Positions 1 to 64,000 of a stretch of DNA of 64,000 bases are shown in pieces (positions within the stretch are counted from its first letter, which is position 1; the number at the start of each line of letters is the position of its first letter). The stretch lies in the NCBI GenBank assembly GCA_946965045.2, contig OX337232.1, forward strand, positions 3,162,001-3,226,000, read 5' to 3'. Position numbers and translations under genes: made by a program. This stretch comes from Epithemia pelagica (taxonomy: Eukaryota > Protista > Bacillariophyta). Below the pieces are notes generated by a model that saw only the letters and a program-made list of their open reading frames with translations, did not search any database and was not told the origin of the DNA.

Positions 1-104
1 CACTCCAACCAATCTCACGCCACGGTACCGTTTTCGTCGCATCTTTCTCTCTCTTTCTCGCATATAGCCTAATACCAATGGATCCCAATTCTTTATTTGC
101 ACAG

Positions 105-412
105 CAGATACGCCCTGGTTGAATGGTCCGTGTCATTCCTCGTGTCGTTTGTCCTAGTCGATTCTTGACGAATGCTCGAGAGGCCATGGTTGGAACACTC
201 ACTCACGTACAATGGCGATTGTTGTTCTTCTTGTTCTTGTTGTTGTTCTTTGTTGTCGTCGTTCCATTGGTTGGAACCTTTTCGCAGGTAAGCATGTGGT
301 CTTTGGAAAAGTGACCGACGGAATGGATGTCGTCAAGAAAATCTCTTTCAAGGGCAGTGAAGTGGGCAAACCCAAGGCCGAAGTCAAGATTGTCGACTGT
401 GGCTCTTTGTAA
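105..412 (+). CDS. Cyclophilin-type peptidyl-prolyl isomerase, 3' end (micro-exon ~105/108-125, intron 126-287, last exon 288-412)
   Basis: Splicing AAT G|gtccg...ttcgcag|GT AAG CAT gives [25 protein letters not shown]...VKIVDCGSL*, the cyclophilin C-terminal signature. The 5' exons are not resolved in this window. Confidence 0.88.
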
Positions 413-1147
413 AACAGCATCGGTTATTTTTTGTAACGAGAGGACCATATGAACGACGCACAAACGGATCTGTGGAAGAATGCGAATCGAAGTGGATCAC
501 ACCAAAGAAGAGAGCGTTTCGATAGGCAGTTTCCATCACTAGAAGATGACATTCGTTTCAGTCTCATAAGAAACGAGGAGGAGAGAAGGATCTTGCGTAA
601 AATGACATAGAAGAGTACCTTCTTCCTACCAGCGATTTCTCTAGCTCATCCACATCCACATAGGAGTAGCTAGGAGTACTTATCTACGAATAGCACAGCT
701 ACCTGCTACTCCTACATAGCGTCATCCGCGATCGTTACTTTTGGCGCACTCCAAAAGAACACGTCAGTTCGGAAGCAACATGACGATCGAGACGTTTTGC
801 TCTAGACAGAGAAAAGTCGACAGATGAGTTACTCCTATATGTTACATCAACATCAAAGAGCTTTGTCCCTGTCCCCGGTTCTATTGTTGTTGCTGCTGTG
901 GTTGTTGTTTCTCCACACTGGCTGGTGTATTTATAGCGGCGAGACGAAACTCCGTGGACAACTGCAGTGCTTTCGTGTACAAAGAGGCAACACACAAAGG
1001 GTGTGTACATTGAATTCGGAGCATCGTATCGGCTTTGCATACCGTGGTTGCCGCCGATTCTGGAGACACCCACTCCAACACCATCACCACCGCTAAAAGA
1101 CAGTACAATCCACGTGACACCAACACCAGCATCCTCCTCACACTATC

Positions 1148-2383
1148 ATGCACAAACCATTCCTTCCAAATCTCGTTTCCTCTTGGTTTTTCGTCTTCTT
1201 GTTTGTAACTCTTTCGGCTGTCGTTCGCGATTGGAGTGTTCCCACGGCTCACTCCTTTTCCAGTGTCACCTACCCATCCTCATCATTGGTACCGCACGGG
1301 TTTGCAGTGGCCAATTCTCCTTCTCCCACAAGTACAAGAAGAATTCAATTGACAAGACAAGGACAAATGACTCCACGAAAATCTGCCGCCATGGAAGTTG
1401 ATTCGACGGTTCTGGTCGAACCGACCGTCGATACAGCCACTCCTACTATCAGTGCTGGCCGAAACATGGATCCACTTGCCGCCGACACTCACAAAGCGGC
1501 ATCCTTGTTGTCGTCGTCGACCACGAACAAAAACCAGAAGACCAAGGTGATTTATGGGATTCGTCATGCCCGATCGGTATCGAATGAATACATGAGACAA
1601 CTAGCCTGGGGCGATGCCACCTTTTGTGACGATTTGAAATTTGTTGATTCGCCTCTGTCCACGGTCGGCATGGAACAAGCCGTGGCCTTGCACGACCAAT
1701 TGTGTCACGACGTGGCGGCAGCAGCCGACCAGGACCATGCCAACGACCAACCACCAGTAGTACCTCATTGGTTGTCCCAGGTCGAATTGGTCCTTGTCTC
1801 ACCCTTAACACGATGTCTGCAAACCTTTGAATATGGATGTCGGCGCGCACTCGATCAAGTCCAACAACAACAACAGGCATCCTCCTCCAAGGATCCTCCC
1901 CGTATTCTGGCCTTGCCCTTGGCCCGTGAACGGGTCTTTACCGCGGCCGAAACGGGACGACCCTTGTCCCAAATTCAAGCGGAATTTCCCAATCTGGATT
2001 GGAGCTTGTTTCATTCCCAGCATGACGACGACGACACGACTCTGGAACACCCAACGACGACGACGAGCGAGGAATGGTGGTATACGGGTTCCTCCGTGGA
2101 CGACGCATACCGCGAATGGCGACCGCATGGACAAGGTCAATGGTATGCCGTTCCGGGAGAACCGGACCAGGTCTTTGCCGACCGGATGCAAGCCTTGCAA
2201 GAGTGGATTGCCCTTCGACCGGAACACACCATTTTGTTGGTGACGCATTGGGGTGTGTTGCGACACTTGTCCCAGGATACGGTGGATCCCGACAATACCC
2301 AAGTCTGTCGATTGGAACTGCCCGCTTTGGTTCCACAACAGCAACAACAAGCACAAGAACAACAACAACCGGCGCAAGTGTAG
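1148..2383 (+). CDS. Histidine phosphatase (phosphoglycerate mutase-like) family protein, probably plastid-targeted
   Basis: Motifs YGIRHARS (RH phosphohistidine motif), DSPLSTVGMEQA, VSPLTRCLQT and LVTHWGVL. The N-terminal hydrophobic signal ends in AHS-F, resembling a diatom bipartite ASAFAP-type presequence. Confidence 0.85.
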   Translation: MHKPFLPNLVSSWFFVFLFVTLSAVVRDWSVPTAHSFSSVTYPSSSLVPHGFAVANSPSPTSTRRIQLTRQGQMTPRKSAAMEVDSTVLVEPTVDTATPTISAGRNMDPLAADTHKAASLLSSSTTNKNQKTKVIYGIRHARSVSNEYMRQLAWGDATFCDDLKFVDSPLSTVGMEQAVALHDQLCHDVAAAADQDHANDQPPVVPHWLSQVELVLVSPLTRCLQTFEYGCRRALDQVQQQQQASSSKDPPRILALPLARERVFTAAETGRPLSQIQAEFPNLDWSLFHSQHDDDDTTLEHPTTTTSEEWWYTGSSVDDAYREWRPHGQGQWYAVPGEPDQVFADRMQALQEWIALRPEHTILLVTHWGVLRHLSQDTVDPDNTQVCRLELPALVPQQQQQAQEQQQPAQV

Positions 2384-2978
2384 AAACGAAAAACTTTACA
2401 AAGACGACAAGAACAACTCCAATGCAGGGAGGGAAACCTCAAATGGTTTGTCGATGCGAGCCGTGGTTTGTGTTGTTGTTGTTCTTGTTGTTGGGCCATG
2501 ACATGACAATACTACAAACGTTACTATACAGTAGGGAGGACGATATGACTTTGTGTATGCTCCATTGGGATTCCTCCTCGTCTAATAAAAGAGAGTGAAA
2601 AATTGTCACATTGCTCTTCCTCCATATACACGCACAGTTCTACATCTATATTCCAAGCATCATCACCACCACAAGAGGAATCGGACGACACCATCCCATG
2701 ACACACAGAGAGAGAGTCTTGCATTTCGTTTCGTGAAACGAGCAACCGGCACGAACCATCCTTCTTCTTCTTTTGGAGCCATCTTCGTGTACCAACGCGA
2801 GTCCAATCCATTCGTTCATCCATTCTGTTCATCTGTGGTTCTTATTGGAGGATTTGTCGCCACGGTCCGAAAGAGGACGGTGGCTGACATTTATGTGCGT
2901 GCCTGCTTCTTGTTCTTGTGTGTATGTGTGTGTGTGTGTCATGGTCCCTGTAATGGCCGTGCATGGTTTGTGTTCTTT

Positions 2979-4430
2979 TCAATACCATGACCGCCCCCGC
3001 AAGCCCGGAAAGGGTACGGGAGGTGGCCGTGAGGACAAAGGATCCGTAGAGGAAGTCGTGCCTTGTGCTTGTTGTTGTGCTTGTTGTTGTGCTTGTTGTT
3101 GTTGCTGTGCTTGTGCTTGATACTGCGATCGCAATTGACAATTGGTATACAAGACATGAGCCGTCCACAAGGTTCGAGCCATGTCGTAATTGGGATCGTA
3201 CGAGGGACGAATGTGATCGTTGCGAAACATCAAGGCCGTCGAACGTTGCGACAAATCCATGGTGGTTTTCTTTTTCTTTTTGGGTTGTTTGGTGGTTGTT
3301 GTGTCGTTCTTGTTCTTTGTGTCGTCCTGTGGTGCTTCTCGTTGAAATTCCTGCACCTTGTCAACCATGGAGGGACACAGGAGGGTATGGACGTGTGACT
3401 GTCCCGACACGAGCGGCGCTTGTGACAGGACCGTGTACAGCGCAGGTCCCGTCGAGTCGTCATTGCTGGAGGAATCGTTGGACGATGAATTCGCCAAGTG
3501 GGGTTGCAGAAAATTCCATCCCACCGTCACGGCCAAACCCAATCCAATACTCATGACGGCATGCGTCAGGCCATTGGGAACCAAGAGGGCTCGATTCGTG
3601 GCTTGGACCGTTTGACGTTCCAAAAAGGATGGTTTGGGTGGCAAGGTGGAAGTCTTTGTTTTGGGTTTCTTGGTTTGGTTGAGGCGTTGCACCAATTGCC
3701 GTCTCCAGGGCGCCTTGGTGGATTGATGGAGGGAATGGCCCAATTCTTGAGCGGCCGCTTGTTGTTGTTGCGGGGAGGAATAGGTGGGAATCATGGCCAC
3801 CATGTTCCACAAGGCCGTGGCCGTGGGCGAATTCAACCAAGCTTGACCGGCTGGTGTGGCCCTCCACGTCAAGCCGAGATAGGTCGTGGTCGTGACCGTG
3901 ACAAACAAGTAGAGGGGATCCAGCAAGAGGGGGGCCAAGAGTTCGTATTCCAAGGCAAAGTCATCGTCGTCATCATTATTGCCCTGACTATTAGGATTCG
4001 TCGTTTGCGGGAGAACCGTATCGTCCTTCCACGCCGCAAATGGATTCTCATCGTCGTCTTGTGGCTCGTCTTTTCGCCACAGTGATGATAGAGTGTCGGA
4101 CCACCACTGAGGATTGGTCATCCACCACCCTCGTGAGGACGACCACGAGGTCCACACGAGTTGGGGGACGAGGCGTTGATAGACGATCGACCATATCGTC
4201 AATTGCAAATCCATGCGACACTTGGACAAGAACTCCACATCGTATTGATTCGCCAAGGATGCCACGGTAGGAGGTTGTGGTTGTGGTTGTGGTTGTGCTT
4301 GTGCCTGTAGTGGTGCAGACGGATTCGCGTGGTTGGTGGATGACTCTCTATCAGGTGATGCTATTGGAACCGTGGAATTGGATGGTGTGGTGGTTGTGGT
4401 CGAACTACTACGACTGGCAGTAGTACCCAT
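2979..4430 (-). CDS. Hypothetical protein (483 aa) with N-myristoylation-like start and hydrophobic segments
   Basis: Long ATG-initiated ORF. MGTTAS fits the MGxxxS consensus. It has 2-3 hydrophobic stretches and a complex C-terminal block (HVHTLLCPSM...MFRNDHIRPSYDPNYDMARTLW). No family recognised. Confidence 0.65.
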   Translation of the reverse strand: MGTTASRSSSTTTTTPSNSTVPIASPDRESSTNHANPSAPLQAQAQPQPQPQPPTVASLANQYDVEFLSKCRMDLQLTIWSIVYQRLVPQLVWTSWSSSRGWWMTNPQWWSDTLSSLWRKDEPQDDDENPFAAWKDDTVLPQTTNPNSQGNNDDDDDFALEYELLAPLLLDPLYLFVTVTTTTYLGLTWRATPAGQAWLNSPTATALWNMVAMIPTYSSPQQQQAAAQELGHSLHQSTKAPWRRQLVQRLNQTKKPKTKTSTLPPKPSFLERQTVQATNRALLVPNGLTHAVMSIGLGLAVTVGWNFLQPHLANSSSNDSSSNDDSTGPALYTVLSQAPLVSGQSHVHTLLCPSMVDKVQEFQREAPQDDTKNKNDTTTTKQPKKKKKTTMDLSQRSTALMFRNDHIRPSYDPNYDMARTLWTAHVLYTNCQLRSQYQAQAQQQQQAQQQAQQQAQGTTSSTDPLSSRPPPVPFPGLRGRSWY

Positions 4431-4986
4431 GGCAGTCTAGTCGAGGATCGTGATGGTCTGCTGGTCACAAAAAATTTTCTTTCTCTCGTTGCGTTTGTTT
4501 GTGCCGTCGATCACACTATACGGTAGAGAGTAGATCTCTCTCTCTCTCACACACACACACACCACTCTTTTTCTTTGTTGGTGAAGATGGATGCCACAAC
4601 ACACCAACTGCTTGTTCTTCTTCTTCTTCTTGTGTTTTGTGTCTACCGATATGTTATTGTTTCCGAGCAGCAAACGGTTCAATGTTCACTCTCCAGATCT
4701 GATGTGTAAGAAATGGCAGACTCGCTGTTGTTGTCGTCAAGGGATGAGGATCTTTTCGTGGTGGTGATGCGAAAGGAGGATTGGTGGGTGCGAGACGACG
4801 AGTGGCTTAGATCCAACGCGTTTGGGTCGCGTTAGAGTCTTTTTTGGTCGCATTTTCGGAAGGCCAATCCATCATCCATCAACCACACAGATTCATTCAT
4901 CACGTCTCTTGTGGACATGTGATTGTGGATCCATCATTCACTTTGTCTTTCTCTAGTGGTCCAATTTTCTCTACCAGCGGAGGCTT

Positions 4987-6726
4987 ATGCTTCCTGCTTC
5001 TAGGTCCACTGACTGTTCAAGAGTGTTCCAGATCAACCCTCTTTTCCGCAGAGCAAAGAAAGTCGTCGTCGTCGTCATGCCAACGCGAACTTTGGTCCAC
5101 GGTGCGACGACCAATCAGAGGATGAATCCAAGGATGAGAAGACGAAGAAGGTTTGCGTTTGTTGGTGTTCTTCTTGTTCTTGTCGTCGTCGTTGGATGTA
5201 GTTCGTCCTGGGGTTTGGTGGTGGTGCACGCCTTTGGTATCATTCGCACAACGAATACGAATAAGAAGATGAAGCATGGCATACCATCCAGAACAACAAC
5301 AACAACGACGACGACAAGACCAGGATCCAGTCCCTCGTCTCTGGAACCATCCTTCGGGATGTTGTTGCAAGAACGTTGCTCCCCGAATTCCGAACCATCA
5401 TCACAACAACAACCACATCATCAACCAACCTATCATGTCGTACAAGGAGTGCAATGTGTGGCCGTTTCCGTTCCCATGCCAGCCTTGGCCAATCACAATG
5501 ACAATAAAAATAACGACTCACCTCCAATCGTGACCATTCTCGAAGCCACTGCCACGGCACAAGATGAATTGGTCAATCATGCCTTGCTCACAGAACAAGA
5601 ATTGTTGCTGCAACAACAAGAACAACAAGACGAAACCGACGCGACGTCCACTGATTCGTCGTCGTCTGGTAGTGCCTCTCCATTGTTATTATTGTCGGCT
5701 GGCGATCCCTACGGTGCCGTCTTGTGGCCGGCCGCCGCCGTGGTGGCCCACACACTTATCCAGCAACTCGAGGCTCCAGCCAAACCTCCCAAAACGAAAT
5801 GGGTCTTGGAACTGGGAGCCGGAACGGGATTGGTGTCCTTGACGGCACTCTTGTGGAACCACAAGCAGCAACAGCAGCCGCAAGCACCATCATTCTCCTC
5901 CTACGTCAACCGTGTCGTGGCAACGGATTATGAACCCTTGCCCTTGGCCTTGCTCGAGCATGCGGCGCACCATTTGAATCATCCTCCAACAATCCTCTGG
6001 AATGACACCGGCAATAATAGCAAGGAGGATACCAATACGAATAGCACCTCTTCCTTGTCATCCTGGCAGGATCGATTGGAGTGTCGGTTACTCGATTTGT
6101 GCAATTTTACCCAACCCTTGCCCTTTCCCCACATTACAACCACAACACCAACACCAACGGACGACGACGACGAAGCCAACGACGAACAGGGCTTTGTGGT
6201 GGCGGCCGATATCTTGTACGAACCGCGGACGGGTCGGGCCATGGCGCATCGCATTGTGCAAGCCTTGTCGTATGCGTACCACCCACCAAAGGACGACACA
6301 AACGACCCTACGAATACCACGACGACCACCACCACGACCGAGTTGCAACTCTATCCACACAATCACCACATCTCTACTTCTTCCAGTAGTACTACTACTA
6401 GTACGACTCCTACCCGCATCAAGCCTCGTCGCTCCGTGACGGTCATTGTCGGCGATTCTCCCGGTCGACCGGGACGACCCATCTTTTTGCAAACCTTGCA
6501 AAGTTTGTTGCACAATGACCGGTTGGACTTTGCGCCCGTCCAAGGTTCCAAAGTCCATGGTCCTCGTCATGAACTCATTTGTGGACCCGGTTCTGAATCT
6601 GCCGCCACCGCCACCGCAACAACAACAACACCATCCAACGACAGCAACAATGACACACCATTGTCTTCGGCCGTCACAGTGGCCGTCCTCGTCTTGTCGT
6701 CCGACGACTATTATGCTACACTCTAG
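4987..6726 (+). CDS. Methyltransf_16-type (lysine) SAM-dependent methyltransferase, start codon uncertain
   Basis: Motifs DPYGAVLWPAA, VLELGAGTGLVSL (motif I), VVATDYEP and VVAADILYEP. A hydrophobic signal ending VHA-F suggests plastid targeting. Confidence 0.85.
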   Translation: MLPASRSTDCSRVFQINPLFRRAKKVVVVVMPTRTLVHGATTNQRMNPRMRRRRRFAFVGVLLVLVVVVGCSSSWGLVVVHAFGIIRTTNTNKKMKHGIPSRTTTTTTTTRPGSSPSSLEPSFGMLLQERCSPNSEPSSQQQPHHQPTYHVVQGVQCVAVSVPMPALANHNDNKNNDSPPIVTILEATATAQDELVNHALLTEQELLLQQQEQQDETDATSTDSSSSGSASPLLLLSAGDPYGAVLWPAAAVVAHTLIQQLEAPAKPPKTKWVLELGAGTGLVSLTALLWNHKQQQQPQAPSFSSYVNRVVATDYEPLPLALLEHAAHHLNHPPTILWNDTGNNSKEDTNTNSTSSLSSWQDRLECRLLDLCNFTQPLPFPHITTTTPTPTDDDDEANDEQGFVVAADILYEPRTGRAMAHRIVQALSYAYHPPKDDTNDPTNTTTTTTTTELQLYPHNHHISTSSSSTTTSTTPTRIKPRRSVTVIVGDSPGRPGRPIFLQTLQSLLHNDRLDFAPVQGSKVHGPRHELICGPGSESAATATATTTTPSNDSNNDTPLSSAVTVAVLVLSSDDYYATL

Positions 6727-7372
6727 TACGATATTCTCCATAAACCATTGCTGCCACAACGACGACAAGGACAAACTCCCTACATCCCTATATAGAGTAG
6801 AGGAGAATCCCATTCCACAACAACAGCAACATGGTTTTGAGAAAGTAGACAAAAGTCTCCATGTGTGTGTCATCACTACAGGAAACGAAAGATGCTACTT
6901 CTAATAGAGCGTGTAGAGAAGGGCCGATTATGGGTGACTTCTGCCCCCCAAAAACACGATTTCAATACCAAAAGCTCTCCTTCACACCCATATGATGGCA
7001 CAACAGACTGTGCTTTGTCACTCTAGCGAGAGTGGAGCGAGAGAATGGTTCCAGTGGTTCATCTCTTTCGGACCGCCCGCGACGAGAACAAGAGGCTCAC
7101 TATAGAGAAAGAGAGAGACAGAAAGAAGCGTGTACGTGTGTGTTGGTCCATAGAAAAAATAAAAAATAGTTCCACGAGAAACGGAGGCTCACCACAGAGA
7201 AAGCAACGTACTCGTGCGTGCCGGTCACTACCAACAGACAACAGACACAAGACAGAAATGGAACGAATCGGGTAACTCCTTGCGCACTAAGACCAAGTTT
7301 ATATTCAGTTATAGTTATATAGCTATACACATTCGCATGGGGACGACGGTTCGATCCAGATCATAACCAAGT

Positions 7373-9903
7373 TCACATCATGGACCTTGGAGATTGTTGT
7401 TGTGGTTGTGATGATGATGATTCGTCTGATTCTTGTTGTTGTCGTCGTCGTTGTCGTTCCTGTTGTTGCCGTATACCCCAATCCATGACTACGGTATGAG
7501 ACGCTGCTTGTTGTTGTTGTTGTCCAAGCTCGAATTCACCACAATTGGTTCGATACGAATGGTCGTAGGGTGGTAAAATGGGAGAGGTTGCCATGCGATG
7601 ATGATTGGTCGGAGGACTGCTCGTAGTCGTAGTCGGATGATGATGATGATTATGTGTGTGCAGCGTCAAGGCGGGAACACGGGGTGTGGGTGGCAACAGA
7701 GCCGAGCTGGTAGCAGCCGCCATGGTTGCAGTGGTTGCTTTGGAAGCGTCGGCAGTATCCTTTGTCGTCTGGTCCGTGGTGGGTGGCACAGTCGTCTCTT
7801 TGGGAGCCGACTTTGTGGGTGAGGCCCTGGTGGTCGTATGATTCGTTGGTGCTGCTGCTGGAGTGGCCGTCATGGTCCACGGAATGGGTTGTGCCAATTC
7901 GGGTGGATCGTCCGAAACTTCGTCGTCGTCTTCTTGTTCCAGTAGTTGTGCCAAGGGACTCGTCGTAGCGTTGTTGGTAGCGGCAGTTCGGATCATGGTG
8001 GTGGAAGGATGATAATGCATGGGTCGTAACAGTGGTTCTCCTTGAATGTATTCCCACAATCGCACGGAAATGGTGGTACCGGCCGATAACAAAATGCGAC
8101 CCACCAAGGGAATTTGCGGAAACCAAGGAACAAAACAACACAATTGTCGCAACAAGATATACACGGTCGATCCGGCACCGGTTGCCATGGCTGTGTGTGT
8201 TTCCAGAACAAACATGTAAAAAAATCACAAATCAGTACACAAGAACAAGCACCAATCATTTTGTCGAAACAATAAAAAATCATAGAGAGAGAGAGAGAGA
8301 GAGAGAAGTGAGATGACACCCTCGGAACTCGTTCCAGCACACCCACCACAACAATTGTGCGGTACGTACCATACGATTGTCCACCGACGGCCAAATGTCG
8401 TCCACACAAGACATCACGGGCAATGCCGCCAAAACAAATGGTAATGCCCGACGTGGCCGCCACGAGGGGATGCAAGCCCCGGACAATGGCCATGTGCACA
8501 CCCGTCACAGCCAAGGCGGACAAGGCCAAGGTATCGAGGCCGTACATAATGGGACTGGCATTGAATTTGTGACCAATCAAGAATTGCATTTCTTCAATTT
8601 CAATATAACCCGAATGATCGGTATCGACCAATTCAAACAAGAGCGCCGGATCAATCGTCGGATCAATCAAGGGTTTGTCCGATGGTGCGGTGGAATGACG
8701 GACCAAGGCGTGATGAGGATGATGCGCTGCATGGTGAGAGTCGTGGGAGGAAGAATCCTGCTGCTGAGAGGATCCTCCCGGAGCATGAGGAGGATGATTG
8801 GCATGAGTCGTGGCATGCCGATGAAAGAGGGATTCGGACGTGGAGGCTTCTCGTGTTTTGCGAGCGGCTGTATCGAGGGCGGACACGACGCGTTGCTTAA
8901 AGGCGGGATCGCGCCAACAGGCGCGACAAAAGGCCGCCTGCGAGACACTGCCATTGTCCTCGAGTTCGCCATGCAGTTCAAATTCGGTCCGCAATTCTTG
9001 TTGCGCCTGATGGCGACAATAGACGGGCCAGGCAAAAAAGGTGACCATACTGGCCAAGACGGCCACATAAAAGACGGTCGGATTGCGGACCCAATTGACG
9101 CCCGGTCGATCCAAGAGAGCCGAGGTGCCATACAATAAATTGTTGAGAGTGCCACCGCCCAAACAGGAAATGCATCCCACCAGTGTGGAAGCGACCAAAT
9201 TCATGCCTGCTTCACCGGCCATTTGCGTACCAACGACAGCAAAGAGGGTTTTGCCTCAGACATCGAGGGCAAACAAGAGTTGAGCACCCAACTTGTCCCA
9301 GGGCGTGGTGGGTTGTTCGACGGCCGACAAGCAAAATTCTCGAGCCCATTGTCCTTCGAGGGCTTGTCGACCGGCCGTCCGAAAGGCATGCACCGAAGAC
9401 AATTGAGAATTACTACTACTTCTTGCTGTTGTCGTGGATCCTTCAGCCCTACTGATATCCAACAATTTGCGTCGGAGCAGGTCAATTTCCGATTGGGTCA
9501 ATCGAACATTGGATTGTTGGGCCATTTGGGCCAAATCCATGAACGAATCGCCGCGATCCAATTCTGGATTGATTCGAGCCGACGTAAAAAACAAGCGAGA
9601 CGACGAGCCACGAAACGGACCACCACCACCACTTGTACTAGTAGTAGGGGAGGATTGGGGCCGTAGTTGAAGTGATCTGGTGGTTGCAAAAGTACTGCTG
9701 CTGCTGCTACTGGCGGCCAATGGCCTCCGAAATGCAAGCGACTGCAACGGTCTTTTCCAAGTCGTAGTAGAAGTAGTAGGAGTGGTTGTATTCGTCCTCA
9801 TCAGGCCTCCTCCTCCTCCTCGTGGCGGTTGGACTTGGAGTGATTCGAGCAGGGAGGAGGAAACCGTAGTAGATTTTGTGGGAGCAATCCGTGGTCGGAT
9901 CAT
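7373..9903 (-). CDS. TRIC/UPF0126 (glycine-transporter-like) membrane protein with inserted EF-hand; in-frame TGA at 9258-9256; intron 8369-8191
   Basis: Two UPF0126-like repeats: LDV*GKTLFAVVGTQMAG...LGGGTLNNLLYG and GLDTLALSALAVTG...FGGIARDVLCG. EF loop DTDHSGYIEIEE. Splicing TAT G|gtacgt...acacag|CC ATG gives SYAMATGAGSTVYILLRQL. ORFs 10056-9256 and 9222-7993 are in the same frame across one TGA. Confidence 0.78.
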
Positions 9904-11335
9904 ACTTCGTGCCGCCGGAGCACTGGTCGTTCGAGACGCCAAAAGAGCAAGGGAGGTACCATTTTTAATTTTGATGGCGAGACGGATGGGAGGATGATGA
10001 TACTCTAAAATACAAACAGGTTGATGGATGGGCCTCTCCCAAAACACTAAAGACACACCAAAGTTGAATGTGGTTTGGATGGCGCTGTCTTTGTTGTGTG
10101 CTCGGCTCCCTTCTTTTTTCTCTGCAATACTTTATTACTGTTCTCTATTCCAATTGCAATGGCCAATGGCCAACAGGCAAGAAGATCAAGATGATGATGG
10201 ACCGAGTTCGCACGAGAGGAAGGAAACCAAGAAGAGGGCAAGGAGAGAGCGAGCCGATGGATGGATCGCAAGAAACAAGAAGCAGCGAGGGTCGCAATTT
10301 CAGTCTAAAGTTCGCGCTAATACTCAATGACCTGGTGCACGCCGACCCATGCCTGGTTCTGACGGACACACCACAAGTTGGAACACACACACACAACAGC
10401 TGTGGAGAGACTAGCGCGAGTGTCCAAAGGGCACTTTACGAGGTGTTTAACTGTATGGAACGAAAAACATCGTTCTCGGCTCGACGGTTCCCTGATAGGT
10501 AGCTATCCTGGACGAGACGCATGCGCAAAGTCGTACTAATAGCATCCATTGGAAATTGGAGCCAAAACGAGCATCCGTCAGTGCAAGACATAGATAAAAA
10601 TTTTGTTCTCTGCCATTCTCCGTAAGTAGTCGTTCCAGGGGATGCCCCGTGGATAGTCTGTTCCACTTGGTATAGTTGTTGGAGCTGCTTTGTTATCCAT
10701 GACTTTGGCTTTCCCTGGCACCGGTCGTCCTTTTTGGTCAGTAGGTTTCTGGCAAACCCTTCTTGTCTTCTCCTCTCCAATCCTTGTAGGAGAAACAAGA
10801 GCCAAACAACACCCACCCAGCATGCCACGCAACAACAACAACAGGTACACCACACAGCCAATGATCCAACACACAACACCGGGTCGTTCCCCCCACCGCC
10901 TGAAACTGTAGTAGAGACAATGGCAAACACCACCAAAGGCAGCAGCAATTTGGAATGAAACACACTCTTTTGGTGGATCCATTTCAAAAGACGAGACCAA
11001 ACAGTTTGGAGACCAAATGACAAATCTCGTCGTGTTGCCAAATTTTTTTATCACCTCCAACACACATTCTTGGGTGTTCCTTCCAGTCTGTCTTTTTTCA
11101 GTAAGAACAGACTGGTGTCTCACGACACTTGCGGACACATCGCCACCCAAGGTGTCTCTACAACACGTGACTGTGGTAGCATCGCCACCAAAGGTACAAC
11201 AGGTTGAACAAGAGACAATAAGAGTGCGCTTCCGAGAGAGCTCACTGTCGAGTCTTTTTTTGCCACAGCTCATGGGTTGTCCACGATATTTGTGGTGTCC
11301 ACCAGAATAGACTGGTTCTACTAATACCACGTAGA

Positions 11336-11883
11336 TCACCCGTCTTGTGGTGACGACGACGACGACAAGGCCAAGAGACGAAGCAATTCGTGTCGTACAT
11401 GGGGATTGTCTTTTAACACCTGCCATAAAATTTGGGTTTGTTCGCGAGGCGACTGTCGTTGCAACAGGAGACGAGCCATGGTCGCTTCGTCGTCCAACGA
11501 CAAGAAGGATGAATCCAAAGGACTCCTTGTCATGAGTGGTGGTGCTCGAAGAGGTTGTTCGGGGAGTGACATTTGCATGGGATGGGGATACGAAATTGAC
11601 GGGGTACTAGTAGGGGCCCTGGAGGAAGGAGCGGTCACTGTCCGGAGCGAATTCCGTTCCATGGTCTGAACCAGGTTCCATGCCTCGACAAGGAGGGATT
11701 CCAAACGTTGGTTTTCTTGCAGGAATTGGTTCTGTTTGGTTTGCAATTCGGTTGCTTCGTCTTGCAACAATTTGTGTTCGGCCTTGCGGCGTTCTCGTTT
11801 TTCTCGGGAGTGAATGACATTGATGAGTCGTTTGCGTTTCCGTTCTTCTTCGGTGAGTCCTGGACCAGAGTGCGAATTGTTGG

Positions 11884-11933
<50 letters not shown>

Positions 11934-13280
11934 GATGCGGCGGATGCCGTTGCGGTTGCAACAGCAACAGGACGCAAAGTCTTTGCAGCATTGTCGTCGT
12001 CACTCTTGTGGTTTGCTTCCACACACGTGGGTGGGTTCCCACCCACAGCAGCAGGCACGGCCAAGACGGACGAAATATAGGTGGCCTGTTCGCGCAAGCG
12101 TTGTTGACGGCACCACTGAGTAAATTGTTGGTACTTCCACAACCCTCCAATGCGAGTGGGAATGCTGGTTTTGGGAATTCCCAACTCATGCCGCAACACC
12201 TCCACCAATTGGCCGGCTTGTTCTTCCGTGTGTACGTGCCAATTGTCTCGAACCTGTTCCACAATACTCAAAATGGTCCGTTGAATCGCTTGTTCCATGC
12301 CCTGGCGTGCTCCCGATGGTGGCAATTGATTCAAAATGTGGAAATGAACCTGTAAAAGAACGTGCAACCGTGTCAGCCATGCATCGAAGCAAACCCAATC
12401 AGCCTCTTTGGCTCTAGCAATAAGTATATGTCAATAAGCCTACCTTGACGGGCAAGGACCGTTTCATGAGTGCCACACTGGTACGAATCAGTTCGAGATC
12501 CAAGGGGGCGGCTCGTGGTTGAATCAACAAGACACAAAACAAAATGCCCTTGGTTTGAGCCATGGTACTGTCTCGTCGTTGACTACTACTGCTGAGGCAC
12601 TGAAACATGTAAAACAAGCATCGCAATCGTTGGGTGCGACTGGCCGTGGACAAGCATCGCGTTCGATCACAAAAGACCACGTCTTGACCCGTCCGGGTGG
12701 ACACGGCGGGCAACCAAACAATGTGACCCGCTTGCAAGGCAATGCAGTCGTCGGGAGACAAGGCTCCACTTCCCGTTTGCGTCATGGGCAAAAAGGCTCG
12801 TTCCGGACCAAAAAGCCAGAGTCGATCGTGCCAATACTGGACCAATCGTTCGGCCGCTTGCCAGGCATTGCCATTGCAATACCGCCAAAACCGAACAAAA
12901 GGAGTTTCATGACGAACAATGTCGGAACAAATACGACAGGCTTGTTCGTAGGCTTGTTTGCGAGAGGCTGGAATCCATACCAAGGCCTATATATACACAT
13001 GTGGAGAAAAAGCCCAGAAACATATACACAGAAATTCGCATCATGAGAGTTTGAAAGAAGCAGCAAACCAACGATACACCAGGATCTGTACCTCTTGGAC
13101 TTGTTGTTCAATCTGCGTCATGTCCAACACACGATTCGGAGTGCCCGTTGTTGTGCAGGACTCTTGCGACAAGAGCGATTCTGCGTGTGATGGTTGTTGC
13201 CGCAGTGGATTATTGGGGGTCTTCTCATCATGACGATGGTCGTAATCTGTCACCGCCGAATTCAACGACGAGGCTTGCAT
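11336..13280 (-). CDS. CRAL-TRIO-like N-terminal domain plus C-terminal bZIP protein (exons ~13280-13092, 12986-12444, 12349-11336)
   Basis: Phase-0 GT/AG joins QVQE|ALVWIP and LPVK|VHFHIL. The N-terminal part (ETPFVRFWRYCNGNAWQAAERLVQYW...LFG) resembles CRAL-TRIO-like domains. Basic region RKRKRLINVIHSREKRERRK (N-x7-R) is followed by a heptad leucine zipper. Confidence 0.75.
11883..11933 (+). repeat. (GTT)17 microsatellite encoding a poly-Thr tract in the bZIP gene
   Basis: Perfect trinucleotide run read directly from the sequence. Confidence 0.95.
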
Positions 13281-14174
13281 CTTCTTTCCTGCGTGTATCG
13301 TTCTCACAAAGAACGTCCTCGATATGGTTGTGTTTTAGGTTCTCTCTTGCGGTGTGTATTCTTCATGTCGTCATGGCGGAAGCAGCAAATTGGAGCGACA
13401 CCGGGTTGTAATCTGTCCGATCCGGCGGGTGTATAACTTCTGTCATCCATCCGACATTTTTCTTTTTTCATTTTAGTTTTTACTTGAAATTATAACTCAG
13501 TTTTTTCTCTAAAAGCAGTAATTATAACGTCCATAGCAACTGTCATAACTGGCTTCGCGCGCTTCGCCCTGGATACGGAGCACGACGCGAAGAAATCCCA
13601 CACAAGGATGAACAGTGAACACACACGTGAAACAGAAAAAAACATGCACAAACACAAGACAAGTGGCAATGGCCCACAACAAGGAAAGCTCTTAGTACAT
13701 TGACTGCAACTAAAATACAAGCATAGTCAACTCTATATGTATCTAGGTACTCCTCCTATTTCTTTAGGCTTCCTGGCCCTATCCATTGTATTGTGTCCTT
13801 CCTTAGACTCTGATGTCGTCCACACACTGGTTGATTGTCATCTTGTCATTTTTCATCCTTCTTCTCATTCGGTTGATTGCCGCGTTTACTGATGATCCAG
13901 GGGGTAGATCTTGACAGTAGTATTCATGCTATGGTCATTCATTTTGCTGATTGGTTGATTTTGTTGCAGCCCCATTGTCATTTCTTGTGGTTCGTCGAAA
14001 AGTGAAAAGTGAGACGATTCATGGCACAAAATACGAGGCGAGGCCGGCGTTCAGATTTCAAAGATCGAAGGCAGGCTGACGATTTGACATGGCAGGCGCT
14101 TTCGAAAAAAAACAAGAGGCCAAAGTTGGGCAACGCACGAAGGACAGAAAATATACACCTCTTGAATCGTTCCC

Positions 14175-14365
14175 TTTGCTGCGAGGAGTAGCTTCGAGGA
14201 GGGAGGCACGAGGAGGGGCGTAACGACGAGAAGGGCAATAGGTCCGAGGAGTGGACTGCCCCCCGCGTCAGCGGATATAGGGGCAGTCCACGACGAGGAC
14301 CTATTGCCCTTCGAGGAGTTACGCCCCGACGAGTGCCCCCGACGAGAAGCGTTCCGAGCAGCAAA
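14175..14365 (+). other. 191-nt strand-specific fold-back with four double tandem-G.A internal motifs
   Basis: Helices tttgctg/cagcaaa, gctt/aagc, ggaggca/tgcccc, gggcgtaa/ttacgccc, aagggcaataggtc/gacctattgccctt and tggactgcccc/ggggcagtcca are separated by opposed CGAGGAG/CGACGAG heptamers. Apical mini-hairpin ccgc-gtca-gcgg. Confidence 0.9.
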
Positions 14366-14632
14366 TGTCATAGGCGTCCGTTGCGTCCGAGGGGGGGGGG
14401 GGGGTAATAAAGTACGTTGAGTTTTCTAATTGTTTGGAATACATAGGAAAACAGTACCATTGTAAAGAAAGATTACTTACGACAGTTAGGAACAAACTAA
14501 TTAGGACTCACAAATATACTTAGAGGTTACCTAGGAGCTACGAGTTTCCAAGCAGATAAAGTGGCCGCATTTGTGTGTTGGGCGTTGTGTTTTGTGTTTT
14601 CATCATTCGTTTTGAAAAAGGAAGACCTGACC

Positions 14633-17600
14633 ATGACGAAACCTCCTACGGCCGTTGTCAGCCCCATGCCTTCCAAGGACAAGGAACATCGTGGCATTGT
14701 GTCTTCTCCTATCTCCATTGCGTCTTCTTCGTCGTCTTTGTCGTCGTGTTCATCGTCTTCGTCATCTTTATCGTTGTGTTCATCCTCGTCGGACGCCATC
14801 TCACTCGCCTTCGTACCTTTGGACGGTACCTTCGTTCCAAAGATGGATGAATGCACTGGGAGCGACACCGACACTCACAGTGTTCATTCCGATCCTTGGT
14901 ACCTTCCCAAGTTGGAGAAAATGTAAGTTTGATTGTTGTTTTTCGTCATTGTCGACCAGTCTTCCTTCCTGCGACTCTTCCTTCCTTCCTTTTTCTTCCT
15001 GCGCGCGTACCCCGCCTCATCCATTTTTGAATTCGTTGCTGTGTTTACCGTGCAAAACAAACCTCACACTTTTTCTTCCATTGCCATTTTTGCATCGCAT
15101 TGCAGGAAACGAAAGACCATGGCAAAGACTCCACTCCGCCTCCGTCGCTCGAAGCGCCAACTTGCTGCCGCGGCAGCCAAGAAAAAGTACCAGGATGATG
15201 TCGACGATGACATTCCACGCTCCCCTGTTCGGAAAGCCCCTCGAAAGAAGCTCCTTCGGAAGAAAACGGTCCCTCCACCCGTCGTCGACGACGGGAAGGA
15301 GAACCTTCCTCCCCCTCCTCTTTCCTCTTGTCGTCGCCCGAAAGAAAGGTAAGTTGTTGTATCATCGCTGTCTTCTTCTTCTGCTTCTTCTCTGTATGAT
15401 TGTTGTGTCTGACAAGAATGGTCTCCTCCCTTTCAGCACCAATCCGAAGAAGGTCCCTCCTTCCATTTTGGACCAGGACGACGATGACGACGACGATGAT
15501 CTTCCTCCTCTTCAGCCCTTTGTAGACGATGATGAAGACGACGACGACGATTTCTTCAAGTATTTGGAAGATTCCGACGACGAGGAACCACTGGACGAAC
15601 ATCATCCTCCTGCTGCCATTGGTCCCCCATCTCCACTCGATACACGAACCATTGCCATGGCATGCATCAAGCAGAGACATGTGACCGAAAATGAGGATGG
15701 CGAGCTGATGATTGCGGAGCATCGAAAACTCCCCGTGGATGTGCCACACACCAAGGACAGTATTCAGTACTGGAACACCTTTGCTCGCATCAGTGAGGAT
15801 GTGTACGAAGACGAGAACCACAAGTACGACGTTCGCGAGCTCTCGCAGAACTCGGAGTCGTACAACAAGGCCAAGGCGGACTCTTTCAAACGATTCTTGG
15901 ACATTCTCCGTCGCCATAAAGAACACTATAGAGGACTCGCGGCACCCATCATTGATCCTGATACTGAAAAGGGCGAGAATTTGAAGGTGCCCAAGCTTTT
16001 TGTTGCTCTCAGGGGGGGGTATTACTCGTGGCAAACTTGGGTTGTTGAATTCTCTCTGCATGATTTTCTGCATGAATCTGCGCATGGCTGGGTACAAAAA
16101 GGGGGAGCACGATCCCCACGACCCCAAGTATCACTACCAGCCAAACACGACCGGCAAAGTGCTCAATCACATCTTTTCCATCCTGCGAGCCAATGGAGTC
16201 GTGATCACGCAGTCGGACCTCAAAGGGGAGGGCTCGTACCATGCCTACTTGGAGAACTTGTGGTCGGAAACCGCCACCGTCCGTTCTGAGTTTGGCCGAC
16301 TTCCCAAACGAGCCGGAGTTTGCCTCAACGACGAGAAGTCCATGCAAAAGTATGCGAGTCCTCCACTTCGTCCGTTCGAAATTTACAAGGATCTCCTCAT
16401 GATGGTGTTCTACAAAGTCTGCCGTGACTGTAGTTTTCGATGTCTAGAGGTACGTCCACGATCCGTTGGATTGTCGTATGGATCACACGCTTCTCACCTC
16501 TGCTTGTTGTTTCTACTCAGATGCATTTAGCAAAAGTAACAGACTTTCTATTTGTTAAAAGTCTAGATGATTCGCACGGCGATCTCGCTGGTAAGGCGGC
16601 GATCATCCCTCTTGACTCCGGTCACCATAAGAATGTAAAATTGACTCTTGCCAACCCTTCGTTCCGGCGCGCAGTGGATTGCAAAGGGAACATGACTGTG
16701 GAAAACCCCAAGGATCCATGGAGCACCTACAAACTGGTCATGGAGTACCGTAGAGTTGCCCACCCGCCGGGTTGGAAAGGGCTATTCTTCCTTCGTGAAG
16801 CACCCGCCAAAGTAATTGCTACACGCGCTGACGGATCGACTCACCGTGCCTGGACGGATCTTGTTCCTGATATGTCGAAAACAAAGATTAATCCATTGAC
16901 TGGCATGCGTCCTGGTGGAAAGTTGGGCGAAAATTTCGCTGCACGCAACACGAAAGAGTTGGCTAAGCGTTGTGGTTTCGAAGGAACCGGCAACTTTACT
17001 GGTCGTTCCGCTCGGAGAACTGGGATCACCACGGTTGCGAACTCGGGCGTTCCTCAACCTCTTGCAACAAATTACGGCCGCCACAAGGGTGAAAAGATCA
17101 ACTTTGAGTATCAAGAAGTGACGGACCACTCGAAACAGAGGGCAGTGACGGCCCATTGGTACATGCCATCCGATGACGAAGAAGAAACCAAAAAAGGTAC
17201 GTTGTTGTCTGACTGATGCATGTTGTTACTACTTCTGTATCTTACCTCTCTACTGTTCTCGTTTCAGAGGAACCTAAGAAAAAATCTCCACCAGTAGCCG
17301 CAAAAAAAGACGACGAAGACGAACCACCCCCGCTCCTTCCTCCTTCTGCATGGGACAACAACAACACAACAAACACCACACACTCTCATCACCAACACGA
17401 CAACTACCAGCACAACTACCAGCGCAACGAGAGTCGCAGTCACTACCACCAACGCGACAACCACTTCAATCGGTCGCCTCCTCCTCCTCCCCCTCATTCT
17501 CGATCGTACTCCTACCGTTCGAGCGATCGTAACCATGGTGGGTGGACTCCTCCTCCACCTCCACCATCGTATGGACCCCGTTACGATCATTACCGCGGGC

Positions 17601-17830
17601 CTTCCCCTCCGCCACCCCCTCCTCGATCATATTCGCCACCTCCTCCTGTTCCTTCGTCCCGTGTGAATGGCCCAACGGCCCATCACTATCACCATCATTC
17701 CTCGCCACCACCGCCTCCACGTCAGTATCCTGCATCTTCTTCGTGGCCTAACCACGGCAACCACCACAGTGGCTATCACCGACATGGCGGTGATCAATAC
17801 CATTACAACCACGGGGGTCGTCACTACTGA
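14633..17830 (+). CDS. Tyrosine recombinase (Crypton/DUF3504-like); exons 14633-14922, 15106-15348, 15437-16449, 16521-17196, 17268-17830; apparent frameshift at G8 run 16012-16019
   Basis: Four canonical introns keep the frame. Box I Arg in SFRCLE|M. Box II TGRSARRTGITTVANSGVP...YGRHKGEKINFEYQE supplies R, H and the catalytic Tyr. The upstream block LLNSLCMIFCMNLR...YQPNTTGKVL resembles the Crypton/ZMYM-type binding domain. The C-terminal tail is Pro/His/Tyr-rich. Confidence 0.82.
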
Positions 17831-18027
17831 ATGACAGAATGAAATGGGTAAGTTACTTCGTTTGATTTGCTGTCTGTCTATTGCTATTCTCTCACCATCT
17901 TCGTCTTAACAGGTTGATGCTTGAGCTCTTTGTGATGTTCGCTACAAATCCATAGGTAAGTTTGTCTTTTGCTGTTCCTTCTTGATTGCTGTGTTCTTTC
18001 CAAAGGCATGTCTAACCTTAATCTTGA

Positions 18028-18091
18028 TTTCTCTTTGATTTTGGTCCTTCTCGAATGCCGTTTCTCTTTGATTTTGGTCCTCCTCGAATGC
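18028..18091 (+). repeat. 31-bp direct duplication (33-bp period)
   Basis: tttctctttgattttggtcct(t/c)ctcgaatgc occurs at 18028 and 18061. Confidence 0.9.
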
Positions 18092-18352
18092 ATTCACCCT
18101 CCCTATTCCTTGTTGATTGTTGTCTCTTAATGGCTCTCTTCGATTTCTGTTTTTTCTGGTGCTATCTGTTGTTTTTGCTTTGTCTTGCCTTTGTCTTTGC
18201 CTTTCTCTGCCTTGCCTTCCTTCTTTGGTTGTCGACTTGTCTCGCCTTGTATCTCTCTTTGGTTGGTCTTCATGTCTCGCCTTTATCCTTTGGTCTGGTT
18301 GGTTGTGATGTCCTTTTTGTTACATTGTCTTTGTCCTGGCTCTGCTGTTGTT

Positions 18353-18406
18353 TGTTCTTGTTGCTATTGTTGTTCTTGTTGCTATTGTTGTTCTTGTTGC
18401 TATTGT
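18353..18406 (+). repeat. 18-bp minisatellite x3
   Basis: tgttcttgttgctattgt repeated three times in tandem. Confidence 0.9.
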
Positions 18407-19133
18407 TGTTGCTTTTGTTGCACGCGGTTTGTTTTTCGTGGTCTGTTTCGGCTCATTTTGTGACGGTTTCCGTTCGCCTCATTTTTTCGGTTTTTCCCAC
18501 GACCGAAAATTTTACTTATGTACACTAAAATTAAAACTTGAGTACAGTAAAATTCGGGCTATAGTAACTAGGCACGTGCGGGGGGAATACATCCCCCCCG
18601 AGGATCAGCGGTCGTGTCAAACACAAATTTCAGGGGGTCGCGGATAGTCTCCAAGCCATCGGAAAAATCCATAATCTCCGACAATGGCAGTAAAAGATCG
18701 AAGTCGCTTTCGATTTGGAAGCCATCCAGGACAACGCGGAACGAACGCAATCTCGGAACAAACAAGAATCACAAGAAGAAAGCTACAAGGAGAAAGGGAA
18801 AAGAGGGGGAGCGAGTAAATCATTGGAAAGGAACTGGGTGTGTTGTGAGAGGGGATGGACAGCGCCACAACGCTCTCCAACCAACCACGTGTTGTGGTTT
18901 GACAATGAGGATCGGAACGAAATGGGTTCGCCCTACTGAAACTCTTGGGGGCGGAGTTTGAACACAAAGCTTTGAATCGCGGATCCAATCGTCAGGGATT
19001 GCTACCAAGGCCCAACTATGAGTCCAGAATGAAAGACTGCAACGCGTAGAGTGATACACAAATGTGTACAAGGACTATGCAAGGTTTTCTTACAGCATAT
19101 ACTACAGGCACAGGTACAGAGATTTATAGCGTC

Positions 19134-21509
19134 TTACAGAAGAAAGATGGGTCCCAGAATGGAGAGTAACACAAGCCCCTGTGGAACCATGCTGAACCAA
19201 CTCAAGGCCACTCCTGCCGAGGAATCCAGACCATGACTCTTGCATGTGCCATTGAACGCCGGGCCTGGACCAAAGGTCCGATTAACTTGTTCCAGCTCCG
19301 TTAGCTCTTTTGCGTGCCACGAGGCGTTGCATCCAGGAATGGAAATATCATATCCACATACCCACGGCAATTTTCCCAAGACTTTTCGGCGGGGATAATA
19401 CAAGACGTAGCTGATGCACATTTCGTCACTCGATCCTTCACCAAAGCGAACCACGTCTTTTGTGTCGGTTCCGTCATTAGGGAGTAACGGGTGCGACTTG
19501 TGGATGTGGTAGTGGTGGGGGTGGGGCTGCGATAGACGCAGCGAGTTCGAATGGAATCTCCCGGATACACGTCAAACGACGGTGTACGGAAATTGGGCAC
19601 GCCCTGTTGATCAAAGTCAAAAAAGTCCAACCGAGACGAATGAAAGACTTGGCCATATCGTAGAATTTCGTTCGTCACGGCAACTCCCCGTCGATGCATG
19701 TGTGCCTTTTCGTGAAAGACATGAATGGGCTGTTGCTCCCCATCATTATTACCCGATAAGGCCATGGCCGAGCATGACGATGGACAGACAAATGTATGCT
19801 CGGAAAGGCCCGGACTCAAGGGAGTGCCACGTAAATTGGTACTGGGATCACCCGATGCCATGACCCCCATTTCAAGTTGTCGAAGCTTGGTCGAGTAATA
19901 GAAGCGCACCCCGCTGTTCTCAATCACACCACTATCCAGATTGGGATTGTCAAAGTGAACTTCCTGTAGAGAATTGTGGAGGGCGGCAACGGCAACAATA
20001 AACACACGAGCATGAGATATGACGTTCCAAGGCATTCAAATGTTCATGTTGCGCAGAACTTACAATACGTATTGATTTGTGTCCATCCTGTCCCCCAAAC
20101 TTGATTCCAACGTCATCGGGGAGGTCATAGGGATATTCTCCCACTGCCCAACCGTACATGAGCTATATCCAGGGACAGCAGAGACGCATCGTAAGAAAGG
20201 AAATTAACCTTCAGCAACAGAGCAAGAAAATGCCAGGATCGGTCTGAATTGGAGCCATGCCTCAACGTACCTCAATCATGGATGATGTTTCCGAACAATC
20301 AGTCGCATCCACGAAGTCATTAGCACCACCATACGTTGTGAAATGATGCATGTACGAACTGTACTCGTCGGTTCGCGTGACACCATCCGCCGTTCGGACA
20401 TTGAAAAAGGCTTCTGCCGCAATCACCATAAATTCGGTATCTTTAACGAGGGGAGCTTGATCGACAATATCTTGCCATGAGAGGCAAAAGTTATGATATG
20501 TGGTATCCGTGTTGTCAGGTAGCTCAAAATCAGTGCTCCTCAAAACGAAAAAACCATCCGCCTCTTGTTCCATTTTGTTGGCGAACCGTACACGCTCGTC
20601 GTGTTCTTCTTGGCCTCGATAGAATCGCACAGCTCCCCTTGTTCTGCGAGGACCATGGTACGACACACGAGGAGTGTCTCCCCAAGCGGCAATGACGCGA
20701 TGAGCGGGCAGGAGGACATTGGAATCGTTAAAAATCATGCGGTCGTGGGAATCGCCAGTGTCAATCAAACGTTTGGCTTCCACAATCATAAAATCACCAT
20801 ACATACCGGAATGAATGAGCACCCAATCCTGGCAGGGGTCGGCCAATGGAAGTCGTTGATCCAAAATATGGGCATCGGTGATTTTGAATGGGGACAATGC
20901 TTCTTGTCCCAATCTACTCCTTGCAGGTTCTTCCTCGGCTTGTTCCACTAGAAGGACATCGGATCCTCGCATTCCCCCCGCTTCACTGATTCCAAACGCC
21001 ATGAAACCTTTGGCTCGAGCAATAAGAGCGACTTCAATGGTATCTGGTTCATCGTTGTTACCGTCGGCGCCGCTGGACGAAAATCGCCAATGCAAGGCAA
21101 ATCCTTCATGCTCCATCGAACCGCTGGCATCGTCCACGGGGAAGAATTGCGAGACTGGAAATTGGCGATCGCCTCGCTCTTGTACCCATTCCAGGTATCC
21201 GTCATTGTTTGATTCCCCACCAAAGTACGTTGTCGGTTCGTTAGACTGTGGTGCAATTGTGTGCCGTAGCTGTCGATGGCTTTTATCGAATGAGGAACGG
21301 ATCCCACCAACGGAGGACATGGGCACTGCCTCACTTTTCTCGATGCACAGAGTCGTTGCAGCAGCAATGAACAAGAGAACCAGCCATGTCTTGGTCGGAC
21401 CATGCGAATGCAACCTCCGACAATGCGGATTTAGACCGACGAAGAAATCCATGTTTTGCATCTGTAAGAGATGCCTAGCTTCCGCTGTATATGGCACGAC
21501 GAGAGACAT
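19134..21509 (-). CDS. DOMON-domain copper type II ascorbate-dependent monooxygenase (DBH/MOXD-like); introns 20270-20163 and 20063-19964; frame change near 19457-19530
   Basis: Signal peptide, then DOMON (ALHWRF...MAFGISEAGGMRGSDV...DSHDR...AAWG). Copper ligands MHHF, EVHF, AHMH and DEMC are present. C-terminal hydrophobic tail. Confidence 0.85.
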
Positions 21510-22034
21510 GAGTCGTCTCGAGAGATAAAATGAGCCGCCAGAACACACAACAAACAAAATGGCGTTGTCGACCGACGGTTCTCACCGCGCTCAACTTATG
21601 CCCACAAAATGCGGGGCTTATCAGACTTACTTGACAACGTGTATCTTTCAGTCACAGTTCCTTTCTTGTCGGTGGTTTATTCCCGACATAAACTGTCGTC
21701 TGTCATGCGACAGGATGTTACGCGAATCAGTGGATGAATGCGGGACTACTCTTTCGTACCCTGGTATGTTCCGTAGCATGATAGATACTCTTAGCCTTAT
21801 TAATAACGAATACTTCGACCTAGTAGAGGGGTTCACGATGGGACTCCATCAGACCGTGCCCATACGGTCTCTCTCGCCCATTCCTATTTGTTGTCTCCGA
21901 ATCAGATGCCGAACAGCAAAAGCCGTAGCAGCCGAACAAGAACGACGGTGCAAACGATACGCATCTCGCGCAAGTAGCATCATAACATTACATGCGCATA
22001 TTATTTCCCCCTTGTTGGTCGTGTCGTCGAGACT

Positions 22035-25000
22035 TTACTTTGTTTTGGGTGTCGGCGGTGGAGACCCTCCCTTTTGGGTTTGTCGAGCCGCCGCATCCAT
22101 ACTAGCCTTCATTTCTCGTGCAATTTCTTGTCCCTTGTTTTCCCATTCCAATCGATTTTCGTAGGCACAATCCAACATTTCTTGGCAACACACACCAAAC
22201 ACGTGACAATCATTCAACTTCTTGGCCAAGGGAATAATGTAATTGTCGAAAAACCACAATTCGCCTTGATACCATCGTTCCGAGGGATCGGACGCGACAC
22301 GACCCTCCTTGTAGGCGCCGTACCTTTCTTGGAACAAGTTGCGATTCCACTTTTGATAAATGGTCCAATGCTGCATCGTATGACTGACATCGGATGCCTG
22401 AATCAAGTGTTCCAAGACAATCGTGGCCTTGCGATGGAGAGCATCGGGATCGTTGCTTTGAGCCGATTCAGAAAAGGCCAATTCCCATCGTCTGTCACGC
22501 ATGGCCTTGAGTTCGGGATCAAAGACATCAGTGGCCATGACGGCATTGACAACCAACTGGCGGAATCGTTCCAATTCTTGCTGAGAGGTAAACAAGAAGG
22601 AGCGCAATTCGCCATAAACTGGATCGAACAGTACGGACCAGGCGGCATCCACCGAGTTTTGTTCGGCCGCACTCTTGTTGTGGTACCGAACGGCCATGGC
22701 ATGATCTTCTTGAGCCAATTGACTGTTGGACACACCGGGATGTTCCACATCATGAATCAAGGCTGAGAAAATCATGGCCACTTCGGTGAGGGGATCAGAA
22801 CCCAATCCAAAGGAATGGAAATAAATTTCTTGTTGAGACAGAGTATGACTGTGTGTGGTAATGCGTTGCAAAAGTTTCTTGGTGGACATGGTCACATGAC
22901 AGGCATGGGCAAAGTTGTGAAAGGCATTGGGACGGTACATGAGAGCAATGGTGGAAATATAGGCTCGTAGTTGTTGGACCACCACAGGAGGCAACTCCAT
23001 GTCACTGGGATCCACTTCGACACTTTTCTTTTGAAAGGAGGGCAAATCAATCGATTCCACCACCTCTTCACGAGGGAACGTGGTGGCACCAGTCGAAAGA
23101 GACAATGCCGACCCTCCCGTCATGTCGGCATTTGCAGAATTAGAATCACGGAGCGCTTGACGATGTGCACTCAGTTTGCGGAACAAGCCTTCCAAGACGG
23201 ACACACTCCAATCCACCAATCGCCCATCGACTGACGACGGGAAGTCATCTTCGAGCGCTGCTTGAGCTGATGGATACATGGAACTTTCCACAATCGGATC
23301 AGGTGAATCGGCGCCCGTCGTAATGTCATTTTCTTCCGACACTTCTGATGCACGACTCTGGGGATGTCCTTTGGGTTCTACCCAATAAGTTTGCATCAAT
23401 CCCTTACCCTTGACATCCACCAATTCTTCCCGTTTTGTTAACCACGCCCCTTTGCCGGCGGCAATCAAGAGCTCTGCCGTCTTTTGTGAAATTTGAATGC
23501 GATTGGGAGTCCCATTGCTGTGCAGAGGTTGGTTCGAGAAAGAAAACGAAATGAGCACCATATCGATACATTCAGGAGAGGAACCATATGTATACCACCT
23601 CATCAATGACTTGAACTCACCTTTCCATACGCGCCGCTGTATTAACAGTATCCCCAAACAATTGGAATCGACTCTTTTGTCCTCGAAGGACTCCCGCCGT
23701 GACACTTCCCGAATTCAATCCACAGCGCAAGGTCAGGTCACTCGTGCCTGGTCCCAAGGTGAGTTCCAATTCGGTGGTTAACTGATTGGTCACTTGTCGA
23801 ATTTCTCCCGCAAACCGACACATGACAACGGCATGATGTTTGCGGGGAGTGGGAACTCCTGCCACGGCCACATAGCAATCTCCTACCGTTTCTACCTTGA
23901 AGACACCCCGACGTTCGCCAATCTTATCAAAGGCACCGTACAAGGTTTCCAAAAGAGTAAACACTTGAGTCGGTTCGCGACTCGAGGACCAGGCTGTAAA
24001 ACCCGACAAGTCCGCAAACAGAATGGTCTGGTAAACAGGAAATGAGAAAAGGTTTAGTAGGCAGTCCATGAAATGGCAGCGAGTCCGCCATCTAGCGAGT
24101 CGTCCTTACCGCTTCCGGAAAGAGATCGGCCAATGGTTGACCATTGAGTTGTGTGTCATCTCCATGAGTGGCATCATACGATGTCATGGTCAAGGGATTT
24201 CGTTCGCTACTATTTCCCGACTGGTTGTGTTTGTTGCTATTGTGGTTGTTGCCTGGATGTTGTTCCTGTTGTTCTTGTTGTTTCATAAGGCGATCTCGAA
24301 AGGTGGAGGGGAAGAGCGACGACACAATGGCATTGCTTCGGACGGCCGAGGACATGACCACACGTTGTCGTTTTTCGACACAAAAATCGTACACGACAAA
24401 GACGGCCGACGTGACAATGAAAATCAAACCCACCACCACGGTAATCACAATCGGTTGGGAGGTCAAGTAGGAATCTTCCATGGTCGAACTGGGATAAATG
24501 CGAATGGTAAAAGGACAGACATCTTCGTTAATGGGAATACCACTGTATTGTGATCCACGAGGAGAATAGGAATCCAAGTCATGAATCGAGGACGATTGTT
24601 CCATGTAGTCAAAGCGGGTTTCGTGATGATCGCCCGTTCCCATATACTTGACGGTAGGACCGTTAATCTGTGGTCCCGAGCAAACAAGGCAAAAGGAACC
24701 AAAGAGGAATGCGTGAGTACTACCTGTCGTCCATCTGGATTTGGAGCAGGCCAGTGCATTCACGTTGGTCCACATGCCAACACAATTTCACTCTCACAAG
24801 GACTACCACCACCTACCTCATAGGTAAAAGAGGGATTGCAGGGACTATCAAAGACGGTGACCATCCCATTGGATCCCTCGGGCAAAATACCCCTGATCAA
24901 ATCTCTCCAATAAATGGGCGCCGTCAAAAAGCCACCCAATTGATGATCGGCGGGATTGTACGTGTCGGGATCTTTCATCAAGTGAATCCGAGACGACCCA

Positions 25001-26683
25001 TGCGCCAAGATGGGATAATGCACATCACTCATGGGTTCTCGTGGTTCTTCTCCCGTCGTGATAAAGGCCTGGAACCATTCGGCATCGTATTCAATTTGTT
25101 CCAAACTTTCCAAATCGTCTGGATAGGCAATCATGTAGGCATCGGTCAAACTAACCTTGTGCGTTTCCCGAACCGCCACGGCACTTTCATTGTATACGAC
25201 CGACAACAAATCCCTGTGGATCAATGTATATACATAGGAATCGTATGGTAAAAGAGAAACGGAGGATGGTCATTTGTTGCAGATTTTGGCCGAATGGATC
25301 GGTTATTATCCACAAATGGATCGTGGAGGAGAATAGATAGCAGGGGTAGCAAAGAGGGGGTTGGGTAGCGGGGAGCGAAAAGGAGGTTTCGTGCGTGGGG
25401 TAGCAGGGGTAGTATATAGAGAAGAACACAGAGAGTTTTGGTTGAGAGAGACGGCGACACTCTCTTTTGTGGACGCTGTTGTATCTCCACTCGAGCCGCA
25501 AGCACGACATTGCATTGACACGTACCAATTGTAGGCTGGTTCCGACGGTGTGGCCACCACGGGAGAAATGTGCCACATGGGCATGAACGGTCCGGGATCA
25601 CTGGGATCCAACCCTACCGTTCCCCATTCACTTTCATTCTTGTCAAATTCACTGCAACCACAACAACCACAACAAAAGTGAGAGAGTGAGCAAAAAAGTA
25701 TCTTCAAGCCTGGACAATGTCCAACTCCAGAGTCGTTCTAGACACAGACACACACCCATGTCACACTGGAACGAACGTACCTGTAATCCCAAATGACATT
25801 CCAGGTGGGGACATTGACGGCATCGGTAAAGATTCCTTCGAGTTGTTGGACGCGAATGGTTTCATCGACCCAGTGTCGTCCATGTTGGGCACAATAGTCT
25901 TGCCATTCCTGACGTTGATGAGATTCGACATTGGCATAAATATTCAAATACAAGGCATTGGTCAAACTTCGCGTCTTTTCGGCCCGCACGGCAAAGTCGG
26001 GAATCTGAAACAAGACAAGAGAATAGCAGAATAGAACGTAGGAGTGGTTGTAGGTGATTCGATACACAATGTCAAGATTCAAGTCAATCCAAATACGCAA
26101 CAAGGAGAAACATGTTGAATGTGAGAAACGAGGAACAACGACGAAAAGGATAACCACTGCAAGCTTTGTTCCTCGATTCCTCTTTCTTCTACAAACGTAC
26201 CGTCACAAAGGGCCAGGTTTGATTGGTTTTTTTTGCTTCCGACACCATGTTCACAACCAAGGCATCGAGTCCGCCCAGAGTCAAATCCAAACTCAAGCCC
26301 AAACTGGCCAAGATTTTGTCGGCATTTTCATAAAATTGTTGTTCAAAGGAATCTTGTTCGGAATTGCGCAACGCATAAAAGACCAAGACTGCCACGGCCG
26401 TCATGCTACACAACAAGACACCAAAGACGAGCATGCGGACGCCACAGACGGCCTTGGTTTCGCGTTTGGCAATGGCCGGATTGGCCGTATCCTTGTTCTC
26501 GTTGCCTTCTGGATGGGGATGAACCGAAGAATCTCGCATGGTATCATCCAACATGCCCGCACTGGGATCTTCGTCTTGGTAATTGCTTGATGACAAGCTG
26601 AGAACGTCGTCGTCGTTGTTGTTGGCGTTTGCACCGTTTGTGGTTCCAGCACCCATTCGGGCACGTCGCAACATGCCCATCAT
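22035..26683 (-). CDS. Multi-exon receptor-type nucleotide cyclase fused to a cyclic-nucleotide phosphodiesterase
   Basis: TM, extracellular sensor and TM (...IYWRDLIRGILP...TIRIYPS). Class III cyclase motifs ILFADLSGFT, FKVETVGDCYVA and RFQLFGDTVNTAARMES (joined across an intron). PDE motifs HNFAHACHV, HDVEHPGVSN, ASDVSHTMQ and FFDNYIIPLAKKL. Confidence 0.9.
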
Positions 26684-29046
26684 GATTCCAAACAAAACGT
26701 TATTGTTGTTTTACCGCTTTCTTTCTTCTTCTCTGGTGCTCGTTTCTTTGACCAGAAGAGTCTTGCTGGGGGGAACTGGTTGGTTGTATGTGAGAAAGAG
26801 AGAGTGTTCCGATCTCTGCGGTAGGAGGGCGATTGCCAAAAAAATGTTGTGGGCCCGCCTCTATTCGTAGAGCTAATTGAGAGACTTGTTGGGCGCGTTG
26901 TTGTCTTTGGCCGCCCAAACCGCTTCCTCTAGACGGGACGACGTTGTATTGTATGTCATTGGGCGTGTGCTGAATTGATGGGGAATATCTCTTCGGTCGG
27001 ATTGTTTTGCCTCTTCGGAAGATGCGACGAAAAAAAGGGACGAGAGGTGATTGTTGCAAAGGTGTTGTGTGTGTGATATTTTATTTGGTTGGAGCTAATG
27101 GGCTGTTGTGAGTGTTATGTAACCTTATTATCTTGACCCTGTTTGTGCCGATGACACTCGACTGGATCAATGGGTTTTCTGTTGGGTCTTTCGAACGTCA
27201 ATTTCCGTCAAACATCGTGATGTGTCAACATGGTGGTCATTGACAAAGGAGTAGCTTATACTTACACCCTGTAACCCCCCTTAGCTAGTTAGAGCTAAAG
27301 GACTCTCTAGTAGCTAGAGGTAGGCAGGAGTACTACTTTCTCTTCTAGAGTAGCTAGAGAGCTAGGAGTACGACGTACGACAACAAGCTGACCAAGTTAT
27401 CTTGACCTGTCAGTCATGTTTCGTCACGTCCCATAGTCTTTGGGTGCGATGGTGACTGTCCATTCGAAGATTGATGGTTGGGCGATGTCTCTGGTGACAC
27501 ATTGTAGAGTAAATATGGATAGGTGTACATCAGACAGTACACACTACACACAATAGAAATTAAAAGGAAGTGAGTTGATCAAATATGAAATATTAGCATG
27601 GTCGGGTACGGGGGATATAGCTGGATGGGAGGTTCCCCCGCACCTCCCCAAAGTTAGTAATGATGAATTATGGTCCCAATACGGATACTCCATCATTGCC
27701 CATGAACGCACACAAGAATGAAACCCGTTCAGATTTATAGAAAAAGAGTCCCTTGATACCACTCTACTTCTCCACACAGATCAACGCAGTAGACGTGTGG
27801 CGCCAGGGCGCTTTCTCCTTGACCTTGTCGGGGAACGAAACACAATTGCCGATATGAATTATGAATACGCGTATGGTCCCTCTCGAATATTGATTTCGGA
27901 AAGAGAGAGTGAGGGAGATCTCCCTCCATGCATTTCCCGACTAGCTCAGGCGCTTTTGGTCTGTTGTAATTGGAATTGTCGCGGATCGCGAATCCAACTC
28001 AGAGACGACTCACCACCATCCAGTGTAAATTACTATTACTTTGCCAGAGTGGAGCTACTCCATTGTCTTGTCGCCGCGAAATGGGTGACATCACCTACCA
28101 GTATCGTGTTCTCTCCCCCCGCGCCTTGTCGAGAGGGGGGCTAGCCATCGAAACCAGTATGTCCCTCGGCAATTGCAGGTCGTCGTTGTTGTTGTCGTTC
28201 AATCATGGCACCTTGGTAGAAACGCAATAAAAGTAGCAGAGATTCTCCTAGGAAATTCGTGGTACGTGTCTCAAATTTTCTTACTGGGACATGTTTGATT
28301 TGTCTTTCTTTCTCCCTCGGCCCCTTTCTGGACAAACAACTCCAACGAATTGGGCGTGGCTGCCATCCACAACATGCATTTGAGAATATAGACTCCGAAT
28401 TGCCATTAAGTTGCAATCCATGCTGGAGGCGAATGCTACCCCCAACAAACTAGAAAACTGATGCCCATGCTCCCCCTACATTTGCATTAGGCCTTTTCCT
28501 CATTCCCCCAAACCTTGGATGGAGTGGTGGTTGGGTAACTCTCGTCTACATAGTGTACGATTGGTTGGGCGCATATGAAAGAATGGACAATATTACGGTA
28601 AAAAATAGTGGAACGCCCATAAATACGTCGAAAAAGGAGGATCCTATTGTTCCGGGACAACTCTCTCGTTTGTTTCTGCTTCATCTGGGGTCTGGGGAGA
28701 AAGATGATACTACTTCCTACTACCCTCTACTAGTACTAGCCGTGTGAGTGTGAGTAATGAAAACAACAAACCAATGCGCCCCCACGCTGCTTGTCTTTTG
28801 TGAGGGAGAGTCTGGTGTCTGTCGTTCTCGCTGGCCGGGGCCTCAGAAATACATGGCAGATACATGATTGGGTTAGAAATTTCACAAGACATAGACAAGA
28901 CAGCAAAATACTTAACGAAAACTCACACAAGACATGTCTTCTCTTACCTGTAGACATCGCGCGCCACGCGCAAAAAGCCACGGAATCTTGTCGACTTCCC
29001 CACAAAAAGATGAAAACGACGAGGAGTTCCGCTCCAACACGATTCC

Positions 29047-32000
29047 ATGCCAATGAGACCGGTCGCGGTTACCGTGGCCCAGGACATGGACAATGGTGTC
29101 CATGTTTCTGGAAGGACAATGGGCAGAGAGACGATGACTGGCACAGAGGATGACTCTCCACCACCTCCAGCACCAAGGGTGGTGCTGCACAACCCATACA
29201 AAAGGAAACCCAGTGAACAGGAGGGCATGGGTTGCCAAAGCCAACGACGAAACAACCAAACAAAACGGGCAAAATCGTTAGCACAACACCAAACAAAGTC
29301 AACAAAGAAGAAGAAGGAAGCAAGAAGACTGAACCAACTCACCCTGGAGAAGAAGAAGGCATTTGAGGAAGACAGGGACTGCAGAATCTGTTCTGCCAAG
29401 CATCTGGGCATCAAGCCCCCCAAACGATCTCACCACGAGTTTTGCACCAAGAACACAAAGACCAAGGGCATCCCTGATCATCTGGTGGAAGCATTGAGAG
29501 AGGAAGAAAGGCTGAAGAAGGAGGCAACAAGGGAGGTGACCTTCAAGCCCATCATCATGAGCCAAGAGGAATTCAACCTCTTCTTCCAACTCAACAATAA
29601 AGCAGTTTGTGATGCTTCAAACGAAGCCACAACCATAACGGCGGCGGATATTGAGATTTCAAGTAAACGGGGAGGAAGAAAGAACTGTGTTGCGCGCACG
29701 GACGCTCTCATCAATAACAAAGTTTTGTCTTCGGTTGGGTCGGCGGAGTATGTCTTTATGAAATCGGTACTCAACAAATATAAAGAAATCACGCCAGACA
29801 GTTCGATTACATGTCCGAAGATGATTTTCGCGCTGGCCAAGACAATCGCTGAAACTTGTTTAGAGAAGAAGCATGACCTGTCGTCACTTAAGGCATACAT
29901 GCGCAACATGGAGTTCTGTGTGCCCGACGTGCGTGACAACAACAATGCCCTGTGGGACTCAATAGTAGGGTGCAAATTATACATTGTGGATTGGGGGCTA
30001 TTTCTACCGGAAGAATTTAAAAATATTGGGCTCAAGTGTCCGAAGTGTAAGACTTGTACACTAAAAAGAGACCGCACAAACCTGTCCAGGAGTAAGAGTT
30101 TGTTCCCGATTTTTAATCTTGATGGTGCTCCACACTACGCCCTGGTCACGAACTACTACTGCCCGGAGTGCAAGGTGACGCATGCCGGCAACGACGGCGC
30201 ACTTCTGAACATGATGCCCTCACATTTTCAGAAATGGTACCCAGTCAAGGCAAAGTGGGCTCGAGGTGCGCAGCACTTGGATGTCATCTCTACAACCATG
30301 ATTGAGGAGTTGATGATCACCCATGGGAATGGGGATCTCGTCAGTGACCTCATATATGCTGCAATCAATCGTGATTATAGAGACAGGGTGACTAACTATA
30401 TGTCCTTTTGTGACTCTACACATCAGAGGGCCCACGACTATCCAGAGAAAGATGGAGAATGGTTGACCAGGTTCCCTCCATTGGGCGAAACCATCCGAAA
30501 AGCCTATCTAGAGGCCAGCCAGAGCACCTGGAATCCGTGGAGATTGAGTGACAAAGACAGGCACACGCACGAAATACAAGCAGTCAAATGCTCGACAAGC
30601 TTTGCTCAAGATCATACTTTCCAAGTTGTGAAAAATTATCCCAAAAGGATACAAGCCGAGGCCCTGTTTGATTGTTGTAATGAACATGGGGAAGTGCTCT
30701 TGGCTATTCTTGTCAAAACTACAGAAACCAAGCATTTCTCACATGCCGCAACCCAACTGGCCAAGCGACCAGGATTCCAACCATCTATCGTGTATTCGGA
30801 CACCTTCCCGCACAAAAAAGGCTATTGGGAGGAATTGTTGGATAAAGGCAAAGAAGGGAATAATGTCCAAGGTAGACTGGGCCTGTTCCATTTCATTCGC
30901 CGAATCACTAAGACCATGCGTCCGAGTCACATAGACTATGGTGATGCAATGCGTGACCTCCTCGACTGTCTATACGAGTATGACGACGGCGACTTTGGCA
31001 GACTCGTGACAGCCCTAAAGAATGGAGAAATGTCGGCAACAGGTGAGAAGTACAGTGACAAAGGCATTGCAGAGATGCGCCAAACAAAAACCTTTCGACA
31101 AAGGTAGTAGAACTCTCACCGAAAATCATCGGTTAGGTTCGGCACCTCATCGGTTAGTCGAGTCCCGTGGCTTCAAACATCACCTACATCACCTACATCC
31201 ACACTACATACCTAGCTTTGCGCTAGCTCAACCTATATTTCGGTCGCATATACCAAAAAGTGAGAACAGATTGACGAACGTGCTATCAAGACTCAACTTT
31301 GGTCTTGATATCCTATCAACGGACGATCATCCGTTGAACATCCGAGCCTGACCTATGCCCTAAGCGTGCGCGCCCAAATTCGTCAAGATGCGCGCAAGAA
31401 CTATCCGAGCGTGGCGATCATGTATCCGACCCAACGGTCTAAGTACACAAGGCACGAATCACGATCACGCGAGACCATATCATCGTTCCCACTATTTCAA
31501 GATTGCAAACAAGGACGCGCCAACAAAACTACATATACCAACTTTAGCCAAGAATCCTTGAGGCTGTATATGATATACAAGCACATATACATGTTATATA
31601 CCTCACATACATCAACTCCAACCATTCCAGACCTATCACCGCCAAGAACCTATTTCACACGATCGACAACAAGAATGGAAATCTCACACACCAAACCTAG
31701 TAGTAAGCTCACAATCATTAACATTACCATATCATCACGTCTTCAGTGTCCTGACTATCCCTACGATAGAACCCTTGGGTTTCCTTTGTTCTCTGACCCG
31801 TGGAGAACTTTGGTATCAGTTGGTAATCGATTGTGGCTCTTCTAGAGCGTGTACTGACGGAATTCTACTAAAAGGTATGGAAAGTACTTACGGAAGAAGA
31901 TTCGGGGGAAACAGGCCATCACAACAAAACTAGAAGAATGGAAAACCAAGTACAAGGTGAGAGCTTCCGAGGGTTCGAGTCCAGCACGAGGGAGGCTTGA

Positions 32001-33189
32001 TCCGCGTACACAGCAATCTCTGTTCACTGCTGAAACGCACCAGGCAATCGAAAACTGCAAAAACAAAGCGGAGTTCTTGTCGGATCCACTGCCAACGAAG
32101 AAAATGTATCGTGAGATCAAGGCCCATCCCAATTCAAAGCACGGGTTGAGTGAGTTTGTGTCTTACCGTGGTGAAAGTAAGCTCGAATCATGGCACGACA
32201 ACCTTGCCCATTTTGGGAATGGAGGTATGAACGAGGCACTCAGCGATGTGCTGAATCTCTGTGGAACAGCACGATACAACAAGAAAATACGACAAAACGT
32301 CCGTTTAGCCAGTCTCAATTCGCAACAACGCAACAAGAAAATGCCTGCAGCATGGGAAGGAGTTGTGAGTCACTGGAATCACTGCAAGTTGGCATTCATC
32401 AACAAGCTTGCCGTTCGCTGCGGGGCAAAGAAACCGTTCGACTACGTGGAGGACTTACCGGACGACAACGGTGAACGCTTCTTCTTGGAATATCTCTCAA
32501 TCCAAACAGAGATCCAGCAACAATGGCCGCTCCAATTCTTCCACAATGACCACTGTCCCTGCAATGGCTTTTCCAGTTATCTCCACAATAAAACACAACT
32601 TGCAATCGAAGAGATGGGAGACGATCATGAAGACAACAGCGATGACAACAACAACGGACAGCACGACGAGGAAGATGAATCAGATGAAGAGCAAGACATG
32701 AATGAAGAAAAAGAAAAAGAAAAGGAGAGTGACAGCGAAGATATCAACATGGCAGAGGAGGAGGGTGAGACAAACAGTATGCAAGCTGAATTATCTCCAG
32801 TGGCCGCCCATTTCCAGCCTGCAAAGAATCCAAATGCAACAACAACAACAACAAACATTACCATGCCTCCAACACAACAACAAATGATCCAGCACCAAGC
32901 GGTGCCATCCATGCAACACAACCAGACCAAGGTCTATCACTACCAGCAGCAATTGCTGCAGCAGGCAGCTTTCTTGTCCACGATCCTCTGCCAGCAAACA
33001 ACGGCCGTGCCCAATCCGGCCCATCGACAAATACTGCTGCCAAATCAACCACCACCACAATTCCCCCCGCAACTTCCAACCAACAACTGTTGCATCCGCA
33101 ACATTCAGTACTGGAATCGCCCCAATCGAAGGGGCATCCCACCGCATGACAAATCATGCCGAAACCATGCGAGCAATCGTCTGTATTGA
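29047..33189 (+). CDS. Putative DDE-type DNA transposase (MULE/KDZ-related, DUF6729-like), interrupted by an insertion at 31105-31870
   Basis: Removing the insert and one TSD gives the continuous FRQR-YGKYLRKK. Motifs AQDHTF, YSDTFP, LFHFIRRI and GESKLESWH fit an RNase H-fold D..D..H..E arrangement. CxxC pairs (CPKC, CPEC) and an N-terminal CxxC..HH..C. The exact superfamily is not certain. Confidence 0.65.
31105..31870. mobile_element. 766-bp non-coding insertion with 5-bp TSD (AAAGG) and 11-bp imperfect TIR (TAGTAGAA[C/T]TC)
   Basis: AAAGG at 31100-31104 and 31871-31875. Left end tagtagaactc; the right end gaattctacta reverse-complements to tagtagaattc. Confidence 0.85.
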
Positions 33190-34763
33190 GAAAAAATAAA
33201 AATAGTTAGTGAAATGAAAAAAGCAACATGATTCGGGCACCAGCAGTGCTTGAGCACTTACCATGGTGCTGTTACCGGAAACAGAAGAACGAAAGAAAAC
33301 AGTATTGGCAAGAACACAACAACAGTAGTGAGAAAGCCATCGTTGATAAAATAATGAGAAGATCTGCAAATTTGCTTGCCGTGGAGTAGCTAGCCATTTG
33401 CAAATCTTCGCGCAGTATACGGCGTTTTAAGTATGGCTAAAAGACACACACCGGCAATACGAACAAATGTCACAAGGCATATGTGAGGCTGACGTTGTTT
33501 TACATAGGCAAAAGACAGCTGCTCTCAGCACTTACCGTAGAAACACTCGTACGTTGACCGTGGGGACCTGCCAAATCCCCTCCTCTCTACTTCGTGGTCC
33601 ACCACGTACTCACCACACATTGCACACAGGGGAAGAAACAGGGACAAAGACAACAGCCAATTAGATCACATTCTGATAGCGGCAATCGCACGTTCTCGAC
33701 GAAGGGAATCTTACCATAATTTCTTCCTTCTTTTTCTTTTTTCCTTTTCTTCTTCTTTTTTTCTCCTCCTTTTTTCCCCTCCTCTTCTGTAAGATCCCCC
33801 TATATTTTCGGCCGGAGAGGGAGGGAGCGAGATGGTGTACGGTTCCGGATCAAACCGACCGTGTTCTCGAGTTCTCGCACATGATGAAGTTACGAGAAAG
33901 AGAATCAATCATATTGGGTGGATGGACCTAACTATTATTCTCGAAGTTCCCCGTCGTTTCGGCGTCTGATGGAGCAATGCAAGAAACAGAACTGAGGAAA
34001 CCAAGAGTTGGTTGTTGGTTGGTATCGAGAATCGAGACGGCGAACCAAATAATAATTCTCCTACTCTCAGTGCACTTCCAGTTTCCTGTTCTCTTGCCTT
34101 TGCTACTTATTTCCCTTGTTTGGAGGAGGATGTAGAAGCGGCAAGTTTCTTTTACACATACACACCCGGATTCCTCGCGGTATAGAGGGTTAGGATCTGC
34201 TAAGCTCTAGCTAGAGAGGTAGGTGGACTCAACCATGAGTGGATCCCTACTAGGTAGCTCCATTCCTTTCCTTCGGTTCCAACCATCCTGAGAAGAGAGG
34301 GTACTGGCCAATCGAGTTGCCAGACGACAAAAAGGCAACGAAAAGACTTCCTCGTGACGACGAGATAGTGGACAGGGACATGATGGCTATGGCTGCCTTT
34401 TTGAAGACATCCATAAAAGCGACTCATACGCGGCATAGAGGCGTTCACTTCGCGCACCCATCAACGCGCCCCTCACTTTTTTCGAGATTCTTCATTCTGC
34501 ACCTTCTGGATCATAAATGTGTTCGATTGCATTCCTTACTCGACCCTTCTGTCAATAACTGATTCTACACCAAGTTTCTTGGAGGACGATTGTTATCGAT
34601 GAATTACGTGTCACGGTGACTTCCAAAAGAAGCGCGAACGACAAGAACCAAGGCAACGATTCGCAATAGTTCTTCACCCCTTGATGTCACGTGAGATTCG
34701 GAGATTTTCAACACAACAATAGCAGCTTATATATCTCCTGACCCTCGCCCACCCTCTCCGATA

Positions 34764-36965
34764 ATGAAATCCACCAATACCAGTAAAGTTGGATTGTCGT
34801 CGTCACGATCCATGCGCAAATCCACTCGAATTCTTTTGGTCGTCCTCGGTCTGGTGGCCTTGCATTTGATACTGCAATTTCATGTGTGGACGCATCCTCA
34901 ACCCAACCAGTATTATGATCATCAGCACTCCTGGAAACAAGACTTCTTTGTCCCCTCGCATCGTCCCAAACAAGAAGAAGAAGGACAAGACAAGCTAATT
35001 TTACAGCCATCACTTGGTGCCACTCTTCTACAAGAAGGTAGTGAAGACAAGTGGCAACTCTTTGCCAACTTTTATCAACAGCAACAACAGTCCCGAGGGA
35101 AGCAACCACCGCCAAAGAAGCAGAGTGTACCGAATCAAAATCAAGAGGAATTACCCATTGTGAAACACTATTATCAACAACAAAAACAACATTCGTCATC
35201 AACAACGCGAACGACTCGAACGTCGGATGGCCATCCCGTGGCTGGCTTGTCTTGTCAAGCGCATGGTGGACCCAATGACCAGACGGGCAGTCGCAGCGAA
35301 TCTCAAGCAGTGCAAGACATGGTCTACTGGTACGATTGGCCTACCGATGCCACGTGGCATTCTCCCCATGCCCCTCCCACAGACAGTCACCAACCACAAA
35401 AGTATTTGACCTTTGAACCCGATGAAGGTGGATTCAACAATATTCGCATGGCCTTTGAAACCGCCCTCGTCATGGCCATGGGGATGGGACGTATTTTGGT
35501 GTTGCCCCCCGAAATGAACTTTTATCTCTTGACCAATTTTTCGGCGGGTGATTTTCATGCATCGTTTGGATTCAAGGACTTTTTTGACTTGTCGGCCATT
35601 GTCAAAGAGCATGAGCGGGCCGCGTCCAGTTCTCAAAAGGCTGCTGCCTTGCAAGTCATGAGTATGGAAGGGTTTTTGCAACGCGAAGCCTTGACAGGAC
35701 ACTTGGTGGACCGAACGACGGGTCAACCGTCGTTCCCACCCGGCAATCTCACACAATGGAAGGGTCGGATTCCGCCCAATTTCTTGGCCTTTTTGACAAG
35801 GGCCCACAACAACAATGGCACAGACAGTGACAATGACAATTTAGCGGCAAATACCAACGCCTCCTCCTCTTTGTGGAAGTGGTTGCGTCGTGTCACGGCC
35901 AATCCGGAATGGCAGTTGAGTAAATGTGTAGCCGTGATTCCTCGAGCACCGGGACGACAGGCCTTGGAGGAAATTCAACACGAGGTATGGGAACCGCTGG
36001 TACAAAAAGACGAAACGCGCCGGCAAAAATTGCCGGAACTTTTGCGCAATCGCACCAATTTGGTCTGGCGCAGTCGCTTTCATTTCTTTGACAAGAATCC
36101 CGCAGCCGTCAATGCTTCTGCAGTGGATCGGTTATCCCAAGTCTTGGCGCATCGCCAAGGCCTTTGTTTGTACAATGAAACCTTACAAGAGGCCCGTGTC
36201 GTTCATTTGCAAGGGGAACAAAAGGCGGGATATCGACTCTTGATTCCCTTTTATGCCGCCGTCCTGTTTCAAGAATGGCAGCACGATGTATGGATGAAAC
36301 GCTTTGTGCGAGATCATTTGCGCTACCACGATGATATTCAATGTGCAGCCGCCCGCATTGTTCATGCCGTCCGTGAAAAGGCTCGCATCGTCAATCGTCA
36401 ATTGGCAAATGCCACCCAAGGCAATAAGAAAGATGAAGAAGATGTCTCGTTTCATAGCATGCACATTCGTCGGGGCGATTTTCAATTCAAAGTGGTCCGC
36501 AACATGGAGGTGGAGGACATTGATGAAAGTAATATTCGCAAATGGTTTACACCCGGCAAGGTTGTCTACATTGCGACGGACGAACGGAACAAGACTTTTT
36601 TTGATCCTCTCCGCGAACATTACGAACTCGTCTTTTTGGACGACTTTATCGAGTTGCTGTCGGGTGTGGATTCGCATTATTATGGCATGATTGAACAATT
36701 GGTGGCCGCGCAGGGAAATGTCTTTGTGGGGTCCCTCTTTTCCACCTTTACGGGATATATTCATCGGTTGCGAGGATACCATTCCCACAAACGACAATGG
36801 CCGGGTTACGAAATGGGTGCCTTGCCCACGAGCTATTACTTTACCCCCAATCCCATGGCCCACAAACGCAAGGTCATGCATGAGTATCATGCATTGGAAC
36901 CAGCCTTTTGGCAACGAGAATTCCCCATGGCGTGGAGGGATCTAGATCATGGGCTAGTACACTAG
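34764..36965 (+). CDS. GDP-fucose O-fucosyltransferase family protein, type II membrane (733 aa)
   Basis: N-terminal signal anchor; motifs KYLTFEPDEGGFNNIRMAFET, MHIRRGDFQF, VYIATDE and IEQLVAAQGNVFVGSLFSTFTGYI. Confidence 0.88.
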   Translation: MKSTNTSKVGLSSSRSMRKSTRILLVVLGLVALHLILQFHVWTHPQPNQYYDHQHSWKQDFFVPSHRPKQEEEGQDKLILQPSLGATLLQEGSEDKWQLFANFYQQQQQSRGKQPPPKKQSVPNQNQEELPIVKHYYQQQKQHSSSTTRTTRTSDGHPVAGLSCQAHGGPNDQTGSRSESQAVQDMVYWYDWPTDATWHSPHAPPTDSHQPQKYLTFEPDEGGFNNIRMAFETALVMAMGMGRILVLPPEMNFYLLTNFSAGDFHASFGFKDFFDLSAIVKEHERAASSSQKAAALQVMSMEGFLQREALTGHLVDRTTGQPSFPPGNLTQWKGRIPPNFLAFLTRAHNNNGTDSDNDNLAANTNASSSLWKWLRRVTANPEWQLSKCVAVIPRAPGRQALEEIQHEVWEPLVQKDETRRQKLPELLRNRTNLVWRSRFHFFDKNPAAVNASAVDRLSQVLAHRQGLCLYNETLQEARVVHLQGEQKAGYRLLIPFYAAVLFQEWQHDVWMKRFVRDHLRYHDDIQCAAARIVHAVREKARIVNRQLANATQGNKKDEEDVSFHSMHIRRGDFQFKVVRNMEVEDIDESNIRKWFTPGKVVYIATDERNKTFFDPLREHYELVFLDDFIELLSGVDSHYYGMIEQLVAAQGNVFVGSLFSTFTGYIHRLRGYHSHKRQWPGYEMGALPTSYYFTPNPMAHKRKVMHEYHALEPAFWQREFPMAWRDLDHGLVH

Positions 36966-37541
36966 CATATACTGGAGAAACGAGGATCTCCTTGTTCTTC
37001 TCCTAGGAAGGAGTCTGAAATACACCACAAACAGTCGATGGCCACACCAAGAGTGGAAGAATCCAGAATGCCCTCGCGGCCCGTCAATGTGTCTGTCTGT
37101 GTGCCTCCTAGGGTACTAACGCATACAGGGAGAGGGGAGAGGGTCGTTCTTTCCTCCTCCTCCGCCATTGACCCGTGTTTTGCGGCAAGAACCCTTTGAT
37201 ATTTGTGTGTGAGTGTGGGTGTTCCTCTGTATCGGTTCCCGCAGAAACCAGAATCCGCGCAACGACTCGTGTGTGTTTCGGTTCTCCAAACTGCATCAAT
37301 GCTCTACAACACAACACGGTTGGATCGGAGAAGGAAACGAGTGTGGGAACCGCAGTGTTATTTGTTCCATGTGTGGTGTTGGGGCTCTAGGAGTATTGGA
37401 GGGAGACGAAAATGGTTGACGAGAATGGTTCCAGGAGGTAGAAACAGGTCGCTTTCTCCTTCTCGTCCAACACTGCGCCTCCTCCATTGGTGGGCAAAAC
37501 AGCTTGGACATGTATCTGTGTGTGTTCATTGGTATATAGGA

Positions 37542-37628
37542 AGTAGAATTCATAAAAGGATTGAATTTCTAGATATAGAGTGTATTCATCGGAATAGGTA
37601 GTAGAATTCAAAAGGATTGAATTTCTAG
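37542..37628. repeat. ~30-bp intergenic direct duplication, each copy internally palindromic
   Basis: agtagaattca(ta)aaaggattgaatttctag at 37542-37572 and 37600-37628. Confidence 0.8.
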
Positions 37629-38135
37629 TAGCAGTTCCTCCTTCTTTCCGAATTGTTGTGTGATCCAAAATTGTGAGGACACCCTTGCTCCACATCATCA
37701 TCATCATCGCTACACACACATAGACACGATAGCATCGGCATTCGGAACTTGCTTGCACGCCGGAACGCGCTCCAACGAATCTTTTGAGAGGTAGGTAGTC
37801 TACACTATAGAGTCTACTTGCAATGTGCAATCTTCTCACGGCAATGAGAATGATACAGCCTTGGATGTCATTTTCCGTTGTGGGAGGTTTCCCCCATCAT
37901 TCGTCGTAAATTGCTTAGAGGAGCCTTGGGAGGCTCCCTGTTCCAGATTGCGAACCGAGCAGACTTGGGGGTTGTAGTGCAAGGGATCGTACAAGTCCAA
38001 TGTCGTTCCGGATGGAAACACGAAAGCGAACGGCAAGATCTATAAAATATAAATTGTGTGCAATTCTTGCCACAACCTCAGTCTCATTTTTCTTACTTCC
38101 TACTTTACAAAATCTCGGATACACTCTCACACACC

Positions 38136-39764
38136 ATGAAACACTCCAGTGCTATACTATTCGTCTGGACCGTATTGCTCCAGCACACCAGGAGCACCAC
38201 CATGGCGCTCCCCTCGTCACAACAACGACAACGACAAGACTCGGAGACTACCTTCCACCGCGGAGCCCGAGCAGCACAGTATGAGAAACGCCGTCGTCGT
38301 CGTGTCATGGTCTTTCTTCCGTCGGAACCCAACACGCCCGCTCCGACCGTGGCACTCACCACCAGTCCTCCCACACTCAGTTTCGCGCCCTCGGACGAGC
38401 CCAGTGTGTCACCGTCATTGTCGCCCAGTGCCCTTCCCTCTCCTCAACCCTCTGTGTCGGTCCTTCCCACACGTACTCTGAATCCTTCGGCGACACCCTC
38501 GAATCGTCCTACTCCAAGTCCCTCGGCGTCTCCCACTACGGCCGCACCAACGAACGAACCAACCGCCGAACCCACGGGGGCCGTCCTCGAGACCAACACC
38601 GCTGCCGCCAATGCCTTGGAGTTTACCGAAGCCCAGTTTGCCCAGGGCTTCATCCATACCTGCCAACACACCATCCCCTCCCAGTATGACGACTACGTCA
38701 TTGTCCAGGTGCCCTACACGTACACGCTGCTCTTGCCCGAAACCTCCAATGTCCCCGAAGCACTCTTGGAAGGCGAACGGCAAATTGGACAGGGCGTGGC
38801 CGAGATTCTCTGTGCCGCCAACACGAGCTTGCCCGACAGTCCCCTTGTGCTGGAAAAACTCAATTCCTGGAAGCCCGATGCCCTGTCGTCGGACGACCGA
38901 GTCACGTGTCAGTCGCAAACGGCCAATACGCAATGCCACGTCGTGACGGGCACATTCGAGGCCTGCTTGTTTGTCAAGGATACCACGACGCAACTGGAAA
39001 TCGACTCGGAATTTCAAACCGTTTTGGGCCGTGTCTTGCCCAGTGTCGTGCAAACCATGACCACCTACCAAACCGTCGCCGGGCCCGAACCAGACTCGGA
39101 CAATGACGACGACGACATGGAGTCGCTCACCCTGCTCGCGGCGCTCTTGGGAGGCGTGGCCCTCTGTTGCCTCGCCTCGGTGATTTGCGTGTTTGTGTGC
39201 ACGCGTCAGCGACAACGACAACGTCGTCAAACCCACAATGCCCTCGATGCGGCCAAACTGCCCGTCAAACCCCCCAAGGTGGAAGAGGATCCGGCACAAG
39301 ACGATGCCTACGACGATGAAGATCCCGACAAGACGCATAGTTTTGAAGAGGACGATGACTTTGCCAAGTGGTCACCCCCCAGCAAATCCGATCGCGGCGA
39401 TGAAGATCGCATTCTCGGAGCCGTCAAACGATCCGACTCTGTGGCCAATACCTCCATGGATTCTTGTTATTTGGATCAGACCAATAATCCGAACAACAAT
39501 ACCAACACGGAAAAGTCCACCAGTGCCGAGGCTGTCGTCATTGACGATAGCATGTCGGATGGCGGTGAAACCTTGGCGTGGTTGGGCGTCGATGTCTTGA
39601 ACGAAGGCAAAGCACTCACCCTCGAGCCGTCTCCGGTGCGTCGTCGGCGTGAGAGTACGGACCAGGACGAAACCACGGCACGTTCCTCGTCGCACGAGCT
39701 GTGTGGACAAGATTACGAATTGTCCGATGCCGAAGGCAGTGTCTATTCGACCGTCGGCCCCTAA
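38136..39764 (+). CDS. Mucin-like type I membrane protein, paralog A
   Basis: Signal peptide, P/S/T stalk, 4-Cys domain (VPYTYTL...EGERQIGQGVAEILC), TM (LLAALLGGVALCCLASVICVFVC) and acidic tail. Confidence 0.8.
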   Translation: MKHSSAILFVWTVLLQHTRSTTMALPSSQQRQRQDSETTFHRGARAAQYEKRRRRRVMVFLPSEPNTPAPTVALTTSPPTLSFAPSDEPSVSPSLSPSALPSPQPSVSVLPTRTLNPSATPSNRPTPSPSASPTTAAPTNEPTAEPTGAVLETNTAAANALEFTEAQFAQGFIHTCQHTIPSQYDDYVIVQVPYTYTLLLPETSNVPEALLEGERQIGQGVAEILCAANTSLPDSPLVLEKLNSWKPDALSSDDRVTCQSQTANTQCHVVTGTFEACLFVKDTTTQLEIDSEFQTVLGRVLPSVVQTMTTYQTVAGPEPDSDNDDDDMESLTLLAALLGGVALCCLASVICVFVCTRQRQRQRRQTHNALDAAKLPVKPPKVEEDPAQDDAYDDEDPDKTHSFEEDDDFAKWSPPSKSDRGDEDRILGAVKRSDSVANTSMDSCYLDQTNNPNNNTNTEKSTSAEAVVIDDSMSDGGETLAWLGVDVLNEGKALTLEPSPVRRRRESTDQDETTARSSSHELCGQDYELSDAEGSVYSTVGP

Positions 39765-40749
39765 TAGAATCCAGATCCAAAACACACCCGCGCTCGTCCC
39801 GTAACGTGTTCCCCATTTGTACTTTAGTTTCTCTCTCTTTGAATTTCGTGAACTGCATTCTCTAGCTAGATAGATCACGCGGGAAGGGAACCGTTGAATC
39901 GTAGATAGTCCTAGGAGAAATCTGAGTCCAAGTTGATTTCGTGGAAACATTCGTTGGTAGCACAAAGACTGCAGATATTATATTCTAGGATGAAACCGTT
40001 TTCTTTCATGTGCTTTGTCTCTTTTACTGGCAGGGCGCCATGGTCGTCACAGTCCCAAGTCCTCTCTCTGGAGCAGCTATGGAGTTGCTTTTGGCGGGTA
40101 GGTAATAGGTAGGCATAGTTTGGGGGTCCAGATTCCGGATCGAGCCTGCCGCGCCAATCCCTGCCGCGCCAATCCCCCGTATTGTAGTTGATACTCGTAC
40201 AGGTGATATTTTTATACATACTCGTACTCGTACTCGTACTCGTAAGTGATTTATAAACGATCCGTTGAAAATCCAATGGGACGACTTTGCCTACAGTCAA
40301 GTTTTCCGTTGAATGCCCAATCCGTTCGATTCGGGGGATTCGTGATTCGTGCTTGCAATGGACGCTCTATGACTGAATGCACACAATACACAAACTTATA
40401 TGCGAGATACGCGGCGGGCTTGGCCGTCACACCAATACACCACAAAGAATGAGAGCATTGCAGGAATCAAGGATGATGCCGAGTACAAGAGAAAACGAAC
40501 GAGGACCGATGATCAAGCATCATTTTCCGTGCGTGGCGCCTCTTCTCACGAACCAATATACCTACTTTTGAGGAAAAAGGCGCAAACCACAAAAACACAA
40601 GATTACCATCCACACAAGATTGCCTCTCTCTTCTTCTGTTGCCACATTGGTGTACATTTTTCCATTGGGCATCAAAATCCCTTGGTATAGAGCAGCACAG
40701 TCATTCTGCAAACCAGCTAGAAGCACAACGACATCGATTCATTCCTACC

Positions 40750-42690
40750 ATGTGGATTCTGCCTTGTCTCTCCATGATGCTGGCCATGATTTCGGCCCAA
40801 ACAACAGCGCAAGCAACGGTTCAAACAACAACCACGTCTCTTCGTCGTGCCTCTCCGGCAAGCGCCAATCATCGTCGTCTCGACGACACGGCTGCCACTT
40901 CCCCGCCCACTACGGCTCCGACGGCTGCCCCCGTTGCTGCAACAACGACGGAAGCACCGTCCTCGCGACCGTCCCCCGTACCCTCCCTTCCGGCCACACC
41001 TGTCCCGACTCTCGCACCCTCGGCGACACCGTCAGCAGCACCATCGGTCGCGCCCGTTCCCGTGACACCAGCTCCGACGACGGCTGCTCCCACACCAGCT
41101 CCGACGACGGCTGCTCCCACACCAGCCCCCACCACACCGGCTCCCACACCAGCTCCGACACCCGCTCCTACGACAGTCGCTCCCACACCGGCTCCGACAC
41201 CGGCTCCGACACCAGCTCCGACACCAGCTCCGACCCCCGTGCCCACCACCCCGAGTCCGACGGCTGCTCCGACACCGGCTCCGACACCAGCTCGGACCCC
41301 CGTGCCCACCACCCCGAGTCCGACGGCTGCTCCGACTCCGGCTCCCACTCCGGCACCGACCCCGGCTCCCACCCCCGCTCCGACGGTGACACCCAGCGCG
41401 TCGCCATCGGCCGCTCCCAGTGCCACTCCCTCAGCGGCACCCTCGGCCCGGCCATCGGTGCAACCGTCCCAGTCGTCGGAACCCTCGGCCGCTCCCTCCA
41501 CCCACCCCAGTGCCGCGCCCACCACCGCCCCGTCCACCACCCCGTCGGCGGTGCCGTCGTGGCAACCCTCGGTCTCCTTCCAACCCACAGTGTCAAATGT
41601 CCCGAGTTTGGATCCCAATTCCTATGATGAAGAAATCATTTCTGCCGCGGGCGAAGCAATTCGAACGATTCAAAAGTGTCGTCGCGTCAATCCGGGCGGG
41701 TTTCCGGTGGAAACCATTGTATGGAACTATACGTACCAAATGACGCTCAAGAAAAACACCAACGTGTCGTTGGCCGTCCTCGAGGGCGAAAAGTTGGTGG
41801 GAACCAAGTTGGCGACCTCCATGTGTGATGTGGACGGTGAAAATCGGTTTTATCTGCACACGTTGGATTCCGTGCCGACCGATACCGTTCAAGCCGAATG
41901 TGCAACGACCGAAACCGATTATCGGTGCCATGTCGTGCAAGGCTACGCGACCTCGACTGTCTTTGTCGATCCGACCTCCAATGTGACGCTCGAAGAAATC
42001 AAGCATCGTTTTGGATTTCTCTTTAACGCCAGCAGAGCAGACATTATCGCAGAATTGAAACAATTGGATACCTTGTCCTCACTCTTTGCCACCTTGGGAG
42101 ACGGCAATGGTGGTGGTGTGTTGATTCAAGACGAGGGGACTCAAGATACAGTCGCGGCCACGAGTGCCATTGTCGGAGGAGCCGCCGGTTTGATGCTCTT
42201 GTCGGGACTCGTCTTTTTGGCTGTCCGACGACGCGCCATGCGACGACAATTGGGTATGCATCGATTGGAAGATGATGGACAGGACAGTCGGGCCGATGCC
42301 GAAGCGGGCGATGCCCCCCAAACAAAAGAAGCCAACAAGGAGGAAAATGACGATGACGACGAAAGTCGCATGTCCAAGGATCAAATGGCCACCATGTCCA
42401 TTGCGGGTGATTCCTTTTACACCAAGGGAGGAAGGGGCATTGACACGATTACCGAAGAAGAGGATCACGAAGAACAAATGTCTGTTTCGGATAACATGTC
42501 GTGGTTGGGCGTCGAAGTCATGGCGGGCGATGGAGAATTTAGTTTGGCCTCCTATTCGGAACGATCGACGGCTACCAGTGTAACGGATGGAGAACGGTCC
42601 GTTTCCAAGTCGCCTCACAGAGGAGGACGGGTGCGAGAAATTATTACACGCAAGGCGAGTATGGGAAGTTTGTTGCGGGGATGGCAATGA
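40750..42690 (+). CDS. Mucin-like type I membrane protein, paralog B (long APT/PTP repeat stalk)
   Basis: Signal peptide, tandem APTP/AAPT repeats ~41070-41400, 4-Cys domain (WNYTYQM...EGEKLVGTKLATSMC), TM (AIVGGAAGLMLLSGLVFLAV) and acidic tail. Confidence 0.82.
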   Translation: MWILPCLSMMLAMISAQTTAQATVQTTTTSLRRASPASANHRRLDDTAATSPPTTAPTAAPVAATTTEAPSSRPSPVPSLPATPVPTLAPSATPSAAPSVAPVPVTPAPTTAAPTPAPTTAAPTPAPTTPAPTPAPTPAPTTVAPTPAPTPAPTPAPTPAPTPVPTTPSPTAAPTPAPTPARTPVPTTPSPTAAPTPAPTPAPTPAPTPAPTVTPSASPSAAPSATPSAAPSARPSVQPSQSSEPSAAPSTHPSAAPTTAPSTTPSAVPSWQPSVSFQPTVSNVPSLDPNSYDEEIISAAGEAIRTIQKCRRVNPGGFPVETIVWNYTYQMTLKKNTNVSLAVLEGEKLVGTKLATSMCDVDGENRFYLHTLDSVPTDTVQAECATTETDYRCHVVQGYATSTVFVDPTSNVTLEEIKHRFGFLFNASRADIIAELKQLDTLSSLFATLGDGNGGGVLIQDEGTQDTVAATSAIVGGAAGLMLLSGLVFLAVRRRAMRRQLGMHRLEDDGQDSRADAEAGDAPQTKEANKEENDDDDESRMSKDQMATMSIAGDSFYTKGGRGIDTITEEEDHEEQMSVSDNMSWLGVEVMAGDGEFSLASYSERSTATSVTDGERSVSKSPHRGGRVREIITRKASMGSLLRGWQ

Positions 42691-43074
42691 GCTCGTAGAG
42701 AGAGACGAGGAACGAACGAACCATAAGAGCATAAGCCAAATTGTGGACAAACGACCGTTTCCAACAACGCAACACACCCACGAATGCTTGCTTCGAGGGA
42801 TTTGTTCCCCGTGCGGCAACAGAACCAGGATACTGAAAATGATCAAAGATGCATGGGCCGAGATTCCGTCCCGCGTTTTGTTTTGATATTGTGCTGTCCA
42901 AGTTGGTGTTTCAAATATCACCTGTTTTGAGGTATTGTAATTGTACTTATAATAGTAGAAATCAAGCACAAATGAACAATGCGTTCCATTCTATTCTGTG
43001 AGACTACTCAAGGGCATGTCCTTCACATCACAGTTGTCGTGAATATCCTGGTAGATCGTCCATACACTTGAGCA

Positions 43075-45276
43075 TTACGATTCTTGAACCGTTCTGGACG
43101 CGGTGAAGGAATGATCCAAATCTCTCCAGGCTACCGGAAATTCTCGTTGCCAAAAGGCGGGTTCGACGGCTTGATACCGATGCATGGCTTGGCGTTTCGC
43201 GGCCAGGGCACCATTGGGAGCATAGTAATAACTGTTTCGTACAATGCCCGTTTCGTAGCCGGGCCACTGGTGTTTTTGGGAATGGTATCCTCGCATTCGA
43301 TGAATATAGCCCGAAAAGGTGGAAAAGACGGCACCCACAAACACGTCTCCCATGGAAGCCACCACTTGTTCAATCATGCCATAATAATGAGAATCCACAC
43401 CGGACAGCAACTCCATAAAGTCATCCAAAAAGACCAATTGGTAATGTTCGCGGAGAGGATCAAAAAAGGTTTTATTCTTTTCATCCGTGGCAATGTACAC
43501 AAGTTTACCAGGCGTGAACCAGTTGCGGACATTGTCTTGATAAATCTCTTGAGCTGTCATATCCCGAAGGAGTTTGAATTGAAAATCACCACGACGAATG
43601 TGCATGGTATGAAAGGAATCGTCGTCATCCTCTTCCTTTTGGTTGTCGACACTACCATTTGTGCTCGATGTATGATTTGTTGTCGATGCGAGTCGTGGAT
43701 TGATTCGACGGGCCTTTTCTCGCAAGGCATGCACAATGCGAGCTGCCGCGCATTGAATGTCATCGTGATATCGCAAATGATCTCGAACAAAGCGTTTCAT
43801 CCACAAATCTTGTTGCCAATCTTGAAAAAATACATAGGCATAAAAATGCACCAAAATGCGATGGGCAGCATTTTCTCCTTGCAAATGAAGCACTGAAGCG
43901 GTTTGCAAGGTTTCATTGTACAGACAGAGTGTGGGACGGTGTGCCAAGAGTTCGGCCAACCGGTCCTTGGCCGACGCATTGACTGCCGTGGGATGGTTGA
44001 GAAACGACCGCCATCGATCTCTCCACACGACTTGTGGATTTGTCTGCAATTGTTTCGTCGAAAAGTGGGCCGCCCGGCGATGATCGTCCTGCATCACGGC
44101 CTGTTTGGTTTGTTGCAGTGTTTGTAGGGCAGCGGATCCGGGTTGACCCGGAATGGCCACCACACAACGATTCAAATCCCAATCCTCGGGACTATGCGTC
44201 ACTTGACGCATCCAATTCCATAGCGACAAGGTACTTCCCGCCTTGTGTTGAGCTTGATAAAAGGTGGCATGATTGGCTGGAAGTTTGCCATTCCAATGAG
44301 TAATATTGTGGGGTGGAAAGGCGGGTTGACCTGTTCGTCGATCCACCAAGTAACCGCCTTGGTGTTGCAAAAATTCGTCAAACGTAATGATTTTCAGCGC
44401 GGACGGTCGAGAGGCATTCTTGTTGGGCGCATGTTCTTGCACAATGGCAGGCAAGTCAAAAAAGTCCGCAAAGCCAAACGTGTTTTTACGGGTACTCTTG
44501 GCATTGGGTTTCTGCGAAACCGGCGACCCCAAGAGATAAAAGTTCATTTCGGGGGGCAAGACCAAGGTGCGTCCCGTACCAATGGCCAACACTACGGCCG
44601 TCTCAAAGGCCATGCGAATATTGTTGAATCCACCCTCGTCCGGTTCAAATGTCAAGTATTTCTTTTGGTGGTTGCTGTGATTGGATGCTGCTGGTGCATG
44701 TGGCGAATACCACATGGCATCTGTAGGCCAGTCGGACCAATAGACCATGTCTTGCACCACTTGCGATTCGCTGCGACTGCCCATCTTGTCATTCGGTCCT
44801 CCATGGGCCTGACAGGATAAACCGGCTACCGGATGACCATCGGAAGGACGTGCCGTCGAACTTTGCGGTGGTTCTGGCTTTACTGGAAATTGTTGTCGTT
44901 GTTGTTGCTTTTTCAGTCTTTGTTGGTGTTGTTGCCTGGAATCGTTGATTGAATGTGTCGCCACAGCAGAGTTTGTTTGATTCCGATTGGCCGAATGCTT
45001 GGATTCATGGTGCAGTTGGCCTTGCTTGCGAATGAAATTATGTGTACCGAGGTCGGATTCACGTTTGGCCTTCCACTTGTCCTGAAACACTGCGGCATTT
45101 TGTCGAGAAATCAGTGCAGGATCCTCACTGGTGGCCGGCGTTCTCCAGTAATTGACGCTCACCACCAACAACATGGCTGTTGCCAAGGCATTTCGAGCCG
45201 TGATTTTGGATCTCCAATCATTAGTATTACAATTATTTCTCCTGAGTGTGTTTTGTTTTCTGGTTGGTCTCCCCAT
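43075..45276 (-). CDS. GDP-fucose O-fucosyltransferase family protein, paralog 2 (733 aa)
   Basis: Same motifs as 34764-36965 (KYLTFEPDEGGFNNIRMAFET, MHIRRGDFQF, VYIATDE), plus the shared DGHPVAGLSCQAHGGPND block. Confidence 0.88.
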   Translation of the reverse strand: MGRPTRKQNTLRRNNCNTNDWRSKITARNALATAMLLVVSVNYWRTPATSEDPALISRQNAAVFQDKWKAKRESDLGTHNFIRKQGQLHHESKHSANRNQTNSAVATHSINDSRQQHQQRLKKQQQRQQFPVKPEPPQSSTARPSDGHPVAGLSCQAHGGPNDKMGSRSESQVVQDMVYWSDWPTDAMWYSPHAPAASNHSNHQKKYLTFEPDEGGFNNIRMAFETAVVLAIGTGRTLVLPPEMNFYLLGSPVSQKPNAKSTRKNTFGFADFFDLPAIVQEHAPNKNASRPSALKIITFDEFLQHQGGYLVDRRTGQPAFPPHNITHWNGKLPANHATFYQAQHKAGSTLSLWNWMRQVTHSPEDWDLNRCVVAIPGQPGSAALQTLQQTKQAVMQDDHRRAAHFSTKQLQTNPQVVWRDRWRSFLNHPTAVNASAKDRLAELLAHRPTLCLYNETLQTASVLHLQGENAAHRILVHFYAYVFFQDWQQDLWMKRFVRDHLRYHDDIQCAAARIVHALREKARRINPRLASTTNHTSSTNGSVDNQKEEDDDDSFHTMHIRRGDFQFKLLRDMTAQEIYQDNVRNWFTPGKLVYIATDEKNKTFFDPLREHYQLVFLDDFMELLSGVDSHYYGMIEQVVASMGDVFVGAVFSTFSGYIHRMRGYHSQKHQWPGYETGIVRNSYYYAPNGALAAKRQAMHRYQAVEPAFWQREFPVAWRDLDHSFTASRTVQES

Positions 45277-48200
45277 GCTGTCCAGTTAAATCTGAGAATT
45301 GGAAGTGAGTAATGTAACGAGAAAAGAGTCACTCTAATCGCTGTCTGTCATCACCTATATCCAGATTTCTCAATCTCCACCACAAGGGTTCACCCGCAGC
45401 AAAAAGGTCAATCCACAGAAAAACGTGACAGAAGAGTTGGGAAGGTCGGCCGACGACAATCAACGCATACATCATGCGCGTAGGGCTATAGTACAACGTA
45501 CCTAATACCCTAAGTATTGCAAAGTTGGCGAGACACTCATGTACTGGTTGTTCTATAGTCACATCGACCGCGCCTGGCGAGACTGTGTCCGTGCACTCTC
45601 TCTATTCGCAATTCGCTCATCTCTCTTTTTATGTCAACTCTTCAGGGGCGGGAGGATGTGTATACAATTGGTCTCATATGAGGAGGAAGAAGTTGTACTC
45701 GTTGGACCGACACCATCCCAATGTGGTCATCAGCCCACCGGTCGCTACGGAATTCTTTCAAAGCTGGGAGGATGGAATTCCGTATAATGCCCTGATTCCA
45801 AGCCAAAACGCCAGTTCCAAGCATTGACAGCGTACCAAAGCGAGCTCGTTGCGTCGTATGAAAAGATACAGAACCCGGGAACCGTCCAAGTACCGACACT
45901 GGTTTCCTCGGGGCTTGCTACCGACTCGGCCCAAATAGCCAAGATCCAGTTTCGAGAGACGGCAAATGGTCCCATGGCGGTGCAACCATCCCATCTTTTG
46001 TTGTTCATTAAAGCTGCGGTTGTCGCATTCACACTTAAGTCTCGTACAGCGTTTTCTGCTTCGGAGTCTACCATGGCGTTGCGTTCCGGTTCCGAATGTC
46101 AATGCCGTGGTATCCTATCCATGTGTCTATCATACAAGAGGAAAAGGCGCCCACACACGAGCATTCCCATGACAAATCGTATGGGCCATGCGTTTTGGCT
46201 CACAATGTTCCATGTGGCACTTCAAAGGAATATCGGTTCCATTTCGCAATGCTTCCCCGTTCCAACACGTTGGGTCAAGAATACGTGTGTCCATGAGAAT
46301 GGTTGTACCCCAATTGAAGATTGCGCAATTGAGGTTGTCGGTTGACGAAGGGTCGGTTTGCCTCTAGTCTTTGCTTGGTTCCCTATGCTCGAGAACGCAG
46401 CGTTCCATGGAGTGTCTACAGGGAGCTCGTGTACTTGTAGGTAGTTGTACTATCACAGATAACCCGTCCATGCTCTGACATCCAACCTGATACAATCAGC
46501 GCTCTTATCATCATCTATACATAGATTATCTCCGACTGGACGTCCCTGGTGCAATGCCCAATTGAGTAGTGCGAAGCGATGGATTCAGATTGGACAATGT
46601 GGATTGTGGATCGACCATCAAGCTACCTCTTCGTGTGGCTTTGCGAGTGCCTAGTTTTCGTTTCGTCAGCCACACTTTGGTGGATGCAAAGATGGCACCG
46701 CTCTTTGTTATATCACCATGTGAGGAGAGTCACACAATCCGAATATCCCGTATCTCTCATCTTGGACAACGAGTTGCATGATTCATCAGTCTCTTGATGA
46801 TGAGCTTGCTTTTCATGGTGCATATTCAGCGGGCGGACTATCCAAGATTTCCCTCCAGTTATGGCACCACGCCGTGATTGTCCTCCAGATAGCCTCCCAA
46901 CTCCCAACTCAAGAATCTCTCGTATGGAGCATCCACGCTTGATCCTGCGTTCTCGGAATGAATTATCCATGGTGACGAGTCTCGCGAAGTCTTCAATTAG
47001 CGGCAGAGAGCACATATGATTCTTTCGAAAAAGCGCGCTACTCGTTCGGCCGTTGCCCCTGCAAAACCAAACGATCGAATCGGTGCGCTCGATTCTCTTC
47101 TCTCTGTATTTGTTCGCCACGAGCGTCGGTCTTGATGCCGGCATCAAGTGCTTGTTTGCCATTTATGGGTGTCATCCTTGTTGTCGGTGCCAATAAACCG
47201 CAAGGATCTGGTTTGCTTGTTTGTCGAACTTGGAACCCTGTTGCCGGACCTGTGAACAAGAGCTTGTGGATTACTTGAAGAAGAAAGACAGACCTTTTTA
47301 TGCTCTCTACCCGTGAGATTCCCTGTATGAAAGAGACGAGAATATGAAACGAAACAATACCAGCAATTAGAAGGATTTTCTGCAAATTTTGTGAATGATT
47401 GAGACCTGCTCCTCTTCTTCGATTGGGGACGCAGCAGCAAATCATCATCCAAGAAAGGTCTCTTACGATCCCATCATGGTTCAGGGATGATACAGTCCTT
47501 ACTTGAACACTGATTTGCGGCCGATCGATCGACAAAGAGGAGAGAAGGCCGATCATTCTCTACGAGTTGAAAGGAGACGAGAAGATGAAGAGCGACCATG
47601 CCAAGGACTCTTTGCAATTCTCTCAAGACCTGGGGTATCTACCGCAGGAAATCATCATCCAAGAAGGGCTCTACAGAATGCCACAACATAGTTCAAGAAC
47701 CCCATAGTCCTTTCTTGAATAATGATTTGCTGCCGATGAGGCAGATCCTGAGGAATAGCGGGTCATCTTCCTCTTTGAGTCGAAGAAAAGCCCCTCGCAT
47801 CATCTTTCTTTCACAAGCCAATTGGTTGTATTCTTGGCTTTTAGCGGCTTTCAGGATTGGCGCAAACTCCGTTGTTGAACAATGATTCGATGGTTTCCCA
47901 TTCAGTTCGATTCTCAGCACAACTAAATGATGGTTTTTCGAAGAACGGCTCATGCCCTGTAGCCCAAAGCGCCGATTCATTTGCAAGGAGGGGGATGAAG
48001 AGGCGTTTTGCAAATACAGGCTTCAAAGGAAGATGTGATACTACGAATTTGCGATTCGTGTGCAAAACTCTGTGTTGAAGAAGATGTTACGCCATCTGAG
48101 AAGAAGGAACACAAAACTGGTTGAAAAGCAGAAGACTGCCTCGTTCTCCATGAGAATATTTGCGTTGGTCTTAATGCGCAAAGTTGGCTTCCCCCGAGAT

Positions 48201-49617
48201 GCAAGCCATTGAACATCGTTTTGGAAGTTGGTCTCATAGAAGAGGTATGTTCTCGTACGAAGTTCGATCTGACATTTGAGCTGGTGAAGACCGAACTTCC
48301 GGACAAGGGTTGGATCTGTCCAGATAGTCGCGTAGATTCGCTCTGTCACTTACATTGGAAAGCTGGGCACTGACGCTTGCAGTGCCATTGGACTATTCGT
48401 CCCTTCTGTGCATGGTTAGATCACACTCGAAGACCTTCATAAGGACCAGTCGTTTGGATACGTTCTGGTTGAGGTTTTGTCGCAACGCTGTGCTGTGGCC
48501 TGCCTATATAGACGAACGTGTTATCATCGTTCCACTCGCGGTCACAGGTGTCCGATTCTCCAAGCTTATTGAGGGATTGAGGAGGTCTACCTAGAGTTAT
48601 TAACTCTATCGATGCTTCGGTATCTCTACGTGGACTTTCGCAGGGAGGTTCTGTGGTGAGAGAAGTGCCATTCCGTCTGTCGTGCTAATCCAAACCATGG
48701 ATGCTGCAATGACGAGGAGACACACGAAACGGGGCGAAGACGTTCACCCGTCTTCTTCTCCTTCGGTAGTACAGGTTCATCCGAGCAAGAATCGAGTGTG
48801 ACTTTGGGATTGTTGTTTGGCTGGTACGGATGTACCCGTACCCGTCTGAATACGGGTTTTCCAAAGGCATTTGCTGCTGGTGGTCCTCCAGTTTTGCTCA
48901 CGGGTGTTTGCTTTTGCATGGACGTGCGTTCAGTGGTGAGGAGTGCTGGAGGACAGTGAAATGGTATTGGAGAGTTGATGGTTGGATGTTGGCGGGACCG
49001 GCGCAGCATCGTAGTTTTACACGAGTGCCATTCCGTCAGTTGTACGAATCCAAACCATGGATGCAGGAACCTACTATCTATATACGGCCGGTAACGAGTG
49101 AACCACGTCTGCAGAGACTGGCATCGTTTGCCCCTCGTCAAAATCCGCAGAGCCGATGGTATGACAACTCGTGTCGGACCAGAAAACAAAAAGACGACAT
49201 GCAGCCCCAGTTTGTCCACGATAGAAGCAATCTACTGTTATACAAATCAATCCGTTAGTGTTACACAATTCTACATACCCGTTCTCCAATCAAGAGCCAT
49301 TCGTACAAAACCTGGAACTATGGATGCCTTCCCTCCATTCCTTCCCTCCCAATCAGGGAGAGGTTTCATCCACAACAAGATACTATTACTACATGCCATT
49401 AGAATCTGTGTGAGGTTCCAGGGGAACGCCCTCCCGAGAAGGCCGAATGGTCTGGGAGTGCCACATTTCGTGTGTGTCGCGAGAACCCCTTGGTGGGTCC
49501 GGCTGTTTTCGTGTTTCACCCTAGTACCCCGCCTTTTTCTTCTTCGTGTTTCACCATTGTACCCCGCCTTGCTCTTCCTCTTCGTCTTCTGGTCGAGTCT
49601 GTACGAGAGCGCTCTCC

Positions 49618-51681
49618 CTAGACTGTTACCACGATTGGAGCATTGTGGTTGTTGTTGTCGTCTTTATCGTCGTCGTTGGCGGGCTGTACATCCTCGTCCA
49701 CGGGGTCTTGGAGTAACTCGGTCACCACCTGGTGGGTCGTATTAGTAGGAGATTCGGTACCAGTCATTGTCATTGTGGGTTCCAGAGGCATGACCTCATC
49801 CAACAAGGAACCTCCATCTCCTCCTTCGGCTTCTCCTTCTTCCAACAAAGACGAGGATGCCGTGCCCCAACAGGATTCCGTGCCCGTGACTTGGGAATTC
49901 ACCGATATCAAATCGTGGTCGTCGTGACAGACAATTTCCCAAACGGGGACGGTGGGTCCCGACGATACCGTACTTTGTCGACTGGGCATGGACGAGGAGG
50001 TACCCTGTCGTCGATGATGCCGTTGTTGTGGAACTTTGGCGGCACCATTTGCGGCTCCTGCTCCTGCTCCAGGTGTCGCCGAGTCGAGACGACGGTGGGA
50101 TTCGTGGGGGTGATGGTGGGCAGCGGCTGCCGCGTGGGCGTGGGAACGATGCTGGCGAATGAGAAACATGGCCGCCACGACAAAGAGCGCCGCCGCACCA
50201 CCCACAATGGCCCCCAGGAGGACCATGGTGTTTGGTTGGCTGGTGGAACTCGTGTTGGTTCCAGGGGCGGCTGTTTCGGATTCCGAGCCACCAATATTGG
50301 TGAGAAAGGATGCCGTTTGAAAGGTGGCCAAGGTTTGCACGACAGTGGGCAACACGTCGGTGGCCAAGACGGTTTCAAAGTGTTGGGTGACCGCGTCAGG
50401 GACTTGGCCCGTACTACTAGGCCACACCGTGGGTTCGGCTTGGACCGTCACGGTAAAGGCTCCACTAATGGTATAACAATCCGTTTCGGCCGTGGACCCA
50501 CACCTTCCGGCCGTTGTATCGGGGGGTGTCGAAAAGAGACTGGACAACCACACTCCCACCGTGTTGTTTTCGGATGAGGTCGTTTGACGACACAGCACGT
50601 TCGCCACGCCTTGTCCAATCAAGCGTTCGCCTTCCGCCGTGGCCGCCACGACATTGGTACTCCGTTGCAAGGTCATGTTGTAGGCATAGGGAATGACGGC
50701 AAAGCGCGATTCGGTAGTAGTGGCAGTCGTGGTAGCAATCGTGCGACGACAAGTAATCAATTCTCCTCCTCCCGTACCCGCCGCCGTGTCGTAGCCCAAG
50801 GGATCTATGGAAGGGGCCGAGGAACGCGAGGGTGCCATGGATGTGGAGGGATGTGCCGACGGAAGGGCACTGGGAACAGGACTTTGCGTGGGCAACGGCG
50901 ACGGCGGCAGTGTGGGCAACGGGGTAGGAACTCCACTGGGCGGATGCATGGGGGAAATGGTGGGAACATTGGAAGGAGTTTGGGTGGGAGAAGGAGTGGG
51001 AGCAGCCGCAACCGGGGGTTGGGAGATCATGGCCAAGGTAGCCGGAGGATGGGTGAACGACGAGGGCACGGACGTGCTGGGCATGGCCGTGGGTCGTGTG
51101 GTGGTGGGTGCCACCGATGGAGTCGAGCTGGGTGAGGGAGACGGAGCTCGCGTGGGAGACTGTGTCGGAGAAATGGTGGGAGATTTGGAAGGCGCAAGGG
51201 TTGTGGGAGACTGGGAAGGAGACATGGTGGGAGACTGTGTCGGAGCAAGGGTGGGAGACCTGGTTGGTACCAAGGTGGTGGGTGTCCCTGTTGTGGGAGC
51301 CATGGAAGGACGAGGAGAAGGCACCAAAGTGGTGGGTGTAGATGTGGGACGTCGCGTTTCGTCTTGTTCCTTGTCATTTTTGGTCTTGAGTTGTCGAAAC
51401 AGTGTTGGAAGAGGTGGTTGGGAAAGAAAAGAAGCAGTAGTAGACTGTCGTGGGTCCAGTTGTCGTGGTTGTTCGGGTGCCGGTGCCGCCTGCTGCTGCG
51501 GTTGCTGTAGTCGTCTCATTTTGCGAATGCGAGGCGTATACCGAGTTTGTTGTGGTTGTTGTTGCTCGTTGTGGTCGTGGTTGTAATGGCTCTCCCATCC
51601 AGATGCCGCAATGGTGACTGGTAGAATAATCCAGCACAGAACGGGCAACAATCGTCCACGCATTCTCCGTATCATCATCAT
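49618..51681 (-). CDS. Mucin-like type I membrane protein, paralog C
   Basis: Signal peptide, SPT/PT repeats, 4-Cys domain (IPYAYNM...EGERLIGQGVANVLC) and TM (VLLGAIVGGAAALFVVAAMFLI). Confidence 0.8.
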   Translation of the reverse strand: MMMIRRMRGRLLPVLCWIILPVTIAASGWESHYNHDHNEQQQPQQTRYTPRIRKMRRLQQPQQQAAPAPEQPRQLDPRQSTTASFLSQPPLPTLFRQLKTKNDKEQDETRRPTSTPTTLVPSPRPSMAPTTGTPTTLVPTRSPTLAPTQSPTMSPSQSPTTLAPSKSPTISPTQSPTRAPSPSPSSTPSVAPTTTRPTAMPSTSVPSSFTHPPATLAMISQPPVAAAPTPSPTQTPSNVPTISPMHPPSGVPTPLPTLPPSPLPTQSPVPSALPSAHPSTSMAPSRSSAPSIDPLGYDTAAGTGGGELITCRRTIATTTATTTESRFAVIPYAYNMTLQRSTNVVAATAEGERLIGQGVANVLCRQTTSSENNTVGVWLSSLFSTPPDTTAGRCGSTAETDCYTISGAFTVTVQAEPTVWPSSTGQVPDAVTQHFETVLATDVLPTVVQTLATFQTASFLTNIGGSESETAAPGTNTSSTSQPNTMVLLGAIVGGAAALFVVAAMFLIRQHRSHAHAAAAAHHHPHESHRRLDSATPGAGAGAANGAAKVPQQRHHRRQGTSSSMPSRQSTVSSGPTVPVWEIVCHDDHDLISVNSQVTGTESCWGTASSSLLEEGEAEGGDGGSLLDEVMPLEPTMTMTGTESPTNTTHQVVTELLQDPVDEDVQPANDDDKDDNNNHNAPIVVTV

Positions 51682-52349
51682 TGTTCCTGCCTGGAGTTTG
51701 AGTGTGACACTATGGTGGGATGTTGTTGGAATTGGAAGTAGAAAAATGAAGCGAGAGACGATGCGCCCAATGCGCAATCCCACAAAAGCAGTCCCCGTAT
51801 CCGACGCGAGCCATCCCCCCAAGAATCAACAATGCTGTACTCGTACAGAAAGACTGTCAGAGTCCAGTCAGTGTCAGTAGGGACAACCTGTACGATCTAT
51901 TTGCCAACCAGAATCCGATGCGACGCGGCAACGGACACATTTGAATACTCACTGGAACACACTGGTTCGTGTCAAATTCGACCCACACCGACGGACAGAC
52001 AATGTCCGTTGACGAGGACCATTGGCAGCAACATCCAACAACGGATCGATCTGGCACGCGAGGGGAGCGACCCAACGCTTCCTTCGCAACGGACATGGTC
52101 ATTGTATCTTTGTCCAGAAATACCGGGGGGAGCTCAACCGTTCGATCCAAAAAAGAGTGGTCTCTCTCGACTGGGTGGCTGCGCCATGGCCTATAAACAG
52201 CTCAACTCCAGTCAGCGATGACACGACACCTAGGTAATCGTTCGGCGGGCACTGGAATGCCATGGAATCTATCACACCACTTGTTGTTGTCTCCATCGAG
52301 ACAAGTTCGATCTCTGTTGGATTGATCCTTGTCCAAACGACGGACCACC

Positions 52350-53453
52350 ATGGCTCCCAAACAACAACCACAACCACAACCACAAGAAGAACACGAGACA
52401 GATGGAGGATCTCACCACCCCAACAACAAGACGAAGATTGTGGGGAGATCATCCACACGACAGTACCAACGGTACCCACAAGTGCAACGAGATCATCATC
52501 CTTCCAGTTCCACAGACAAGAACCACAACAGTCCAACTCCAACCAAGCCATCCGTAGCATCATGTACAAACAATCCCACAGAGGACAGGCTTTCTTCCTC
52601 ATTGCCTACCAAGCGTGAAACTCTGATTGCCATTCCGGATGACGACGAAGACGAAGACGAAGGTAGGAATCGGATGCCTGCACCACGTAGATTGCTTGGT
52701 GTTTTGCCCTGTTGTCTCTCTCTCTCACACACACTGCTGCTGTGGTCCACACTAGTGCCAATCGTGCTTCATGATGGTCGTCGGGGTCGTCGCAGAGGAG
52801 GACCCTCGAAAAAGCTCTTGAACCGGGTCTTGGCTTTTTGGAAAAAACCATCGCCGGCGGGTCGCAAACTGTCCAGCACGGCCAGTACCTTGGCCACGGC
52901 CGAAGCGGTCCAAAGTACCATTTCGCTTCTGGAATCCGATGACGACGACGAGAACGAGAACAAGGATCAGTGTGTCATGAAAGAGGAACAGGAGGAGGAG
53001 AAGGATGACGACCAAGACGGCCAGTCTCCAACATCGACGACCAACATGACGACGTCGTCGTCCGAGAGAGACGATCCTCCACGACGACACGATTTCAAAC
53101 ACGAATCGCGAGTTCTTTCGACCAACGACGTCTTGTCGATTGAAACGGGTGTCATTGACTCGATTGTCCAACGGATTGGAGACGACGACTCGTCGTCGTC
53201 ATGCTCCCAATCCTCGTCGTCGTCGTATTCCTATGGATATACCAATCATGACGACGACGGCTATGCCGTCTCTTCAGTGGACGGACCCGACAGTGTGTCC
53301 TTGTCGTCGTCCTCGTCGTCCTTTCAAACGTCGGATTCCCTTACCTTGTCGTCGCAAGGATCCAAAATGTCAGCACCCGTCGATCCCTTGACGAGTTTTC
53401 TTCCGTCGGAATTCCATCGAACCGACACGGAATTGTCCTTGGAAGTCACCTAG
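52350..53453 (+). CDS. Hypothetical low-complexity acidic/Ser-rich protein, possible in-frame intron 52663-52755
   Basis: Long ORF from MAPKQQ with GT/AG at gaag|gtagg and cactag|tgcca. No domain recognised. Confidence 0.45.
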   Translation: MAPKQQPQPQPQEEHETDGGSHHPNNKTKIVGRSSTRQYQRYPQVQRDHHPSSSTDKNHNSPTPTKPSVASCTNNPTEDRLSSSLPTKRETLIAIPDDDEDEDEGRNRMPAPRRLLGVLPCCLSLSHTLLLWSTLVPIVLHDGRRGRRRGGPSKKLLNRVLAFWKKPSPAGRKLSSTASTLATAEAVQSTISLLESDDDDENENKDQCVMKEEQEEEKDDDQDGQSPTSTTNMTTSSSERDDPPRRHDFKHESRVLSTNDVLSIETGVIDSIVQRIGDDDSSSSCSQSSSSSYSYGYTNHDDDGYAVSSVDGPDSVSLSSSSSSFQTSDSLTLSSQGSKMSAPVDPLTSFLPSEFHRTDTELSLEVT

Positions 53454-55353
53454 GTATAGAGGGACTTCTTACAACCACAACCGCAAAAAACCGCAAAAAC
53501 CACAACACCAAGATGACACGGTACGGATGGAAGTCACCGATTCTCGCACTACGACCGTCCGAAACGAGGGGGAAAGTCCAGTGAAACTGGGTTTCACTAT
53601 TCAAGAATGTGTATCTTGTACACACACACACACATGGAGTGTTTGGTTCCTGCAATGTGTACCAAACCATACCGGGACAAAAGACGATAGCAGTACATAG
53701 CATCCTCATTCCACACACACAAGTTTCAAACTTTCGAAACACATATTCCAAGGTAGGAGCCTCGTTCCCTCTCTCTATTGTCGTAGTCCGATACAGTTAG
53801 GAGTAAGGCCAGAAGAATACAGTCTCTTGCTTGGTCGTGTCTTGGTTGTCCATGCGGATCTCCTCCTTGTATGCGGTCTCTCTAAAGCATGAAACATATC
53901 TACGGGTCTTTTTTTCGCTCCCCAACATTGGTTTATGGTCAAGAGAAGTCTTTTGTTCCTCTCCCCAACACCACCAACGACACGAGGGGCGTTGTACCCA
54001 TTGGAGCTTGTCTCTACACTCCTACTATATTTAATCGACATCTCATGGTTCTGGAAGACACCTACTCTTTCTGCTTTTCCTTGTGAGAGCACCACGGTCC
54101 TGGAACGGAGTTGCCATTCGGGTAGGTAGTAGGAGAACATGGACATCCAAAACAAACCTCGTCACGGCGTCCATGTGACGGACTCTGGCCAACGAAACTC
54201 CTTGCTGGTGCCGTAGTTTGGAAAAAAAGGGTTGGAGGCAACTCTGCCTTCCATTCGAATGTGCGCGCACGAGAGGCTAAGGGCCAGGCCCACAATCCGG
54301 CATGGACCCTCTGGGGATGACGTGGTAAGTCAGGTCGCACAAGGCGAGCATGTCGCTATCCATACCCGCAGCCGACTCCTTGTCTCCGGTAGTCCCTTAC
54401 CTCTCGGCTAAACGCTCCTGGTGACCAACGCAAGACTTGTGGATCTATAAAGACTGGGCTTTCCCGCAAAAGAGGTGCCTTTGTCGGGGTGCGATCGATG
54501 GAGAGTTTCCCGTGAGCAGGAAGACGGGAAACTCGTTTTGCTTTTTCCTGGAAGAGTCGGCAATCCTACGGCCGTCGGAACCAAGTACGATAGGATGCGC
54601 ACGACGCCAGAAATGAGGACCAACAGGTCCACATCCAGCAAGCATGGGCCCTCCACCAGGAGGGAGACCAGGAGGGAGACCATGGTCCGCCTGCCCGTTC
54701 CCCGGAAGAACGTCAACCCAGAGCGAACCATTGGTCTCCCACGTCCCTCAAGCAAACTCGTTTGAGGTGTGGTATCCGAACTTATCCCATCTTTCACGTG
54801 ATCGTGTTAGGTGTAGAGGGGATCCGAAAGCATCCCCCTTTTCACGTGAAAACCTGAGTCGCCTGGCCTCTGGTAGTCGCGACCTCTTATTCGACCCATA
54901 CGCGACACCTCTGAGTCGTGGATCCTTTCAGTCCCAAACTCGCACGCCAGCAGCCCGAGAAATTCCAGGACGAGTTCCTCCTCCCCATCTTTCTTCCCAT
55001 TGCTGTCACCTTCCATTTGGTTCAGCACACATCTTTGGGACCGTCATTCTTCTGTTGCTCTCCGCGCACAAGGGTTGTCACACAAAGTTCTTTGGTGTGG
55101 TGATTGTGAGAGACTATCGTAAAAGCATTCATCGCAACAAAGGAGTACTTTGACGAAACCACAACAGTTGATTGAGAAGTTTATAGGATCCTGAAAAAGT
55201 AATACATCATGGTGTAAGTGTTGTGGTCGTATCCATTTGTATGAGGAAGGATTCGATGGACTGCGGTCATTGTCGATCTTTCGTCGCTGAAAATTACTCA
55301 CGTTCCGTCCTTGTGTGTGTTTTGCCTATGCTGTGATCATTTCTGTCCATTGA

Positions 55354-57968
<2,615 letters not shown>

Positions 57969-59999
57969 ATGACGAACCATGGGGAATCTCGGTTCTCTTT
58001 GCATGGACAAGAGGATTCCAGTGTCATGAAACCCCAAACCTATACTAAGAATACAAATGAACAAGGTATATTCTTCTCCTAGGCTTTGTCTCTTGTTCAT
58101 TCTCAAAACACTGGACCACCATCACTCACAAAAAGCCATTGGTAGAAAAGTCCGCCGCTAGTAGATGATGAAAAGGCATTGCCATTTCTTTTAGCTTGAC
58201 AGAGGTTTATCCAGTGGAGTGGTACTCCTATTAGTTTTCCGTGCACCTCGACTTCGATCTTCGATATCCGCAGTCACGGATAGCTACCCCTTCTCTCTTT
58301 ATCGAACTCATACCGTCACTTCTCGATTTTCACAAGTCTCATCTTTCATTCCCATTTATATTGTCCGCCCTTGAGCTTGACGTTGAACCTGAGCGTCTGA
58401 GCTATCATCTTGCCTTCGACAGGCTATGAGCTGTTTTCGGCTTTTTGAAATCTGAACTCGTTCATGGATGGCAAATGGCAATGTCGGGATTGACGTTGAA
58501 CGTTGACTTTTCTGTCATCACGAAGAGAACAGCTCTAAATGAAGTCGAAATAGCTTGGCGCGGCCACCAAAAAATGGCTTCAGACGAAGTCAAATGGATC
58601 AGATTGACAAAAGCCTTGGAAACTTAGTGAAAGAGGTGTTGTGTTTTGTTTTTTGTTGATTCGCGCTCGCGCTGTGCAGTGGATTGCCCTCAAAAGTTTG
58701 AGAATGCATTTCATTTGGGAGTTTCTAGGCGAGAGAATCGGGAGCTCTCTCGAGCCTACCGATGAAATGAAGGGGAAAGCTGCAGGCTAATCCCCGAATT
58801 CGATGACCCATCAACTGAAGACACCTCGTGAGCTAGCGGACTGAAAGAACGTAAAGGAGAAAGAAAGTTGCAAGACAGAAACAAGAGCAAAGAGCATGAT
58901 AGCTGATGTGGTTGGCGGACTCCACCGCTTCCTTGTCGGGAGAAAGTGTAAGGCTAGCGAAGGTGGGGTAGCATGTTGTGAGTTGTGAGTTGTGAGTTGT
59001 GATTCGTGATTCCTGATTCCTGATTCCTACTCCCGCCTTCCGCGCGGAGAAAGCACGCAAGTGATGACGACGGCTACGACGTCATGAGAGCTCAAGAGAA
59101 AAACTTACAGCTCGGTCGCCCTTCATCATTCAACCAAATTCGAGAGGATCTTTAATAATCTCAAGAGTATGCACTTTTCACCTCTCGTTATTCGACTCAA
59201 TCTCAAATCTCATACGAAGAGTTTGGTAAGTTCTAAGAGTTTGCATAGTTTGTGTCAATTGGGGCAGCATGACGGAAACTACCTAGGAGTAGGTACTACT
59301 TTAGAATTTGAGTGTCGTAGATGGGAATGCCATCAGGGATACAGAAATCGTCGCTTTGGCCATTCCTTTATCTATGAATGCGGATGTTCAGAAACTGGAA
59401 TAGTGCCATCTGCCATCCTCGACGATGGTCTAGGTAGGTAGTAGTAGCTACCATTTGAGTCAACAGAACGCCCGACCCAACCTTTCAATGAATCCAAAAT
59501 GAAAAATCACGCATTGAGTCAAAAACACATCCAGTTGCATAAGTCGTGTCCCTAAACGGTGTCATCAAAGCAGAAGACATCAAACCATCTATTGCCTGAA
59601 AACAAGAGAAAGAGCCAGAGACTCGTGTGAGAGTAGGCAGCAAGGGACAGACTACAAGATCACAGAGAAACAAAAAGAGAGTCTGTCCAAAGGGTTGATT
59701 TCAGTGGCCAGAAAATGACCCGCAAAACCAGAATTTGACTCCGTCTGTTTTCACAAGCACCTCATCACCAACAGGCCACCTTCCGGCAAAGGACGATGTA
59801 CCTGCGAAGTATCTTTATTCTCTCGATTGTTTCATATAATGTGAACCCACATGTCAAGCAAACTTACATTGTGTAAAAGTCACATGGCTGAGTCCAATCG
59901 GCAAAGGCAAGGTTGTAGAATCGACAGCGTATTCGTCCTCTTTTTGTCAATTAACGGTACCACCGCATTTTCGTTTCCGCAAACATACAGCATTCTTCG

Positions 60000-60923
60000 T
60001 CACCAATGTGGGTCCCCAATGGGTGGATATTCGGTATCTCGAGGATGGACCGATGGCCACACGGACAAGTCTTCGTCTCGGGAATGAGACATTGTGGGTT
60101 TGGCTGTATCCTCCGAATCAACTCGCAAACGTTTGGTGATGGGTCGAAAGTACTGGACCTTGAACTTTTTCTGGTCCTCCGACATTCGTGGCAATGTCTG
60201 TTGCGACACGGATGCATAGGGTTCCATGGCTCGTTTGGCATCTCGTACCGACTGCAACTCCACGACACAGGATCCATAAAAGGCATTGGTTTGACGGTCC
60301 GTCAACCAATGGAGGATTGCAATGGGTCCCAACAGAGCTTCTAATTTCGTTCTGGTTATAGTCAAGGGCAATCTCGAGAGATACAGACAGGTATCACGAA
60401 ACACTTCAGTACGAGTATCAGGTTTGTCAAACAACGTTTCGAGTGTGCCGTTTCTTCGTTTGGTTGCTTCCCTCCTGCTGGAGTTGTTCGGCTCGTTGTT
60501 TCGTGTGGACCAAATTGGGTCGTACCGTGGGAGCCTGATATCCTTCTTGACAGAGGGGACACTGCAAGGTTTCGGGATGGGCCGTGGCATGCGACACACA
60601 GGAGGGACACACAATGACGGGGACACCACAAACGACCGTCGATTCCGTCGTCGTCGTCGACTTGCTGGATTTGCCCGTGCTGCAGTGGAATTGTCCCCGA
60701 TACTGGGTGCATACGCCGTGACACACGACGCAGGTGGGCAAAAAGGCGGCGGCCGTGGTGGACCTGGCACATTCCAATTCGACCTGATCCAAGGGTTTTC
60801 GGCCGGAACTTGTTCCATGCGTCGATCAAACAAATAATTCTTGCCCTTCCACAAAGCAGGTCGAATGCGACGATGCAACTTGACCATTGACAAATGTTTG
60901 GCGACATCTTCCGTCATTGTCAC
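60000..60923 (-). pseudogene. Decayed rhodanese-related (TSTD2/TrhO-like) C-terminal region plus RRM, 5'-truncated next to the LTR
   Basis: WKGKNYLFDRRMEQ lies in one frame, the Cys-rich CVVC...YRGQFHC...CGVPVIVCPSC...CPLC in a second frame, and the RRM-like LYLSRLPLTIT...WLTDRQTNAFYGSCVVE back in the first. The upstream KLHRRIR looks like a degenerated xLxGGIxxY motif. Confidence 0.65.
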
Positions 60924-60946
60924 GGGTGTTCCTTCAGCAAACTATC

Positions 60947-61226
60947 TGTTGAGGATATGTGACCAGGCGACGAGCAGCAGCGAACAAGCCGCGACTAGAG
61001 AGAGTGATTCGGAAGCAAAGGATCTAAACTTGAATGACGAAGATGCCGAAGCATGGACTTTGGTCCGTCGACGTGGCAAAAGCAACAATAGGCAAGATGA
61101 ACAAGCAAGAGTTCATTCTAAGGAGATTACGTAGTTCGATAAGCCTATAAAGAGTTGCTTTTACGGCACGGCTTGTTTGAGTTTTAACATAATCTCCTTA
61201 GAAATAAAGCATTATATCGTATCACA
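60947..61226 (+). repeat. Candidate 5' LTR of the copia element
   Basis: Starts TGTTG at a composition break. TATAA at 61146, AATAAA at 61203, and it ends in CA (61224 or 61226) just before ORF1. The 3' LTR is outside the window, so this cannot be confirmed. Confidence 0.5.
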
Positions 61227-61249
61227 GACTGTGAAGGGAACTACGGTAT

Positions 61250-61903
61250 ATGAGCGAGAGACTTGAAGCGCGTTGGCAAGATATATTGGCTCAATTGGCT
61301 CAGCTGACTCTCGAGGAACAAGAAGAAGTACACTCAATTGAAGAGCGCTTTCAACAAGAATACCGAAGAAGAGAAGCTCAACACCGTCAAACGGTGGCGG
61401 CTCTTGAGCGTCAACGAGAAACAGATCGTGACAACGCATACGACGAGTGTGAGATTCGGAAGCAACTTGTGTTTGAAAAAGCTCAGGCAAAACGTGACAG
61501 CTTGTCGAGAGAAATTCAATTCCTTGACGAGGACAAGACACCTGTCCCAGAACCCCGGTCATCAAGGCAGGAGACGCCCGAACCAGAGGTAAAACAGACA
61601 GCTGGACCAAGATCCCAAAACAGTACGCCTCAATCTCAAGCCAGTGATACAAGTCATCCAGTGCAAGTCCCACAGCCTCCTTCAATCGCATCGCAAAGAA
61701 ACAGCACCATAAGGTGGATCCCAATTGGAACTAGAGTGTGGGTACTCAATCCCCTCAAGTTGAAGAATCAAACCTCCACCACCTATCTTGAAGGAGTCAT
61801 ATCGCGACACGGTAGTTTCTACCACTTCCTTCGTATTTGGAATCCATCTACCGGCAAACAAGAACATCGTCGACATCGAGACAGCCTAGCTGTAATCGAA
61901 TAA
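61250..61903 (+). CDS. Additional ORF upstream of gag (coiled coil plus small beta-rich C-terminal domain)
   Basis: Intact 217-aa ATG ORF with an E/R/Q-rich helical N-terminus and C-terminal IPIGTRVWVLNP...EGVISRHG...LRIWNP...RRHRDSLAVIE. Its stop is 1 nt before the gag ATG. Confidence 0.7.
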   Translation: MSERLEARWQDILAQLAQLTLEEQEEVHSIEERFQQEYRRREAQHRQTVAALERQRETDRDNAYDECEIRKQLVFEKAQAKRDSLSREIQFLDEDKTPVPEPRSSRQETPEPEVKQTAGPRSQNSTPQSQASDTSHPVQVPQPPSIASQRNSTIRWIPIGTRVWVLNPLKLKNQTSTTYLEGVISRHGSFYHFLRIWNPSTGKQEHRRHRDSLAVIE

Positions 61904-61904
61904 G

Positions 61905-64000
61905 ATGTCGACTGGTGGGAACGGCCCTCGGCCGGATGGAGCAGAATCAAGCAGCGGACGAGGTAATCAAACGGGCGGTCGATCCAACGGAGGCAGAGGA
62001 CGAGGAGGTTGTGGCAAAAACCAAGGTCAACAATCAAACACCCGCTTTCAGGGCCAAGAACCATCGCTGAAAGATTGCGTGTTTGATTATAGTGAAGATC
62101 CCCAGTCGAAGCGTTACCTACGCAACGTTGAGTTGTTAGTGGGATACGTGGGGACATCATTCGACTACTACAACCTAGAGTATCAAAAGGCGCTGGAGAA
62201 ATTGGAACTTAAAGATCCAGAGAAAGCAAAGATTCCTGATGATCCCACGGACCCCATTCAGATGGAAGAATGGAAAATGGAGTACAAGGCAAGAAAGGAT
62301 CAAGTGAAGGCCTATCGCAACTTTCGTGCTTCCTTGTTCAGTGTCATTCTTGGGCAATGTACGCCCCTCATGAAGGACAAGTTGCAAGCCAAACCAGAAT
62401 ATGAAGCGATCAACGATGAAAGGGACGGTGTAGCTCTACTCAAGTTGATCAAACAAACAACCTTCACGTTTGATTCCGGCCGAATCTACAAGCAGGTCGG
62501 TCGTGACAAGTTGAAAGAAGAGTTTTATGGTTTGAAGCGCAGAAACAATCAAACCCTACACAGCTATTATGAAGTGTTTAGGGCAAAAGTGAAAGTTCTC
62601 AATGAGGTCGGTGTGGTGTTGTATGATAAAGATCTCGTGGAGATGATAGCCAAGAAAAATGGAAGGGACCCTCCATCATCTATCGATCGAGAAGAAGCAC
62701 AAGAGAGATGTGTTGCGATCCGATTCATCCAAACATGTGGCCATCGAGAGTATGAGGCCCATTTGCAAAACATGTTTTTGGACGGCCACAAGGATGTGTA
62801 TCCTGCCACTCTGGCGGATGCAAGGGCAATTCTTGATAACCGCATGACAGGTAAACAGAAGCAACCGAATCAAAACCAACAGACCCCGACTGAGAATGCC
62901 ACTGGCATGGCATATCATACACAAGAGTTGGACAACAGCAATGAAAGCCAAGCGGCGTCCACATTGACCGGTAACAGCCACATGACAGCAAATTCACGCC
63001 AAGCCCAGAGTCGAAATGGTAATGGCAACAATAGCCGAGGAAGAGAACAAGCGAGCACGGGCAGCGGCCAATCACGAGGCCATGAATCAAATCAGACACA
63101 AACCAACAATAATGGTGAATGGAATGAGATCAATGAATCAACGGGCCTTCAGGATGCACATCGTGACTCATTCCAATATTCGTTTTCTGCTTCTCCTTCA
63201 CAGGCTAGCATATCCCCCGAATGGCTACTCCTCGACAACCAATTGACAGTAGACATTATCCAAGACCCCAACCTCCTCAAGAATATTCACACAGCCGAGC
63301 GACCAATCATGATCCAAAGTCACGCTGGGCGGCGTCAGATCTCCAAACAAGGCCTACTCCCCGGATATGGCATCGTCTGGCATGACCCGGAAGGGCCGGC
63401 CAACATCATATCACTCAACAACGCACGCACAAGGTTCACAATCAAGTATGACAGCGATAACGGCAACACCTTCAATCTCTTCGACCGATCTTCAGGGCGA
63501 CTCAAACACCAATTCCTGCCAAGTCAAGACGGTTTGTTCTATATGGATACGTCAAGAATGCAGAGTAGTTTCATCACTACGGTTAATGATAATGAATCTG
63601 CTTATTCTCAAGACGAAGTCTATAGGGCTAAACTGGCACGATCATTAATGGCCAAGATAGGTCGTCCATCCACACGTGATTTCGTACACATCATACGAAA
63701 CAATCTGTTACCTAACACAACGATCACTGTGGACGACATCAAGAGGGCCGAGAAAATATATGGACCAGACCTTGGTAGTCTGAAGGGGAAGACGACTCGT
63801 CGTAAATCGCCTGTGGTTGACTTGTCACACACCGTACCACCACGGATCAAAGAAGAACACAAGGATGTGACCCTCACTGTTGATGTTCTCCACGTCAACA
63901 ACATTCCTTTCCTAGCAACGACGTCAAGGAAGTTGCATTTTGGGACCATGGAAGCAATGGCCAATACCACTGATGATGATGTCATGAACTTGTTGCGCAA
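61905..64000 (+). CDS. Gag-Pol polyprotein (gag, aspartic protease, start of integrase), open to the window end
   Basis: My translation from ATG 61905 shows no stop (it is absent from the ORF track, presumably for that reason). Gag ...ILGQCTPLMKDKL...DGVALLKLIK; protease EWLLLDNQLTVD...ANIISL; integrase ...IYGPDLGSLKGKTTRR...LTVDVLHVNNIPFLATTSRKLHF. Confidence 0.9.
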   Translation, partial: MSTGGNGPRPDGAESSSGRGNQTGGRSNGGRGRGGCGKNQGQQSNTRFQGQEPSLKDCVFDYSEDPQSKRYLRNVELLVGYVGTSFDYYNLEYQKALEKLELKDPEKAKIPDDPTDPIQMEEWKMEYKARKDQVKAYRNFRASLFSVILGQCTPLMKDKLQAKPEYEAINDERDGVALLKLIKQTTFTFDSGRIYKQVGRDKLKEEFYGLKRRNNQTLHSYYEVFRAKVKVLNEVGVVLYDKDLVEMIAKKNGRDPPSSIDREEAQERCVAIRFIQTCGHREYEAHLQNMFLDGHKDVYPATLADARAILDNRMTGKQKQPNQNQQTPTENATGMAYHTQELDNSNESQAASTLTGNSHMTANSRQAQSRNGNGNNSRGREQASTGSGQSRGHESNQTQTNNNGEWNEINESTGLQDAHRDSFQYSFSASPSQASISPEWLLLDNQLTVDIIQDPNLLKNIHTAERPIMIQSHAGRRQISKQGLLPGYGIVWHDPEGPANIISLNNARTRFTIKYDSDNGNTFNLFDRSSGRLKHQFLPSQDGLFYMDTSRMQSSFITTVNDNESAYSQDEVYRAKLARSLMAKIGRPSTRDFVHIIRNNLLPNTTITVDDIKRAEKIYGPDLGSLKGKTTRRKSPVVDLSHTVPPRIKEEHKDVTLTVDVLHVNNIPFLATTSRKLHFGTMEAMANTTDDDVMNLLR

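Follow-up and report, generated by a model that had tools for sequence, protein, structure and literature searches.

Cryptons, including the CryptonS elements of stramenopiles, are DNA transposons that carry only a tyrosine recombinase and end in direct repeats of 4–6 bp (PMC3212892); the published elements are described without terminal inverted repeats or other structural features (PMC3212892; PMC12130899). They remain the least understood class of eukaryotic DNA transposon, with recombination sites unknown and none reconstituted in vitro. Site-specific recombination on folded DNA has so far been described in integrons, in CTX-type phages and in relatives of these, and nowhere else. The attC sites of integrons, which are bacterial and 57–141 nt long, carry R and L boxes (GTTRRRY) and have their strand marked by extrahelical bases; their recombination as single strands by a tyrosine recombinase has been demonstrated. 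The attP(+) site of CTX phage is a fork-hairpin of ~150 nt, formed by the single-stranded phage genome and recombined by the host's XerCD. A further relevant arrangement is that of DIRS elements, which encode reverse transcriptase and RNase H, move through RNA, and bear internal and terminal complementary segments, so that joining their ends creates a structure that the linear copy does not have.

We analysed a 64,000-nucleotide stretch of Epithemia pelagica DNA (hereafter the window) containing a Crypton-like tyrosine-recombinase (YR) element with a long fold-back, the rod, at its 5' end. The element resembles Cryptons in that a likely tyrosine recombinase is its only recognisable enzyme, with no reverse transcriptase inside it; in its dispersed copies with unrelated flanks (the window copy and two others, L004 and L005, 91–99.5% identical, plus further families); and, in part, in the GTAG direct repeats at the termini of one family, B, which match the described terminal repeats. 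It departs from them in having a G.A-zippered rod of 136–212 nt at the 5' end, a 30–65-bp inverted-repeat pair with one member internal and the other terminal, an inferred crossover that sits inside the resulting split fold-back, and a catalytic RxxR in place of HxxR. The first-pass annotation, made from the sequence alone, knew of no such structure described for Crypton elements, and this held within the literature that we searched, where, with incomplete coverage, neither such a hairpin nor any hairpin end structure was reported for this class of transposon.

As in attC, an imperfect palindrome with strand-specific irregularities is kept more as structure than as sequence, the inferred crossover falls within the stem, the palindrome is split unequally between the ends of the integrated unit, and the enzyme is a tyrosine recombinase. 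In contrast to attC, the present structure is eukaryotic, measures 270–330 nt when complete and bears repeated tandem G.A pairs; R''/L''–L'/R' boxes with a GTTRRRY core were absent from the sequences examined, and single-strand recombination is here only inferred. The relation to attC is one of analogy, not membership. With CTX attP(+) it would share a folded single strand, two inverted segments and an imperfectly paired central region at the crossover, but the present element encodes its own recombinase and has no known single-stranded genome stage. The likeness to DIRS lies in the pairing of an internal with a terminal segment; DIRS elements lack a G.A rod, whereas no reverse transcriptase or RNase H domain was found inside any of our copies (Pfam, gene tables).

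The rod occupies positions 14175–14365 of the + strand and contains 70 Watson–Crick, 19 G.A or A.G and 1 G.T pairs. Nine copies of the heptamer CGASGAG lie within 165 nt on this one strand, against about 0.05 expected at the background rate; across its two strands the window as a whole holds 51, where shuffles lead one to expect 14.8. By motif search, five belong to the 5' arm (14182–14251; starts 14182, 14195, 14209, 14224 and 14245) and, by motif search and fold layout, four to the 3' arm (14291–14346; starts 14291, 14312, 14327 and 14340). When the strand is folded as DNA, stems of 3–16 bp alternate with internal loops that are facing G.A motifs only, one of 2 × 2 and four of 5 × 5. From 14195 onward every 5'-arm heptamer lies in register opposite a 3'-arm heptamer, giving the four 5 × 5 loops, gagga facing gacga (14196/14341, 14210/14328, 14246/14292 and, with the partners swapped, 14225/14313). 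Each runs in the order G.A, A.G, Watson–Crick centre, G.A, A.G, and the central S is complementary to its partner in all four. The 2 × 2 G.A loop is additional, formed by the 14182 heptamer opposite CCGAGCAG. At the apex (14263–14279), CCGC-GTCA-GCGG (14263–14274) is followed by a 5-nt ATATA bulge (14275–14279), and in alignment the CCGC..GCGG is kept across families A–D.

This anatomy bears out what the first-pass annotation had described: nine CGA(G/C)GAG heptamers on the + strand, all at the starts just listed; CGAGGAG facing CGACGAG, including the swapped pair 14224/14312, with G.A and A.G around a Watson–Crick centre; a central pair that covaries, G–C three times and C–G once; and the apex with its 5-nt bulge. 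Tandems of 5'-GA-3' over 3'-AG-5' closed by C–G and G–C pairs are stable in both DNA and RNA. In DNA a pyrimidine-GA-purine context favours sheared pairs, and only half of the present tandems fit it; the sheared conformation of these tandems is inferred from sequence alone. To our knowledge, no natural cis element is known with 4–9 double or triple tandems along a rod of 200 nt.

We compared 11 paralogous loci, all from one assembly (ENA ERZ21939226), with recombinases 39–99% identical to that of the window. Family A comprises the window copy with L004 and L005 (99% YR identity); B, L001 (65%) and L003 (66%); C, L002 (60%); D, L006 (42%); E, L007 (39%) and L008 (43%); and F, L009 and L010 (both 46%). 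The eleventh, L011, is of F type (96.6% DNA identity to L009) and has a Copia element, with no hairpin, in the upstream region scanned; it has probably lost its upstream part to the Copia insertion. In all ten loci with an intact 5' part, representing six subfamilies, the hairpin lies at the 5' end of the element, in the same sense as the YR gene and 2.1–2.6 kb upstream of the catalytic exon. Rods of families A–D measure 191–212 nt and have the inner blocks GGGCAATAG, GTGGACTGCCCC and CCGC..GCGG in common; those of E and F, at 136–137 nt, have triple loops in which GA-C-GA-G-GA faces the same 8-mer. Gene tables of L001–L010 list no domain inside the element, and the RVT_2 matches at L001, L004 and L011 belong to neighbouring Copia elements.

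Among the loci compared, those bearing the hairpin come from one genome only. In a 33%-identical metagenomic relative (L132), the contig extends 2.7 kb upstream and shows no hairpin there, and another distant relative (L133) lies on a contig too short to judge. The conserved-core pattern GGGCAATAG-N9-GTGNACTGCCC found no match in JGI metagenomes, and a metagenome search with a single N-terminal protein of a metagenomic relative recovered no related loci. A generic three-heptamer pattern proved unusable as a search probe, returning single-match loci from viral contigs.

The hairpin forms the 5' terminus of the transposon. In blastn comparisons with L004 and L005, the window is 91–97% identical from exactly position 14175 to 18614/5, beyond which the flanks are unrelated; because similarity starts exactly there, 14175 is the first base of this 4.44-kb copy (14175–18614, + strand). 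In L004 and L005 the rod is preceded by a leader, GTAATATTACA, that was found nowhere in the 64-kb window. The window copy lacks the 8–11-nt leader and crossover motif of full copies, and since the leader is missing here and absent from the whole window, we regard this copy as 5'-truncated; the same absence rules out a nested insertion that had moved the leader upstream. Its left flank matches no other locus of the comparison set. Leaders of full copies are GTAATATTACA in A, GTAGTTCTACA in B and GTAATACTAC in C; those of E and F are 26–27 nt long and start with GTAGTA. Between copies with unrelated flanks, similarity begins 8–27 nt before the rod and stops at a conserved 3' motif, the ends reading ...GGTCG, ...GGTAG or ...GTTAG. 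Both copies of family B have GTAG at each terminus, and the terminal pairs of other families are GTAA/GTCG, GTAA/GTAG or GTAG/TTAG. In layout, an integrated copy reads inferred crossover motif (GTAG/GTAA), 8–27-nt leader, rod, IR-L, YR gene, IR-R and second motif (GTAG/GTCG/TTAG), where IR-L and IR-R are the internal and terminal members of the inverted-repeat pair. We take it as close to certain that the rod belongs to the transposon as a cis element.

Downstream on the + strand lies the recombinase gene, in several reading frames (introns) between 14633 and 17830; these outer limits are unverified, and only the catalytic piece, 16440–17213, was tested, and the box-I arginine falls outside it. 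Domain searches were uninformative: Pfam matched no domain in the + strand open-reading-frame pieces of 14655–17830 or in any other such piece of the 4.4-kb element, and a profile search of PDB sequences with the recombinase returned nothing meaningful. The identification rests instead on fold, conserved residues and Atlas features, because the Pfam and PDB-sequence searches were empty. The catalytic piece has 92 relatives in a library of 1.8 billion proteins, and among 32 of these that were aligned, R129, R189-x-x-R192/R193, R214-H215 and Y224 are conserved, with the histidine of the HxxR motif replaced by arginine (RxxR); in four of the 32, Pfam Phage_integrase matches weakly, below threshold. 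An AlphaFold model (pLDDT 81) finds its best PDB structure matches by Foldseek in Cre, XerA, Flp, XerH, lambda Int, Tn1549 Int and the Crypton-derived QRICH1, with a match probability of up to 0.99 but an E value of 0.04 and a TM score of 0.44. Of 100 named feature matches in the ESM Atlas, 82 are Phage_integrase clusters, and DUF3504 clusters also appear. From sequence and predicted fold we therefore infer that the gene likely encodes a Crypton-type tyrosine recombinase with RxxR for HxxR. The earlier assignment of a tyrosine recombinase downstream of the fold-back is accordingly accepted as likely, on conserved residues, model fold and Atlas clusters, with only weak support from Pfam.

The rod proves to be the inner part of a larger, split fold-back. 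In families A, B, C, E and F, the 30–65 nt after the rod (IR-L) pair with the last 30–65 nt of the element (IR-R), and in family F blastn aligns the 50 nt that follow the rod, in inverse orientation, with the final 50 nt of the element. In the window copy, IR-L is CGTCCGTTGCGTCCGAGGGGGGG (14375–14397, + strand), with a further CCgaGG tandem G.A, and it pairs with the 3'-terminal segment IR-R, CCCCCCCGAGGATCAGCGGTCG (18593–18614, + strand), which ends in a GTCG crossover-type motif. For each element we placed the final 110 nt directly before the initial 340 nt and ran the resulting sequence through RNAfold. In A, B (L001), C and E (L007) it folded as a single unbroken rod; the junction fell in the left arm, 8–27 nt outside the rod base, and the outer stem of all four families contained an additional tandem G.A, CCgaGG facing CCgaGG. 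Anchored extension scores were higher for joined ends than for the integrated flank in family A (45 versus 8), B (47.5 versus 13.5 in L003; 43.5 versus 0 in L001), C (60.5 versus 17.5) and F (91.5 versus 35.5). The anchored score is uninformative for family E, where a large bulge intervenes and the 5' boundary had been set too far in.

The joint of the two ends thus falls, in these computed folds, inside the structure, and the complete fold of 270–330 nt is possible solely in a circle or a head-to-tail junction. Because the fold continues across the joined element ends, the crossover lies inside it, its motif sitting between two duplex segments opposite a short unpaired stretch. Its position was deduced from where the copies begin and end, without the aid of empty sites, and the precise points of cleavage are only inferred. 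The first-pass annotation had offered a recombination site, an origin and a repeated protein-binding scaffold as possible roles; the extended fold therefore strengthens the first of these.

Two lines of evidence indicate that the fold is very probably under selection and that its mismatches are very unlikely to be decay. The first is the nature of the mismatches, of which there is one type in one tandem order. A G.A-aware fold-back alignment of eight distinct hairpins contains 506 Watson–Crick pairs, 134 G.A or A.G oppositions and 39 other mismatches, so that G.A or A.G make up 134 of the 173 non-Watson–Crick oppositions; 13 of the 39 others fall in a flipped part of L006. All 56 tandem steps follow the order 5'-GA/3'-AG, none the reverse, and the base between two tandems is Watson–Crick paired in 19 of 22 loops. 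This pattern is retained among families whose recombinases are only about 40% identical.

The second line is covariation. Between families, compensatory changes outnumber disruptive ones by 11:4 (A–C), 16:8 (B–C) and 4:0 (E–F). An unfitted MAFFT alignment of families A–D, compared with 500 shuffles, has 84.9% of cells paired against 75.5% when shuffled (reached by none), 20 pairs changed on both sides (reached by one) and a covariation score of 0.293 against 0.114 (reached by none), with slid-partner controls at 0.05–0.07. The loops themselves can move: a tandem of family A is Watson–Crick paired in B, with a new purine-rich mismatch three pairs further along. Within family A the rod is 100% identical in the window copy, L004 and L005 (0 differences in 191 nt), but as the copies differ by only 1–2% outside a divergent block, extra conservation of the rod is not significant. 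Arm-to-arm gene conversion in a duplex palindrome is a possible source of pair-preserving change; alone, however, it would erase the G.A loops, which persist in six subfamilies. The first-pass annotation had named absence or non-linkage of the hairpin in other copies, and a lack of compensatory changes, as observations that would refute it. Neither was seen: the hairpin is present wherever a copy has kept its 5' part, and the stems show double changes between families.

The structure is also asymmetric between strands. We folded both strands as DNA and as RNA, and the + strand was the stabler with both parameter sets. As DNA, the + strand folds at −69.4 kcal/mol (z = −11.5; a value matched by none of 200 shuffles) and the − strand at −65.4 kcal/mol (z = −9.9); with RNA parameters, which credit tandem G.A pairs, the values are −143.0 and −119.2. 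Across nine hairpins, the RNA parameters make the + fold 10.9–23.8 kcal/mol stabler in eight, L006 being the exception, whereas DNA nearest-neighbour parameters give a difference of merely 1.4–4.6 kcal/mol. At the G.A positions the − strand fold shows C.T/T.C loops. The claim of strand specificity therefore held for the G.A loops, with an energy gap that is large under RNA and small under DNA parameters. The stems outside the loops carry no extra strand signal: in the hairpin set, the + strand has 9 G.T wobbles and 8 A.C mismatches, no excess of the former; for the same reason wobble enrichment was ruled out as a signal of RNA. An Rfam search of the window gave no match at the gathering score, and a MIR1858 microRNA precursor (RF04119) was rejected, since its scores of 44.9 bits (+ strand) and 33.7 bits (− strand) fall far short of the 137 required for gathering.

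The apical segment, moreover, exists in both orientations. In L006 the inner segment matches family A better in reverse (80.5% versus 74%) and has its heptamers on the − strand; in assembled sequencing contigs, the sequence of one loose end at 14262 corresponds to the L006 apex in reverse complement.

By analogy with attC and CTX attP, we consider the best overall explanation to be a recombination-end structure read as a folded single strand, although the case for it is no stronger than the case against. In this view, the hairpin would be a cis-acting end structure of a Crypton-like YR transposon family. When the ends are joined, in an excised circle or head-to-tail junction, IR-R would pair with IR-L, and the + strand would then fold into a continuous rod of 270–330 nt with the crossover in its left arm and duplex on either side. 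The recombinase may recognise this folded + strand, most likely as single-stranded DNA, an inference for which there are no binding data. The GA-S-GA loops would keep the + fold continuous through stacked sheared G.A pairs and, by setting it apart from the − fold with its C.T/T.C loops, would supply strand identity and probably repeated protein contacts.

This reading is favoured because it explains together the one-direction heptamers, the covarying spacers and the crossover within the end-joined fold. Its parts are not equally secure. That the rod acts as a single-strand fold we lean towards accepting, single-strandedness itself being an inference; that the recombinase has this strand, as DNA, for its substrate is more doubtful and would by a small margin be expected to fail. 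Both the choice of DNA over RNA and the binding of the recombinase are inferred. Against the reading stands the lack of any known route to single-stranded DNA for a eukaryotic YR element. The suggestion of the first-pass annotation, a selected single-stranded DNA or RNA element of the recombinase system, is thus supported as to selection and system; a single-stranded active form, and its nature as DNA or RNA, rest on inference.

A possible alternative is that the element works at the level of RNA, a sense transcript folding into the mismatch-studded rod and regulating the element. The transcript would arise by upstream read-through or by transcription across a circle or tandem junction, and its roles might include processing, insulation from host read-through, or pairing of the 5' and 3' parts of the mRNA via IR-L and IR-R. 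In favour of this, the strand that folds has the sense of the mRNA in every copy; the + strand folds 11–24 kcal/mol better with RNA parameters, under which tandem G.A pairs are well credited; IR-L and IR-R are placed where 5' and 3' untranslated regions would be; and the weak MIR1858 match is to a long hairpin. Against it, the rod lies 8–27 nt from the terminus and so leaves no room for an upstream promoter of its own in an integrated copy, G.U-type wobbles show no excess over A.C, the Rfam match stays well below its gathering score, and a crossover inside the fold has no obvious meaning for RNA.

Also possible is an architecture of duplex DNA, in which the heptamers would be direct-repeat sites bound by a DNA-binding domain of the recombinase or by a host factor, in the manner of iterons or of the arm-type sites of lambda Int, and the palindrome would serve bending or cruciform extrusion, the single strand never being a substrate. 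Nine 7-mers in one orientation do adjoin the crossover site, as arm-type sites would; the inner blocks GGGCAATAG and GTGGACTGCCCC are conserved as sequence and not merely as pairs; and the inverted inner palindrome of L006, with both apex orientations in the reads, is the behaviour of a recombining duplex palindrome. Binding sites alone, however, leave unexplained the exact fold register of the facing heptamers; nor does the duplex architecture account for the complementary central base of the loops, the uniform 5'-GA/3'-AG order of the steps or the pairing-preserving covariation of the spacers, and conserved mismatches would give a cruciform no gain.

Much less likely is a single-strand replication signal, a priming or origin structure of a replicating or single-stranded circular intermediate comparable to the single-strand origins of rolling-circle plasmids or the terminal hairpins of parvoviruses. 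The long, imperfect, strand-specific hairpin and the existence of both flip and flop apical orientations would suit it; yet Pfam finds no Rep/HUH or polymerase gene in the element, whose sole recognised protein is the recombinase, the crossover inside the fold suggests recombination over priming, and a flipped copy was seen just once. A rolling-hairpin or HUH replicon end was likewise rejected, there being no Rep/HUH domain and the Foldseek matches being tyrosine recombinases. That the palindrome is a functionless relic carried by the element, as the lack of functional data and the 5' truncation of the window copy might allow, is all but excluded by its retention across six subfamilies down to 39% protein identity and by compensatory changes and a single, non-random mismatch type where neutral decay predicts one-sided changes and mixed mismatches.

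A bolder version of the folded-single-strand reading would make this the first eukaryotic transposon with a tyrosine recombinase that acts on a folded single strand of DNA; an attC/CTX-like mechanism would have arisen in the Crypton lineage, the G.A 'purine zipper' would be a code for strand choice, and the crossover site would be assembled only once the element ends are joined. Taken jointly, these propositions are tentative, and we would sooner expect them to fall short than to stand. If they were true, folded-DNA site-specific recombination would extend from bacteria to eukaryotes. A recent multi-copy family with a defined end structure lends itself to testable predictions as to the strand used, the motif and the place of crossover. 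In practice, the hairpin can serve as a signature by which such elements are located and their limits set in algal genomes, and the G.A-zippered rod offers a natural model of extended sheared purine pairing.

The sequencing data available to us were assembler contigs only, from three runs of the organism and one marine metagenome. No circle joint appeared in the contigs of the sequencing runs, and contigs cannot show rare forms. Word depths, which are sums over contigs and not copy numbers, came to ~46–79 for the unique right flank, 340–440 for the element body and 2100–4500 for the rod, raising the possibility of several family-A copies and many more rod-like sequences. Mobility appears to have been recent, because L004 and L005 are ~99.5% identical at different sites. 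At L010, a second, different copy begins 50 nt past the end of the first, in a near-tandem arrangement.

In L006, the related locus carrying the family-D element, the inner segment of the rod (the counterpart of the 191-nt hairpin at window 14175-14365, + strand) is inverted: positions 4489-4606 (GGGCAATAGC...CTATTGCCC), apex included, lie in the orientation opposite to that of the other families, so that the heptamers of this segment fall on the - strand, as C.T loops. At window 14262 one contig has a loose end in which the apex is in the opposite orientation. The genome therefore contains both flip and flop forms.

The left junction of the window copy, a family-A element (14175-18614, + strand), lacks the canonical leader and crossover motif, the short conserved sequences that precede the rod in full copies; its true 5' end has therefore been lost by rearrangement or deletion. 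The adjoining left flank (13700-14174) matches none of the fetched related loci; summed contig word depth is 20-70 times as high here as on the right flank, which is unique, and the left flank is therefore a high-copy repeat in its own right. Just 3' of the rod, at 14390-14405, a G run is longer than in other copies, and contigs over this interval leave out 4 bases and carry G>A and G>T differences at 14402-14403; the ATGTA part of IR-L, the post-rod segment complementary to the element's 3' end, has thus been lost in the window copy. Further into the element, a block at 15001-16500 differs by 5-15% from the family-A copies in L004 and L005 and includes an 86-column indel region, while the rest of the element differs from them by only 1-2%; between L004 and L005 themselves there is agreement over the full length. 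The window copy thus appears to be a mosaic of two subfamilies.

Among family-F copies, that of L010 is followed, after a gap of ~50 nt, by another element (8822-8973), which has diverged from it, has a leader and rod of its own and lies at the contig end; such a near-tandem arrangement is what circle integration at or near resident ends would predict. An internal direct duplication of 135 nt (~85% identical) in the recombinase gene region of L009 (5638-5772 and 5833-5964) is common to L010 and L011. No rod was found in the scanned upstream region of the family-F-type copy in L011 (1-4780), which is occupied by a Copia-type retroelement (RVT_2); a mirrored RVT_2 gene is also present downstream.

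Elsewhere in the window, 6-9 kb of sequence lies between the arms of a set of collinear inverted repeats (35211-36950 and 43111-44856), which show 71-83% complementarity and add up to ~1.7 kb in each arm; the set is either a large inverted duplication or a long-TIR element, without relation to the rod. A tandem array of 12-nt period at 41041-41382 (ACACCGGCTCCG-like) probably codes for a Pro/Thr/Ala-rich repeat.
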